A stretch of DNA of 64,000 nt from a virus: IMG/VR virus record IMGVR_UViG_3300028590_000009, positions 21,055-85,054 of that record, one strand, 5' to 3'. Shown here piece by piece: positions 1 through 64,000 of the stretch (within the stretch, counting starts at the first letter, position 1; each line of letters starts with the position of its first letter). The notes beneath the pieces are model-generated. The model was not told the origin of the DNA. It worked only from the letters and a program-made list of their open reading frames with translations, and searched no databases. The position numbers and the translations under genes were made by a program.

Positions 1-1
1 C

Positions 2-133
2 ACCTACACCCACGTCGGCCTGTGGTCGTCTTCGTCTTCGGGCACGTTCCGTGACAAGTGCGCTCTGTCCCCGAACATCACGTTGAGTGCCACTGGCACG
101 ATCAAGGTGACCCCCAGCTTCACCCAGAGCTGA
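2..133 (+). CDS. C-terminal part of a minor tail protein (truncated by window start)
   Basis: Open frame TYTHVGLWSSSSSGTFRDKCALSPNITLSATGTIKVTPSFTQS*, resembling actinophage small tail proteins; stop lies 2 nt before the next ATG. Confidence 0.6.
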   Translation, partial: TYTHVGLWSSSSSGTFRDKCALSPNITLSATGTIKVTPSFTQS

Positions 134-135
134 TC

Positions 136-1659
136 ATGGTCGCGCTCCCACAGCGGCAGTCCACGACTGCATCGCGTCCGGCGCGCACCACGGTCACGAT
201 CCCGCGACGGTTCCTGTACTCCCCGCCTCCGGTCGCTCACTGGTCCGGTGTGGGCACTCTCGCCGCGACAGCTGTGCCGCGAGCGCTCGCCCTGTTCACT
301 GGTTCGGGTTCGGTTTCGGCTGCGGGTGGTGGCGTCGCTACTGCTGGCTTCACAGGCTCGGGTGAACTGTTCGCGTTCGTCGGCGATCCGCAAACGGGCG
401 CGGCGTTCACGGGCGAGGGTGTGTTGTCGGCGACTGCGAAAGCGGTTGCTACAGCGGCATTCACTGGCTCAGGTAGCGCGTCTGCCTCCTCTGCGGGTGT
501 CGGTTCCGCTGGGTTCTCCAGCGTCGGCACCGTTTCCGCGAGTGGTGCGGGTGCGGCTACGGCCGGGTTCACTGCTTCGGGTCTCGTTGCCGCGACTGGA
601 GCGCCATCGGTCAGTGCAGCGTTCACCGGTAGCGGCACGCTGACAGCTTCGGGCGTCCAAGCCGCTACGGCGGCATTCACAAGCTCTGGGGCATTGTCGG
701 CTACGGCTGTCGGTGTCGCTACGGCCGGATTCACGTCCAGCGGTACAGCATCGGCCACGGGTTCACCGCAAGCCAATGCAGGCTTCACGGGCGCTGGCAC
801 GTTGGCTGCGTTCACGAACTCGACTTCGGCCCCGTTCACGAACAACGGCAACCTTGCCGCGGTTGGTGCAGGCGGCGCGACGGGTCCGTTCACGAACTCG
901 GGTGTCCTCGCTGCGGTCGGTTCGCCTCGCGTGACTCCAGGCTTCACGAGCACGGGCACGCTATCGGCTACAGCGGTCGCTATCGCCAACGCACCGTTCA
1001 CGAGTGCAGGCACCCTCGCCGCTCCTGGTTCACCCCAAGCGGCTGCGGGATTCACCAACAACGGCAACCTCGCTGCTGCTGGTTCTCCTCGCGGTTTGGC
1101 CGGGTTCACGAACACGGGCGATCTGGCGGCTTCGGGCGCGGGTCGTGGCACGGCAGCGTTCACCGGTTCGGCAACGGTCTCCGCGACTGGTGCTGGCGCA
1201 GGCAACGCGGCGTTCACGGGTTCGGGTTCGCTCAGCGCGTCGGGCAGTTCGACGTCGTTGTCTGCGATGGGCATGGACAAGTCCGGGACGATGGCTATCG
1301 CGTCCGATCAGACGGCCACGGTTACGGGTTGGACAGCACGGTCGGGCTACAGCGCGACGGTCATCACCAGCAATGCGTTGATGCCCGATGGTGGCGGTTC
1401 GGTCACGGTGCAGTGCAAGCTCACCTTGTCCTCGGCGTGGTTCTCCGGCACGGCGCTTGTTGTTCGTGTGATGAAGAACGGCTCCCAGATCGCGTCGAGC
1501 ACGATCCCGTTCAACTCGGCGAGTGTGACGTTCAGTCCGATCTCGGCGACGCTCACGAACGGCGATGCACTCACTGTGCAGTTCACGAGCCCGTTCGGTG
1601 CTTCGGGAACGATCAACGCTGGCAGCACGTCCACTTATCTCTACTACGACCTGGTCTGA
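136..1659 (+). CDS. Minor tail/fibre protein with ~18 Gly/Ala/Ser/Thr-rich FTxxGxLxA repeats and a globular C-terminal domain
   Basis: ATG 136 follows the upstream stop; 18-19 aa periodic repeats; position at end of tail module. Confidence 0.75.
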   Translation: MVALPQRQSTTASRPARTTVTIPRRFLYSPPPVAHWSGVGTLAATAVPRALALFTGSGSVSAAGGGVATAGFTGSGELFAFVGDPQTGAAFTGEGVLSATAKAVATAAFTGSGSASASSAGVGSAGFSSVGTVSASGAGAATAGFTASGLVAATGAPSVSAAFTGSGTLTASGVQAATAAFTSSGALSATAVGVATAGFTSSGTASATGSPQANAGFTGAGTLAAFTNSTSAPFTNNGNLAAVGAGGATGPFTNSGVLAAVGSPRVTPGFTSTGTLSATAVAIANAPFTSAGTLAAPGSPQAAAGFTNNGNLAAAGSPRGLAGFTNTGDLAASGAGRGTAAFTGSATVSATGAGAGNAAFTGSGSLSASGSSTSLSAMGMDKSGTMAIASDQTATVTGWTARSGYSATVITSNALMPDGGGSVTVQCKLTLSSAWFSGTALVVRVMKNGSQIASSTIPFNSASVTFSPISATLTNGDALTVQFTSPFGASGTINAGSTSTYLYYDLV

Positions 1660-1672
1660 CCAGGCAGGCATC

Positions 1673-1708
1673 TCGGCCCCTCGACCTTCGGGTTGGGGGG
1701 CCGATTTC
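1673..1708 (+). terminator. Intrinsic terminator ending the structural operon
   Basis: TCGGCCCCTCGACC-TTCG-GGTTGGGGGGCCGA hairpin followed by TTTC. Confidence 0.75.
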
Positions 1709-1725
1709 GTCGTCTCTAGGCGCGG

Positions 1726-1834
1726 ACAGGAAGGGCGTTCCGACGGCGTTCGAACGCTCGCGGGGAAGGGGTAAGGGAAGGGGTTATCTCTCGTTACGTC
1801 GTACTTACGTTTTCTTAGATGACGCGCGCGCGAG
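1726..1834 (+). repeat. Diverged intergenic copy of the origin-like segment inside the replication initiator gene (22320-22436)
   Basis: Same block order: 11-bp iterons, CGCGGGGAAGGGG..AAGGGGTTATCTC, AT-richer spacer, GATGACGCGCGCG..AG. Confidence 0.8.
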
Positions 1835-1851
1835 TGCGCGAGTGTACATCC

Positions 1852-1878
1852 TGAACCAGAGTGTGTGATGTAAACTGA
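1852..1878 (+). promoter_or_regulatory. Phage promoter motif (TGAACCAGAGT-N8-TAAACT), probably leaderless
   Basis: TAAACT 1871-1876 is 6 nt before ATG 1883; motif recurs elsewhere. Confidence 0.65.
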
Positions 1879-1882
1879 TGGA

Positions 1883-2542
1883 ATGACGACGAGCCTTCGC
1901 ACTCCATCTCGTTACAGCGCCTACGAGCGACTTCGGATTGACGAGCCGATCGTGCGTGGCATCGAACAGCACCTGTACATCGTCGAACTCGTCGGCGTTG
2001 GAGTGAAAGTCGGAATCACCATCAATCCGAAAGCGCGGATTGCGACGCATCGTAGGGATGCGGCGGCGTACAAGCGCGAGGTTGGTCGACTGTATATTTC
2101 GATCCCCCATATCGAGGCGAGGGAGAATGAGCGCCGCTTGATCGCGTTGGGGGATGGTCGACGCGAGTACATGGATGTCGACTATGAACGGGCGCTGGAC
2201 CTCGCGGGCCAGCTGCCGCGCACTCGCGCGACTCGTCAGCAGTCCGAATTGCTGAAGCCTGTCGAGCAGCCTGAATCGCAGTGGGAGTATTCGATCGAGG
2301 CTGCGGCGCAAGAGTTGCAGGGGGTGGGTTACATGACTGGCAGGAAGCGTTTGACGAAGCTCATGTGGTCTCTGGGCTGGCTGCGGCGGGCGCGGCAGGG
2401 AGGCGTTCGACCGACTCGGGATGCGATCCGGGATGGGTTTCTGATCTATGCGCCTGCGGATGATTCGAGCCCGTTTGAGGTTTGGGTGACAGAGTCCGGG
2501 TTGGCTCATTTGGCGGCGCTGTTCGAGCGAGCGGCGGCGTAG
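1883..2542 (+). CDS. GIY-YIG/T5orf172-like N-domain fused to KilAC/ANT antirepressor C-domain
   Basis: LYIVE..VKVGITINPKARI; C-terminal GRKRLTKLM..GWL..PTRDAI..G...VTESGLAHL. Confidence 0.7.
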   Translation: MTTSLRTPSRYSAYERLRIDEPIVRGIEQHLYIVELVGVGVKVGITINPKARIATHRRDAAAYKREVGRLYISIPHIEARENERRLIALGDGRREYMDVDYERALDLAGQLPRTRATRQQSELLKPVEQPESQWEYSIEAAAQELQGVGYMTGRKRLTKLMWSLGWLRRARQGGVRPTRDAIRDGFLIYAPADDSSPFEVWVTESGLAHLAALFERAAA

Positions 2543-2568
2543 TCGTGCCGTTGATTGTGTTTGAATCC

Positions 2569-2595
2569 TGAACTTGAGTGCATGCGATAGACTGA
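2569..2595 (+). promoter_or_regulatory. Phage promoter motif (TGAACTTGAGT-N8-TAGACT), probably leaderless
   Basis: TAGACT 2588-2593 is 6 nt before ATG 2600. Confidence 0.65.
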
Positions 2596-2599
2596 ATGC

Positions 2600-2764
2600 A
2601 TGAAGAATCCCGATCGTATGTCGTCGAGTTGGGCGCGGGCCATCTTGAGCGGGTTGCAGCGTCTCCCGCACGTCTATCAGGGCACGGTGCCTGCTGATGT
2701 GGTGCAGGCGCGGCGTGTGAAGGGTCGTGCGGCCCGCAAGGCGCGACGGGAGCAGCGGCGGTGA
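2600..2764 (+). CDS. Small basic phage protein (54 aa, not in ORF track)
   Basis: MKNPDRMSSSWARAILSGLQRLPHVYQGTVPADVVQARRVKGRAARKARREQRR; stop overlaps next GTG. Confidence 0.65.
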   Translation: MKNPDRMSSSWARAILSGLQRLPHVYQGTVPADVVQARRVKGRAARKARREQRR

Positions 2765-4292
2765 GCGACTACATCCGCTTCATCGAAACCTGCGATCACG
2801 AGGGCGAGCGTTGGGCGTTCTGGCTCCAACGCGACGGCAACGAAGCAGCCCTCAACGAACTCGTCGAGATCATCAGTGCCGCCGAGGATGCGGCGACCGT
2901 AGCCGAGGGCTACTGGGAGCCTGCATATCAACTTCTCGGCGATATCGAACCCGAGGCAGTTGTCGACAAGCTGGTCGAGTACGCCGAGTCCGGTTACATG
3001 GATGACGTCAACAAGGTTGACGGGCGACTCGATGTGACCGGGTTGCGTAATCGGGACTGGGAGTCCGTCTTCGACCTGCTCTACAAGGGCGGCATCAAAG
3101 CGTTCTTCGAGGTGGCGGAATGAGCTACCACTCTGGCCGTCACTGGCCGCCGACGACAACGATCGAGGATGAGTGCCCGTGTCCGCAGGAGGCATGCGGG
3201 TTGGTGGACCTTCAGCGTGCCGTCCCAGAATGCGAACACCATCCACTCAATCGGTGCAAGTCGATGCGGCAAGGTCATCGCGCGCAGGACTGCCCGGGGG
3301 AGCGTGCAGCATGACCGACTTCAACTTCACTCCACCCGAGCTGGATTCGATGCGTGCAGCAGTCGCGATCTTGCGTGCAGCCGACCGCGAGAACGTCACC
3401 GCTATCGAACTGCTCGTCAACGGCGGGGACGCGCTGGAAATCGTGCAGTCCCTCGCCGCACTCACGCTCTCGATCACGAAGTTCATCGGCATGGACGTGC
3501 AGGACTTCACGGCGTTCGTCGCCAAGGACATCACCCGCATGGAAAGCGAGCGCGCCGCATGACGTATGAGTGGCATGTGTTCCGCGAGTACGGCGTCCGT
3601 TACTGGCTGGCGTGGCATCTGGTCCGCATCGCGCATCGAGTGAAGGACACGACGTTCCATCAGGTGATCCGCATCGCGGATGGGTCTGCGGTCATGATCG
3701 AGGCGGATACGTGGGGTGCGGGTGTGACTTCCGCTTACGGCGTGTGCACAGACGTGCAGGACGCGGATGGCTGGCCTGAACTGCGCGACTTCGATGACTT
3801 CGATGAAGCCCTCGACTGGATGCACGAGGGTCACAATGTCTGATCGCATCTCCGACGCCCAACTGACCGAGTGGGTTGAGCGGTCCAGCTACCCGGATGC
3901 TGACGATGCTCACGCGATGGTGGATGAGCTGGTGTATCTGCGGGTGCTGCTCGCCGACTTCATTGATCCCGATCCGTGCTGGTTCGACCATCACGGCGGT
4001 TGTCAGGCGCACGGCTATCTGACGTTGGAACCAGGCGAGATGTGCCCGCAGGCTGAGGCTCGGCGCTACCTGGATGAGGTGAAAGACCATGGCTGAACAC
4101 GAAGCCCTCACCCGCCTGCTGTCCGCGCATCAACCGAGGGGTCGCATCTGCATCGGCTGCACCGGCTGCCCTGATGTCGAGTTCATGACCAGCGTTGACC
4201 ACGCCGAGCATGTGGCCGAGTTGATCACCGCGGAGTTCATCGTCACCCCGAAGTCGGCAAAGAATGCGCGCGAAGCGCAGACGGGATTCTGA
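2761..4292 (+). other. Six coupled small hypothetical genes (2761-3123, 3120-3314, 3311-3562, 3559-3843, 3836-4096, 4089-4292)
   Basis: Consecutive ORFs with 4-8 nt start/stop overlaps. Confidence 0.7.
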
Positions 4293-4293
4293 A

Positions 4294-5466
4294 ATGAAGT
4301 CACTCGAAAACGGCAAACTGCTGTCCTGGGCAACCGAGATCGACGAAGCCACGATTAAGCAGGCAACCGCCCTGACCAGGCTCCCGTTCGTGCATCCGCA
4401 CGTAGCATTGATGCCCGACGCCCATGCAGGCAAAGGTTCTAGCGTCGGCACAGTGATTCCGACCGTCGGCGCGGTCATCCCCGCTGCGGTCGGCGTCGAC
4501 ATCGGGTGCGGGATGGTGGCCGTCGAAACGGATATTCGCGACACCGATCTCTTGGGCAAAGATCTCTCGACACTCCGGGAGCGCATCGAACAGGCCATCC
4601 CGCTGTCGCCAGGCAACTACAACTCCAGGATCAACCGCGATTCGGCGCAGGAAAGCATCGACAAGCTTGAGCGAATCGCAGCCATCAACTCGGTGGATCT
4701 CTCGCACTCGCCGAAGTGGCGCGAACAGTTGGGCTCGCTCGGCGGCGGTAACCACTTCATCGAACTCTGCGTGGACAAAGCAGGCTGGGTGTGGCTGTTC
4801 TTGCACTCCGGGTCGCGCGGCGTCGGCAACAAGATCGCTCAGAAGCACATCAAGATCGCGCAGTCGTGGTGCGCTGAGAACGGCATCGAACTGGAAGACA
4901 GAGACCACGCCTACCTGTCCGATGCGACATACGAGTTCCAGGACTACATGTCAGAGCTTCGATGGGCGCAGAAGTTCGCCAGGCTGAACCGAGACGAGAT
5001 GATGGATCGGTTCATGGACGTGTTCGAAGACTGGCTCGGCTGGGCAGTGGTCGCATGCAATCGGATCAATACACACCACAACTACACCGAGCAGGTCGAT
5101 TTCGACAAGACGTCGGTCTGGCTGACGCGCAAGGGCGCAATCGATGCCTCCCTGGGCGTTTGGGGGCTCATCCCCGGTTCAATGGGTACCGGGTCGTATG
5201 TGGTTCAGGGTAAGGGCAATTCGCAGGCGCTGTACTCGGCCCCGCACGGCGCTGGGCGTCGATTCTCTCGCACGCAGGCTCGAAAGACCTTTACCGCCGA
5301 AGATCTCGCGGCGCGCATGACCGGTATCGAGTACCGTCACGGCGAAGAGTGGATTGACGAGATCCCGGACGCATACAAGCCGATCACGGAAGTGATGGAA
5401 GCGTCAGCCGACCTGGTTGAGGTCAAGCATGAGCTTCGTCAGATCTTGAACGTGAAGGGTACCTGA
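4294..5466 (+). CDS. rtcB: RtcB family RNA ligase
   Basis: Motifs MPDAHAGKG, VGVDIGCG, GGGNHFIE, HSGSRG, HHNY, RKGA, PGSMG, HGAGR. Confidence 0.95.
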   Translation: MKSLENGKLLSWATEIDEATIKQATALTRLPFVHPHVALMPDAHAGKGSSVGTVIPTVGAVIPAAVGVDIGCGMVAVETDIRDTDLLGKDLSTLRERIEQAIPLSPGNYNSRINRDSAQESIDKLERIAAINSVDLSHSPKWREQLGSLGGGNHFIELCVDKAGWVWLFLHSGSRGVGNKIAQKHIKIAQSWCAENGIELEDRDHAYLSDATYEFQDYMSELRWAQKFARLNRDEMMDRFMDVFEDWLGWAVVACNRINTHHNYTEQVDFDKTSVWLTRKGAIDASLGVWGLIPGSMGTGSYVVQGKGNSQALYSAPHGAGRRFSRTQARKTFTAEDLAARMTGIEYRHGEEWIDEIPDAYKPITEVMEASADLVEVKHELRQILNVKGT

Positions 5467-5528
5467 AGCTACGGAACCGCCCGAACGCCGGATGCCCGAC
5501 CAGGATTCGTCCCGGTCGGGCATCGTGC

Positions 5529-5894
5529 TCACTGAGGCGGCACGCGTACCGCGTCGGACCACACTGTTCCATTCCACCAACGCTGGCTACCTGAACCGTG
5601 TGGATCCATGTACCAGCCTGGGGGAGGAGCGACACCCGCAGTCGCCATCGTCGGCGCGGATGTCCTGCGCACCAGATAGAACAGCAGCCACCCGAACGCG
5701 ATGACCACACCGACCGGGATCGCCAACGCCACCAGAAAGACCGGTCCAGCACCCGCCATGTCGAAGCCCAGAACGTTCATGCCCACATAGATCAGGATGT
5801 ACAGGACCACAGAAGCGCCAGCGCAGACGACCGCTTGAAGCCATGCGGGTGTAGGGCCAGCAGGCGGTTTGACCTGACCCTGCGGCGACTGCAT
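5529..5894 (-). CDS. Two-TM membrane protein with C-terminal DUF2510 motif
   Basis: Two hydrophobic helices, then PPPGWYMDPHGSGSQRWWNGTVWS; ATG overlaps upstream stop. Confidence 0.8.
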   Translation of the reverse strand: MQSPQGQVKPPAGPTPAWLQAVVCAGASVVLYILIYVGMNVLGFDMAGAGPVFLVALAIPVGVVIAFGWLLFYLVRRTSAPTMATAGVAPPPGWYMDPHGSGSQRWWNGTVWSDAVRVPPQ

Positions 5895-6634
5895 CACCGC
5901 AAAGCGACCTTCGCCCCGCCAGAGAACATCGAATCGTGTAGCTCCAACGTCGTTGGCACCGTCCCCGCGGGCACATCGAACACCAGAGCAACCTGGATCT
6001 TGAAGCCCGGATTCAAATCCGACTCCCAATCCTCAGAACCCAACGCCCGCACAGCCGAAGAGTCATTCGCGAACTCACGGCCCTGCTCATCAATCAACGT
6101 CTGATTGCTATCGAAATAGGATTGCGGCTTGTTGCCCGTGTTGGTGATGTCCATGCGGATCACGATGAACTCACCCTTTGCGGTCACCGCCCGATAGCCG
6201 GATCCGAGCGCCGTAACAGGCGTTTCGACCGAGGTGACCTGGAACTCGAACTTGCCGTCACGCACCGCCGAACCAGGGGCTGCAACATTCTTGCCACGCG
6301 ACGGCGCCTGACTGGTCGGGGCGGCAGGTGCGGGCGCTTGCGGCGCACCCGGGGCGGCGACAGCCGCGATGGACGTCAGTGTCGTCGTCGATGCCGCATC
6401 TTTGGGATCGGAGTTGCTGGCAAGCCCCGCGATGCCCAAGCAGCCACCGCACAGCAGGATCGGCACACCGATGATGATGAACGGCCAAACGGGCGTCTTT
6501 TTCTTCGGGGGACGCGGCGGATACTGGCCCGCCATCGGTTGACCGTAGGGCGGCGGCTGAACCGGGTAACCAGGCTGTGTCCCGTAAGGCTGTTGAGGCC
6601 CGTTAGGTGGTGGTTGCTGCGGCGGATAGGTCAC
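5894..6634 (-). CDS. DUF4352 (Mpr-like) membrane-anchored protein
   Basis: Pro/Gln-rich N-terminus, TM helix, VRDGKFEFQV..TNTG..LIDEQGREF..LNPG..LVFDVP..LELHDSMFSGG; GTG with purine-rich RBS. Confidence 0.85.
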   Translation of the reverse strand: MTYPPQQPPPNGPQQPYGTQPGYPVQPPPYGQPMAGQYPPRPPKKKTPVWPFIIIGVPILLCGGCLGIAGLASNSDPKDAASTTTLTSIAAVAAPGAPQAPAPAAPTSQAPSRGKNVAAPGSAVRDGKFEFQVTSVETPVTALGSGYRAVTAKGEFIVIRMDITNTGNKPQSYFDSNQTLIDEQGREFANDSSAVRALGSEDWESDLNPGFKIQVALVFDVPAGTVPTTLELHDSMFSGGAKVALR

Positions 6635-6724
6635 GGATTCCCCTGCTGTGTTCGAGTTGATGTCATCAACCAATCGGTGTGGTCGATGACACGTTACGGA
6701 TGCCCACTATTGGGTATTGGGCGG

Positions 6725-7322
6725 TCAGCGTAACCGTTCGTCGGGGTACTCGGCGCGGCCCGCCGCGATAAACGCTTTCCGGCCCGCCCACATCCGCTCG
6801 AACACCGGGCCTGCTGTAGGTTCGCCCGCGTTGTTCCATGCCGTCAACGCGGCCCTCCACTCATTGAGCGCGAGACGATACGAGTCCCTGTGTGGATGGA
6901 TACGGATCACCTTCGCCGCGGTCACGTCGACACCCGCTCCAACGCGCGGATCTCATCCAGGAACTCAGTCGCCCGACGCTTGCGGGGACACTCGTCGATG
7001 TCGCACGCATCGTGGATCCGCAGAATCCCTTCCGCGCGCCTCTGATACAGCGGCACAATGTTCGAGACTTCACAGTTGTCGTTGATGATCATGATGTCCT
7101 GCTCGCATCGGGTTGGATCTTGCCCGCAGCCACGAGCGTGTTGAACGCGGCACCTTTCCGGGCGCATTCGTCACGTCGACATCCCTTGTGCCGCTGCATC
7201 GCCTGATGGGCTTCGGGGATGGTGAGTTTCTGTTCGGGTGCTTCGTGCGGCCACTGCTCAGGCCAGTACACGGTGTCGAACTGTTCTTCGTCTCCGACGA
7301 CGCGGATACCCCAACTGTTCAT
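6725..7322 (-). other. Three coupled small hypothetical genes (7089-7322, 6922-7092, 6725-6925) divergent from the XRE gene
   Basis: 4-nt overlaps; His/Cys motif AHQAMQRHKGCRRDECARK. Confidence 0.6.
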
Positions 7323-7588
7323 AGCTCGCCTCGAAATCGGTTCGCGGGCATGATGACCCCCTGATCGGCGTTGTGGGGTGCCCGGCCCCCTGGCCCAATC
7401 GCTGTGGAACGGCAGGGCCAGGGGTGGGAGCGGGATGAGGATTGCAGAGGCTCCCTGCCGGACACGCTTCAAGTACACCTCATTTCGGGCATACTGGAAT
7501 CTCCAACGCGGATGTTCGAGTTAATCGGCTGGACGTCCAATGCGGGGCATTCCACTACGGATGCAACCAGATAGCGAGGCTAACGATC

Positions 7589-8479
7589 ATGGCTGGTTCG
7601 ACCCTCCCGCGACGCGCGATGGGACGCCTCCTTGGCAAGCTGCGCGCCAAGGCCAAAAAGAGTCAACTAGCAGCAGGCTTAGCGATCGAAATGTCACCCC
7701 AGTCGATCGGGCGACTAGAGGACGGCCAACCATGCCGAGTCAGCAGCCCTCAAATGGAAGTGCTGCTCGACCTGTACGAAGCCACGGACGACGACCGCGA
7801 GACAGTGCGAGCGTTGATGCAGGAAGTCAAAGCCGCGAAAGGTGACCCGGCCGGCGGTTGGTGGCGCACCTACTCCGACGTCGTGTCATCACACTTCGAC
7901 CACTTCATGAGCCTAGAGCAGGCTTGCGACCGATTACTGACATTCCAACTGACCTTGCTGCCCGGCCTGTTGCAGACGTCGGACTATCGACGTTGGATCG
8001 CCACGACAACCGATCCAGGAATGTCCGCGGTCGATGTGGAACGGCGCCTGGAGTTGATCGCTCGACGTCAACGCAGACTGGCCGAGGATCCCGATTTCAC
8101 CTTGGAGGTGCTGTTGGGGGAGTCGGCGTTACGTCATCAGGTCGGCGGTCGCGAGGTGATGGCGCGCCAGTTGCTGCATTTGGCCGATGTGGGTGACCTG
8201 CCGAATGTTTCGATCCGAGTGATCCCGTACGGTGCAGGCGGTCATCCGGGGCTGGTGGTGCAGTCGTTCACTCTGTTCGAGTTCCCTCCGCTGCAATCGT
8301 CTCGAATGCTTGAGCCTCCCGTGGTGTTCGTGGAGGGCTTCACGGGCGCGTTGTTCCTGGAAGAGGACAGTGTGATCGATCGCCATCGGGAAGCTGCGGA
8401 TGATTTGCACCAGGTAGCGTTGGATTCGGATGACACCAGGAGACTGGTGAAAGAGATTGCAGAGGAGTATGCATCGTGA
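7589..8479 (+). CDS. XRE-HTH + DUF5753 regulator (Scr1-like)
   Basis: N-terminal HTH (SPQSIGRLEDG); LLPGLLQTSDY, LGESALRHQVGG..VMARQL, IRVIP, VFVEG. Confidence 0.9.
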   Translation: MAGSTLPRRAMGRLLGKLRAKAKKSQLAAGLAIEMSPQSIGRLEDGQPCRVSSPQMEVLLDLYEATDDDRETVRALMQEVKAAKGDPAGGWWRTYSDVVSSHFDHFMSLEQACDRLLTFQLTLLPGLLQTSDYRRWIATTTDPGMSAVDVERRLELIARRQRRLAEDPDFTLEVLLGESALRHQVGGREVMARQLLHLADVGDLPNVSIRVIPYGAGGHPGLVVQSFTLFEFPPLQSSRMLEPPVVFVEGFTGALFLEEDSVIDRHREAADDLHQVALDSDDTRRLVKEIAEEYAS

Positions 8480-8682
8480 CCAGGGAGTATTCCGGCGCGA
8501 AGTGGTTCAAGAGTAGCCACAGCCAGGCTGGCGGGGATTGTGTCGAGGTTGCCTTCTTGGATGAAGGCGGCATCGGTGTCCGCGACAGCAAGAATCCGAC
8601 CGGTCCAGCGTTGGCGTTCACGCCTGGCGAGTGGGCCGCATTCACTGCGGGTGTGCGAGACGGCGAGTTCGACCGCGCCTGA
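8476..8682 (+). CDS. DUF397 protein (Scr2-like)
   Basis: WFKSSHS..DCVEVA..VRDSKNP.GPAL.F...W.AF..GV. Confidence 0.95.
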   Translation: MTREYSGAKWFKSSHSQAGGDCVEVAFLDEGGIGVRDSKNPTGPALAFTPGEWAAFTAGVRDGEFDRA

Positions 8683-8695
8683 CTGATCGACCTGA

Positions 8696-8730
8696 ACCGC
8701 CCCGGTCCTGTGGAGACCGGGGCGGTTTTG
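8696..8730 (+). terminator. Intrinsic terminator
   Basis: AACCGCCCCGGTC-N7-GACCGGGGCGGTT followed by T-rich tail. Confidence 0.8.
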
Positions 8731-8866
8731 TGTTTCCGGGCGAGCGCGGGAGGTTGTGAGTATGTGCCGTGAACTGTAGGCTAGGAAACAAACTGGAAGC
8801 GTGAAGGCAACGGGTGGCGACCGATCCGGCCCTGGACTTTCACATATCCGTTACCGGAGGCTCCCC

Positions 8867-9061
8867 ATGACCACAACCAACCAGTGGCTCACCCGCCGCG
8901 AAGTCGCGACACTCACCGGATTCTCCCCCAAAACCTTGGAGAACTGGGCTGCCATGAAACCACGCAAAGGCCCCAAATGCTTCAGGGTCGCCGGACGCGT
9001 CAGGTACTCGCTCGACGACGTCACCGCATGGCAGCAACGACAGACCGTCACGGCGGCGTGA
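8867..9061 (+). CDS. Excisionase-like HTH protein
   Basis: WLTRREVATLTGFSPKTLENW..GP..RVRYSLDDV; GGAGG RBS; directly upstream of integrase. Confidence 0.8.
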   Translation: MTTTNQWLTRREVATLTGFSPKTLENWAAMKPRKGPKCFRVAGRVRYSLDDVTAWQQRQTVTAA

Positions 9062-9083
9062 CCCACACCCCCTGGAGGCTGTC

Positions 9084-10340
9084 ATGGCGCAAGAAGCATT
9101 GGAAGCAGGCGGATGGCCGCCCAAACACAAACTGATCCCCGAGAAAGGCGCTGACGGGGTTTGGCGACTGACCAAGGTTCGCCACCGCACCTACGGCGGA
9201 CGTTACGTGCGCACGAGCGGCGCGGGCGCCACAAGGAAAGAGTGCCTGTCCGATTGGGAGAAACGGTTCGAGGTGAACCGTCAGAAAGGCTCCGCGCACA
9301 GCAGTTCCACCAAACGCCGCGAGTTCGAACCAGCCGACAAGATGGCGGTCGTGTTCGACGCCTTCATCGCCGCACAGGAACGCAAATGTGAGGCAGGCAA
9401 GATCACGCGCCAAACGCTGGTGTCGTATCGGCAGTCGATCTACCCCGTCGAGAACGGTGGTAGCCCGGACTCGATCAAGCTCATGCGCGAACTGGGCGAC
9501 CTGACGATCGCCGAGGTCGGCAAGCCGAAGTTCCTGGCCGACTACCTGGAAGACATCGCCGACGCCTCACCCGGGTATGCGGCCCGCCACCACCTGATCC
9601 TGACCGTGGTGTTCAAAATGCTCACCCTCGCAGGATTGTTCGACTTCTCCCCGATGGCGCCTGTTCCTCAGCCTGGTATTCGGGGTGGTTCGCAGCGGGC
9701 GTTGACCGCGGATGAGCGGGACGCCCTGTATGACGTGTTGTTGGCGGCGTCACCGCGCACGAAGTATCTGCGCCCGTTGACGTTGACGTTGCTGGGCACG
9801 GGGGTCCGTCCGGGGGAGGCGCTGGCCCTGCGGTGGATGGACGTCGATGGTTTGGATGATCCCGAGGTGGATCGGGCGACGGCGTATGTGTGCGGAACTT
9901 TGGTGTCGCGCGGCGGGGTGACGTTTCGGCAGCCGAGGCGCAAGTGCGGCAACTCCTACTACCTGACTTTGCCGCGTTGGCTGACGACGGTGCTGCGGGC
10001 ATGGAAGGCGGATGTGAAGCCATCGTCGGTGGAGCGTCCGATGTTCGAGTCGTTGCGGGGCGGGTTGTTGTCGCCGCGGACTGCTGAGAGCACGTTGAAG
10101 CGTGCGCGGACGGGTTCGGCGTTGGAGTGGGTGAAGTTCGGCAATCTCCGAGACACCGTGGCTACTCATGTGACTGGGGTGTCGGGTGATCCGAAGCATG
10201 CTAGTGCTCAGTTGGGGCATTCGGAGGGGGCGTCGTTGGCGATGCGTCATTACATCGATTCCGCTGGTTACAAGCATCCTGCGGTCGATAACGCGGACGC
10301 GTTGGAGCTGTTGGCGCCGAGCAAAGTTACACCAAAGTAG
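9084..10340 (+). CDS. int: Tyrosine integrase
   Basis: TGVRPGEALALRW, NLRDTVAT (variant of HxxR), LGHS, HY. Confidence 0.9.
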   Translation: MAQEALEAGGWPPKHKLIPEKGADGVWRLTKVRHRTYGGRYVRTSGAGATRKECLSDWEKRFEVNRQKGSAHSSSTKRREFEPADKMAVVFDAFIAAQERKCEAGKITRQTLVSYRQSIYPVENGGSPDSIKLMRELGDLTIAEVGKPKFLADYLEDIADASPGYAARHHLILTVVFKMLTLAGLFDFSPMAPVPQPGIRGGSQRALTADERDALYDVLLAASPRTKYLRPLTLTLLGTGVRPGEALALRWMDVDGLDDPEVDRATAYVCGTLVSRGGVTFRQPRRKCGNSYYLTLPRWLTTVLRAWKADVKPSSVERPMFESLRGGLLSPRTAESTLKRARTGSALEWVKFGNLRDTVATHVTGVSGDPKHASAQLGHSEGASLAMRHYIDSAGYKHPAVDNADALELLAPSKVTPK

Positions 10341-10570
10341 GAATCCAGGGGTTTTCGCTGAGACCCGCACCTATGCCTACCTGCGCGAATACCTATATTC
10401 TGCGCATATGAAGGTACGTATCCGTGGGGGGTTACTGTGACCTGCGGTTATAGTGATTTTTAGGCCGTTTGACCTGCGGTTTTCCCGGATCGAACCTCCC
10501 GCGACTTCCCGCTGTCCCACTGCGTAATCCCGCTGTTTTGCGCTCAAAGTGACACTCAAAGTGACACTTT
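10322..10570. other. Putative attP region with arm-type repeats
   Basis: CAAAGTTACAC-CAAAGT at the int 3' end; tandem CTCAAAGTGACA at 10543-10566; TGACCTGCGG twice; TCCC(G/A)CTG three times. Confidence 0.6.
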
Positions 10571-10571
10571 T

Positions 10572-10607
10572 GCCCCCGGAAACCCCCTCGGTTTCCGGGG
10601 GCTTTCT
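10572..10607 (+). terminator. Hairpin terminator
   Basis: GCCCCCGGAAACC-N5-GGTTTCCGGGGGC followed by TTTCT. Confidence 0.75.
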
Positions 10608-10787
10608 CGTCTCCTGAGGCACCGTCGGCGGACCCGATTTCAGCCCGGATCGCGACGACTGATCGCCCCTGTCCGAGCCGCCCGTTGCATCCACCCCTCA
10701 GCGTGTCGAATCCGAGACGCGCCGACGACTTTTCAACCCCCGCGAACTCTCGGCAACCACAACTACCCATTCATTGAAATTATGGCA

Positions 10788-10814
10788 TGAACTGGAGTTG
10801 ATGCTATAGACTGA
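10788..10814 (+). promoter_or_regulatory. Phage promoter motif (TGAACTGGAGT-N8-TAGACT)
   Basis: Matches copies at 1852 and 2569; precedes the operon starting at 10846. Confidence 0.65.
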
Positions 10815-10845
10815 GCAGATTCACTCCGACCGTGAGGATTCCCCA

Positions 10846-13411
10846 ATGCCTGATAGCGCAGCCCTGTTTCAGCTCATCCGAGGCGGCATCTACCGCAACC
10901 CTCTGGGCGCCGAGCTGACCGCCCTCATGCCAGCGCGGGATTGGGACACCACTCGCCTCGGACCGATCGACCTCCAGCCAGTATTTGGCGACATCTGGAT
11001 CGTTGAGGCCGCAGGCGGCATCTTCGGCGGTGCGCGCCACCTCGCCACGGCAGATGGCCTCTCCGCTTACGGTTACCAGCTGGTTCCGGGCGCGACGGAG
11101 TTCAGCGATGTCTGACCCCTCCGAACTCCTCGCCGCCGCTATGGCGAAGTCGACCGACCGCCAAGCCCTCGAATACGGGGGAGCTGACTGGCGAACCACT
11201 GCCGTCGACGTCCTGGCCGAGGGCTGGCGTCCACCGCCGCGCGTCATCACCGACCCCGCCGAAATGGATGCCATGGGGAACCGCGCGGTCGTGCGTGACG
11301 ACACCGGTTTGACGTTCGCTCACGAATCGGGCAGTTGGTGTGTGGCGGGACCGATTCGCGGAACCCACTCCAGCGCCGAGGTGCTGGACATTTCCGATGG
11401 CAAAGTGACCGTTCTGTGGGAGCCCGCCGATGCCTGACCGCCTCACTGACGAACGCCTGCACGCGCTCCGCGACGACGAGGCCATCTGCACCAACGCGGG
11501 GGAGCGGTCGATGGCCGCCGAATTGATCGAGGCCCGTGCCTGGATCTCGGCGGACAAGCTGACGTTGGATCGCGTGGCCGACGAACTCGGATGCAGCCGT
11601 CCGCAACTCGATCTCTGGTTCGCCCGCAACCTCATCGCCTCTCTGGAGGCGGATCGGAACGTGGTTGTCGGCCAGTTGCGAACCTCTCGCGAGATCGCCG
11701 CTGGGCTTCGACTGCTCGTCGCCAACGGTGAGCAGGAGATCGCAGCCTTGTACACCCGCGTCGCCAAGCTCGAAGGGGAGTTGCGCGAGGAAGGCAACCG
11801 CGCTGGCTATTTGGCGGACTTGTTGCGCGCAGCCTGCGTGGAGGGCGCGGACGCTCGCGCCCGCGTCCATGAACTCGGGAGGCAACTCGACCGCGTAACC
11901 GACCTGTTCGAGAAGTGGGCGGCCGAGGAGAACGAGCATCGCAAGGCGGGTGAGTTCGGTATCGCCGAAGGATTGCATGTCGCGATCGAGGAACTGCGGG
12001 CGGCAGTTCACGGCAAGGAGGATGACCGCTGATGGGGCACACGATCATCAAACCGATCCGTGACGAGGACTTCTATGTCGTCTACTCGTCCGTCGTGGAC
12101 GCGCCGATCCGGTGCGGCACCCGCGCGGAACTGGAAGCCACCTACGAGCACGCCGCAGCGGACCGGTTCGCCCGCGCCGACGAGCACGGTACATCCTCGA
12201 AACTCGGCTGGGACGGATGGGATCAGCAGACCATCACGGTGCGTGAAGGCTTCCGGCCCGGTGCGTGGCCGCCGAATGCCTGTTGGGCGAAAGTCGCCCG
12301 CGTGGACCTTCGCCAGCTCTGCGAATCCGTTGATGCCGACGGCTACTGGAACCCACCCGAAGGGCTTATCACCTGGGAACACTTCGACGAGGAGGCCGAC
12401 CGATGAATGACGACTACTACCGCGACGGCATCCTGAGGCGGACTGAATTCCGGGGCAACGCCTTCGCGATCGACCCTGACGATTGCGGCTGCACCGACTG
12501 CATCACCGGGGAGGCATTCCACCCCTCCGACTCCCGGTTGTGCACCGCGATCCAGCAGGGCAGGACGCTCATCAACCGCACCGGGCATGAAGTGATCCTG
12601 CCCAACGGATACCGCCTCGATTACGGCCAGTCGTGGCATCCAAGGGCGCGGAATCACTGCCCCGGGTGCATTTGCGGCGAGAGGGAGTGGTGAGCAGCGA
12701 TGAGTGAACTCCTGGGCACCGATTCGCGTCAGTGGCGGCATCTCTCGAACGACACCACTTGGCCCGCCCTCGAACACGACGACGACATCGACTCCGTGGA
12801 ATGGCGGCTGCGACACGCCCCCGACTACCTGACGCCGCAAGACCTCGCGTTCGCGGCCTCAGTCATGTCCGCCTACGAACACCTCATCTACCACGCCGAT
12901 CGGGCGACAGTCGCTCTCGTGCGACGCGAACTGCGGGAAGGGCTGAAGGAACGTCATGGATGACGACGAGCACCTTGAGCGCGCCATGCGGATGTACGAA
13001 CAGGCTGCCATCGCCGACATTCGACGCGAGACGGACGCGATGGAAGATGGGCTCGCCGCGATCAGCGTTCCCGGTGCAGACGGAACGCCGATGCCGTCCA
13101 CCTGCCACCCCTGCTACGCGAAGCAACGCCAGTTCATCACCGACTGGCTGGAGCGTCGCCCAGGCGCACCGAGCGGCCCATACCTGCTCCTCCCGAAGCC
13201 GATTCGGCCAAGGAGGTACGAGCACTTCGCCGCAGACGTGTCCCCGACTACCCCAATGCTCGAAACGCTGGAATTGCAGCGCCGAACCGCTTGCGCCCCC
13301 GCGCCATACGTCGGCAGTCCATACTCTCTCACCTGGCAATGCGGCGTCGACAAGCTCGGTCGCGCCGTAGCTGGTGAGATCACCTACGAATTCCTCTACC
13401 CGGGCCTCTGA
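10846..13411 (+). other. Operon of seven small hypothetical genes (10846-11115, 11108-11437, 11430-12032, 12032-12406, 12403-12693, 12700-12963, 12956-13411)
   Basis: Overlapping or adjacent ORFs with RBS-like sequences. Confidence 0.7.
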
Positions 13412-14088
13412 GCTTTGCTGTCTCGCCATCGCTTCCGCCACGTCTTCACCAGCCCGCGAATCCCCGCGACCGACGTGGCGACAAGGATCGGCACCGAAAA
13501 CGCCGCCAACTGCGTGTCATACCGGTCGATCACCGACTCCGACGACTCAGCGAGCAGCACAACGGTCACCACAGCCGACGCCAACGCAGCCAGAGCCGTC
13601 ACCCACACCGTCACCATCGGCAACACACGCTTATGCCTCGTCGAATACAGCAACACGGCGCCCACCGACAACGCGATCAACGCCGTCAACCCTTGATACA
13701 CAGTGCTGCCCGGTAACGGCCTTGCACCGAAACCCGAAGCAACCACTTCCGCGGCCACGATCGCCAAGCAGTACACAACCCAGATCCGCACATGCAGCCG
13801 GTTCTTCCGCCACCGCAGGCACAGCACCCCGAACACGCAGCACGCGAAACCGCCGATCACCGCATGTAGCAGATCCGAGATGTTGGCGGGTGTCACTGGA
13901 GTTTCATCCAACCAGTCCGCCCAAGTCGGCACCTGAACCGCGTAAGTGCCTGCTACAGCGAACAGGGCCACGGTCATAAGTTTCCGGCCGGTAACGTCCA
14001 CCTTGTCCGGGCATTCAGTAGGCAGCCGCCGCCAGATAGTGAGCCGTGCGACTGCTACGACCGCCGCGAGGATGACGAGGTACCACAT
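13396..14088 (-). CDS. Polytopic membrane protein (~7 TM)
   Basis: Multiple hydrophobic segments; downstream of an HTH gene. Confidence 0.7.
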   Translation of the reverse strand: MWYLVILAAVVAVARLTIWRRLPTECPDKVDVTGRKLMTVALFAVAGTYAVQVPTWADWLDETPVTPANISDLLHAVIGGFACCVFGVLCLRWRKNRLHVRIWVVYCLAIVAAEVVASGFGARPLPGSTVYQGLTALIALSVGAVLLYSTRHKRVLPMVTVWVTALAALASAVVTVVLLAESSESVIDRYDTQLAAFSVPILVATSVAGIRGLVKTWRKRWRDSKAQRPG

Positions 14089-14143
14089 AACGGGAGGTTA
14101 CCGCCGTAACAGGATTGTTAACCCTCGGTTGCCCAAACTTGTA

Positions 14144-14452
14144 CTATTCGCCGCCGAGTGCAGACATCCACGAATCCCCACCAGGGTCTTTGTGGTCGGT
14201 CATAAAGTCAGACGAAGCAGCAAGGCCCTCGGCCTCGGCAAGGATCTTCGACAAATCGGTACCCAGCACGGCCGCGACCGCCAACTGATCCTCCAGTTTC
14301 CAGTCGCTCCCGGTCTGCTCCCGCTTGCGATAAGAACTCTTGGACATGCCGAGCTTTTCCCACATGGTCTGTTGGGTCATCCCCGCCTCTCGCCGTCGCT
14401 GTGCGACCACACGCCCGAAGGCACGTTGCAGTCTTTCTTGGTGCCGTTCCAC
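14144..14452 (-). CDS. XRE-family HTH protein
   Basis: RRREAGMTQQTMWEKLGMSKSSYRKRE..VAAVLG. Confidence 0.8.
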   Translation of the reverse strand: MERHQERLQRAFGRVVAQRRREAGMTQQTMWEKLGMSKSSYRKREQTGSDWKLEDQLAVAAVLGTDLSKILAEAEGLAASSDFMTDHKDPGGDSWMSALGGE

Positions 14453-14854
14453 GGCCTCACCCTAACGCGTGTGGCCGCGCGAAATGCGTTAGCGAAACGT
14501 TGCGCAAACACGCGGCGATCAAACCTTGCGGTACCGTCGTCACCGGTACTAGTCTTACATCCAATCGGATATAACAGGATTGATACCCAAAATATTCGTG
14601 TCAACACGCCCACCGTCGGGGGAGGGCAGGCTGACCCTATGGGGATCCCTTTGATGAGGTAGAAGCCTAGACGCAACCAAACGGATGCTCGAAGACCCCG
14701 AAACCGGGTCTACGCACCCTCGGCGGCAACCAGAACGAGACCCAGCCGCCAGATCGCCCAGCCGCGCGGCACCCGACGCGCCCCGGGCGAATCTTCCGTT
14801 ACACCTTGTTATCCCGCCCTCACGGGCGGCACTCGCGCACCCAAGGACGACCCA

Positions 14855-15364
14855 ATGACGTACTCGCCCGACCGCCCACCAGAACCACACCCCGACTACG
14901 CCGAATACGTGCTCGCCGACACCGAACCCAACATCCTCGTGGACCTCGCAGTCCTCGGCGTCGTAGAACGAACCCCCATCGACTGCATGTGCTGGTGGGT
15001 CGACGACCAAAAGAAGCTGTGGAAGCAAATCGGACAAGTCGCCGTCAACATCGACACCGGAGTCATCGAATTGTGGCCCGCCGACGGCCCATACATGTAC
15101 CCCAGCGATCACGGGCGACTCCGCGACGCCGGATTGAAAGCCTTCATGGATCCGCCCAGCCTCGACACACACTGGTCGCGGGTAGTTCGCGAAACCCCTC
15201 AAGGCCCGGTCGGGTTCTGGGAAACCATGATCGCAGTGCAGGCAGACGCAAAAAGCCTCCCGGTAAGGATCATCCGGGCGGCTCATGGGTTCGCGCAACG
15301 GCAAGAGATCGCGTTCTCACGCCGATATGTCAAAACAGCAGACGGACAAAACACCGTCGCATAG
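14855..15364 (+). CDS. Hypothetical protein
   Basis: AAGGA RBS; 169-aa ORF ending at a hairpin. Confidence 0.65.
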   Translation: MTYSPDRPPEPHPDYAEYVLADTEPNILVDLAVLGVVERTPIDCMCWWVDDQKKLWKQIGQVAVNIDTGVIELWPADGPYMYPSDHGRLRDAGLKAFMDPPSLDTHWSRVVRETPQGPVGFWETMIAVQADAKSLPVRIIRAAHGFAQRQEIAFSRRYVKTADGQNTVA

Positions 15365-15381
15365 CAGGGGATTCACCAGGG

Positions 15382-15408
15382 GGTGGGCTCCACTATCGAG
15401 AGCCCACC
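15382..15408. terminator. Hairpin between convergent genes
   Basis: GGTGGGCTC-N9-GAGCCCACC. Confidence 0.6.
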
Positions 15409-15414
15409 AGAGGC

Positions 15415-15924
15415 TCAGCCTTTGGAACGCGCAGTACGACGCGCAGGCTTCACATCTTCCTCGACACGCCTCAAAGCGCTACGACTGTCCTCGCCAGCTT
15501 CTATTCGCTGCAATGCGGGACCGGGACCGGGACCTAACCGTCTCCGTACAAGCTCGACGACTTGATCGTTTGTGAGCACCCCCGCAAGGATCTCGACATC
15601 GGTCGTCGGCAGCGGATCAGCCGTGATCCCCAGCTCCTCTTTGGTCACATAGCCTGCCCGCACGATCACTTCGGAGATCGGCCGACGGAAGGTTTCCGCG
15701 ACCTTGCGCACGATCGGCATCCGCGGCTGTTTGCCTTCGTCTTTCCAGGAGACCGGGGTTGTGGATGCGACGCCCAGGCGGCCGGCGAGGGCGTTGAAGC
15801 TGGGGATGCCTTCGATGTCCATGAGTTTCTGGATGTAGGGCCACCAGTCGGGGGCATTCGATTCGGTTGTGGCGGCAGCTTTGGCAGTCACGGTGGCACC
15901 CTTCACAGGTTTACCCATTGGCAT
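15415..15924 (-). CDS. Immunity repressor-like HTH protein
   Basis: SFNALAGRLGVASTTPVSWK..GKQP..VAETFRRP..VIVRAGY; divergent from the early operon; start uncertain. Confidence 0.7.
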   Translation of the reverse strand: MPMGKPVKGATVTAKAAATTESNAPDWWPYIQKLMDIEGIPSFNALAGRLGVASTTPVSWKDEGKQPRMPIVRKVAETFRRPISEVIVRAGYVTKEELGITADPLPTTDVEILAGVLTNDQVVELVRRRLGPGPGPALQRIEAGEDSRSALRRVEEDVKPARRTARSKG

Positions 15925-16247
15925 GGAGTAGATGGTCGGTGCAACTGATGTTACGACAGCGTAGGGCGACATCGAAAGGGTGTGTCGCGAACCAATCGGC
16001 GGACACATGGTCCGCCTCCTAATCAAACCGCTGGTCATGCTTGGTTTGAGGGCATCCTAAATTCTTTGTCACACCACGAACTAACCGGTTTGTGCCCGCA
16101 ATTCAGGTTACAGACTAGACTGAATGCTGTACGATAAACTGAGACCGCGAAACCGCAGGTCAACCATCCCTAGACATCAGAAAGGCCCGCCCCGACTGGC
16201 ATCGGGACGGGCCACACACCCCACGACCCCTGGAAGGACCACGTGGA

Positions 16248-16400
16248 ATGTCTGAACCCAATCGTAGTCATAAAGCTGTGAGCAGCCTGTGGCACATCGC
16301 CCGAGCACACCTCACCGTCGGCTTGAGCGTCGTCGGACTAATCGCCCTCGAAGCGCTCATCATCCTCAACCTCATGCCAGCGATCTGGAGCATGCCGTGA
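16248..16400 (+). CDS. Small membrane peptide (50 aa)
   Basis: Hydrophobic ORF whose stop overlaps the next GTG. Confidence 0.5.
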   Translation: MSEPNRSHKAVSSLWHIARAHLTVGLSVVGLIALEALIILNLMPAIWSMP

Positions 16401-17329
16401 CGCCGCTCGAAGGTCACCAGCTTGCCGAAACGCTGGAGCCGGGCAGCCCTATCTGGTGGTCAAAGATGTCGGCCTCGAAGGTGGCCGCAGCAATCGGCCT
16501 GTCCCCGTGGGAATCCCGATTCTCCCTGTGGCACAAGATGGCTGGCAGCCTCGACAGCCCGCCCATGACGCCCGAACAAGCTCGCGGCCACTACCTCGAA
16601 CCTGCCATTCATGCCTGGTTCTCCGACCAGCATCCCGAATGGGACGTCACGAAAACAGGCACCTGGCAGCACAACGAACGTGACTGGCAGATCGCCTCAC
16701 CCGACGGCCTCATATGGGTGCCCACCGAAGACGGTGGACGCGAACTTCGCATCGGCGAATGGAAGACCGACGCCCACCCCGACGGCGGCGAAGACCCCGA
16801 ATGGGGAGAAGAAGGCACCGACCGAATCCCCGCAGGCTACCGAGCCCAAGTCATGTGGACCATGGACACGATCGGCGCCCGAACCGCCCACATCGCCTGC
16901 CTCGGCGCGTTCCTCAACTTCCGGCAATACGTCGTCCACTACGACGCCGACGAAGCCGCCGACATCCGTACCCGCGTCACCGCATTCAGGGACACCCTGC
17001 CCGACGGCAAGAACCCGCAACGCCCAGACATCGACGCCCACACCGCCACCTACGAAGCGGTACGCGCCCTCAACCCGTTCATCGTCGACGACCGCATCGA
17101 ACTCGACGCCGAAACCGCCATCCGCTACCTCGCCGCCCTCGACGCCGAAAAGGCCGCGAAGGACGAAAAGCGTATGGCTACTGCGCTCGTCGCCGACGAG
17201 ATGGGCGACCTGAAATACGGAACCTATCTCGGCGTGAAAATCGCCCGCCGCGAACAGAAATCAGGCGGCACCCCCTACGTGAAAACCACCGGGCATCGCC
17301 CCAGCATCCAGGAGGCACAAGCAGCATGA
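16397..17329 (+). CDS. YqaJ/RecE-like exonuclease
   Basis: SASKVAAAIGLSPWES, RGHYLEP, ASPDG, EWKT, YRAQV. Confidence 0.9.
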   Translation: MTPLEGHQLAETLEPGSPIWWSKMSASKVAAAIGLSPWESRFSLWHKMAGSLDSPPMTPEQARGHYLEPAIHAWFSDQHPEWDVTKTGTWQHNERDWQIASPDGLIWVPTEDGGRELRIGEWKTDAHPDGGEDPEWGEEGTDRIPAGYRAQVMWTMDTIGARTAHIACLGAFLNFRQYVVHYDADEAADIRTRVTAFRDTLPDGKNPQRPDIDAHTATYEAVRALNPFIVDDRIELDAETAIRYLAALDAEKAAKDEKRMATALVADEMGDLKYGTYLGVKIARREQKSGGTPYVKTTGHRPSIQEAQAA

Positions 17330-18198
17330 GCACCCCCACCACGTCCCAGGCCATCGCCAAACAGGACAACACGCCCGGCGCGATGATCAAGACCTACCAA
17401 TCCGACTTCTCCCAGGTCATGCCGCAACACATCCGCCCCGACACCTGGATCCGCATCGCGCAAGGCGCATTGAAGAAAGGGCGCAAACAGGGCGGACGCT
17501 ACGAACTGGAGATCGCGGCGGCGAACAACCCCGGAGTCTTCCTCGCCACCCTGCTCGATGCCGCACGACTCGGTCTCGAACCAGGCACCTCGGAATACTA
17601 TCTGACCGCCCGAAAGGTCAAAGGGCAGCTCGAAATCCTCGGCATCCCCGGCTATCTCGGACTCGTCAAACTCATCTACAACGCGGGCGCCGTCTCCTCC
17701 GTCGTCGCCGAATGCGTGTACTCCAACGACCTGTTCTCCTACCATCCCGGCCGCGACGACATCCCCAACCATGAGATCGACTGGGACGCCGAAGACCGCG
17801 GCAACCTGCGCCTCGTCTACGCCTACGCGCGCATGAAAGACGGCGCCATCTCCAAAGTGGTGGTGCTGTCCAAGCACGACATCAAACGGATCAAGGAATC
17901 GTCGCAGGGCGCGCACTCGGAGTACTCGCCGTGGCAGAAACATGAGGCCGCCATGTGGCTCAAATCGGCGGTGCGGCAGCTCGCCAAATGGGTGCCCACC
18001 TCGACCGAGATCCGCAACGACGCGAAACAGGTCGAGTCCGCGCGCGCTGACGCCCCGGACACGTTCACGGCGCCCGCCTTGGATGCTGTCGATCCGGTCA
18101 TCGAAGGCGAACTCGTCGACGACGGCGTATCCGATGCGCCCGACGCCTACTACGCCGAGACCGACGGCGGCATGTTCCCGCCCGAGGACCAGCAGTGA
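17326..18198 (+). CDS. recT: RecT-family recombinase
   Basis: AARLGLEPG..YY, GYLGLVKL, AYARMKDG, SPW..H..AMWLKS.VRQL.KW.P. Confidence 0.9.
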   Translation: MSTPTTSQAIAKQDNTPGAMIKTYQSDFSQVMPQHIRPDTWIRIAQGALKKGRKQGGRYELEIAAANNPGVFLATLLDAARLGLEPGTSEYYLTARKVKGQLEILGIPGYLGLVKLIYNAGAVSSVVAECVYSNDLFSYHPGRDDIPNHEIDWDAEDRGNLRLVYAYARMKDGAISKVVVLSKHDIKRIKESSQGAHSEYSPWQKHEAAMWLKSAVRQLAKWVPTSTEIRNDAKQVESARADAPDTFTAPALDAVDPVIEGELVDDGVSDAPDAYYAETDGGMFPPEDQQ

Positions 18199-18416
18199 AG
18201 TCGGTCGACCTGGACCCGCAATCCACGCCTTTCGAGGCGTGGATTGTGTTCCCCCAGGCTGGCGAACACGAGGGCGAAGGCGGCGACTGCTATGCGGTTT
18301 CTTATTTCGACAACGAACTCGAAGCCCTCCGATGTGCGAATCGCCGCGACGGATTCCGCGCGGTTCTCATCAAATCGGGTCAAACCATCCTCGAAGCAGT
18401 GGAGAAGCAGACGTGA
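18195..18416 (+). CDS. Hypothetical protein
   Basis: 4-nt overlaps at both ends. Confidence 0.6.
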   Translation: MKSVDLDPQSTPFEAWIVFPQAGEHEGEGGDCYAVSYFDNELEALRCANRRDGFRAVLIKSGQTILEAVEKQT

Positions 18417-19105
18417 CCAGTTGGACCGATCAGCCGCTCGCAGCGTTCGACCTCGAAACCTCGGGCGTGGACATCTTCTCGGACCGCATCGTCACCGCGT
18501 GCGTCGTCCGCATCGATGGTGGTGAGGTTCAGCCGCGCAACTGGATCGCGGACCCCGGTATCCCGATCCCTGCCGAAGCGACGGCAGTGCACGGAATCAG
18601 CACCGAGTACGCGCAGAAACATGGGCGCCCGCACTCGGATGTGGTGTCGGAAGTAGTGGCCGAACTGTATGCCTGCTGGAACGAAGGTCGCGGAATCGCC
18701 GTGTTTAACGGCTGTTTCGACTTCTCCATGTTGGCGACCCATGTCCCCGATTTCGATGCGCGTGGCCTGATCGTCGACGCGCATGTGCTGGACAAACAGG
18801 TCGATCGCTACCGCAAAGGCTCCCGCAAGTTGTCCGCGGTCATGATCCAGTACGGGATGCGCCTGGACGACGCGCATGATGCCGAAGCTGATGCACTCGC
18901 CGCGGCTCGTCTGGCATGGAAACTGCCGCGCGTCTATCCCGCCCTCGCCGCGCTCACTACATCAGAACTGATGCAGTCCCAAGCCGCCTGGTACCGCGAA
19001 CAAGCCGAGTCCTTCCGCGACTATCTGCGCCGCCAAGGCAAACCACACGACGACGTCTCAACCGACTGGCCCATCCGCAGGGCGAGCGAAAGTGAAGCAG
19101 CATGA
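18413..19105 (+). CDS. DnaQ-like (DEDDh) 3'-5' exonuclease
   Basis: AFDLETSG, VHGIST, FNGCFD, AHDAEADA. Confidence 0.9.
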   Translation: MTSWTDQPLAAFDLETSGVDIFSDRIVTACVVRIDGGEVQPRNWIADPGIPIPAEATAVHGISTEYAQKHGRPHSDVVSEVVAELYACWNEGRGIAVFNGCFDFSMLATHVPDFDARGLIVDAHVLDKQVDRYRKGSRKLSAVMIQYGMRLDDAHDAEADALAAARLAWKLPRVYPALAALTTSELMQSQAAWYREQAESFRDYLRRQGKPHDDVSTDWPIRRASESEAA

Positions 19106-19824
19106 CCACCTCGAAAAGTTGGCTCGCCCAAATGTACGAAGACGCGGGCTACCACAACGCCGACGCCACCCGAGCGCACCTCAAAACGTTCACCGACGCC
19201 GGCATCAACCTCAACCAAGTCGCCCGCGCCGCAAACGTCCCCTCCGCGATCGTCTACCGCATCGCCCGCGGCTACAGCAAAGTCCTTCGCCCCGACTGGG
19301 CCGCGATCCTCGCCGACCTCACCATCGAACAAGTCCGCGAACACAAGCGAGACGCCACACCGATCACTGTCAACTGGAACGCCCGCCGCTTCGAACAAAC
19401 CGGCTACCACGACGCCGCAACCACCCGCGCCATCCTCAACACCCTCGCCGACGGCGGATGCACCATGTACCGGCTGTCCAAAATCACGGGCATCCACGAC
19501 ACCTGGCTCGGCGACATCAAACGCGGCAAAGCGAAATACGTGCACCCCGACGACGCCAAAACCATCGCCGCAATCGACGTCGAAGACCTCCTCGACCTCA
19601 TCGCAGGCGAAAACTATGTCGACCCCGTGATGCTCGAACGCATCATCCGCGGACAGCATCGCGGCAAGATCAGCACCGCCGAACGGAAAGCGGTCCTCAA
19701 CTACGCGGTCGAACACAACTGGACCCGAACCGATTTGGCGCCCATCCTCGGCGTCAGTAGGGCGACCGCTGATCGGGCACTCGTCCGCAGACGGGCCAAG
19801 CTTCGCGAACGGGTCGCGGCATGA
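19102..19824 (+). CDS. DNA-binding protein with duplicated HTH domains
   Basis: Internal repeat GYHNADATRAHL / GYHDAATTRAIL. Confidence 0.7.
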   Translation: MTTSKSWLAQMYEDAGYHNADATRAHLKTFTDAGINLNQVARAANVPSAIVYRIARGYSKVLRPDWAAILADLTIEQVREHKRDATPITVNWNARRFEQTGYHDAATTRAILNTLADGGCTMYRLSKITGIHDTWLGDIKRGKAKYVHPDDAKTIAAIDVEDLLDLIAGENYVDPVMLERIIRGQHRGKISTAERKAVLNYAVEHNWTRTDLAPILGVSRATADRALVRRRAKLRERVAA

Positions 19825-20552
19825 CCGGGCTCACGCACCGCACAAAGCAGACCAAACTCTACAAATGGCGCAAAGCCAACGGCATTCAAGTGTTCACCGA
19901 CGCCGCCCCGGTCCGCGCCCACATCCTCGAACTGCGCGCCGTCAACGTCACCGACTCGATGATCGCCCACGCCTCCGAATGCGACCCGCAATACATCGCC
20001 TACATCGCGGACGGCACAACCCAGAAGATGCGGCCCGACATCGCGCGCCGCATCCTCGACGTCAGCCACATCCCCGACCCGCGGCAACACTTCGTACTCG
20101 CCATCGGCTTCGTGCGACGCATGCGCGGACTCACCGCCCTCGGATGGCCGTCCATGCTGATCGCCGAACGGCTCGGCGTGCACGGCAAAGACAAACTCAA
20201 CAACATGGTCAGACAGACCGCGATCGGATACCAACGCTGGGCGGCCATGCGTGACCTGTACGACGAACTCTCAGGCACGCCAGGCCCCAGCCGTCGCAGT
20301 GTCGCAGTCGGTCGACGGTTCCAATACATGCCGCCGCTCGCCTGGGAAGGCATCGACATCGACGATCCGCGAGCCCAACCCGACTGGGCGGCAGCTGGAG
20401 TCAAGCTCACCGACCGACCCATGTGCCCGAACAACCACCTGTACACCGCGGACAACATCTATCGCGACAACCGTGGCAACCGTTCATGCAAGACCTGCCG
20501 GCGCAACGCGAACAGGCGCCGACGCCAGCGCGTTGCTAAGGGTGTGAACTAG
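19821..20552 (+). CDS. HTH protein with C-terminal CxxxH..CxxC zinc finger
   Basis: DAAPVRAHI, RRMRGLTALGW, CPNNHLY..RSCKTC. Confidence 0.7.
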   Translation: MTGLTHRTKQTKLYKWRKANGIQVFTDAAPVRAHILELRAVNVTDSMIAHASECDPQYIAYIADGTTQKMRPDIARRILDVSHIPDPRQHFVLAIGFVRRMRGLTALGWPSMLIAERLGVHGKDKLNNMVRQTAIGYQRWAAMRDLYDELSGTPGPSRRSVAVGRRFQYMPPLAWEGIDIDDPRAQPDWAAAGVKLTDRPMCPNNHLYTADNIYRDNRGNRSCKTCRRNANRRRRQRVAKGVN

Positions 20553-20638
20553 AGTGTATGGTGTGAACATAACGCGATGATCAAGCCCCTGGGCGGCGCG
20601 ACATCGGAAGGTGCTCGACCAAATCGAGCGTAACGCAA

Positions 20639-20676
20639 TTCGGGCCGCCCCCTCGACCAAAAAGGGGCGGCCCGAA
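20639..20676. terminator. Strong intergenic hairpin
   Basis: TTCGGGCCGCCCC..GGGGCGGCCCGAA. Confidence 0.55.
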
Positions 20677-20758
20677 CAAGCTTTGCACGCATTGGAGTGC
20701 GTGCGGCCAAGCAGTCAAATCGATTGCTGGCATGCGGCCCACCAGGAGGGGCCACCGT

Positions 20759-21877
20759 ATGAGTGTAACACGCAGACTGCGTTTCGAAATACTTCGGCGA
20801 GACGAGAATACGTGCCGATACTGCGGGGCCAAAGCGCCCGACGTAAAGCTCAACGTCGACCACGTGATCCCAGTCGCGCTCGGCGGTAGCGATGATCCGT
20901 CGAACTTGGTGACCGCTTGCGTCGATTGCAACGGCGGCAAGACCTCTATCGCGCCCGATAGTGCTGTTGTCGCGGACGTTTCGGCTGACGCTCTCCGCTG
21001 GAAAGATGCGTTGAAGCAGGCCGCAGCGGAGCGGGCAGCCGAATATGCAGGCAATCGCGCCGTACACGATCAGTTCCAAGACCTCTGGAATGCGTGGACC
21101 TTCGACGGTCGAACAGTTCCGCTGCCATCAGATTTCGGCAGCTCGGTCAACACGTTTCTTGCGGCGGGTCTCACGTTCGCGGATCTCGAAGAACTGATCG
21201 ACGTCACGATGGCGATGAAGACCGTCAAAACGGCTACGCACAAGTGGAAGTACTTCTGCGGCTGCTGCTGGAAGCTCATCAAACAGTCGCAGGAGCGGGC
21301 TCAGGAAATTGCCTCACACCAAGGAGCCGAACAAAAGGAACGTCAACAGGCCGAGCAGGAACGGCACTGGCAGCAGGAACAGGGAAATTGCTGGCTAGAT
21401 TCTGACTTGCGGCAACAAGAAGAGGCCCACTCAGACGAAATGGAGTGGGAATCTTGGCAGTCCGCTCGTCGGAGCGATGAATCGGCGCAGCCCGACGACG
21501 CGGTGAGCATAGGCCAGATATTCGACCAGCTATTCAGCCGACCCACGACCGGGCCGCTCGTGGACCCCTTTGGCGCCTGGTCCGAATCGAACGTCCGAAA
21601 GCTCCTGCATTATGTGACCTCGCATGACGGTAGCGGGCATGACGACGCCACGGTCGCTCAATGGGGCGAAGAGGCGAACCGCGAATGGGTGACAGATTCG
21701 GGTCTGTCGATGATCGGAGACGTTTTCACCACGGTCGGCACCTTCTTCTCCCAGCAAGAACATGGGCTCCGTCCCAATGAGGCAATCAGCCCGCAGGCCA
21801 TCACTCAAATGATCGACTCCTATCGGCGCCCCGCCGCGGGGGAGCGTCACCTTAAGGCGGTTCCCGATGCCTCGTGA
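20759..21877 (+). CDS. HNH endonuclease domain protein
   Basis: RFEILRRD..CRYCG..VDHVIPVALGGSDDPSNLVTACVDCNGGK. Confidence 0.85.
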   Translation: MSVTRRLRFEILRRDENTCRYCGAKAPDVKLNVDHVIPVALGGSDDPSNLVTACVDCNGGKTSIAPDSAVVADVSADALRWKDALKQAAAERAAEYAGNRAVHDQFQDLWNAWTFDGRTVPLPSDFGSSVNTFLAAGLTFADLEELIDVTMAMKTVKTATHKWKYFCGCCWKLIKQSQERAQEIASHQGAEQKERQQAEQERHWQQEQGNCWLDSDLRQQEEAHSDEMEWESWQSARRSDESAQPDDAVSIGQIFDQLFSRPTTGPLVDPFGAWSESNVRKLLHYVTSHDGSGHDDATVAQWGEEANREWVTDSGLSMIGDVFTTVGTFFSQQEHGLRPNEAISPQAITQMIDSYRRPAAGERHLKAVPDAS

Positions 21878-22901
21878 CCACGGGCGGATCCTCGTCACCA
21901 TCTGGGACGACCCAGACTTCGTTGACCTCACCCCAGAAGCTCAGCGCCTCTACATGCTCCTGCTTTCGCAGCGCGGCATCAACAACGCCGGAATGCTTCC
22001 CACTCAGATCGGGAAGTGGGCCAAGCGGAGCAGGCACACCACCGTCGCCGACATCGAAGCGGCGTTGGAGGAACTGATCGACACCCGCTTCGTCCTGTGC
22101 GACGGAGACACCGAAGAGACGTTGGTTCGGTCCTTCGTGCGCAATGACGGCATCACCAAGAACGCCAACGTGTTCAAGAATGCCCTCGCCTGCGCAGAGG
22201 CCATCGAAAGCCCCTTTCTCCGCGCTGCCCTCGCCGATGAATTGAGGCGCCTCGGGCGTGGAGACGCGACCGAGGTTGCCGACCGGATGAGCCCTGTCGG
22301 CACGGCCGAAAACGAACGAACAGGAACGCCGTTCGAACGCCGTTCCGACGCCGTTCCGACGCCCGCGGGGAAGGGGAAGGGGAAGGGGTTATCTCACCTA
22401 CTCGATAACTCTAGTTTTTCTGATGACGCGCGCGAGCGACGCCAGCCCAAGCGAAAGCCCGCCGCGCCCGCAGACCCGCTCGACAAACCCGGCCCCATCG
22501 TCCCCATCGACGGTCGCAAACTGGTTCGCTCCGTCATTCCCGACACCGAACCCAGCGCCGTTCGAACCGAACTCGCCCTCCAGGCCGCGGCGATGCTCCG
22601 TCAGCAGCCACCCATCCCCTCCGAGGACATCCGCGCGGGACTCGAACTCTGGCTGACCAAACCCGACCTCGGACCCCGCACCCTGCCTTCGCTCGTCTCC
22701 ACCATCCAGCGGGGACGCAACCGCTCAAATGCCGCGCCAGTCGCGGCACCCCGTGAAGCCGCATCGGATCGCAAACGGCGCGAGCAACACGCCGTCTTCG
22801 AACAGTTGCGCGCGGAGGCCATCGCCCAACAGCGCGGCGCCCTCCAGTCGCCTCTCGTGCAAATCATCGACGCCGACCCTGAATGGAGCGCCAGCGCATG
22901 A
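21867..22901 (+). CDS. Phage replication initiator
   Basis: IWDDPDFVDLTPEAQRLYMLLLSQ N-domain; iteron-bearing linker; followed by a loader-like gene. Confidence 0.8.
   Translation: MPRDHGRILVTIWDDPDFVDLTPEAQRLYMLLLSQRGINNAGMLPTQIGKWAKRSRHTTVADIEAALEELIDTRFVLCDGDTEETLVRSFVRNDGITKNANVFKNALACAEAIESPFLRAALADELRRLGRGDATEVADRMSPVGTAENERTGTPFERRSDAVPTPAGKGKGKGLSHLLDNSSFSDDARERRQPKRKPAAPADPLDKPGPIVPIDGRKLVRSVIPDTEPSAVRTELALQAAAMLRQQPPIPSEDIRAGLELWLTKPDLGPRTLPSLVSTIQRGRNRSNAAPVAAPREAASDRKRREQHAVFEQLRAEAIAQQRGALQSPLVQIIDADPEWSASA
22320..22436 (+). repeat. Putative replication origin within the initiator gene
   Basis: 11-bp repeats GAACGCCGTTC GAACGCCGTTC CGACGCCGTTC CGACGCCCG, (GGGGAA)n tract, AT-richer block; lambda O-like arrangement. 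Confidence 0.7.
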
Positions 22902-23491
22902 CCGCGCCCGACACCTACTACCTCGACGCCGCCAAAGCCGTCCTCGACAATCTCCAAGAACACGACCTGTGGTTCCCGCAAGTCGGCGCCGCCGCCTCCA
23001 CCGCCTGGGCCACCCACTTCGAAGCATCCACCCTGTCCAGTGAAGAACTCCTCGACGGCGTCAACCACGCCCGCGCCACCCATATCAAAACCGCCGCCAC
23101 CCGCGCCGAACAACGCGGTGAAACCGTCGAGCAATTCCGACCCACCCCCGACATCATTATCCGACACGCACACGCCGCCCGACGCGAAGTACTCGCGAAC
23201 CTGCCCGACGCCCGCGTCAAAGAAATGGAACTCGCCAACCACGTCTTCCAAGACATGGGATTCCCGCCCCAGCAGGCACACCGCCTGTCCCGAGACATCG
23301 CGCTCGCCGTCGCGCTCGGCCGCAAACCGCGCGCCGACCTCACCGACGAACAGCTCGACGAATTCCAAACCCGGTTCAAGCGACAGAAGCTGTCCGCCGC
23401 CGAATTCGTGGATCGACGCCGCGAACTCGCCCAAATGCTGCGTGTCGGTGACCTGTTCGCCCTCGAAGCCCGCCGTGGTGACGCCGCATGA
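22898..23491 (+). CDS. Hypothetical replication-region protein
   Basis: Coupled to the initiator by ATGA overlap. Confidence 0.65.
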   Translation: MTAPDTYYLDAAKAVLDNLQEHDLWFPQVGAAASTAWATHFEASTLSSEELLDGVNHARATHIKTAATRAEQRGETVEQFRPTPDIIIRHAHAARREVLANLPDARVKEMELANHVFQDMGFPPQQAHRLSRDIALAVALGRKPRADLTDEQLDEFQTRFKRQKLSAAEFVDRRRELAQMLRVGDLFALEARRGDAA

Positions 23492-23913
23492 ACCGCGCCG
23501 AAATCACCCGCCTGCTCGAACTGGTCCAGCAGTACGACCAGCGCGAGGTCACCGCAGACCACATCACCAGCTGGCTTCGTCTCCTCGGCAATCTGTCGTT
23601 CAAGGTCGCCGAGGAGGCCGTGCACATCCATCACAAGACCAACGCGTTCGCTATCGACGCCGCGGTCGTGCTGGAGATCGCCGCACAGATCGAGGCCCGC
23701 ACGGTGAGCGCGGCCCAACCGGTGCGTCGAGCCCGGATGGGTGCCTACAACGTGACCGGCGCCCTCAACTACGCCTGCGAACGCTGCAAGGCCGAAGTGG
23801 GGCAGACGTGCACGAACAAGGACGGGGAAGAGACCGCGTCGCCGTGTGTGACGCGGTTGGTGGGTCGGCCGATCAATGAGGCCAAGCCGCCGAAGCATCG
23901 GCAAGCGGCGTGA
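23488..23913 (+). CDS. Helicase loader/inhibitor-like protein with zinc finger
   Basis: MNRAEITRLL..YDQR..SW..LLG.LSF..A.EAV..H; CERCKA..C. Confidence 0.6.
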   Translation: MNRAEITRLLELVQQYDQREVTADHITSWLRLLGNLSFKVAEEAVHIHHKTNAFAIDAAVVLEIAAQIEARTVSAAQPVRRARMGAYNVTGALNYACERCKAEVGQTCTNKDGEETASPCVTRLVGRPINEAKPPKHRQAA

Positions 23914-24307
23914 GTGCGATGCCGCCTGCTTGTGGTGCGCCGCTGCTCGTCGCCGTCGTTGAGGCGTACGCCCGGAACTGGCCGCATTTGAAGCCGCCGA
24001 TGTTTCGTGCCGCGGATGTTCTGCCGTTGCTGCATGGCGATGACCGCGAGTATGGCGCCGCTGTCCTGCTGCTCGATAGCGGGCGGGTCCACTATCTGGA
24101 AGGGGAGCAACCCGAATGAGCATCCACCTGTTGCGCAACGACGACGTGACTCTCGAAGAGATCGACCTGTTGGCGGGGTTTGTCGACACGTTGGCCGGTT
24201 CGGAGCTGCGGACGGCGTTGCTGTTCATGGCCGAGCAGTTGTGGGCGGGTGAGGATCTGGTGCTGACCGTGTCCGATCCTGGCGCAAACTACCAGCTCAG
24301 GGCATGA
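23910..24307 (+). other. Two small hypothetical genes (23910-24119, 24116-24307)
   Basis: 4-nt overlaps. Confidence 0.55.
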
Positions 24308-24463
24308 ATCTGAAGTGGCATATGCCACTTGTGACGCAGTTTTGCACAACTGTCTTAATTCCGGCCGGTAGAGCGATTGGACCCCCGAAACAGGCAATGT
24401 CCCGTTCTCGCACCGCCGATCGCTTCTACCCGCACCCACTTCATCAAGAACGAGGTTTCCAAG

Positions 24464-24748
24464 ATGACTGCTCGACTGACGCAAGCTGAAATCAGCGGCG
24501 GCTGGTGGAACGTGAACTGCTGCGACGGCAAGTTCTCCGGTTCGATGACAGCGCATTGCACCGCCTGCTGCCAAACGTTTTCGCGGCCGACAGTCGCGGA
24601 CAAGCATCGGCGGTATGGCAAGTGTGTCGACCCTGCGAGCCATCGCGACGTGAACGGCGCTCTCGTGTTCAAGGATGCCGGCCGCGCTTACCCGTGCTGG
24701 TCGGGCGCCGGCGATGAGACCGCGGCGTGGGTCGGGGCGCGGACGTGA
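24464..24748 (+). CDS. Small zinc-binding protein
   Basis: AHCTACCQTFS....DKHR..G.CVDP. Confidence 0.65.
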   Translation: MTARLTQAEISGGWWNVNCCDGKFSGSMTAHCTACCQTFSRPTVADKHRRYGKCVDPASHRDVNGALVFKDAGRAYPCWSGAGDETAAWVGART

Positions 24749-26172
24749 GGATCGGGTCACTTTTCAGCGGGGCGGGCGGACTCGACCTGGCTGCACTCGA
24801 CCTGTTCCCCGGCTCGTCGATGGCGTGGCATTCGGAGATCGAACCTGCGGCGTGCAAGGTGCTCGCGCATCACTGGCCCGAGGTGCTGAACCTGGGTGAT
24901 GTGAGCCGGATCGATTGGTCGACAGTCGAACCCGTCGATGTGCTCACAGGCGGTTTCCCTTGCCAGGATCTCTCGCTCGCCGGTCAACGTCGCGGCATGG
25001 CTGAAGGCACCCGGTCGGGTCTGTGGTCGCACATGTTCGAAGCCGTTCGCATGCTGCGTCCGAAGTTCGTGTTGATCGAAAACGTTCGCGGGCTGCTGTC
25101 CGCGCAAGCAAGGAGGGGTGATGTCGGAGCCGTATGCGAGGTGGAATCCGGAAGCGGGAGTGTGGGAGCAGGGGGAGACGGATCTCTTCGGGCGCTCGGC
25201 GCTGTACTCGGCGACCTTTCGTCAATCGGGTTCGATGCGTGCTGGGTGCTTGTACGAGCTTCCGATGTCGGCGCCTGCCATCAGCGAGCCCGCGTCTTCG
25301 TCCTTGCGTACCCTGCCGACTCCGCGGGCGAGTGCGACGCGTACGAGTCGATCGGCCGCGCTGGCGAAGGGGAGCCGGTCGGCACCCTCGTTGGAGCAGG
25401 CGACGGAGTTGATGCGAGGGGAGCTACCGAGGGAGTTCGACGGCTGGGCGGAGTTGCCTCCGTCGTGGCAGGTGGCGTAGCGAAGTTGCTGCCGACGCCG
25501 CAGGTGGCGGATGTGACAGGCGGGCACCGGACCAGGTCCGGTGCTCGCTCGAACGAACTGCTGTTGCCCGGTGTCGCGGAGGCATACACCGCTGGCGCGC
25601 TGCTCCCCACTCCCCGCGCATCGGACGGCACGAACGGTGGCCCGAACCAGCGCGGCAGCAAGGGGGATCTGATGCTTCCGTCTGCGGTCGTGCAGTTGTT
25701 GCCGACACCGACGGCGTCGGAGGGCGAGCGGGGCGACTGTCCGGCCGAGCGAGCCCGGCGCACACCCGGCCTGATCTCGATCGATCACTACTTGCCGAGA
25801 TCGAATGATTCGAATGATTCGTGGCGCTGGGGCCGGTTCGCGCCGGCTATTCACCGCCAAGAGCGACTGTCCAGGCCAGCGCCGCCCCCTACCGTACCTA
25901 CCGAGGCGTGGCGCCGAATGGTCAAGCGTCGTCAGCAGTCCGGGTATCCGAAGCCTGTCGGTATGCGCGGCTCGCTGGCGGTTCGCGTCCAGTTGAACCC
26001 GGCATTCGCGGAATGGCTCATGTTCTGGCCTGCGGGCTGGGTGACGGCTTCGGCGATCGGGTTGAAGCGCGCCGAGCAGCTGAAATGCATTGGCAACGGC
26101 GTGGTTCCGGTCCAGGCGGTGGCGGCGTTCCGGTTCCTGTTGTCTGCGGCGTCGAAGGCTGTCGCAGCGTGA
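24745..26172 (+). CDS. C5 cytosine DNA methyltransferase
   Basis: SLFSGAGG (I), GGFPCQD (IV), ENV (VI), HQRARVF (VIII), three LLPTP repeats, LNPAFAEWLM, IGNGV (X). Confidence 0.92.
   Translation: MRIGSLFSGAGGLDLAALDLFPGSSMAWHSEIEPAACKVLAHHWPEVLNLGDVSRIDWSTVEPVDVLTGGFPCQDLSLAGQRRGMAEGTRSGLWSHMFEAVRMLRPKFVLIENVRGLLSAQARRGDVGAVCEVESGSGSVGAGGDGSLRALGAVLGDLSSIGFDACWVLVRASDVGACHQRARVFVLAYPADSAGECDAYESIGRAGEGEPVGTLVGAGDGVDARGATEGVRRLGGVASVVAGGVAKLLPTPQVADVTGGHRTRSGARSNELLLPGVAEAYTAGALLPTPRASDGTNGGPNQRGSKGDLMLPSAVVQLLPTPTASEGERGDCPAERARRTPGLISIDHYLPRSNDSNDSWRWGRFAPAIHRQERLSRPAPPPTVPTEAWRRMVKRRQQSGYPKPVGMRGSLAVRVQLNPAFAEWLMFWPAGWVTASAIGLKRAEQLKCIGNGVVPVQAVAAFRFLLSAASKAVAA
25121..25480 (+). CDS. Overprinted alternative-frame ORF inside the methyltransferase
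   Basis: AGGAGG RBS at 25111; ARWNP..WE..DLFG.S..YS.TF..SG.MR.G; contains its own LPTPRAS repeat. Confidence 0.6.
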   Translation: MSEPYARWNPEAGVWEQGETDLFGRSALYSATFRQSGSMRAGCLYELPMSAPAISEPASSSLRTLPTPRASATRTSRSAALAKGSRSAPSLEQATELMRGELPREFDGWAELPPSWQVA

Positions 26173-26564
26173 CCTACATCGCTATTCAACTATGCGCATC
26201 CAACGATGTGATGCGCGGATCGGAGGAGTCGTGAGCAGGGCTGAGGAGATCGCGGTGGTGGCGTTGGTGTTGGCGCAGCGTGATCCGTGTCGTTGTGAGC
26301 CGTGGGTGTTCACTGCGGAGGCGACACGGATTGTGGATGCGCGGCGGGATGGGCAGTCGTGAACGACGTGTGCGATTCCTGCGGCGTCTATCTGCTGCAT
26401 GGCGGTTTTTGCGGTACGTGCGTGTGTATCGAGCGTGCGCGGTTGGAGGTGAATGCGCTGGCGTGGGTGGCTGGCGTGGATTCGCTGGTATGTCTCGAAG
26501 CGATGCTGACCGCGTTGGATGCGGTGAATGCGCGGGTTGCTCGGCTGGAATTGCGGGATGCGTG

Positions 26565-26579
26565 AATTCCGAGGTTGAC
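26565..26579 (+). repeat. AATTCCGAGGTTGAC intergenic motif, copy 1
   Basis: Exact copy at 46906; one mismatch at 27098. Confidence 0.75.
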
Positions 26580-27097
26580 ATTCGGGGGATAGTCGTTTCA
26601 TGAAGGTATCGACTATCGCCGAATGGGTTGAATACTCGGCTGAAGAAGATGAACCGCGCGCGGAAGCTATCGGCGAATTAGCTGATGAAGTCCGTGCACG
26701 GTTCGGAGTGGGTCGACATTCGCGGGTCGACCTTTCCTGCGAGGTCGAATGGGAGTATTCGTCTTGCGATTGCTGCGCGGACTCCGAAGTGTGGTGGGTC
26801 ATCGAATGTGGCGAGGAGAAGCGTCGCATCTCGACCGGCTATGGCGAGGCTGTCGACGGCTATCGCGCATGGCTGGACGAACCCCGCCGTATCCGTGAAC
26901 GCGAGGAGGCGAAAGCGGCCCGCGACCTGGAGTGTAAGCGGAATGATGAGGCGTTCACGGGTCGTATCGTGGGCGCTTTCACTACCGCCGTCGCCGATGT
27001 CGAAGCCACTGGATATAGCGATACCGGTGAATGGCATGACTTGATGATGGATCGGCTCGGTGTGGGCGGGCATCGGTATCGGGAGTGAATTCGCCGA

Positions 27098-27112
27098 AAT
27101 TCTGAGGTTGAC
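27098..27112 (+). repeat. AATTCTGAGGTTGAC intergenic motif, copy 2
   Basis: 14/15 match to copies 1 and 3. Confidence 0.75.
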
Positions 27113-30100
27113 GGGGTTGGGAGAATTGAAGCATGCCGAAAGAATTGAGTCCGACCGAAATCCTCGCACTGCCGATGCAATCCAATGACGCTGATGCGGC
27201 GACCATTCGCGACTATCTCGTGAAGCTGCTCACCCTCGTCTGGGCGCACGGTGAAGGATTCAACGGCAAACGGCCATTCGGCAACAGCAGTTGGGACTGT
27301 GAACTGTATGAAGCGCTCGGCCGTGGAGGTGCGATCAACGTCGTATTCGATGGTGACGGATTCCTCGAAGATTGGGATGACGTCCTCGGCGACAAACTGA
27401 TTGCCGACGCAATCCGAGCGCTCGGAACGCCCGTGTGATGGGCGACGAGGAAGTGTCCGCGTGGATCATTACCCGCTTCCCGCACGCACTCGCATGGCAG
27501 GTCGATCGCGGCACCGACATCATCCGCGCGCGCCTCGAAGGTGCGCCAGTGGCTTGGATGCTCGGCACTCTCAAACCCCGAGACGCTGACCTCCTGCGCG
27601 GCATCGTCAACACCTACTTCCAGGAGCATGGCAATGAATGAGTTGAAGCCAGCGCGCACAGTCGAATTCGCGCCCGACAACACCATCATCATCGACGGCG
27701 AACCGTTGCCATGGAAGGTCACCACAGACGGGTGGGGCGTCTACTTCTATCCGAGCCCCTTCGCCGGCGCGCCCAGGACTCTGACGTTCGCCGTGCTGGC
27801 GGACAACGTCACCATCGGCGCGAACGACATCACGGTCATCGACGGCCATGAAGTCCCCTGGCTGCTCGTTGAACCGCCATACGTCACCGTGTCGAAGCTC
27901 GCGCCCTATGCGGTGCAGTTGAAGGTTCGCGTCGACACCAGCACCGACGAAGCGGCCGATCTGGACGGCGACGGCGACCTGTCAGCCGAGGTGATCGCGG
28001 CATGACCAGCCCTGATCAACTGCAAGCCGAGATGGCATGGAATACATGGCGGCTGCGTAACGGGTCCGCGGATGTAGTCCACGATCGGGCCGTGTTCCTC
28101 GCAGGCTGGGACGCGGCACGCAGGAAGCCGGTAGCGGGGGCGGTGGAGGACGAATGATCCTCGCGTTCTGGATCGCGCTGGCGGCAGTCGTCGTTTACGT
28201 CGCATCAATGGTGTTTGCGGGCCTGTTCCTGGACACAGGCGGCGAAGCTCTCATCCACGTCGCACGCCTGGCCCGAATCGTCGCTATCGCAGCAGGGCTC
28301 GTGTTCGTCATCCTGTTCGGCCTCCACGCGCTCGGGGTCTCGATCGAAATCGGCAAGGAGTGAGGCGCGCATGAACGACAACTTCGGCGGTGACTTCATT
28401 GCCGCACTGCTGGTCATCTTCGGCTCACTCGCTGTATTCGGCGGTCTGTGGTGGCTGATCGTCGTAATCGTCCAGGCGGTGCACGCATGACCGACGACCC
28501 CGCGCGCACTCGACGCAAGCAGTGGATCCGCGACCTCGACAACCCCGACCCGACCACACGCGCTGATGCCGCACAAGCACTCGGACAGTGGGTCGAGACA
28601 GGGGAATGGCCGAATACGGGAGGCGACAATGAGTGAGACTGTGGACGACATCGACGCGTTGATCGAGGCAGCGTTGAAACGTGGCGAGTGCGGGCCTGGT
28701 CGTGAAATGTGCCCGAACCGTTTCTGTTCCGAACCCTGGCATGGCCTCGCGATCACTGCCCGCATGCGGCAGATGCGTGCCCGCGGACACGTCGACGACG
28801 ACTACCGCTACAACACCGACACCTCCACCGTGCTCTGTCCAGGCAGCATGTTCGAGGGGGAGTATGCGGCGCCCGAACACGCGCCTGATGCTGTCGACGG
28901 TTGGGATAGCGCGGCGAATATGGAAGCGCTGCGGTTGATTCAGGCGATGCCGCGCGAGATTGTCGACCTGCTGTTCGCGGGGCTCGGAGACGTGCTCGCA
29001 GAGATAGGTGAACCACCGACGTTGACCACCGTCCGTCAGTGGCGGGCGGGCGACACCGAAACCCCGCCGCATTACATCGAACCGCACGCGCAAGGAGAAG
29101 CGGCATGAACGCCGAGGAGATACGTCGCAAGGCTATCGAGCGTCTTGCGCGCGCCCAGTTCACCATCGACGAGACCGAATACGGCACGCCTGCCATGCCT
29201 GCGCGGGAATGGGACGACGTTCCTCGGGTGCATGAGCGCTATCGGGGCGACGCCGCGCCTCTGGTCGATGCACTCGGGGAGCTACTCCGCACCGAGCCTG
29301 ACGCCTACGTGGTGCTGTCCAAACGCAAGGACGGCGACGAACGGTGGCCGTTCAGCGGGCCGTGGGACGAGGAAGCCACCGTGTTCGTCGACTACGACAC
29401 TGCTGGCGACCTGATGGTCAATTGGGAAGTCGATCGGATCGAGTCGGGTCGGAATCCTGACATTTTCATGCTCGGCGAAGTTCGATTCGAGCAGACGCCG
29501 CTTAATGCGGAGTGGTTGCAGGCCATTCGCGACGAACGGCAGACGAAGTGAACGCCGATGACATCCGCGCCGACGTGGTCGAAGTCCTCGCCGAAAGCCT
29601 GTTCACGATATGGGCGGCAGGGCGTGGCATCGAGGGATATATCTGGGCTGATTGCGAGGAGGCGATGCGGCGCGACTTCCTCGACCATGCCGAAATCCAT
29701 GCCGACGCTCTCGCTGCTGCCGGATATCTGGTCGTCGCGCAGGAAGGCCGCTACATCGGGCGGGGCATGGCACGCCGAACCCGCTACGTCACCGGCTGGA
29801 TCGAGCCCGAGACCGGTTCAGCGTTGACAACAGGATCCATGCGCGTCACCCGCGTGAAACTCACGGCCGAGCAGGTCGCGGAACGGCGCAAGTATGCCGA
29901 AAGTATCGGCGAACGTTCAGGAAATGGCCCGATTCCGTGCGGTGCGGAGAACGGCAATAAACCGAACGTTGAGGAGCCGTCCTGATGGCCCGTTCCGAAT
30001 ACATCTACCTCGTTCACGAACTCGACATGTGCGGCAACCGTCTCGTTGCCGGGTTCACGGTGAAACGCGAACTCGTGGAATGGCTGCGAGGAAACAGGAG

Positions 30101-32445
30101 CCGCAAACTTCAGGCCATGCGCGTCCGCGACATCGGCAACAGCGCGTGGGCCGCCCTCGATCCCACCGAAATCGACATCCAGGAGCTACTGAAATGACCG
30201 AGCCCGTCAAGATCGACCGCAAACACGTCCACCTCCTCGTCGGCGACATGGCGATAGGTGAAAGCGGATCCATCGGTATCGAACACATCTACATCGACGC
30301 CGACATGAACGTGTGGCTCGCATCCGATGCGCCACTCGACACCCAGTTCGACGCGGGAGTTGTTCGGCAAGAAGACGGCTGGCACCTGGTCATCGAGACA
30401 GGGCAGCGACTGGCCCGCAACGACGACCTCGGATTCCAGTCCATCACACCCGTCGTCGCCGTGCATGTCGCCGAGCCGAAGCCGAGGGTTGCCGCATGAG
30501 CCTGAAGAAGATCGAAGAGTACGAAACCCGCGTCAGCACGAAGTATTTCGATGTCGCTGGCATAGGCATGAACCTCGGTGACCTGCGCGCCATCGTCGCC
30601 GCTTGCGAAGGCTTGGACGACAGTGCAGACATCCACGTTTCCGGGCTCACCAAGACGAGTGAAGACGGCCAGTACTGGCTCGACAAGATGCGCGTACGGA
30701 TGCTGCGGAACGTCGATGACCCTGCCTGAGTTGATCGCGGAAGCCTGGGCGACCGACCGCGACCTGTACGAAGTCCTCGTGGAACACGGGCTTGCGCCGA
30801 TCCCGCCGCGCGGATGGCAGTTCGGGCCAGGACCGGACGCGTTACGGATACCCGTCGCCCTGTTCGCGAACCTGCACGACCACCTCGACTACTACGGCAT
30901 CACCGAAATAGGGGACTGACATGGCATCGAAGAAGAAGCTGCGGAAGCGGATCCGCGAAATGGAAGCGCAACGCGACCTGTGGCGCAACGCCGTCGAAGG
31001 CCGCGACCGGAAATACAACGAACTGCGCGACAACGGGCGCTACCTCGCCGTATTCCTCACCGATCGTGTACTCAACCCGGGATGCCTCGACGGATCACCC
31101 ATCGAAGCGACCGAACTCCGTGTGCGCGTGGATGCGCTGGAGAAGCTGACCAGTGATGGTGCATGGTCGTTGCAGCAGCTGTTGGAGTTGCGGAGCAAGT
31201 TGGTTGTCGACCGTTTCAGGGAGTTCATCGAGATCGCCGAAGCTGCCGAAACGAAGCTCGATCCGGCCGAGGGCGAAGACCGCGATTGGGTGGATGACCT
31301 GCCAGACGAGGCACCGGAACTCGCCAAGGTTGCCGCCAAATCGCCTCGATACACGCGCGCGCGAGAAGCCTTGTCGCCTGCCGCTGTCGCATGGATCGAC
31401 ACCTATTCCATCGACCCGAAAGCCGAGGCGGCATGAGCGCGGGCGCCGTTCCGGTCAAGTGGGTCATGTGCTGGGACTGTCAAGGCGACGAAGGCGAAGT
31501 AGTCGACGGGAACTGGATCGACTGCGAATGCTGCCAAGGCGAAGGCGGACACCCGCTCTACGTGGACTGGTCCTGCACCTGCGAACCACGCGACGACGAG
31601 AAGGAGGCGGCATGAGCTACGACGACGAAGACGAGCAGGAATCCGCACGCGAGGCCAGTCTCCAGCGCGCACTGGACGAGCCGATGCCGGACGATCTCAA
31701 GTCCGCGATTGCAGACCTGATCGAACCGCACACGATGAACATGTACCTCGATCACGGGGACACGATGACGTGCATCGAGGTCGCGTTCCCTGTCATTCGG
31801 GAGTGGCTGCGGGAACACGGGGAGATCGCGGCATGACCGCCACCTGCTGGTGTGGTCGACCATCTCACAACGACCTGCTCGACGGCTGTGTCGGTGACGG
31901 ATTCCTGCAGGCCATGTTCGCGCCGCCCGACTTCAACACGATGATCAAAACCATGATCCTCATGTACGGGGATCTACTCGCGATGGCTGCCGATGGTGAC
32001 GAGCAGGCCGCGCAGTTCATCAGGGAGAACCCGTTGCCGAAACCGAGTGTTGAGCAGGACCGAGCGATGCTGCGACTGGCCGGCATGGACGTGACAGCGG
32101 ACGACGTGCGGTCGATGCGGGCGCATTACGGCGGCAGTGAGGTGGCGGCGTGAGCAGGACAACCTTCACCCTGTACGCGCGCCGTGACGACCGCGGCATC
32201 GAGCAGTTCTATGCCGCCCTCTATCGCGTATTTCAGGCGGCCGATACGGAACGGCCTGGACTGGTCTGGCATCCGCAGGAGTTCGGCGTGAACGCCAAAT
32301 GCTACGAGGTCGAATGCGAGGGATTCGACGTCGACGTACAGCAGTTGATGAACGACATCGAATGGGACTGGCCGAAATCAGTCACTGTGTTCGCGCCGAT
32401 CACGCACATCGAAATGTATCGACCGACAGCAGGCAAGGAAGCGGC

Positions 32446-32952
32446 ATGAGGCAAACCAAGCTGCAAGCAGGGCTCGACCGGGATGAGGCCATCGCCAAGA
32501 AGGCGCAGGGTGTCGAACATGCGCACGGCGACGAACCCGAAGCCTGCGAGAGCGAGCGATGCGCGCACGATCGGAACATCGAGCCGTCGCGCGCGCTGAA
32601 GATCTTCGCAGCGTTGCGCAAGGTGCTGGACGAGCATCGCGAAAAGAACGGCTACTGCGACACCTGCCGCCACTACGACTACGCATACAGCTACGACCCT
32701 GTCCCATACCCGTGCCCGACCGTGCAAGCCCTCGAAAGCATCTACACCGACGACCCCGAACCGCGCTACTACACAGTCCACGTCACCTGGTCCGAAGAGG
32801 ACAGCGAACACGTCGGCACCTGCCCCGCCTTCCCGTCACTGTCCTACCTCGCGCCAGGGTATTTCGACGCACTCCAAGGCATACATCAGCTGGTGCAAAA
32901 CGTGATCGCGGACATGAACAGCCGTGGCGAACCATTGCCCGAGGAGAAGTGA
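32446..32952 (+). CDS. Phage CxxC..PCPT domain fused to HicB-like N-terminal domain
   Basis: C-terminal YYTVHVTWSEEDSEHVGTCPAFPSLSYLA..DALQGI..LV..VIADM...GEPLP. Confidence 0.75.
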   Translation: MRQTKLQAGLDRDEAIAKKAQGVEHAHGDEPEACESERCAHDRNIEPSRALKIFAALRKVLDEHREKNGYCDTCRHYDYAYSYDPVPYPCPTVQALESIYTDDPEPRYYTVHVTWSEEDSEHVGTCPAFPSLSYLAPGYFDALQGIHQLVQNVIADMNSRGEPLPEEK

Positions 32953-33620
32953 GACGACATGGATGAATACGTGATCGGCCCGCGTTTCGGCCCCGACGAC
33001 TGCGGCATGATCCCCGACACGCCTGAATACCGGGATCACGTGCAGGCGTTGGAGTTGGCGTGGGACCACGAAGCACGCCCGGACTGGCAGGTCACCGTTG
33101 GCAACACGGAGGCGGCGTGAGCGACTTCCCACTGATGCGCCGCCCGCTCGGCAGCGACTGGCACGACACCTTCGACGCACCCACCGTCACCGTCAACAGT
33201 TGGTGCACGAACACGACCGTCGCGACAGGCAGCCTGCCGAGCGAGATCAAATGGACCAACCCGCACATCACCTTCGACAGCGTGCGGTTCCAGCTCTACG
33301 GGCTCGACGGACGCACCTACACGCTCACGGGTCGGCACCTTCAGCCTGGCGATCGTCTGGACCTCGAACCCGCGGACGATGGTTACGTGTTGACCGTGAC
33401 GCGCGGGGATGAGACGTTCACGCATCAGCTACGGCCAGACGAGCAGGATGAAGCGGCGTGAGGCTGCGATGCCTGATCGGCTGGCATCAATGGCGGTCCA
33501 TCATGCACATCTACCCGCCCGGCCTCTACGCCCACGAGCGCGAGGCAGGCTGGTTCGAGCAGCGATGCAGGCGTTGCGACGCGCCATGGAGGCCACGGCG
33601 CGAATTCCCGATCGAGATCC

Positions 33621-34037
33621 GTGAGCCGTGAATACCCGCCAGGAGTGAACATGTCGCAGCCCGCCGATATCCTGCCCATGCGCCGCATCCTCGTCTCGGG
33701 TTCGCGTGACTGGACCGACGTCGACCGTGTCCGCAACGCCCTCCGGCACGCCTGGGCATACCTCCAGCCCGGACCCATCACGCTCGTGCACGGTGCAGCC
33801 CGCGGACTCGACACCATCGCCGGACGCGTCTGGACCGGAGGCAACCTGCCGGTCGAAGTCCATCCCGCCGACTGGAACAAGCACGGGAAAGGCGCCGGCC
33901 CGATCCGCAATCAAGCCATGGTCGACCTGGGCGCCGATTTGCTGGTTGCGTTCCCGCTCGGGGCTTCCATCGGCACCCGAGACTGTATCCGGCGCGCGAA
34001 GGCCGCAGGGATCATCGTGTGGGAAGTGGAAGGCTGA
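33621..34037 (+). CDS. DUF2493 / YspA-like SLOG family protein
   Basis: ILVSGSRDW, LVHGAARGLD, HPADW..HGK.AGPIRN..MV, GT.DCI..A. Confidence 0.9.
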   Translation: MSREYPPGVNMSQPADILPMRRILVSGSRDWTDVDRVRNALRHAWAYLQPGPITLVHGAARGLDTIAGRVWTGGNLPVEVHPADWNKHGKGAGPIRNQAMVDLGADLLVAFPLGASIGTRDCIRRAKAAGIIVWEVEG

Positions 34038-34162
34038 CTACTCGGACGGCCGCTTCGCCCGCTGATAGTTGCCATCCACCCGCTCGAAACAAGGCGCGCA
34101 CATCATCTTGTCCGCCTCGCGCACGGGCCGTTCACCGCACAGGCTGCATAGCTTCGGTTCGC

Positions 34163-34672
34163 TCACCAACCGATCCTACGACTCGTCTGAAACGCCTCCC
34201 GCGACGACCAACCCTCCAACTCCACCACACGAGCAAGTAGCCGGCGCGTCAACCGCAACCACTCCGCGACATCATCATCCGCCAGGCCATCCAACACCAG
34301 GGCGCGCACGATCTCGTCATACACAGGGACCGCGGCCTCATAAACGTCGCAGCCGGTCGGAGTCAACACGGCCTCTTTCGTGCGCCCATCCCAACGGCCC
34401 GCTATCCGACGCACCAAACCGCGCCGCTCCAAACCGTCAACACGGTGGGATAGTCGCGACCGTGACGAATCGACACCTGCTGCCAGCGCGGACATGGTGA
34501 GCCGATGTCGTGGCTGATCCGCCAACTCGTCCAAGATCCTGAATTCGATGTGTGTCAGGGAGCATTCGTGCCGTAGACCCGCGTCGACCGCATACCCGAG
34601 GTGCGCGGTGAGGGACACGAAACTCGTCCAGGCTTGTTGCCGCGGATTACTGGCAGGAGTGTATTCGAGCAT
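34163..34672 (-). CDS. MarR family transcriptional regulator
   Basis: LTHIEFRIL..L..MSALA....SRSRLSHRVDGLERRGLVRR...DGR....LT..G. Confidence 0.9.
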   Translation of the reverse strand: MLEYTPASNPRQQAWTSFVSLTAHLGYAVDAGLRHECSLTHIEFRILDELADQPRHRLTMSALAAGVDSSRSRLSHRVDGLERRGLVRRIAGRWDGRTKEAVLTPTGCDVYEAAVPVYDEIVRALVLDGLADDDVAEWLRLTRRLLARVVELEGWSSREAFQTSRRIGW

Positions 34673-34759
34673 CGCGCCACCCTCATCGGTTCGTTCCTGC
34701 CTCCACTGTCGCAACTCGACGACGTACGCGCAGCAAATTCGGGGAAACCGGATGATGCA

Positions 34760-37038
34760 TCATGAGATCGAGACCGGGCGCGACTTCTCACAATGGCAAT
34801 GCTCATCCAACGGCGGCGTGTACACGACCTTCCCGCAATCACACTGATGCGTTCGATGACCGATGCGACCAGGCGCGACACACGGCACCCAACCAGCTGT
34901 CACCTGACGATTCGCCAGGATATGACCATCAGGGCAGCGGACAGGTTTCGGCTCGACCCAGTTCCCCTCGCCCAGGCGCACGAGCTGCCGGGGATCCTCG
35001 ACTCGCCTGCCCTGGACCACGTAATGCTGCCGCATCCGACCATCCTGACATCGAGGGGTGACAAGGCGGCTACAGTCAGTTGGTCAATGAGCGATCGGCG
35101 ACGGTTACCCCAAACGCGACAGTGCCCCGAACCATCGCACGGTTCGGGGCACTGTTGTAGGTCGATCAATCCGCGGACTGCACATGTCGAGCTGCCGCGA
35201 TCATCGCCGCAGCCTGCCGCAACGCGAGCTTCGGACTCGCGGGATTGCCGACACCCAATGATGCGACTCGTCCATGCTCGTCCAGTTTCACTGTCGCGAA
35301 CTTGTCCACCTCGCTCACGGGCCACCTCGGGTCGCCAAAGTCGTCTGTAGCCGCCGTGGGCAACTCCACGATCGCGTGCCGCCCTCGCGGCGCGACCAGG
35401 AAAACGTTCATCACCGCGTCGGCTTGCCGTCGGTCGTTGTCGTTCACCCGCGCGGTCACGCCACGACGCGACGCAGCCAACACCTTCGCGAGCGCTTCCC
35501 GAATGCCTTCATCCATCTCGCTTTTCCTGCTCTCGCTCATTCTTCGGCTTCCGCTTGTATTCCATCCCCGACGGGATCGGCTGTGCAGCATTCGACTCCC
35601 GTTGAGCCTGCCGACGACGCCACGCGGACAAATCGGGGCGTTCGGCACCGGTCGCATCCCGACGCTGCAACAGTCGCTCCTTGCGCTGCTCATCCGTCGG
35701 CTCCACCCACTGATGCCATCCCACCTCGGGATGCCACAACTGCACATGCCTCTCGCGATCCTCGCCGCACCAATGGCAGCCGTTCGGGTTGATCGGAGGT
35801 TGCAGGCGTGCCATCAGGCATCCTCGGCGAGCTTCAAGAACGCATTGACTGCGGAACGAAGCTCGCGCGCAGTATCAACGCCGCTACGGGCCGCGAACTT
35901 GTCACCCGCATCCCGCACTGCGAACACCGCCCGCCGAACGGTCTGCGTTCTGCGATACTCCACCACCTGCGGGTCATCCCACGGGGCCAACTCGACACCA
36001 CGCGCCCACGAGCCAGCACTAGGCCGCCGATGCAGCCAAACCGCCTCACCATGCGTCCAGGTGCGACTGACATTGAACTTCTCGACACGGTCATTCACGG
36101 TGACCGTGACATCGCGTTTACCGATGCGGGTCACAGTCGCGGGATAAACGGATTCACGCCCGCTCTCGCCCGACACGTGAGCAACCTGCGCCCCCTCGGT
36201 GAGCCATTCGAGGCCGGTCGATTCGGTCATGATGCTTACTCCTTCGGATGGATGGGTTGGGGGTGGTGGCTGTCGCACACGGGGACATCGTCGGCCCCTC
36301 TGCACGCCGTTGGGCAGGGCGCCAGCCACCACGAGTCAGGGACGGATCGGGTGTGCAGCCCGGAAGCGTCGCCAACGCCGCACGGCCACACTGTGGCATT
36401 CGTCGTCGTCGCTTCGGCACGCGCAGGTGGGGCGGAAACGGCCGAGGACGCGACGCCCGTCGAGCAGGGCCATCGCCTTGCAGAGACGGGTGGGGCCGAT
36501 CGACGTCAGGTCTGAATCGACCGCGTAGTAGTAGGTTTCGCCGTCGAAATCCCACCGCATGATGTGGATGCAGCGGTCGTTGAAGTAGGAGTAGCGGGTC
36601 TCGATGACGCGCTCGGTGGTGTCGGCGGTGGCGATCATCGGGACTCCTTGGGTTTAGAGATGCAGGGGAAGGTCAGGCGCCGACGAGGTGGGCGGTGCGG
36701 TTGTAGGCAGCGAACCCGGCCTTGAGGGCGGGATCGGCGGGGGAGTAGGCGAACACGCGGGTCGGGTGGCCGTTGCGTGCGGTCCACACCTGTACGGGGG
36801 CGGCACCGGTGAGGGCGATGAATGCGGCCTTGACCTTCTTGCCAGCGTGGGAGGCGTAGCGGCGCAGCAGGTCTTCGTCGGCGCCGAGCTGGCCGAGTGC
36901 GGTGGTGATGGTGACGAGGGTTCCGGTGCCGAGGAAGCGGGTGGTGGCTGCGACGAGGGCGTGTTGGATGCGTCGACGCAGGGCCTTGGCGTTGGCGCGG
37001 CGGGTGGCGGTGCTGGCGCGGTAGGTGCTGCGGATCAT
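34760..37038 (-). other. Leftward operon of hypothetical genes (36673-37038, 36336-36638, 35814-36230, 35509-35814, 35166-35516, 34760-35035)
   Basis: AAGGAG RBS before several starts; overlaps. Confidence 0.65.
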
Positions 37039-37131
37039 CGGGGGCTCCTTCGGTAGCGGCTGATGTCTTCGACTGTACACTCAGTTTACGAACTGCACAA
37101 TATGCTAGGTCATAAACTATGGCGGACCTGC

Positions 37132-37410
37132 TCACCCCTCGTCATCGGGCCGCCCCAACGCCGTCAGAATGTCGCCCAACAGGATCGGCAACGCCGGATC
37201 ATGCAGGGTTCGCCCCGACCTCACGTCACGCTGCACGAACTCGACACCCTTGCGATGCGCGTTGATGAGCATGGCGAGCACTTTGGCGCTCTGGTTGTAC
37301 AAATCCGCCTTCGACAAGCCTGTTTGTGCCGCCAACTCGTTCATGTACTGCATGGTGAAGGCGGTCTGAGTGAACGTGAGCCGGCGATCCGCGGGCTTAC
37401 CGTCGCTCAT
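37132..37410 (-). CDS. Ribbon-helix-helix-like DNA-binding protein
   Basis: RRLTFTQT..MQYMNELAAQTGLSKADLYNQS. Confidence 0.6.
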   Translation of the reverse strand: MSDGKPADRRLTFTQTAFTMQYMNELAAQTGLSKADLYNQSAKVLAMLINAHRKGVEFVQRDVRSGRTLHDPALPILLGDILTALGRPDDEG

Positions 37411-37560
37411 GTCGGCCCGGTCGAGCTGGGGGATCGGTCGGGGTTCACGGGGGCTCCTCGGGTCGGCGTCGGGACCGCTCGAATGTACGCTCAGTTGACA
37501 CGCTAGACAAGAGTGCAGGCCATGAACCGGATCGGTTACGAATCCGTGACTGATCGAGTA

Positions 37561-37590
37561 TTGTCTACATCGCACACTTCAGTTTAGGCT
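37561..37590 (+). promoter_or_regulatory. SigA-like promoter
   Basis: TTGTCT-N18-TAGGCT upstream of rightward operon. Confidence 0.55.
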
Positions 37591-37636
37591 GTGAACACAA
37601 ACCGGCTGGCACCGGAAATCGACCCCTGGAGGACAC

Positions 37637-40600
37637 GTGCGAGACGACGAGGATTTCTACGAGCGGATCGACGCCTACCACCGTGAATGCGGCGGCCAAG
37701 GCTGCGGCATCTGCGGCTACAGCGGCGAAATCGCTGTCCGAGTGCGACTGGAGGACATCGCGTGAACATCACACGGCAGGTACAGAACCTCCTCGACACC
37801 AACGACATCCGCGTAACTGGACGCGTCGGCAGTGACGCCTACTTCGCGGGCGAATGCGACGAATGCACCGCCCTCGGCGTGGTCCACATCGAAACCGTGA
37901 TCCCCGTCGGCATCGGCGTGGTCCGCGAAGACGGCACCTACTGCCTGCACTGCGCCATCGAGCACATCGACGAACTCACATGGCTGGGCAACACCGACGA
38001 CATCACCGTCACCGTCCCCGCGTCCCTGATCGACGCCATCAACCCGCTCGCCGCCTGAAAGGCCACATCATGCGCGAATTCACCGAACTCGACGTCCGTC
38101 AGCTGCTCCAGCTCCCCGCCGACACCTTCCGCGTCCTCGTCGACATCGACTGGGACGGCGACGACTTCAAAGACGTCCCCTGCTTCACCGACGACAGCCT
38201 CCCCGCCGCGATCCTCGTCAACTGGCAGGAACCCGCCGACCCGGAAGAACTCACCGAACACGGCTTCCGACCGGGCCACATCCTGCACGAGGAAGCCTAT
38301 TCGGCGACCCACATGGCGGCTGCTCTCGCCCGAATCGTGGACGTGGCAGGCGATCACGACGGGGCGATAGAGGTCACCGTCAACTACTGGTGGCTGGCGT
38401 ATGCGATGCCCGCCCAGGTTGCTGCGTGATCGGGCGCACGGACGACGGACGGGCTGTCACCCATCTCGGTGACGGCCCGATCCGGGACCACGAAGGCTAC
38501 GTCGTCGACACGGCGGTAGCTGACGGCGCGCACCTCATGCAGTTGCGGATTGCGCTCGACAACACGCCCTGTCGCGGCATCCGCGCAGACCTGAATACGC
38601 AAGCAGTGGCCGAACTTCGGGACCGCTGCAACCAATTCCTCACAATCCAGGAGACGAAATGACGAGCCTCGAAAAGGTCGCGCCGAACGCGACCCTTCCC
38701 AGCGAGTATCGCCCGTTCACGGTCGCCGATCTCGGTATCGGCGCTTCAGGATGGGTGGTTCCGTGGGCGTTGATCGTGGACAGCGAAAACCGGATGTGGA
38801 TCAACCCGCGCCACACCGTCGCGTCGGATCGCCAGGGCATGTCGAGCGTGTTCGTGTCCCGTTGGCACGACGGCTACCACGTGACGATCGATGAGCCCGA
38901 GATCCGATACGTGTGCCGCATCGACGCAGGATCGCCCGACGCCAAGGCCGTTGTCGGACTGACCATCTACGAAGCGGAGAAGAAGTGATGCAGATCCCGA
39001 ATCCGATCCGCGCCATCCTGTCCCGTCTCACCGCCTATTCGGGCGAGTCCGCGGAGCAACGGTTGCTTGCTCGCCTGTCTGACCTCGCCGCTGATCTCAC
39101 CTGGGAGTTGAACCCGCGCGGGCAGCAACTCGCGGCAGCCGTCGACACCTACAAGATGGAGACCGGGCGATGAGCGAGCATGTCACCGAATCCACTCGTT
39201 ATGCGATCCGTCTGCCCAATGGCGAACTGGCGGATGACTTCGTGGGCGATCGACACGACGCCTACCTGCACGCGCTGCCCGACGGTAACCGCCCGTACGT
39301 TTGGGACGAGGCAGGCGATGCCCGGAAGTGCTTCGAACGCATCGGTACCGAAGTCAACTTTCACGGCATGCGAGCCCTGTTCGAGGAGCATGCTGCTGTC
39401 GTCCGAATCGACATCCGCACCGTGCACACGATGGATGTACAGACCGTCGCCGAGGATGCCCCGATCGTGGAGGCGGAAGTCGCTGAGGTGAGCGTGCCGC
39501 GCTGGTTCGATCGCGCCGAGGATGTGCCCGTTGGTGTGCCAGTGCAGGCGGTCGGCTGGCCTTCGTCCGCGCCGCCCTTTATCCGCAACAGTGATGGCGT
39601 CTGGGGGCGTGTCGACGGCCTCTCGATGCATCTCCCGCCCGAGCAGGACCGGGACGCCTACCTCAATGGCGTATGGAGTCCGACCGGGACAGGGTTCGTG
39701 GAGATCCTGCCCGAGCCTGCCGAGCCCGGACCGCGCACGTGGGCGACGGCCGAGGAGATCCCCTTCGGTGCGCAGTTTCGAGGCGTCGACTCCATTTCGG
39801 GCGCGGTGCTCACTCGCGGCAGGGGCGGTGCACGCACCGACAACCCGAGCCCGATGACCGAGGGGTACCACTACTCGACGGACACGCTCAACGATTTGTG
39901 CCCCAAAGGTTTCGTGGAGGTTCTGTCGTGAACGGCCTCTATTGCGCATGGTGCAAGCACGTCATCGGCTCGGACGAGCCCACCTGCGAACACTGCCGAG
40001 ACGAATCCCCCTAAAGCCTGCCCACTCTGGCCGCAGCCCCAGGATTCGCGCGCTGGCTGGCCGAGTAGCAGGAGGAGCGCGGCGCCCGAGATGACCAACC
40101 TTTCGGGCGCCGCCCCTACCAACAGACAAGGAACCCAATGGAACTGACATTGAAAGTCCCCGGCAAAGTCGCCAACACAGACGACACCACCAGCTGGGAT
40201 CGCGGCGACATCGACATCACATTCGACACCGAATACGTCGAACTTACTTACTGGGCCAACCGTTCGACGCAGGGCGCTCGAATCCCCATTGCCGAATTCC
40301 TCGCCATCGCCGAACTCGTGAAAGCGCAGACGCGATGACCGACGACCTCGGTACGCAGATCGCCCTCGCCGCCGCGCATGGTCTGGCTGTCGAATTCAGC
40401 GGAACCACAGACCGCCTGATCACGACCCTGAAGCACGATTCCGACCGCTACCAGGTGATGTCGAACGCGCTGCGTGATTTCGCCGACCAGCTCGACAGCC
40501 GCGACACCGCTGAACGGCTCTACGCCCTCCTGTGCCGCATCGAAGAACTCGGCCCGGAACGCGCGGCAACCCTGTCGCGGCAAGTCAACTACTTCAACCC

Positions 40601-41483
40601 CGAAAGCCTCCGCATCGACCTCGATGCCGAATGGAGCGAATGATGCGCTGGCTGCACGAGAACACCGACAAGCAGCATCGCTGCCCGAAATGTCATTGCG
40701 TCATGCCGTGGCGGTACAGGCCCGTCCGCAAATGGCTGTTCGGGGACATGGAAGGGCTCACGGAACTTCTGTACCGCGATGGGCTGCGATGGCTTTGGCG
40801 CAAATGGAAGCGTATCGACATCCTTCTGCCCCGCCGCTGCCGTGAATGCATGGACGTGATCGCCGTCCCGACCTGGCTGGCTCGAATCCTCCGAATCAAG
40901 GAGTCCTGATGGACTACAACTTCCGCCTAATCCGCACCGTCTACGAACACCTGCTCGCTCACCCCGACGACCATGACCAGGGCACGTGGGCGCAATGCGT
41001 CGCAGGCCACACCATCCGCCTATCCGGGACTGATTGGGCGTTGATCCGCGACAGCCGCAAACATGTCGACGGCTCCGAAGTCACCAACATGCGTACCGGG
41101 GAACCCGCCGACACCGAAGACGTTGCCGCCGTCCTGCTCGGCATGGACATCACGCAAGCCCGCGGACTGTTCGCGTGCGACAACCGGTTGGCCGTCGACT
41201 GGTTGGGCGACATTCTGGCCGCGCACGAAACGATCGTCCTCGACCAGCTCGCCGCGGAGATGGCATGAGCAGCGTCGGCGGCTACTCCTCTCGACGTTAC
41301 GAGACTCTGGAAGACCTCGCCGAACGCCTCGACTGGACCGCGAAGAACAGTCCCGAGTTCGAGAAGGTGTTGCGCGAATACCTGGGCGTGCTGCACGGAA
41401 GCATGCAGATCCGGGCCGCGATGGACGACCATCAGCCGCCCGTCGAGCGCCGACACAACAACAAGCTGAGGAACGCGGCCTGA
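37637..41483 (+). other. Rightward array of small hypothetical genes (37637-37765, 37762-38058, 38070-38429, 38426-38662, 38659-38988, 39170-39931, 40138-40338, 40335-40643, 40909-41268, 41265-41483 and others)
   Basis: Coupled ORFs with RBS-like sequences. Confidence 0.7.
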
Positions 41484-41545
41484 CGGCGTCCTCGCTCGGA
41501 CTCAAGTAGCAAACTCCCTCAACCGTTTTCGGCGGGTGTCGCACG

Positions 41546-41575
41546 TTGTCTGCAACTCAGTGTGTACGCTAAACT
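41546..41575 (+). promoter_or_regulatory. SigA-like promoter
   Basis: TTGTCT-N18-TAAACT in intergenic gap. Confidence 0.6.
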
Positions 41576-41737
41576 TAAGTACACACCACAGACTCAACGA
41601 CGACACCCGCCACACTCACCCCCGGAGGACGACGTGAACACCAGAGCCATACTCCTCACCCCGATCGCCCTCCTCGCCGTGCCGATACTCCTGCTCGCCG
41701 GCATCATCCTCGCCATCGGTATTGCGGTGGTGCGCAA

Positions 41738-42082
41738 GTGAAGGCCCTGAAAGACGACCCGTTCAAAGGCGCCCCGTGCGTGAGTGAAGGCCACCAGCAG
41801 TGGATGGTCGAAAATCGGGGTGCGTCGCGTTGGGATTATGTGATTCCGGGGGAGTCGGAACGTCAGCAGGCGATTCGGCGGGCGTCGTCGGTGCGGGTGT
41901 GCAAGTCGTGTCCTGCGTTGAAGGCGTGCGAGGAGTTGCATGCGACGTTCGAGCGTATCGACGGGCATCGACCGTCTCAAATCTGGGCGGGCAAAGTGTA
42001 TTCGGAGAAGCTGCCGAAACTCGACAACGTTGACATGCCGCCGCTGCCCACCTACTCGCGTGACGAGTTGGAGGCGGCGTGA
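41738..42082 (+). CDS. WhiB-family (Wbl) regulator
   Basis: C..(long)..CKSCPALKAC..QIWAG. Confidence 0.75.
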   Translation: MKALKDDPFKGAPCVSEGHQQWMVENRGASRWDYVIPGESERQQAIRRASSVRVCKSCPALKACEELHATFERIDGHRPSQIWAGKVYSEKLPKLDNVDMPPLPTYSRDELEAA

Positions 42083-42653
42083 GCGAGCATCGGCAACGCG
42101 AATACCGCAAAACCGGGAGCACCTATACGGCGATCTGTGTGTGCGGGGTGCAGAAGTCAGGACCGGACCGGAACACGGCACAAGTGGCGCTGTACAGCCA
42201 CATCATCGATGCAGGTCGGGAATGCCCGACACCGGAGAAGAAACAGTATCCGTGCGAGGAACACGCCCGCAACGCCATCTACAGCTTCCTTCGCCGCCCC
42301 AAACCAGGTGCACGACCCGCACGGGTCTACCTGTGCCCGTCCGGGCGGCATTGGCACACGACGAAACAGGCGGCACCGGAAAGGCGGGCGGCATGAGCGC
42401 GCAAACAGGCGAGCGGGTCGAGTCGATCGAGCAGTTCGACTGGACGCGGCCGTGCGAATCCCGTGCCCACAAACAGAATCCGCCACCCGCCAACTTCCTG
42501 GTCGACATCCACGGCTGCCTTGCGAAATTCGCTTGCCTCGACTGTGTGCGCTTTGACCAGACGGAGTTCGCCCGCCACGGTGGGTTCACCTGTCGTCACT
42601 GCGGCAAGTTCTTTGCCACATGGGCGGAAGCGGAACAGGTGATGCCACTGTGA
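42079..42653 (+). other. Two Cys/His-rich small genes (42079-42396, 42393-42653)
   Basis: CPTPEKKQY..RVYLCPSG.HWH.T; CxxC motifs; 4-nt overlaps. Confidence 0.6.
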
Positions 42654-43045
42654 CCGCGACCTACACCCTCGACATTCCGATCTTGCGTCCGCCGTTGACG
42701 TCGAATCAGCAGCGTGGCGCGCATTGGACGCGGGTGCGTGAGGCGCGCAAGGAGGTCGGGCAGTGGGTGCGTTTGGTGGGTGGTGGTGATCTGCCCCGTA
42801 TCGAACGCTGTCACGTGACGGTCACATGGCATGCCCCGGACAAGCGGATCCGCGACGCTGGCTCGATCTCAGCATTCGGGAAAGCCGTCATCGACGAACT
42901 CGTTGATCTCGGCGTTTTGACCAAAGACGACGCGAGATACGTCCTGTCCGAGACCTATTCGGTGCGGCTCGCATCCCATCCCGCACGCATCACCATCACC
43001 CTCGAAACCGACGACGAACCAGAAGCCTTGGAGGCAGCGGCATGA
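42650..43045 (+). CDS. RusA-like Holliday junction resolvase
   Basis: PDKRIRDAG...KAVIDELVDLGVLTKDD. Confidence 0.75.
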   Translation: MTATYTLDIPILRPPLTSNQQRGAHWTRVREARKEVGQWVRLVGGGDLPRIERCHVTVTWHAPDKRIRDAGSISAFGKAVIDELVDLGVLTKDDARYVLSETYSVRLASHPARITITLETDDEPEALEAAA

Positions 43046-45082
43046 CTGATCCGCTCACACTCGCGCGGAAACCGTGGCTCACCGCGGAATCCGAATCCAT
43101 CTGGGACATCACGGGCGAATACCGCAACGGTGGCAGCTTCACCAACTGTCTCGCCATGGTGTTGCCGTTCGACACCACTGACGGGCATCGCCTGTTCGTG
43201 CTGATCCACCCCAACTTTCACACCAGCCCGATCGACAGTCACGCGCTCATCTCGCCCGACTGGATCACGCACGCGCGCCGCCTGGTCCTCGTTGAAGCGA
43301 ACGACCCGACCGCCGCCTACTTCGCCGACGAACAGGACTTGATCAATGGCTGACCCGACCAACCCGGATTACTACAAGTTCCCCAACGGTGCCGAAACCA
43401 TCGACATCACCGAATGGCTGTCATCCTGCGGCGGGCAGGCGGTGCAGTACATCACCCGCGCGACCCGCACGGACGGCAAGGTCAAGGGCGACCCGATCGA
43501 AGACCTATCGAAGGCGATCTGGTTCCTGTCCCGCGAGCGCGGACGACTGCGGGCATTAAAAGGCGACGGGCATCAGGTCGAAGCCTGGGCTGACGTTCCA
43601 CCTCGCGCGGCGGACGAGTCATGACCGCGACTGTCCCGCCCCAGTTCCGTTACCTCCAGCGCGCCGAACAGTTGATCCGCAACCTGTCTGCTGGCACCGA
43701 GTTCACGAACGCCGACATTTACGCGCGCATGAAGGCCGCGGGTTGGCCGGACATGACTGAGCCGCGCAAGTTCGGGCCGATGCTGCAACGGCTGCAACGC
43801 GCGCGTGTGGTGGAGAAGGTGGGTTGGTCGGCGACGGTGGCCCGATCGCATGGCGGGGTGGCGTCAGTGTGGCGACGTATCAACAACATTGAGGAGAAGG
43901 CTGATGAGTAGCCCCGATGACCGACTGACCGATGCTGAGCTGCGCGACTGGGCAGACCAGTCGACGGACAGGGCTGACCATGCAGCCGAGGGGGTCGCGA
44001 TCCAAGCCGCTCGCGAACTGATCGAACTGCGCGCATGGAAAGCCAACGCTGAGATCACGTTGGCCGAGGACAAGCGGTACATCGACGAAGCCAACTCGGG
44101 GGAGTTGGTCAAGCGGCTCGGTGACGAGGTGGACGAACTGCGCGCCACTCTGGCCGCGATCAAGGCCGCCGATCCTGACCTGTTCGACCCGCGCGGCGGC
44201 ACCAACCGGGGAGCAGCGCACGAAAACTACGGATCGCCAGGCCACGCCTTGCGCGAAGCCTACTGTGCCGCAATCGGAATCAACCTCAACGACTACACGG
44301 GAGACGACGAATGACCGAGCAGACACTGGCGGATCAGATCCGTGCGCAAGCCGCGATCAGCGATCGCCCTGGGCAGTTGGTCGAACTTGAACGGATCGCG
44401 GACGAGGCGGATCGGTTGCAGCGTGGCGGTAAGGCTCTCGGTGACATCGTGCGCCGACTTCAGGACGCCGCCCTCGATGCGACGGGCCTGCATGACGTGA
44501 TCGGCGAGGACGGTGACGGCGACTGGGCTGCCGTGTGGGAGTGCGTCGCAGACCTGGGCGAGAAGGTGCGGCGCCTGACCGTCGAGCGTGACGAAGCCCG
44601 CGAGGAGTTGCAAGACCTGCGCAACCGCTACCAAATCCCGTGGTGATGCAGGCAATGACCCGAAACAATCCAGGAGGCAACGAATGACCGAGATCGACAC
44701 TCTGATCGACGATTTGGCATCCGAGCGTGCCCGTGCCGTCGACAACCTCGACCGCGAAACCATGGTCGTCGGTGCCAGCGAGTTCATCACGCTCTATGAC
44801 GCGCTCGTTGCTGCCCGTGACGAACTCGACCGTGTGGCGCATCTGCATGAGCAGTGGAAAGCGTCCGTCGATGACGACTACGCCCGGATCGCGGCGAAAC
44901 AGTTCCGGGACAAGGCCGCGCAGATCGCTCTTCGTACCGAGATCGAATCCCGCCTCGACCTGTGCAGGAACCCCGCAACCGTGGATGTGAAGACGGGCGA
45001 GTTCAAAAACCCTGACACGGCCGGGTATTCGCGGGCATTGCGGGAAGTGCTGACACTGCTCGACGGGGAGAAGACGGTATGA
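43042..45082 (+). other. Further small hypothetical genes (43042-43353, 43621-43911, 43904-44314, 44311-44646, 44684-45082)
   Basis: Coupled ORFs. Confidence 0.65.
43346..43624 (+). CDS. DUF3310 domain protein
   Basis: DPTNPDYY..ETIDI..G.AVQYI.RA..K..IEDL.KAIWFL.RE. Confidence 0.85.
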   Translation: MADPTNPDYYKFPNGAETIDITEWLSSCGGQAVQYITRATRTDGKVKGDPIEDLSKAIWFLSRERGRLRALKGDGHQVEAWADVPPRAADES

Positions 45083-46902
45083 GCGTGAACCCGCACAGCA
45101 CCGCGGAATTCGAGCGGATCGCCAAGGACAACACCATCCTCCTCGGCCAAGTCGGCTCGGGCCTGCACGGCGTCACCACGGGCGATGATGATCGCGACGA
45201 AATGGGCGTCTGTCTGGAACCGCCCGCCTACGTCATCGGCAACGCCCAGTTCGAGCAGTACATTTTCCGCACCCAACCCGAAGGTGTCCGTTCTGGCGCA
45301 GGCGATCTCGACCTCAACATCTACAGCCTGCGGAAATGGGCTCGCCTCGCCGCGCAGGGTAACCCGACAATCCTGCTGCTCATGTTCATTCCAGCGGACG
45401 AGCTGGTGATTTGCGACGCGTTCGGCGCCGATCTGCAAGCCCATCCCGAACGGTTCCTGTCGCGCCAAGTAGCGGACAGGTTCGCGGGCTATCTGGTGTC
45501 GCAGCGGGATCAGATGTTGGGGTTGAAGTCGAAGAAGCACACGAATCGGCCCGAATTGGTCGAGCAACATGGGTTTGATTGCTACCTCGATGACACCGAG
45601 TTTCTGACCCGTCGCGGGTGGCTCCTCTACGACCAGATTGACGACGGCGACGAACTCGCCACAATCAACCAGGACACAGGCCAAGTCGAGTTTCAGCGTT
45701 TCATCGAGCGCGTGTCAAAGCCTTACTCGGGGCCGATCCTCACCTGCAAGACGCGCTACAGCGAGTGGGCGGTGACGCCGAATCATCGTATGCGAGTGTC
45801 GAAGATGCGGCGCGGTTCATGCGGCGTGAACCCGCGGGCCTACAACCCTGCGACCGCCGCTTGGGGATTCCGTCCCGCTTCGGATGTGACCCGACTTGAC
45901 TGGTATCAGCAGGTTGTTGCCACGCCTCGGGATGAGGAGATCCCTGTCTCGGATGCGCACTTGGCGTTGATTGGCGCGTTCGTGTCCGAGGGGTCTTTCG
46001 GGAAGCGGCGTAAGGACGGCACTGTCGCCAACTTGCAGATATGCCAGGTGGACGGTGGACGCCTGCACGAGACGATGGTTCTCGCTGCAACGGAGTACGC
46101 GTTCCGGACCTACCGATTCAAGGCGCGTGACGAGACTCGGCGCCCAGGCACGATTTGGACGTTCTCGCATCGTGCGACCGTCGATGAGATCGTGAAGTCG
46201 TGTGGAGATCGCAGCGAGACTCGGCGGCTTCCAGATTGGGCGCTCAACCTCTCGGCTCGCCAGATAGACGTCCTGTTGGATGCGCTGCTCAGTGGCGATG
46301 GCACTCCGCATCGAACGGGAGGCTGGGTCTACTACACCACTTCGTGGGAGTTGGCCGGGCAGGTGCAGGCGATCGCTGTCATGCGTGGGCGTCGCGCGAA
46401 CGTTCGCGGGCCGTACGTGCACGATGGGAACACGGGCATGTATCAGGTGCTCATTCACGATGCTGGCGATACGCCGTTCGCGCCGTTTCGCGGCCGGGAT
46501 GTAAAGAGTGTCGATATCGAAAACCGATCCATTGTTTGCTTCACCGTGCCGAATGAGACCCTGGTAACCCGCCGCAATGGGCATGTTGCGATGCACGGAA
46601 ACACCAAATTCGCTTATCACATGGTTCGGCTCGGCTTGCAAGGCGTCGAAGTGCTCACAACCGGGCGCATCACCCTGCCCATTCCCGAGCCTGATCGGAC
46701 ATGGTTGCGGGAATTGCGGCGCGGCGAGCACACGAAAGAGGAGGCGTTGGCGCGCGCCGATGATCTGCTCGACCAGTTGAATGTGTTGGCGAAGACCGCG
46801 GACCTGCCCGAGCGGCCCGATTATGACGCTATCGACCGCTGGTTGACGACGTTCTATCTGGCGTGGTGGGAAAACACGGGCCTCATGTCCGAGTTCAGGT
46901 AG
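45079..46902 (+). CDS. Pol-beta superfamily nucleotidyltransferase (RlaP/YcgL-like) interrupted by an intein
   Basis: VGSGLHG..DDRDEMGV, YSLRKW..GNP, and extein GFD|TKFAYHMVRL. Confidence 0.85.
   Translation: MSVNPHSTAEFERIAKDNTILLGQVGSGLHGVTTGDDDRDEMGVCLEPPAYVIGNAQFEQYIFRTQPEGVRSGAGDLDLNIYSLRKWARLAAQGNPTILLLMFIPADELVICDAFGADLQAHPERFLSRQVADRFAGYLVSQRDQMLGLKSKKHTNRPELVEQHGFDCYLDDTEFLTRRGWLLYDQIDDGDELATINQDTGQVEFQRFIERVSKPYSGPILTCKTRYSEWAVTPNHRMRVSKMRRGSCGVNPRAYNPATAAWGFRPASDVTRLDWYQQVVATPRDEEIPVSDAHLALIGAFVSEGSFGKRRKDGTVANLQICQVDGGRLHETMVLAATEYAFRTYRFKARDETRRPGTIWTFSHRATVDEIVKSCGDRSETRRLPDWALNLSARQIDVLLDALLSGDGTPHRTGGWVYYTTSWELAGQVQAIAVMRGRRANVRGPYVHDGNTGMYQVLIHDAGDTPFAPFRGRDVKSVDIENRSIVCFTVPNETLVTRRNGHVAMHGNTKFAYHMVRLGLQGVEVLTTGRITLPIPEPDRTWLRELRRGEHTKEEALARADDLLDQLNVLAKTADLPERPDYDAIDRWLTTFYLAWWENTGLMSEFR
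45580..46602 (+). mobile_element. Intein (341 aa) with LAGLIDADG-type homing endonuclease
   Basis: CYLDDTEFLT..GW start, VTPNHRM block B, LIGAFVSEG and LLDALLSGDG, ..MHGN|T end. Confidence 0.9.
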
Positions 46903-46905
46903 CGA

Positions 46906-46920
46906 AATTCCGAGGTTGAC
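46906..46920 (+). repeat. AATTCCGAGGTTGAC intergenic motif, copy 3
   Basis: Identical to 26565-26579. Confidence 0.75.
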
Positions 46921-47025
46921 TCCGCCGATATTCTTAATTCAAGAACGAATAAAGGAGTCGGCGAATGGAATCAGATGATCCCGAAGAGGTGCGTTCGATC
47001 TCCGACGACGAGGAGGTCGAACCCG

Positions 47026-48536
47026 ATGAGAACGATTGCAATTAGTGCCGCGCTGGTTGCCGCCATTACTGCGTGGGCTGTCGGCGGCAAGTATTTGCTC
47101 GCTCGCGTGGTGGCTGTCTCGGCCGGGATCAACGACAGTGGTGCAGGCGATGAGTAACCGGGCAGATATCCGCTTCTACTGTGTATCGCATCAATGCCTC
47201 GTGTATGAAGGCAGGCCGTTGACGGACCGGGAAATGGTGGCGGTACGCAAAGCCCACACGATCATGCACCGAGTGTTGACCGTGCCGAACATTCAAGCGC
47301 ATTGGGAGAGCGAATGACGAAGACCTGCACAACAGTCGCGGCCGGATCGGCCCTCGCCTTCCTGGCCTGGTTCATGCTCGGCGTCACATTGTGGCCCAGT
47401 GACCCGACCGTGCCGACTTGGTTCGCGTGGACGCTGTTCGGTCTCGGCATCGCCTGCCTAGTCAGCATCGGTGTCGGACTTGTCGCCACGGCGATAGGCG
47501 ACGGGCGCGCGAAGGTGGATGACTCATCTCAGCCCGTGTCGACAGTCGTCTACAACATAGAGCGTCACGGCACGGAAGCCGAGTTCGCGGCAGCCATCGA
47601 GAAGGCCGCACAGGTTCGCGCGATGACGCATCCGATGCGATGAGCGGCGACCTGATCCTCGTCATCCTCTGCGCTCTTGTCGTGGCCGCTGTCGCAGCAG
47701 CACCGAGCATTGCGACCTCACGCCGCATCCGTCGCAAGTCGAAAACCGATTCCTCGAACGCGCAGACGGCCCTCAAGACGTACGGCCGACTGTTCAGGGA
47801 AATGCTCGATGAACATGCGGAGCGATCGGTGAAGCGTCAGTCGACGGTAACCACGGTCCCGCCCGGAACGGTCGCGCGAATGCGGGAGAACCCTGCTGTG
47901 CCATCGCCTGAACTCCGTGCAGCGGTCGAGCGGGCGCATATTCGGCGGGCGACGGAATGTCCGGGCGGGGAGGCGTGCGAGTGCTGAGGCCGTGGCGCAG
48001 GAACCGCGAACGGCGCACGAAGACGGCACGCCCCGTCGAATGTGATTGCGCGGCTGAACTCGTCCGCCGTAGCCCAGATTTCGTGGCCGAAGCCACGCGT
48101 GTACTCCGCGAGTTCGGCATGAACGGCCCCTACGAAACCTACTGGCACGCCGACGGCTGCCCCAACAACGGAGACGGCAATGACTGAGCCCTACCCGATC
48201 GAAGAACTCGCCGAAGCGGCCCGCGAAAGCGTCCTCCGCGATCTCCCCAATGCGCGCGCGCTCGGCAACGGACTGTTCAAATTCACCATCTACCACCCCG
48301 ACGGACGCCGCAACATAGACGTGACGGGCTACCTCCTCCCAGAAGACTTCACCTCCGGGCAGATCGACTGGACTCTCGCGCCCGCCCTCGAAGTGTTCAC
48401 GGAACGCGCCAAGAAATGGGCCGCCGAAGACCAGGCGCGCGACGCGCAGGCAGCGGCAGAGGCGTGGGTGTTGAAGCAGCGCGCGGACAGCGGATTCCGC
48501 TCGCCTGATCCGATCGAGGCGGACGTCAATGAGTGA
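47026..48536 (+). other. Small hypothetical and membrane genes (including 47314-47643, 47640-47987, 48180-48536)
   Basis: Hydrophobic N-termini; overlaps. Confidence 0.55.
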
Positions 48537-48646
48537 GCCCTTCGACTTCCATATAGCGGCGGAAGATCCAGGGTTCAGCCTGGAAGATTTCACATTAATG
48601 CTGGCGTACCTCAATGCCGAAGACGATCCAGAGGAGTCGCCACCCC

Positions 48647-49294
48647 GTGAGTGACGAGTTGATCGCTGGTGCTCACCGCGGATTCGATGACGCCGTGCAC
48701 GCTTTGATCGGTCGCCGTGCTGAACTGGTGACGCGCGGTGATGAAACGTCCACCGTCTACCTCGACAGCCTGTATTCCGAACTGGTTGAGGCACGCCATC
48801 ACGGGCAACGGAGCGACCACAGCACAGGCGTGTCTTACAAAAGTAAGCCGCCCGTATGGATCGACGCATCCAGTCTGCTGCACCAAATCGACCGGACTGT
48901 TGCGTCATGGTGGCGGCCCCGACCCACGCAAGCCGACCTGTCCGTCACAGTGACACGACTGCACGCGTTGGTCGACTACCGGTGGTGCCCCGACGACGTT
49001 GCCGCAGTACAACGCATGACCGCCACCATCCATGGTTGGGTCGGCACCATACACGGGCTACTCGGGTACGCGCCCGCCGTCAAAGAGTTGAAAGCGGCCT
49101 GCCCGGTGTGCGGTGAAACGTATGTCACCGCCGACAGTGCGGGGGAGCAGACGCGGCGGTACACGCTGCAACTGTCCACGATCGGCGCGAGTTGCGCGGC
49201 GTGCGGGGAGACGTGGGCGCCCGAACAGTACATGGCATTGGCGGCGCTCATCGGGGCGGCGACACCAGACGGCATGATTCAGGAGGCAGCATGA
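48647..49294 (+). CDS. Conserved actinophage zinc-ribbon protein (possible late regulator)
   Basis: KSKPPVWIDA; CPVCG..CAACGETW. Confidence 0.6.
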   Translation: MSDELIAGAHRGFDDAVHALIGRRAELVTRGDETSTVYLDSLYSELVEARHHGQRSDHSTGVSYKSKPPVWIDASSLLHQIDRTVASWWRPRPTQADLSVTVTRLHALVDYRWCPDDVAAVQRMTATIHGWVGTIHGLLGYAPAVKELKAACPVCGETYVTADSAGEQTRRYTLQLSTIGASCAACGETWAPEQYMALAALIGAATPDGMIQEAA

Positions 49295-49906
49295 AAGCGA
49301 CCGAAGATTTCTGGCACGCGATATTCGACCTGGCAGGCAAATACGGCATTGCGGTCACCAACAACGAGCCCCGGCCTGGGCTGCCGCACATCGCCGACTT
49401 TGGGGAAGACGTGCTCGCGCTCCTCGCCCTTGCGCAACCCGTGGTGTACGTACTCGAATCGCAGGGCGACGGCGAAGAATCCACGCACCTCGAAGGCGTC
49501 TTCACCAGCGTCGCGAAGGCCCAAGCGCACATGGATGCTTTCCTGGGGCGCGAGTTGGACTGGCAGCCGAATGAGTGGGGTCTATATGCACACCTGGTCG
49601 CCCGCATCGTGGATGACTGCCGCTTCGTAGACGCCTACTACATCCGCGCGCACACGATCGACCAGGAACCAGGAGACGACGATGAGTGACGCCGACGAAT
49701 CCGAAGTGCTCATCGTCACCGATCTCGACACCGCGCACGCCATCCGCAACGCGCTCACACGCCTCAACTGCACATTCGAAGACCTGCGCGACTGGGCGCA
49801 AACCGACGACTACCCGACCGTCAAACACAAGATCGCCTGGTATGTGCTCGGAGCGTACTACGACGAACGGGATCACTACGCGGGACTTCTGGAGGGGGAC
49901 GAGTGA
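49291..49906 (+). other. Two hypothetical genes (49291-49689, 49682-49906)
   Basis: Overlaps and RBS. Confidence 0.6.
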
Positions 49907-50676
49907 CCGCGTTCGAGGACTGGCAGCCGCAACGGATCGCGATCGCAGGCGATTGGCATGCCAACGTCGAGCACGCCCGGAAAGCCATCCGCTACGCAAA
50001 ACAGCAGGGTGCACAAGCCATCCTGCACGTGGGCGACACCTTCTACGACATGCGCGAGAACTTCGACGGCTCCCCGAACGTCCTCGACAAAGTGAACGAG
50101 GCTCTAGAGGAAGCGGGGCTGCTGTTCGGCTGGGTCGACGGCAACCATGACCGAAACGACTACCTGCAAGAACTCGCCATCGAACACGACTACCAGCCCG
50201 TCCAACTGCGCCCGAACATCTACTACCTCCCGCGCGGATTCCGCTGGACTTGGTGCGGCGTCTCGTTCCTGGCATTGGGTGGCGCCCACTCCGTCGACCG
50301 TCCTTGGCGTACCCCGCATGTCGAATGGTGGCCTGGGGAAACGATCGGCGCGGGGGATGCGTTGCGGGCGTGCGAGGGTGGCCGTGCAGACGTGATGGTG
50401 ACGCACGATGTCCCCGATGGTGTGCGCATCCCGTCCATCGAAGGCAACCCGCTGGGCTTCCCTGAACGCGAACTAGAGGCCGCGGAACGGAATCGGCGGG
50501 TGCTGCGCAGCGTCGTCGACGTTGTGCAGCCTCGGCGACTGTTCGCCGGCCACTACCACACGCGCCTCACTACGGAACTTGTCGGCGTCGACTACAAGAC
50601 CCGCGTGGATGTCCTCGACATGGACGGGCGGGCGATGGGTCAGAACGTCGCCATCGTGGACGTGGTAAGTCTGTAA
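49903..50676 (+). CDS. Calcineurin-like metallophosphoesterase
   Basis: GDWH, VGD, GNHD, THD.P, GHYH. Confidence 0.92.
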   Translation: MTAFEDWQPQRIAIAGDWHANVEHARKAIRYAKQQGAQAILHVGDTFYDMRENFDGSPNVLDKVNEALEEAGLLFGWVDGNHDRNDYLQELAIEHDYQPVQLRPNIYYLPRGFRWTWCGVSFLALGGAHSVDRPWRTPHVEWWPGETIGAGDALRACEGGRADVMVTHDVPDGVRIPSIEGNPLGFPERELEAAERNRRVLRSVVDVVQPRRLFAGHYHTRLTTELVGVDYKTRVDVLDMDGRAMGQNVAIVDVVSL

Positions 50677-50678
50677 AC

Positions 50679-50705
50679 CAGACTTGAGTTCAGTGTGTAA
50701 ACTGG
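50679..50705 (+). promoter_or_regulatory. Phage promoter motif (ACTTGAGT-N8-TAAACT), probably leaderless
   Basis: TAAACT 50698-50703 is 6 nt before ATG 50710. Confidence 0.6.
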
Positions 50706-50709
50706 ATTC

Positions 50710-51315
50710 ATGTTCAAATCCCTCTACATCCCGGGCCTCGGCTGGTCGGTTGACGTGCAAACCCACTACCCCGACAGTGGCCCGCGTTGGGGGCATGACC
50801 GTGGCCGCTGCCGTGAACACGTCTGGTGGATGCCGCTCGGGCGTTGGACGCTCACCCTCAACGGGCGCGGCCTGCCCTACTGGAAGCTGGTCGGCTTCGA
50901 GCACAAGCCCTCCGTCGACTGGATGCTCGACGAATACGACTCCAGCTTCAACAGATTCGCCGCCGCATCACTGCGATATCACTTGGACTACTCGGTAGTC
51001 GACAACTCCGAGAACGTCGAACGCCGCGCGCTGTACGAAGACCTCATCAAGCGACTGACCGAACCGCGCCCCCAGTTCACCCGCGAAGAGTTGGACACGC
51101 TGAAGGCCATCGACGCGGCCAGCGAGGAGTCGGGTGTCCCGCTGTTCATCCCGATAGAGCCAGGCAACCCCGACGCGGGCTACCGAATCCGCCCGTCCAC
51201 CGAGCAGGAGGACGCGATCGGCGAAGCTCAGCAGGCGCGAGAAGACGCCTGGTACGAGCGCAACGACCAGGCCCGCCACGACTTCGTGGGCATCATGAGA
51301 CACCTCTGGAGCTGA
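50710..51315 (+). CDS. Hypothetical protein
   Basis: 201-aa ORF directly after promoter motif. Confidence 0.7.
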   Translation: MFKSLYIPGLGWSVDVQTHYPDSGPRWGHDRGRCREHVWWMPLGRWTLTLNGRGLPYWKLVGFEHKPSVDWMLDEYDSSFNRFAAASLRYHLDYSVVDNSENVERRALYEDLIKRLTEPRPQFTREELDTLKAIDAASEESGVPLFIPIEPGNPDAGYRIRPSTEQEDAIGEAQQAREDAWYERNDQARHDFVGIMRHLWS

Positions 51316-51316
51316 A

Positions 51317-51919
51317 ATGACACTGGACATTTGGAAGTCGGTCCGCGCCTGGCAGTCTGCCGCCGACGTCACGCAACGCACCGAGCCCGGTTGGGTCGCA
51401 CCCGCCGACATCAACCTCGCCCTACGCCTGATCGTGGAGGAACGCGAAGAACTCGCGACCGCATTGCGTGAACACGACATGATCGGCGTTGCTGACGGTA
51501 TCGCCGACTCGCTTTGGGTGCGCGCGGGGCTCCTGTTGCGTCTCGGACTCGCACGGGACCACATCGACCTCCTCGTGCCCGCACCCGGTAAACCCACGTG
51601 GGAGAACCTGCCACCCGCGGGCATCGAAACCGTCATCGAAGAACTGGAAACCGTCGACCGCGAACTGAAGACGGCTATCCGCGCGGGCAGTCTCGAAGGC
51701 GTCGACATGCTCGGGCATCGCGGCATGTATCAACTGCTGTCGTTGGTGGTGTTGCTGCAACTGCCGTTGGATCGGATCTGGGCCACCGTGGTCGAGTCGA
51801 ACTTCAGCAAGTTCGTGGACGGCAAAGTCGTTCGCCGCGCCGATGGGAAAATCACCAAAGGCCCGAACTTCTCGCCGCCCGACATCGCCAGCATCCTCGC
51901 ACCACCGGAGGCGGCATGA
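51317..51919 (+). CDS. MazG-like / PRA-PH NTP pyrophosphohydrolase
   Basis: LIVEEREEL..VADGIADSLWV..V.ESNFSK..RRADGKI.KGPNF.PPD. Confidence 0.8.
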   Translation: MTLDIWKSVRAWQSAADVTQRTEPGWVAPADINLALRLIVEEREELATALREHDMIGVADGIADSLWVRAGLLLRLGLARDHIDLLVPAPGKPTWENLPPAGIETVIEELETVDRELKTAIRAGSLEGVDMLGHRGMYQLLSLVVLLQLPLDRIWATVVESNFSKFVDGKVVRRADGKITKGPNFSPPDIASILAPPEAA

Positions 51920-52511
51920 ACCGCACACAGTGGGTCGGTGCAGGTGTTTGCGCGTGCGGGAAACGGAACTACCTGTCCCGCAAAGACGCCCGCAAAGTCC
52001 TACGCAACAAATACCCCGGTGAACGCATGCACGTCTACGTCTGCCTGACCGCGGGCGGATTCCACATCGGCCACATGGCACCCGAAGTCGCCTGCGGTGA
52101 AGTGCCGAAAGAACTGTTCTACGGGCCGAAAGGTGTTGGCCGAGTGCGAGAGAAGCAGAAAACCAGGCTGGACCCGAAAACGAGGAGAGTGGCGGCGTGA
52201 GCACTCTCGCCAAGGTCGAGCACACGTCCTACTTGTGCCCCGCCGCATGGAACGGATGGGACGAGGACGGCAACTACTACCGGTTGAAGTATCGACGCGG
52301 GACGGGCCGAGTATTGCAGGTGCCTCGACTTGGCGGGTTCGCGAAGCTGGTCATCGAATTCAAGTTCGGTGATCCTCGCAACGGGTTTATCGAGCTGGAA
52401 GAGTTCTGTCGGCTCTCGGGCGTGACGCTCGCATTGGCCGAGCCTTACGTGCCGCTGGAGGATCCGAACGCGGGCATCGAGGACTACCCGGAGCCTGACT
52501 GGTCTGCGTGA
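51916..52511 (+). other. Two hypothetical genes (51916-52200, 52197-52511)
   Basis: 4-nt overlaps. Confidence 0.6.
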
Positions 52512-52750
52512 ACGGCATCATAGGCAGCGTCCGCCATCTTGCCCGCATCAGCGTCGAGAGCTTTGGCGATGCGGCGCAGTTGGTGGACGGTCGGGGATCT
52601 GAGGCCCTGTTCGAGGCGGCTAATCGTATTAGGGACGTAGCCAGTTCGGCGAGCGAGATCGGCTTGCGTGATGTCCTTGCGGGCGCGGGCTGCACGGAGT
52701 TCGCCCGCGAGGGCTTCCCGATAGGCAGCGGTGTCAGCGTCTTCGGTCAT
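52484..52750 (-). CDS. XRE-family HTH regulator divergent from the RNA island
   Basis: LRAARARKDITQADLARRTG..NTISRLEQG.R.PT..L..IA.AL. Confidence 0.88.
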   Translation of the reverse strand: MTEDADTAAYREALAGELRAARARKDITQADLARRTGYVPNTISRLEQGLRSPTVHQLRRIAKALDADAGKMADAAYDAVHADQSGSG

Positions 52751-53042
52751 GGAGTCATTCTGGCTTCCGATTTTCAGATGAGTGACCCATTTCACAATTG
52801 CAAAATTCCAGCAGGTCGGAATGGCAATTATATTGGAAATAGACTAGATAGCGCTAGAGAGTGCTAGACAATCGAGAACTGCCATGGTCTGATGGGGGTG
52901 CGCTAGTTGTGTCCGAAGATCGACCAACTTTCAGCCTCGCGGACATCGCGCCCGGGAATGTGATGTCTAGCTGTAGCCGTAGAGCCTTCCGCCATCCTCA
53001 CGGGTGGGCTGCCCTCTACGGCGCCTGAAGAAATGAAGTAGT

Positions 53043-53108
53043 TCCCCTGAAGCTCGGCGGCAGAGCGCCGCGACGGCGGAGGCCCGGATTCGAGTTCCGG
53101 CAGGGGAG
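53043..53108 (+). ncRNA. tRNA-like element with truncated anticodon arm
   Basis: Acceptor TCCCCTG/CAGGGGA+G; D arm GCTC/GAGC; T arm CCGGA-TTCGAGT-TCCGG; anticodon arm reduced to CCGC-GACG-GCGG. Confidence 0.75.
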
Positions 53109-53149
53109 CGGGACGGGTACGCAGTGTGGTAGCAAGCGCCCATCCAACC

Positions 53150-53198
53150 TCCTTTGGCGCAGTCGGTGCGCAGAACGGTTCGAGTCCGTCCATTGGAG
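53150..53198 (+). ncRNA. Minimal tRNA-like element lacking an anticodon arm
   Basis: GCGCA-GTCGG-TGCGC hairpin; ACGG-TTCGAGT-CCGT T arm; imperfect TCC../..GGA+G acceptor; 5' boundary ambiguous. Confidence 0.45.
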
Positions 53199-53255
53199 CG
53201 CGGGCCTCGGGACTCGTTGGGTTAACACCTCCCCCTGAGGACATATGAAAAGGTA

Positions 53256-53326
53256 TCCCTGTTGGCTCAGTGGCTAGAGCAACCCCCGTAAAGGGCTGTA
53301 CCCACGTTCGATTCGTGGACAGGGAG
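53256..53326 (+). tRNA. Atypical tRNA (possible GTA anticodon on an Asn-type body)
   Basis: TCCCTGT/ACAGGGA+G; GCTC-AGTGGCTA-GAGC; CCC-CCGTAAA-GGG; CCACG-TTCGATT-CGTGG; lacks U33 and is about one base short. Confidence 0.6.
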
Positions 53327-53329
53327 CAA

Positions 53330-53856
53330 AGCGCAGCCTAGCTAGTTGCGCTGGTGGTGACAGAGTGTGCGTCTTGCGCGAATCGGGACGCAATGTGTGC
53401 GACTTACGGGATCCTGACGGGCGAGTGCCTGAGGGGAAGCCTTAGCGGGCGGAAACCGATGCCTAGCGGCCGGGTCGTAGCTTCGGGCCTAATCATACTT
53501 ACGATTCATGCCCCGAACGGAGAGCTAGTAACTCTCCCCACCGTCTAACTTGCCGCCTCTTCGCGGAGGGGTTGGAAGTGCCTCAACGGAAAGTCGTCGG
53601 ATGGCGAGGCCGCTGGGGCGCGAAAGTGTTGCAGCGACAAGATCGCTGAGCAGTGAGGTCAAAGCTCACCAGTCCCGTTTGCGGGGCGACTACAGGGCAG
53701 GTGGCCGAACGGAGTTCGCCGTTCGGTGCCTGCCTCACAAGCGGGAGTTTCCGGTGTCTCCCGAAAAAAACTGGCGGCTGACCCTCGACATGGGGAAGGG
53801 TGCGATTTCGCGATAGCGCCTGACGGAGTTGAGCCATCTCCGCTATCAAACGGCTC
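53330..53856 (+). ncRNA. Large structured ncRNA candidate (~530 nt)
   Basis: More than 15 stems, multiloop closure, GAAA and T-loop-like loops, 3' pseudoknot; bounded by tRNAs; no credible ORF. Confidence 0.65.
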
Positions 53857-53859
53857 CAT

Positions 53860-53935
53860 CGCAGTGTGGCGCAGCTCGGTCTAGCGCAGCGGGCTCATAA
53901 TCCGCAGGTCGTCGGTTCGAATCCGACCACTGCAA
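53860..53935 (+). tRNA. tRNA-fMet (CAT), CCA not encoded
   Basis: C1:A72 mismatch; GCAGTG/CACTGC; GCGGG-CTCATAA-TCCGC; GTCGG-TTCGAAT-CCGAC. Confidence 0.92.
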
Positions 53936-53937
53936 CG

Positions 53938-54335
53938 AGCGGATAGGGCAACGATCCGTACAAAGGCGGATTTGATCACCGCCAGCAGAAATGCACAGTG
54001 CCCGGAGTTGGCCGAGCTTCGTCAGCAAAACGGCTTCGACTTCACGAGTTGGATAGCGCAACCACGGGCGGAACTGAATCCAGGGCCGCATTGCGCGAGG
54101 TTGGGAACCTTGGAGAGTCGCGAATCTCCTGATCCACCCCCTGGCGGGCACGCGCACTTCGCGGCAGGTATCTGCCGTAAGCCTCTGCCCGTCGCGCAGG
54201 CATACCACCCTCTGCCTCTGGCGGCGGGCTTAACCCTTCGGGGTTTCACGACCGGTTCCGCTCGCTTCGGCAGTCCAGGGCCGGTCCTCTACATGGCCGC
54301 TCGTCCACTCCCGCATCAGGGAGGGGCGGGCGGTT
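53938..54335 (+). ncRNA. Second hairpin-dense non-coding block
   Basis: Successive stems up to the RBS of 54363. Confidence 0.45.
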
Positions 54336-54362
54336 CTCATTCCCACTCTGCCAGGAGTTCTC

Positions 54363-54671
54363 ATGAGCGCGCTGCGCTACCGCAAGAGGCCCGTCGTGAT
54401 CGAGGCCGAGCACCTGTCGAGCCTCAACGGCGATCAGGTCACCGAGTGGATCAGGGCGAACGGTGGTCACGCGCGCCACGTCTACTCCGACCCGATCCGA
54501 CGCGAGATGTTCGACGGTGACTGCCCGAACTGGATCGAGATCGAAACCCTCGAAGGCACGATGACGGCCAACGTGGGCGACTGGATCATTCGTGGCGTCA
54601 AGGGCGAATTTTACCCGTGCCGCAATGACATCTTTGAGGCCACCTACGAGCGCGCCGAGGAGACCGCATGA
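54363..54671 (+). CDS. Conserved phage protein (PGDYG-like)
   Basis: YRKRPVVIEA..IETLEG.M.A.VGDWII.GVKGEFYPC..DIF..TYE. Confidence 0.85.
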   Translation: MSALRYRKRPVVIEAEHLSSLNGDQVTEWIRANGGHARHVYSDPIRREMFDGDCPNWIEIETLEGTMTANVGDWIIRGVKGEFYPCRNDIFEATYERAEETA

Positions 54672-56126
54672 GCGAGAACGAGATCGGCGGCATCGTCCGC
54701 AACACTGCCGACCAGCTCGCGGACGCACTTCATGTGCCCTCGTTCGCCTCCGCCATCGATGCGACGTTGCGCCCGATGTATGCCGACGTCGCAGCCGCAC
54801 ACGAAGCGCACGTGCACTACTCGCCCGTGGTCGATTGAACCCGCTCCCCGGAACTCTCGCCTGGGCACCGAACGAGCCCGACCCGGTGACGGTCGAACGC
54901 TGCTGGATGTGGCCGTTCCCGTACGCCGAGGTGCGCACATCACGCGACTGGCTGATCACGGTCCCGACAGCACGACTCACATACCTCGACGTTTGGGAGT
55001 GACCGTGGCGCGAGTGCCGTACGACTGGCGTGCCGAATACGAGGATCCGCCCGACGTTGAGCAACGCGCCTGCCCGAAAGGCGGCCCCGACTGCGGTTGC
55101 CGCCACTACCTGCCCGGTGAAGCCGAATGGCTGACCTGACCGACGAGCAGGCCGAGACCGCCGCGCACATGCTCCGCGAATTCACCGCCGTGCATCCCGT
55201 CGACGGCCCGAAACTCGCATTCTTCACAGCACTCTTCGCGGCCATCGCGAGAAACCCACCCACACTGCCCGAATGAAAGAAGCACCTCATGGCCGACGCC
55301 GCAAACTCGTACGTTTTCACCATCGCTGGCGAGGCTGGTGAAGTCACCGTCGAAGAACTCGCCGCCGCGATGACAACCGCCCTCAACACTGCCCTGCGCA
55401 CTGTTCCCGCAGGCGGCACCACGGGCCACGTCCTCACCAAGACCTCGGGTGGTTACGCCTGGCAGGCCGCGACATAACCGTGGCTGATCTCGCTGACGGC
55501 GGCCCGCTCCCCGAACAACCGGACGGGCCGCCCGACTTCTGCACTCCCTGCGCGTACTCCGCGCCGCACTTCCACCCAACGATTCCCGGTGCCGACTGGT
55601 TCATCGAGGGTCGACGCTTCCGTGAGGTCGGCCGCATCCCCAACGCGAACGGCGCGACAGTCCACCTCGCAGCCGCCGACACACCGCCCCCATTCCATTA
55701 GGAGCCCCGTTGAGCCTGAAAATGTACGCCACCGACTTCGTTAACGGCTTCGAGTACATGTTCACGCTCCCCGAAGAGGTCGTCGGCGGCGTCGACACCT
55801 ACTACGCGGGCAGCAAACCCTATCTCGCGGGCCAATACACCGTGGACACCGAAACACTCACCACATACTTCAACCATCCCGCGATCGGCGACCGGTTCCT
55901 CACCCTCGACGACGACACCACCTATGTGCGCGTCACGGGCGGGTCTGCGACGTTCACGGGCGGCACGATCCTGCTGGACCAGTCACGCGAAATCTTCTGG
56001 CCCAACGGTGAAGGCGGTCCCCTCGTCAACTTCCGGGTTGTCGAACCGTCCCCGCCAACCCATCCGCTCGACTGGTTCTTCATCGAGGTCGACCGGGCGC
56101 TCGAAGACTACAACGCAACAAGCTAG
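54668..56126 (+). other. Small hypothetical genes (54668-55002, 55289-55477, 55480-55701, 55710-56126 and others)
   Basis: Adjacent ORFs with plausible codon usage. Confidence 0.55.
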
Positions 56127-56389
56127 CCGCCCATACATGCGCGGCGCGACCTCCAACGCGAGGTATCGCAAATTGAGGTAGTCGGTGCCTGCCCAGAGAA
56201 CCCCCACCGAACTTTTCCGCCACACCCTCGTGCCCCATTCGGTCGGGGCCGCCCCACAGGCAGCAGGGGTCTCGTGGCGGGGCCGCTGGCAGCCATGAGC
56301 GCCGCGGCCAGGCCCGCGCGGTCGGTATCGCTACCACGGGAGCCGCGCGGGCCACAGCTTCCCACAACTTCATAACGCCAGGAGGCGTC

Positions 56390-57310
56390 ATGTCCATCAA
56401 CTCCTGCGCACGAACCGCACTCGTTTGCGTGATCGCGCTCGGCCCACTCGTCTTCGCTTCCGGGCACGCTGTCGCTGACGGCCCCGACTGTCGCCCGTTG
56501 GTGATCGGTGTCGGCGGCAACGGCGAACGCGCCAACACCAACTTCGGGCGCGCAACCATCGTCGGCGACATGCTCGAATACGAAGCCCAACAGGGGAATC
56601 GGGTCGAAGCACTCGACTACAAATCCAGCGTATGGCCTACCGGTCCGTACACGAAGGACGAATCCGTCACCGATGGCCGCGCGCGACTGCAAGCCCGTAT
56701 CGCCGAATACCGCCAAGACTGCCCGAACGGTCACGTCACCGTCATCGGTCACAGCCTGGGCGCCGAATTCGCTGACGAGGCAGACGCCGACCGGGTAGTG
56801 ACGTACGGGGATCCGCGGACTCCTGGCGGCATCTACTCGGCACTTCCGGGCATCGTTCCGGGCATCTCCTCGCCCGGTCCACGCGACCCTGACCCGCGTG
56901 TGACGACCGTGTGCCACGAGTTCGATGCGATCTGCGACAGCCCCGCGCCATGGGCCGATCCTGCCAAGTTCGTTCAGGGATGGGCGGGCTATGCGATGGG
57001 CTGGCATTACTACGCGCCCGACGAAGCCGATGGGCTGCCGCCTGGTGATCACCTTATCGACCGTCCCGCACCTTTGCCGTGGCTGCCCGAATCGACACCG
57101 ACCGGGATTCCGAACGCGCCGACCGCGCCGCTGCCCACATGGGAGCCCGGACCGCTGCCCTCGCTCGAAATGCTCGACCCCGGACCGTATGTGCCGACAC
57201 CGCTGTCCACGTGGATCCCGGACGAGGTTGAAGCGTTCCTGCCGCCCGAGGTGACGGGATTCGTTCCGCCGCCGCTGCCTGCCATCCCCGCGCTTCCATC
57301 GATTGGATGA
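56390..57310 (+). CDS. Secreted cutinase/PE-PPE-like alpha/beta hydrolase with Pro-rich tail
   Basis: Signal peptide (..GHAVA|D), GHSLG, YGDPR, C...DAICD, H..Y. Confidence 0.8.
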   Translation: MSINSCARTALVCVIALGPLVFASGHAVADGPDCRPLVIGVGGNGERANTNFGRATIVGDMLEYEAQQGNRVEALDYKSSVWPTGPYTKDESVTDGRARLQARIAEYRQDCPNGHVTVIGHSLGAEFADEADADRVVTYGDPRTPGGIYSALPGIVPGISSPGPRDPDPRVTTVCHEFDAICDSPAPWADPAKFVQGWAGYAMGWHYYAPDEADGLPPGDHLIDRPAPLPWLPESTPTGIPNAPTAPLPTWEPGPLPSLEMLDPGPYVPTPLSTWIPDEVEAFLPPEVTGFVPPPLPAIPALPSIG

Positions 57311-57579
57311 AAATGACCGACAACGGCTCGCTTGGTTGGCTGGAGTATCTTCCCCGCGATTGGGGCTTCTGGGCGCAGATCGACGTCCGGGCGATGGCCG
57401 AATTGACCGATCTCCCGGTCACGGAAGTCTTGGTCATGAGTCGCGAGGACTACACCGACCGACTCAGGGGATTCGACTCCGTAACCTGGTTCACTGCCCG
57501 CGAACTGGTCGCGTCGAAGATCCTCGAAGCCGCGCAATCGGACCTGGCGCAAACGAAGGCGGCCGTGAATGCCGCCTGA
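57307..57579 (+). CDS. Hypothetical protein
   Basis: Overlaps both neighbours. Confidence 0.55.
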   Translation: MKMTDNGSLGWLEYLPRDWGFWAQIDVRAMAELTDLPVTEVLVMSREDYTDRLRGFDSVTWFTARELVASKILEAAQSDLAQTKAAVNAA

Positions 57580-57823
57580 CGTCACCCTCTATTCCAGCCC
57601 CGGATGTCAGCCCTGCAAGGCAACAGCCCGGAAGCTGACGCAACTCGGCATCGAACACGCCCACATCGACGTCACGCAGGATCCTGCCGCCCTCGACTAC
57701 ATCCGAGGGCTCGGCTACACAGCCGCGCCCGTAGTCGTTGCAGGCGAAGAACATTGGACCGGATTCCGGCTGACTCGGATCGAAGCACTAGCGGCTTCAC
57801 TGCGCACAGCGGTCGACGAATAA
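57569..57823 (+). CDS. nrdH: NrdH-like glutaredoxin
   Basis: YSSPGCQPC, LGY.AAPVV, HWTGFR. Confidence 0.9.
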   Translation: MPPDVTLYSSPGCQPCKATARKLTQLGIEHAHIDVTQDPAALDYIRGLGYTAAPVVVAGEEHWTGFRLTRIEALAASLRTAVDE

Positions 57824-58009
57824 CCCCAACATCGGAGGCCCCATGAAATTCCATCTGAAGTTGCTGGGGCTGTTCGAAATCGACATCGAAACCCCTGCCG
57901 TCGAACAGGTTTCATCCATCGACATTGTTTCAGCCTGCCTGAGCGCCATCTCTCAGATCCCCATGTTCCAGACCATGATGATGGTCACGGAGGACGAGGA
58001 CGAGAACTG

Positions 58010-58291
58010 ATGGCCCGCGCCACCTGGGCGAACGGCGGCAACGCCTGGCGACTCCTCGCCGCCGCCATCGCCACCTACGAACTCATCACGCCGCCCGAGC
58101 AACTGCTCACCGCAGCCTGTGAACGAGGCATCAAACGGCATCCGATAGCGGTACGGGCGGCCATCATCGTGACCGCCCTCCACCTTTTGGGACTGATTCC
58201 GCGCCGAATCGATCCCTACGCCCACCTACCGGGCGTCCGTAAGCACGTCAGCGAATCGCTTCACCGCTTGATTCGCCCCCTGCCGAGATAA
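58010..58291 (+). CDS. Small conserved actinophage membrane-associated protein
   Basis: AW.LLAAAI..YEL....QLLT.A..R..HP..TALHL..IP..IDP. Confidence 0.65.
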   Translation: MARATWANGGNAWRLLAAAIATYELITPPEQLLTAACERGIKRHPIAVRAAIIVTALHLLGLIPRRIDPYAHLPGVRKHVSESLHRLIRPLPR

Positions 58292-58453
58292 ACCCGCAGC
58301 ATCAGCCAACACCTGCCACGTAAACGGCTGCCCCGTCTCCGGATCGATCACCTCGCGTAGTCGCGCGATCTCCGACCCGCGCCCATCCTGCACCTCGGCA
58401 TCCATCTTCGCGAACCACCGCAGATGACGTAACAACTCGTCCCGAGCATCCAT
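58226..58453 (-). CDS. Small HTH-like protein divergent from terminase
   Basis: TWQVLADAAGLSRQGA. Confidence 0.55.
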   Translation of the reverse strand: MDARDELLRHLRWFAKMDAEVQDGRGSEIARLREVIDPETGQPFTWQVLADAAGLSRQGANQAVKRFADVLTDAR

Positions 58454-58608
58454 GATCACAGCGTACACCCAGTTACGTCACGACATACAGTCTGTGACAT
58501 AAACTCGACACGCCGATCGGCGCTCACGCGGTCCGCCCAGGAGGCGACCGCCCCCACCCCCCCGAACGTGCACGGCCAGGCGCCGACACGTCCCACGGAG
58601 GACGCCCA

Positions 58609-59118
58609 ATGGCACGCAAAAAGACAATCCCCGTCGAAAAACTGGTAGCGACCCAAGAAAAACGCAACTACTGCCTCGAACGCAGACTCGCCGGCCTCAC
58701 GCAGAAAGAAATCTGCGAAGAAACAGGCTGGGACAAGTCCGCGGTCTCCCGCTACATCAGCACCGCCATCGCCGACATCACCCGCGAAAACGCCACCGAA
58801 TTCCTCGAAGTCGAGCTGGCCCGCCTGGACGCGATGTGGGCAGCCATCTGGGAAGACATCGTCAACCCAGGCGAAGACGACCGCAACGGCCAAACCTGGA
58901 AGATCGACCGCGCACTCGCGATCATGGACCAGCGCGCGAAACTCACCGGCAGCTACAAGACCGCCGAAATGAAAGCCGTCGCCGACGCCCGAGGCAACCT
59001 CAACACTGAAACCTCCTCGATGGTCGGCCGCTTCTTCGACGCCCTCGAAAAGGTGTACGAAGCCGACGGCATCACAGCGGCTACGGAGGCGCCCGAGTCT
59101 GCGGACGACGAACAGTGA
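58609..59118 (+). CDS. Terminase small subunit
   Basis: N-terminal HTH, ELARLDAM, IMDQRAKLTG; overlaps TerL start. Confidence 0.8.
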   Translation: MARKKTIPVEKLVATQEKRNYCLERRLAGLTQKEICEETGWDKSAVSRYISTAIADITRENATEFLEVELARLDAMWAAIWEDIVNPGEDDRNGQTWKIDRALAIMDQRAKLTGSYKTAEMKAVADARGNLNTETSSMVGRFFDALEKVYEADGITAATEAPESADDEQ

Positions 59119-60827
59119 GCCTGCTGGACACACTTCCCCTGTCCCGCAAACAAATCGCTTCCATCGTCGAAGCCCGCCGCGCACGAGTCTCCATACTCTC
59201 CGGCGCGGTGCGATCAGGCAAAACCATCGCCAGCATCCTCGCCTTCTACGACGCGGTACTACGCGCCCCCGAATCCGGGCTCATCATCATCGTCGGCCGA
59301 ACCTTGCAGACGATCGAACGCAACATCATCGAGCCCATGCAAGACCAAGCCGTATTCGGCATATGGTCGAACGAAGTCCACCACACACGCGGATCCTCCA
59401 CCGCGATCATCCTCGGCCGCACCATCCACCTGATCGGCGCCAACGACGTCCGCGCAGAAGGCAAACTCCGCGGCATGACCGCCTGCCTCGCGCTGGTGGA
59501 CGAAGCCACACTGCTCCCAGAAAACTTCTGGACCCAGCTCCTCGCGCGCCTCTCCGTCCCCGGCGCACGCTGCCTGGCAACCACCAACCCCGACAATCCA
59601 GCCCACTTCCTGAAGGTCAACTACATCGACCGACAGCACGAACTGGACTTGCGGGCCTGGTCGTTCATGCTCGACGACAACCCGTCACTCGACCCCGACT
59701 ATGTCGCCGCGATCAAAGCCGAATTCTCCGGACTGTTCTACCTGCGCAACATCAACGGATTGTGGGTCGCCGCCGACGGCGCCGTCTACGACTGCTTCGA
59801 CCCCGACCGCCACGTGGTGCCATGGGGCGAACTGCCCGACCTGCAATGCTATATCGGGATCGCCGTCGACCACGGCACCACCAACCCCACCCATGCGATC
59901 ATGCTCGGTTTAGGTGTCGACAACGTGCTGTATGCGGTCGACGAATGGCGGTATGCGCCCTCGAACAAAGAGGCCCGCAAAACCAACGTCCAACTCTCGC
60001 AAGGCTTACGGGGCTGGATGGCTACCGCCCATCATCCGCGCGAAGACCCGGACAGCCCGCCACGCATCACCTGCCCCGTTATTGTTGACCCTGCCGCCGC
60101 GGACTTCCGAGTCCAGTTGAAGCAGGACGGGCAACGCACGGTACCCGCCTACAACGAAGTGCTGTACGGGATTCGAACCACCTCCGCACTGTTCTCTATC
60201 GAAAAACTGAAGATCAGCGACCGATGCCCTGAACTGTTGAAAGAAATCCCCGGATATGTGTGGGATACGAAAGCGACAGAAGAAGGCAAGGATGCGCCGG
60301 TCAAGGTGAATGACCACGGCTGTTTTGTGGCCGGCACGCTGGTCGAAACCGTCGACGGGCCGCAGCCAATCGAAACGATCGAACCCGGAACGCTGGTGTT
60401 GACCCGGTTCGGGTATCGACCAGTCCTCGACGCTGGATGCACAGGGGTTCACGCTCCACGTGCGCTGCTCCTGGCCGACGGCACCACATTGCTTGGGACT
60501 GCGAATCATCCGGTGTTCGTCGACGGCGAAGGCTTCACGCCGATCGAGGAACTCCACCCCGGCGACGTCATTCAGCAGGCGACTGGTACGAGCGCCGTCG
60601 TCAGTGTCGATTGGGTCAAAGGTCTCGAACCCGTCTACAACCTGACAGTATTCGAACAGCCTGAGTATTACGCGAACGGCGTACTCGTCCACAACTGCGA
60701 CTCGTTGCGCTACTCCATCGCATCGACTGAACGCAAATGGCGGCGTCGTATCAAACTCGCAACCCAATTCCGACCCGAAACGGCGGACGAAGATCCTGGC
60801 TTTACAAAGCAAATAGACTTGAAGTAA
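59115..60827 (+). CDS. Terminase large subunit with mini-intein
   Basis: GAVRSGKT, LVDEA, TTNPD.P.H, VDHG, VDPAA, NDHG|CD.LRY. Confidence 0.95.
   Translation: MSLLDTLPLSRKQIASIVEARRARVSILSGAVRSGKTIASILAFYDAVLRAPESGLIIIVGRTLQTIERNIIEPMQDQAVFGIWSNEVHHTRGSSTAIILGRTIHLIGANDVRAEGKLRGMTACLALVDEATLLPENFWTQLLARLSVPGARCLATTNPDNPAHFLKVNYIDRQHELDLRAWSFMLDDNPSLDPDYVAAIKAEFSGLFYLRNINGLWVAADGAVYDCFDPDRHVVPWGELPDLQCYIGIAVDHGTTNPTHAIMLGLGVDNVLYAVDEWRYAPSNKEARKTNVQLSQGLRGWMATAHHPREDPDSPPRITCPVIVDPAAADFRVQLKQDGQRTVPAYNEVLYGIRTTSALFSIEKLKISDRCPELLKEIPGYVWDTKATEEGKDAPVKVNDHGCFVAGTLVETVDGPQPIETIEPGTLVLTRFGYRPVLDAGCTGVHAPRALLLADGTTLLGTANHPVFVDGEGFTPIEELHPGDVIQQATGTSAVVSVDWVKGLEPVYNLTVFEQPEYYANGVLVHNCDSLRYSIASTERKWRRRIKLATQFRPETADEDPGFTKQIDLK
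60321..60695 (+). mobile_element. Mini-intein (125 aa) without endonuclease
   Basis: CFVAGTLVET, GTANHPVF, VYNLTV..YYANGVLVHN|C. Confidence 0.92.
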
Positions 60828-60851
60828 ACGGTCGAATGTCAGGAGATTCGA

Positions 60852-61106
60852 ATGTCTTTCGCGGACGATGTCGAAGCGTATGAACAACAACCCGCACCGG
60901 TCAAATACTGCAAAACCGGGCAATGGGTGAACGATCTCGACACACGCGACCGTGAAGCATTCAAGCGAGCGTTGAGCCGTGGCGGACCGGTATCGGATTT
61001 GCATCGCATCGCCATCAACAACGGCTGCACCGCGGCAGAAACCCGATTCCGGGCACACTGCCGCCGACGCTGCTCCTGCTACATCAACATGGAGGTTGCG
61101 GCGTGA
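60852..61106 (+). CDS. Small Cys/His zinc-binding protein
   Basis: CKTGQW..HCRRRCSC. Confidence 0.7.
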   Translation: MSFADDVEAYEQQPAPVKYCKTGQWVNDLDTRDREAFKRALSRGGPVSDLHRIAINNGCTAAETRFRAHCRRRCSCYINMEVAA

Positions 61107-62302
61107 GCCTCGCCGACGATGTCGACGCGTTGACCGTCTCTGAGCCCGTCAACAAGGGCTCAATCGATGTCACCAGCGATGGCGCTACCGTCAACAACGT
61201 CGTCGTCGACGAACCGATCGACAGCGACTGGTCACGCGTATTCGCGCTGTTCCGCCTCGACGCCGAGCAGTTCGAGGTTGTCGACGAGACCGTGCGCTGC
61301 TCCACATGGCAGCAGTCGCGCGGCCTCGATGACGGAACCCGCGATGTCATCCAGCTGTACGCCTACAGTGCCCGCTTCAAACGCAAGCCGAAGCAGCGGA
61401 TCCCCGATGACGAGATCGCCGAACGGCAACGCCTCGTGCGCGAATGGACGCTACCGGTCGCTCCCGGCGCTTCTTCGAACTGGAAGCCCGAAGTTGCCGC
61501 GGTCATCAATCTCGCGGACGTGCAAGGCGGAAAGAGTGAGGGCGGAGGGGTAGCGGCCACGCAACAGCGGCTCCTCGACGGCCTCACCAACGTGCATCTC
61601 TGGCTGGAACGCCAACGCGAAACCTACAACGTCTCCGAAATCGTGCTCGTCAACAACGGCGACCCGATGGAAGGCTGCGACGGGTCATATTCTTCGCAAC
61701 TTTTCACGGTCGAACTGAACACGCGCGGGCAAATGAACTTCGTACTCGACATGTGGGAGCTTTACGCACGCGAACTGTTCCCGCAGTTCAAACGCGCCCA
61801 ATTCGTGTCCGTGCTCTGTAATCACGGCCAGTTGGGCCGCCAGAACGGGCGCGACAACAAGACATCCGATTCGGACAACGCCGGCGGATTCCTCGCCGAG
61901 ACACTGAAGCGGATCCTTGCCGCACGAACCGAGTTCGATCACGTCACCTGGACCATCCCGCACGACGAAATGAACGTCTACACCACCGTTTCCGGTGTGC
62001 CGATGGCGTTCAATCATGGGCACAAGGTTCCCGGCCGTGACGCGACAGGGTTCGAAAAATGGCTCAACGGCCAAGTCCGCGGCGACCACCACGCACACAC
62101 CGCCCGCATCTGGCAGACCGCACACCGCCACCACTTCGCCTGCTGGGACATGGGTTCCTGCACAGTCTTCCAAGCGCCGAGCCTGGACGGCGGCAGTAAA
62201 TGGCTGCGCGACCTGACCGGACGATACTCCCGCTCCGGGATCCTGACCTACCTCGTGGGTGAACACTCCCCACTCGGCTGGTCGGACCTGGCATTCCTTT
62301 AA
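61103..62302 (+). CDS. Metallophosphoesterase-fold protein
   Basis: ADVQ.GK, GDPMEG, CNH, HGH, AHRHH, PSLDGGS.W. Confidence 0.8.
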   Translation: MSLADDVDALTVSEPVNKGSIDVTSDGATVNNVVVDEPIDSDWSRVFALFRLDAEQFEVVDETVRCSTWQQSRGLDDGTRDVIQLYAYSARFKRKPKQRIPDDEIAERQRLVREWTLPVAPGASSNWKPEVAAVINLADVQGGKSEGGGVAATQQRLLDGLTNVHLWLERQRETYNVSEIVLVNNGDPMEGCDGSYSSQLFTVELNTRGQMNFVLDMWELYARELFPQFKRAQFVSVLCNHGQLGRQNGRDNKTSDSDNAGGFLAETLKRILAARTEFDHVTWTIPHDEMNVYTTVSGVPMAFNHGHKVPGRDATGFEKWLNGQVRGDHHAHTARIWQTAHRHHFACWDMGSCTVFQAPSLDGGSKWLRDLTGRYSRSGILTYLVGEHSPLGWSDLAFL

Positions 62303-62353
62303 CTCGATAACGCCCCTTGTGCGTTGTCGCACAAGCTCACAGGGGGCTGCTCC

Positions 62354-63982
62354 ATGCCGATGCCTGAGTTTTCAGGAAAATTCCCCGGCGCCCCTTGGGA
62401 TGTCGCTGCTGACGCTTACCACATCTTCAACAGTTGGTACAGCGGAGACGTCGACGCTCTCGAAGAGATTTACGCCCATCAGCATTCGCAAGCCCCGGCA
62501 TCACGCCCGAGTCAGTGGCGTGGAGGCGTGGTCGGCGCACTCAGCCGCATGTGGTTTGGGAAACCGCTGACCCAAGACCAAAAGCGCCTGCACATCCCCG
62601 CCGCCGCTGGCATCGCCACCACGTCCGCCGACCTCCTGTTCGGGCAGCCGCCGAGCTGGCTGTTCAGCGAAGGCGACGCGGCAGACCTTGAAGGCGCGCA
62701 AGCCCGCCTGAGCGAACTGCTAGACGGCGCGGACACTTTGACGACGTTCCTGAAAGCCGCGGAGATCCAAGCATCCTTGGGTGGGGTCTATCTGCGACTG
62801 ACCTGGGATCAAGCAGTCGCGAAGAAGATCATGATGGACGCCGTGGCCCCCGATGCGGCCATCCCCCAATGGCGATACGGCAGATTGACCGCAGTCACGT
62901 TCTGGACGTTCGTCGGCAAGGACAAACGCGGCACCTGGCGCCACCTGGAGCATCACGAGCCTGGTCGAATCGAGCACGCCCTCTATTGCGGCGATGACGG
63001 TTCGATCGGCCGGAAGATGGGACTTGGCGACCGCCCCGAAACTACGTGGGCCGCCGAGTTGGTTGACGATCAGTCTTCGATCGCGACGAACATCGACCGA
63101 CTGACGGCCTGCTACATCCCGAACGTGCAGCCCGCTCGACGCTGGCGCAATATCCCGCAGCTTTCCCCGCTCGGCCGCTCGGATTTCGAAGGCATCGAGC
63201 CCCTATTCGATGCACTCGATGAGGCTTGGTCGTCGTGGATGCGAGACCTCGAACTCGCGAAGGCCAGATTGTTCGTCTCGCAGGAGGCCCTGGAGGATCA
63301 AGGCCCCGGACTCGGTGCCACGTTCGATCCTGAACAGCAGATTTTCACGGGCGTTCCCGATGACGGCGGCACAGCATACGACGCAGCCGCGGGCATCAGG
63401 CAACTCGTCCAAGCCCAGCAGTTCGAGATCCGCGTGAAAGAGCACGCTGAGACGTGCGAGCGGCTGCTGAAGGAAATCCTTCGCGCGGCAGGCTATTCCG
63501 CAGGCGACTTCGATGACGGCGACGCTGCTGCGATCACTGCGACCGAGGTATCGGCCCGCAAGGATAAGAGCAACCTCACACGTGCGAAAAAAATTCTACT
63601 GTGGCAGGCAGAAGCTAGCGAACTCGCATTTACGGCCATGTTGCTAGACGCGAAGGTGAATGGCGGATCGGACTTCGGGATCACGAAGGCCCCGGAGATG
63701 AAGTTCCCAGTTCGCGCCGACCAAGATCCTGTCCAACTCTCGACCGCTATCTCGAATCTGCGTCTCGCGAAGGCGATTTCGACTCCTGAATCGGTGCGCA
63801 TGTTCCATCCGAACTGGAGCAATGATGAAGTCGATGACGAGGTCGCGTTGATCGAGAAGGAAGCCAAGGCGGAAGCTGAGGCGCAACAGCCGGTCATGCT
63901 CGACACTCCTGGCGATTTCGTAGGCGGAAAGCCTGCCGCTGAGGATCCAGCCGAGGATGACCCGTTCGCCAAGGCTGCCTGA
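62354..63982 (+). CDS. Portal protein
   Basis: SADLLFG.PP, LGRSDFEG..LFDALDE.WS.W.RD.EL, TATEV; position after terminase. Confidence 0.88.
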   Translation: MPMPEFSGKFPGAPWDVAADAYHIFNSWYSGDVDALEEIYAHQHSQAPASRPSQWRGGVVGALSRMWFGKPLTQDQKRLHIPAAAGIATTSADLLFGQPPSWLFSEGDAADLEGAQARLSELLDGADTLTTFLKAAEIQASLGGVYLRLTWDQAVAKKIMMDAVAPDAAIPQWRYGRLTAVTFWTFVGKDKRGTWRHLEHHEPGRIEHALYCGDDGSIGRKMGLGDRPETTWAAELVDDQSSIATNIDRLTACYIPNVQPARRWRNIPQLSPLGRSDFEGIEPLFDALDEAWSSWMRDLELAKARLFVSQEALEDQGPGLGATFDPEQQIFTGVPDDGGTAYDAAAGIRQLVQAQQFEIRVKEHAETCERLLKEILRAAGYSAGDFDDGDAAAITATEVSARKDKSNLTRAKKILLWQAEASELAFTAMLLDAKVNGGSDFGITKAPEMKFPVRADQDPVQLSTAISNLRLAKAISTPESVRMFHPNWSNDEVDDEVALIEKEAKAEAEAQQPVMLDTPGDFVGGKPAAEDPAEDDPFAKAA

Positions 63983-64000
63983 GGCCGCTCACCCCCACTT

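What the first reader, a model, noticed from the sequence alone, without database searches (positions are those of the whole stretch)
53330..53856. Candidate large ornate phage ncRNA (~530 nt) bracketed by tRNAs
Seen: continuous pairing from 4 nt after the third tRNA-like element to 3 nt before tRNA-fMet. Stems include AGCGCAGC/GTTGCGCT, and GGTGG(53353)/CCACC(53538) closing a multiloop that contains TGCGTCTTG/CGGGACGCA, TGCGACTT/GGGTCGTA, CTGAGG/CCTTAG, TTCGGG/CCCGAA and GGAGAG/CTCTCC. Further stems are GCCTC/GAGGC, CGCTG..GCGC-GAAA-GTGT..CAGCG, GTGAG-GTCAAAG-CTCAC, GGGCAGGT..CCGAACGG/CCGTTCGG..GCCTGCCT and CGGGAG/CTCCCG. A terminal pseudoknot is possible: loop GAGCC 53831 with GGCTC 53852. 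Many G-U pairs indicate + strand RNA-level selection. Known: GOLLD and ROOL are large phage ncRNAs found beside tRNAs, with unknown function. Inference: a divergent high-GC member or a new class, excised by tRNA processing. With the tRNA mimics and RNA-repair genes, this is the best candidate for an undescribed system here.
Basis: partly seen in the sequence, partly recalled or inferred. Interest (0 to 1): 0.88.

Follow-up and report, generated by a model that had tools for sequence, protein, structure and literature searches.

The report
Chain of small phage tRNA-array RNAs
The flagged gap in a Nocardia phage's tRNA cluster is a chain of smaller folded RNAs rather than one giant RNA, and its first 220 bases belong to an uncatalogued RNA family, of unknown job, that also occurs in lab-grown mycobacteriophages.

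Summary
The stretch 53328-53859 is non-coding and lies on the + strand between a tRNA-like element and tRNA-Met. The contig is a temperate Nocardia-type phage from a soil metagenome. No Rfam 15 family matches it, GOLLD and ROOL included. Its folding energy is no better than that of shuffled sequence.

Comparative data show a mosaic of modules:
- Module 1 (53328-53551) is a self-contained RNA of about 215 nt and ten helices. I collected 29 distinct copies. In an independent alignment, 26 of 41 pairs show compensatory changes and 97% of cells are paired, against 38-48% for slid controls. A tRNA or tRNA-like gene ends 0-3 nt before it in 25 of 29 copies. In three loci it fills the whole gap between two tRNAs.
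- A two-hairpin module (53555-53621) and a four-hairpin module 2 (53624-53742) are conserved separately.
- The last 117 nt have no comparative support.

Module 1 occurs in 10 of 151 sampled Nocardia genomes. More distant copies lie unannotated in Mycobacterium phages Bromden, Chaser, DyoEdafos and Aegeus.

Release of the modules by tRNA-processing enzymes is inferred, not shown. The function is unknown. Earlier notes of this scan (e1-5842552, e1-5967052) describe what appears to be the same family on other DNA.

The parts
53256..53327 (+). tRNA-like 'handle' directly in front of module 1. ARAGORN labels it tRNA-Tyr(gta), but the anticodon arm is not canonical.
   Evidence: ARAGORN. No RF00005 match here at E up to 10. 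In 25 of 29 copies a tRNA or tRNA-like gene ends 0-3 nt before module 1.
53328..53551 (+). Module 1, a structured RNA of about 215 nt from an uncatalogued family. It has hairpin P1 (53330-53352) and closing helix P2 (53353-53357 with 53538-53542) around helices P3-P10. The strands GGUGACAGAG and AAUGUG are invariant. Several hairpin loops carry UAGC.
   Evidence: Model R2 match at 53326-53556, 219 bits. Covariation. No conserved ORF. Motif counts.
53555..53621 (+). Linker module of two hairpins: 53555-53572 (UUCG-type loop) and 53578-53621.
   Evidence: Conserved in L148, L151 and L057. 7 of 24 pairs are compensatory in 4 sequences.
53624..53742 (+). Module 2, a four-hairpin RNA of about 120 nt with the invariant strands GAGCAG, CCAGUCC and GGGCGA. 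Its distribution is independent of module 1.
   Evidence: Model R3 match, 113 bits. 11 of 21 pairs compensatory; 93% paired against 38-44% for slid controls. In 7 of 11 distinct loci it ends flush at the 5' end of a tRNA.
53743..53859 (+). Tail of 117 nt in front of tRNA-Met, with predicted hairpins only.
   Evidence: Found only in the Nocardia aurea prophage (L148/G001) at 94-95% identity, in 1 of 151 Nocardia genomes. No covariation test is possible.
53860..53936 (+). tRNA-Met(CAT), the downstream boundary.
   Evidence: ARAGORN. Rfam tRNA, 60.6 bits.

Best explanation
The gap is a head-to-tail string of separately conserved small structured RNAs. It sits in the tRNA array of a temperate Nocardia-type siphophage.

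Its main part, module 1 (53328-53551), is a complete RNA gene of about 215 nt from a family that Rfam does not hold. It consists of a 5' hairpin and a five-pair closing helix around a multi-helix core. Two single-stranded blocks are invariant (GGUGACAGAG and AAUGUG), and two to four hairpin loops carry UAGC. One copy is present per phage. It lies directly behind a tRNA or a degenerate tRNA-like element.

Inferred, not shown:
- The array is transcribed as one precursor.
- The host's tRNA-processing enzymes release the modules as stable RNAs. The cuts would be an RNase Z-type cut after the discriminator of the upstream tRNA-like handle, which is followed by CAA rather than CCA, and an RNase P cut at the 5' end of the next tRNA.
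- The degenerate handles are kept only as cutting signals.

The function is untested. Close relatives with the same tRNA cluster lack module 1, so it is an accessory cargo. My best guess, at about one chance in four, is a trans-acting RNA that binds or decoys a host RNA-binding or RNA-cutting factor through its repeated loops. I do not think it is needed for tRNA function.
For: Fold:
- A 4-sequence MAFFT/RNAalifold fold gave 53 pairs, 16 of them compensatory.
- A 10-sequence model alignment gave 33 of 53 pairs compensatory and 97.9% paired, against 36-51% for slid controls; 0 of 500 shuffles reached this.
- An independent 16-sequence MAFFT alignment gave 26 of 41 pairs compensatory and 97.4% paired, against 38-48%; 0 of 500 shuffles reached this.

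Family membership and spread:
- Model hits of 125-256 bits in IMG/VR loci and in 12 of 12 Nocardia loci from a pattern scan. The other 17 of 29 loci from that scan gave no hit.
- More distant full-length hits of 33-38 bits in Mycobacterium phages Bromden, DyoEdafos, Chaser and Aegeus and in one provirus. These share the core blocks and helices.
- All 29 distinct copies hold both invariant blocks. 27 of 29 hold 2-5 UAGC, against about 0.8 expected.

Unit size and position:
- A tRNA or tRNA-like gene ends 0-3 nt upstream in 25 of 29 copies.
- Module 1 fills the whole inter-tRNA gap in L052 (213 nt), L129 (213 nt) and L185 (204 nt).
- One copy per record in 5 of 5 records.

Other points:
- Not coding: no frame stays open across copies.
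- Accessory: terminase relatives L003, L004, L006 and L009 lack it. It is in 10 of 151 sampled Nocardia genomes.
- Modules 2 and the linker have their own covariation and distribution.
- The tRNA-like handle in the window fails the Rfam tRNA model.
Against: - No transcript data exist. No RNA run was available, so ends, processing and stability are all inferred.
- Folding energy is no better than shuffled sequence.
- Modules 1 and 2 lie next to each other in the same order in 8 loci, and in 6 of the 10 Nocardia genomes that carry module 1. The closest relative, L148, keeps the whole 530-nt layout. A longer composite RNA in this phage is therefore not excluded.
- In 4 of 29 copies ARAGORN calls no upstream tRNA (L039, L148, L178, L192).
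- In L152/L173 a tRNA-Met sits inside module 1. Strict tRNA processing would cut that RNA in two.
- Nothing found points to a specific partner or target. No protein gene was seen to co-occur, and the decoy idea rests only on repeated loops and on context.
Confidence: 0.6

Rival explanations
1. One reading: the whole stretch of about 530 nt, or about 1 kb including the embedded tRNA-Met, is one large ornate RNA whose modules are domains.
For: - No tRNA interrupts 53328-53859.
- L148 keeps the same order over the full length.
- Modules 1 and 2 are neighbours in 6 of the 10 Nocardia genomes with module 1.
- GOLLD shows that large RNAs with embedded tRNAs exist in mycobacterial tRNA clusters (PMC6582537, passages read).
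Against: - Each module occurs without the others. Module 1 is alone between two tRNAs in L052, L129 and L185. Module 2 is alone in L004 and L006. In L129 the order is reversed with a tRNA in between.
- The spacing between modules 1 and 2 varies from about 35 to about 158 nt.
- No pairs that covary and link the modules were seen.
- The last 117 nt have no conservation beyond one near-identical prophage.
Confidence: 0.2
2. A cis-acting spacer. The structures only help the folding, processing or stability of the neighbouring tRNAs and have no function of their own.
For: Always flush with tRNAs or tRNA-like elements. Never found outside tRNA arrays in the genomes searched.
Against: - A ten-helix fold with invariant single-stranded blocks is far more than a spacer needs.
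- The upstream tRNA partner varies: Leu, Asn, Ile, Ala, Arg, Pro or degenerate.
- Close relatives run the same kind of tRNA cluster without it.
Confidence: 0.1
3. Decayed tRNA genes or chance GC-rich hairpins without function.
For: Folding energy equals that of shuffled sequence. Degenerate tRNA-like elements lie next to it. UAGC is also the usual start of a tRNA D arm (recalled, not tested).
Against: Compensatory changes in 26 of 41 pairs, invariant blocks in 29 of 29 copies, and conservation from Nocardia prophages to mycobacteriophages.
Confidence: 0.03
4. A small protein gene: the 64-codon GTG ORF at 53354-53548.
For: The ORF exists in the window and in L148.
Against: No frame stays open across copies. 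For example, the longest open stretch in any frame is 50 codons in L007 and 53 in L184 and L185, out of about 75. By my own reading of the L005 row, L005 has an early in-frame stop. Substitutions follow helices, not codons.
Confidence: 0.02

Closest known systems
GOLLD RNA (Rfam RF02032; accession recalled)
   Same: A structured non-coding RNA of phages and prophages lying among tRNA genes. Some members hold an embedded tRNA. It has been reported inside a mycobacterial 32-tRNA cluster and detected by Northern blot (PMC6582537, passages read). Its function is unknown.
   Different: No match to the Rfam model at E up to 10 or in 8 homologous loci. Module 1 is about 215 nt against more than 400-800 nt. 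The helices and conserved blocks are different.
ROOL RNA (Rfam RF03087; accession recalled)
   Same: A phage- or prophage-associated RNA often near tRNAs, of unknown function. It forms RNA-only oligomers (abstract of PMC12286853 in the listing).
   Different: No model match. The taxa differ (Actinobacteria here). The conserved unit is much smaller. Oligomerisation was not tested here.
Stable RNAs 'species 1 and 2' (rnaC, rnaD) of the phage T4 tRNA cluster (recalled; papers only listed, not read)
   Same: Small non-tRNA RNAs encoded within a phage tRNA cluster and matured from the tRNA precursor. Their function is still unknown.
   Different: Different phage and host. No homology was tested, because no model is at hand.
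Antitoxin-like small RNAs (abiF RNA RF03085, DUF3800 RNAs RF02963)
   Same: They occur in the same actinophage tRNA arrays. There is an abiF RNA match in phage Chaser at L184 4579-4615 (40.5 bits, gathering score 37), and a DUF3800-IV match below threshold in L165 at 1335-1392. This fits the view of the array as a store of accessory RNAs.
   Different: The flagged stretch itself does not match them. Module 1 is several times larger and more complex.

Membership tests
GOLLD (RF02032) | Match to the family covariance model | tested here: not met
   No match at the gathering score, at E up to 10 on 52700-54300, or at E up to 0.1 on 8 homologous loci.
GOLLD (RF02032) | Phage or prophage location next to tRNA genes, with an embedded tRNA in some members | tested here: met
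   tRNA array context. A tRNA-Met lies inside module 1 in L152/L173.
ROOL (RF03087) | Match to the family covariance model | tested here: not met
   No match.
ROOL (RF03087) | One conserved RNA of about 580 nt | tested here: not met
   The conserved units are about 215, 65 and 120 nt and have separate distributions.
   Window 53326-53556: 246 bits with R1 and 219 bits with R2. The window was among the sequences used to build the models, so its own score is by construction. The independent support is the matches in other loci.
Uncatalogued actinophage 'behind-tRNA' RNA (module 1 family) | Invariant GGUGACAGAG and AAUGUG blocks | tested here: met
   Both are present in 29 of 29 copies, the window included. 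All four collection pattern scans required part or all of these two blocks, so their invariance is partly by selection. 12 of the 29 copies came from CM searches of genomes or from the terminase search and did not depend on a scan pattern.
Uncatalogued actinophage 'behind-tRNA' RNA (module 1 family) | Starts 0-3 nt after a tRNA or tRNA-like gene | tested here: met
   In the window the tRNA-like gene ends at 53327 and the RNA starts at 53328. The feature holds in 25 of 29 copies.
tRNA (RF00005), for the upstream handle 53256-53327 | Match to the tRNA covariance model | tested here: not met
   Only ARAGORN calls it. There is no RF00005 match at E up to 10.
Type III antitoxin-like RNAs (abiF RF03085, DUF3800-IV RF02963) | Match to the family model within 53328-53859 | tested here: not met
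   No match. The matches lie elsewhere, in related arrays.
Phage T4 species 1 and 2 RNAs | Sequence or structure homology | not testable with these tools
   No model or sequence was at hand. The resemblance is by context only and is recalled.

The most novel reading that the evidence does not exclude
Module 1 is a new class of trans-acting phage RNA, cut out of the tRNA precursor by the host's own tRNA-processing enzymes. It would use its repeated UAGC hairpin loops to capture several copies of a host factor, for instance a tRNA- or RNA-targeting defence nuclease or a tRNA-handling enzyme. Alternatively it would assemble into an RNA-only multimer as ROOL and GOLLD do. On this reading, actinophage tRNA arrays would be islands of counter-defence RNAs and not just codon-supply cassettes.
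Probability: 0.15. Interest if true: 0.8.

Novelty: new variant of a known kind. Interest (0 to 1): 0.55.

Why it matters
Phage tRNA clusters are usually read as codon-supply or anti-defence tRNA cassettes, and their 'gaps' are left unannotated. Here the gaps encode at least two covariation-supported RNA families that are absent from Rfam. The larger one also sits unannotated in Mycobacterium smegmatis phages held in culture collections (Chaser, Bromden, DyoEdafos). Deletion, transcript mapping and pull-downs are therefore straightforward. It adds an actinobacterial, much smaller counterpart to the GOLLD/ROOL puzzle. It also offers a possible reason why degenerate tRNA-like elements persist, namely as processing handles.

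Tried and rejected
- Rfam at gathering and at loose thresholds: no family over the stretch. The mir-611 match on the hairpin at 53692-53739 (27.9 bits, gathering score 90) is chance.
- Folding energy against shuffles: uninformative.
- Protein-coding reading: rejected.
- blastn of the window stretch, of the L052 copy and of a 45-nt core against GenBank phages found only tRNA or chance hits. The mycobacteriophage members were reached only through the distant subfamily.
- A neighbour-gene search with the phrog_11926 protein gave one weak locus.
- The 15-base core scan of viral contigs gave 117 stretches, mostly chance. 80 were listed, and 8 of those held a strong match to the model.
- A scan of alignment A5 for extra covarying helices of 4 or more pairs (pseudoknots) found none outside the nested structure. 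Invariant blocks cannot show covariation, so knots are not excluded.
- The link to RNA-repair genes was rejected: RtcB in 0 of 5 and RlaP in 2 of 5 other phages.
- Module 3 was searched in 151 Nocardia genomes and found only in G001.
- Promoter and terminator scan of 52000-55200: no promoter-like site and one terminator-like site on the - strand, below what shuffles give.
- Sequencing runs: no RNA holder listed. Three soil-metagenome DNA rows came up, one of them possibly the source.
- Literature: searches found no description of this RNA.
  - PMC10865867 (passages read) treats Chaser and Bromden tRNAs without mentioning it.
  - PMC10690425 lists 10,006 candidate viral RNAs (passages read).
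- The correct count is 12.

Full report
**Setting.** The window is part of an 85-kb IMG/VR virus record with 62% G+C.
- It encodes an integrase, RecT, a C5 methylase, RtcB, an RlaP-type nucleotidyltransferase, a cutinase-like (LysB-like) enzyme, a large terminase with a Hint domain, and an SPP1-type portal.
- The genes upstream of the flagged stretch are on the + strand, as are the tRNAs.
- Terminase relatives are proviruses of isolate genomes.
- A pattern scan of one genome per species returned 29 loci. 12 were Nocardia and all 12 matched the RNA model. The other 17 did not match. The host genus is therefore Nocardia.
- The DNA itself is held by soil-metagenome runs.

**The observation.** ARAGORN finds a tRNA-like gene at 53256-53327 and tRNA-Met at 53860-53936.
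- Rfam finds only the tRNA-Met. Nothing matches inside the gap at the gathering score or at E up to 10, apart from a chance miRNA match on one hairpin.
- The minimum free energy of the 532 nt is not distinguishable from shuffles on either strand: z = -1.52 and -1.63. The same holds for the first 221 nt: z = -0.13 and -0.67.
- Thermodynamics therefore gives no support.

**Relatives show a mosaic.** Terminase relatives carry tRNA clusters at the same place, about 5 kb upstream of the terminase gene.
- blastn and MAFFT showed that window 53297-53554 is conserved in L005, L007 and L010.
- Window 53629-53735 is conserved in L004 and L006, which lack the first part.
- L148 (Nocardia aurea) keeps the whole layout.

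**Module 1 (53328-53551).**
- A 4-sequence MAFFT/RNAalifold fold gave 53 pairs, 16 of them with compensatory changes.
- Model R1, built from it, found further copies in viral contigs and Nocardia genomes.
- A model-based alignment of 10 copies gave 97.9% paired cells against 36-51% for slid partners. 33 of 53 pairs were compensatory and 0 of 500 shuffles reached this.
- Such an alignment leans towards the model. I therefore repeated the test on an independent MAFFT alignment of 16 diverse copies with a de novo RNAalifold structure. This gave 41 pairs, 26 of them compensatory, and 97.4% paired against 38-48%; 0 of 500 shuffles reached this.
- The fold is a 5' hairpin P1, a five-pair closing helix (53353-53357 with 53538-53542), and helices P3-P10 inside it.
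- Conserved G-U pairs fix the + strand.
- All 29 distinct copies hold the GGUGACAGAG and AAUGUG blocks. All four pattern scans required part or all of these blocks, so this invariance is partly by selection. 12 of the 29 copies were found without a scan pattern.
- 27 of 29 copies hold 2-5 UAGC, mostly in hairpin loops, against about 0.8 expected.
- No reading frame stays open across copies.
- A search for extra covarying helices found none.

**Position of module 1.**
- In 25 of 29 copies a tRNA or tRNA-like gene ends 0-3 nt before it. The upstream partners are Leu-CAA, Asn-GTT, Ile, Ala, Arg, Pro, or elements to which ARAGORN assigns no amino acid.
- In 4 copies (L039, L148, L178, L192) none is called. 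In L192 a T-arm-like hairpin is visible by eye. In L039 and L148 the upstream sequence resembles another tRNA-like element of the window.
- The window's handle, and those of L165, L170 and L173, fail the Rfam tRNA model. Those of L080, L184 and L185 pass.
- In L052, L129 and L185 module 1 fills the whole gap between two tRNAs (213, 213 and 204 nt). This defines it as a self-contained unit.
- In L152/L173 a tRNA-Met replaces one peripheral hairpin.
- Each of 5 records searched in full has one copy.

**Spread of module 1.**
- It was found in 10 of 151 sampled Nocardia genomes.
- In a sample of 151 genomes of the family it was found in the query genome and in one distant full-length match of 33.7 bits. 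Three short matches of 17-20 bits I regard as chance.
- A second core-pattern scan of viral contigs brought in a distant subfamily. blastn identified these copies as Mycobacterium phages Bromden and DyoEdafos. The RNA is also present in Chaser, Aegeus and Baudelaire.
- In the Chaser and Aegeus records the gap is unannotated.
- These copies score 33-38 bits over the full length and share P1, the core blocks, the P3 hairpin, the UAGC-type loops and the 3' helices.
- The metagenome scan added little: 4 of 8 loci matched.

**The other modules.**
- The linker (53555-53621) is two hairpins shared with L148, L151 and L057. 7 of 24 pairs are compensatory.
- Module 2 (53624-53742) has four hairpins. 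In the first 6-sequence alignment 7 of 21 pairs were compensatory. In 11 copies 11 of 21 were, with 93% paired against 38-44%.
- Module 2 occurs without module 1 in L004 and L006.
- In 7 of 11 distinct loci it ends flush with the next tRNA.
- In L129 it lies upstream of the tRNA-Ala that precedes module 1.
- In the Nocardia sample it is strong in 7 of 151 genomes, and 6 of those also have module 1.
- The last 117 nt are matched only by the near-identical N. aurea prophage, so nothing can be said about their fold.

**Interpretation.**
- Shown: two, probably three, independent structured-RNA families. Their strand, their unit sizes, their fixed junction with tRNAs, their accessory distribution, and their absence from Rfam.
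- Inferred from what is known of tRNA maturation (recalled): RNase Z cuts after the discriminator unless CCA follows, and RNase P cuts at the tRNA 5' end. On this basis the modules would be released from a polycistronic precursor, with degenerate tRNA-like elements kept as handles.
- The proposed link to RNA repair is not general.
- The same arrays hold antitoxin-like RNAs: abiF RNA in Chaser and a DUF3800-IV-like hit in L165. This makes a host-directed accessory role plausible but unproven.

**Known relatives and novelty.**
- GOLLD and ROOL share the context but not the model, size or fold.
- GOLLD does occur in mycobacterial tRNA clusters with an internal pseudo-tRNA (PMC6582537, passages read).
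- I found no paper describing this RNA.
- A paper on cluster L tRNAs does not mention it (PMC10865867, passages read).
- A catalogue of 10,006 candidate viral RNAs could contain it in supplements that I could not open (PMC10690425).
- Earlier notes of this scan describe what appears to be the same family on other DNA. I re-derived their two claims independently: the position behind a tRNA, and the presence in lab mycobacteriophages.

**Verdict.** The finding is real and uncatalogued, but it is smaller and more modular than proposed. Its function is unknown, and it can be tested in cultured phages.

Noticed in passing
L152 2355-2664 and L173 1501-1810: A tRNA-Met (L152 2498-2573; Rfam tRNA, 42.4 bits in L173) sits inside module 1 in place of one peripheral UAGC hairpin. 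This parallels the tRNA embedded in some GOLLD RNAs.
   Followed up: partly
L184 (Mycobacterium phage Chaser) 4579-4615; L165 1335-1392: There is an Rfam abiF RNA match (40.5 bits, gathering score 37) between tRNA-Gly and tRNA-Lys of Chaser. There is also a DUF3800-IV RNA match below threshold (48.5 bits, gathering score 60.7) just upstream of the tRNA-like handle in a Nocardia prophage. Both are antitoxin-like RNAs inside phage tRNA arrays.
   Followed up: no
L129 5059-5547: The order here is module 2, tRNA-Ala(AGC), module 1, tRNA-Ile, each junction flush. The two RNA modules are thus separated by a tRNA and lie in the reverse order to the window.
   Followed up: partly
window 53256-53327: ARAGORN calls this tRNA-Tyr(gta), but the Rfam tRNA model does not match it at E up to 10. 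Several upstream partners of module 1 in other loci are likewise degenerate, and ARAGORN assigns no amino acid to 5 of 25.
   Followed up: partly
window 59115-60827: The large terminase subunit carries a Hint-type (intein-like) domain at residues 403-527.
   Followed up: no
window 4264-5466 and 45079-46902: RtcB RNA ligase (372 bits) and an RlaP-type nucleotidyltransferase lie far from the tRNA array. RtcB was not found in five other phages that carry module 1.
   Followed up: partly
window 53354-53548: A 64-codon GTG ORF lies exactly over module 1 and could be mis-annotated as a gene. It is not conserved as a frame in relatives.
   Followed up: yes
window 56390-57310: A cutinase / PE-PPE-like hydrolase (LysB-like) is present, consistent with a mycolic-acid-containing host such as Nocardia.
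   Followed up: no
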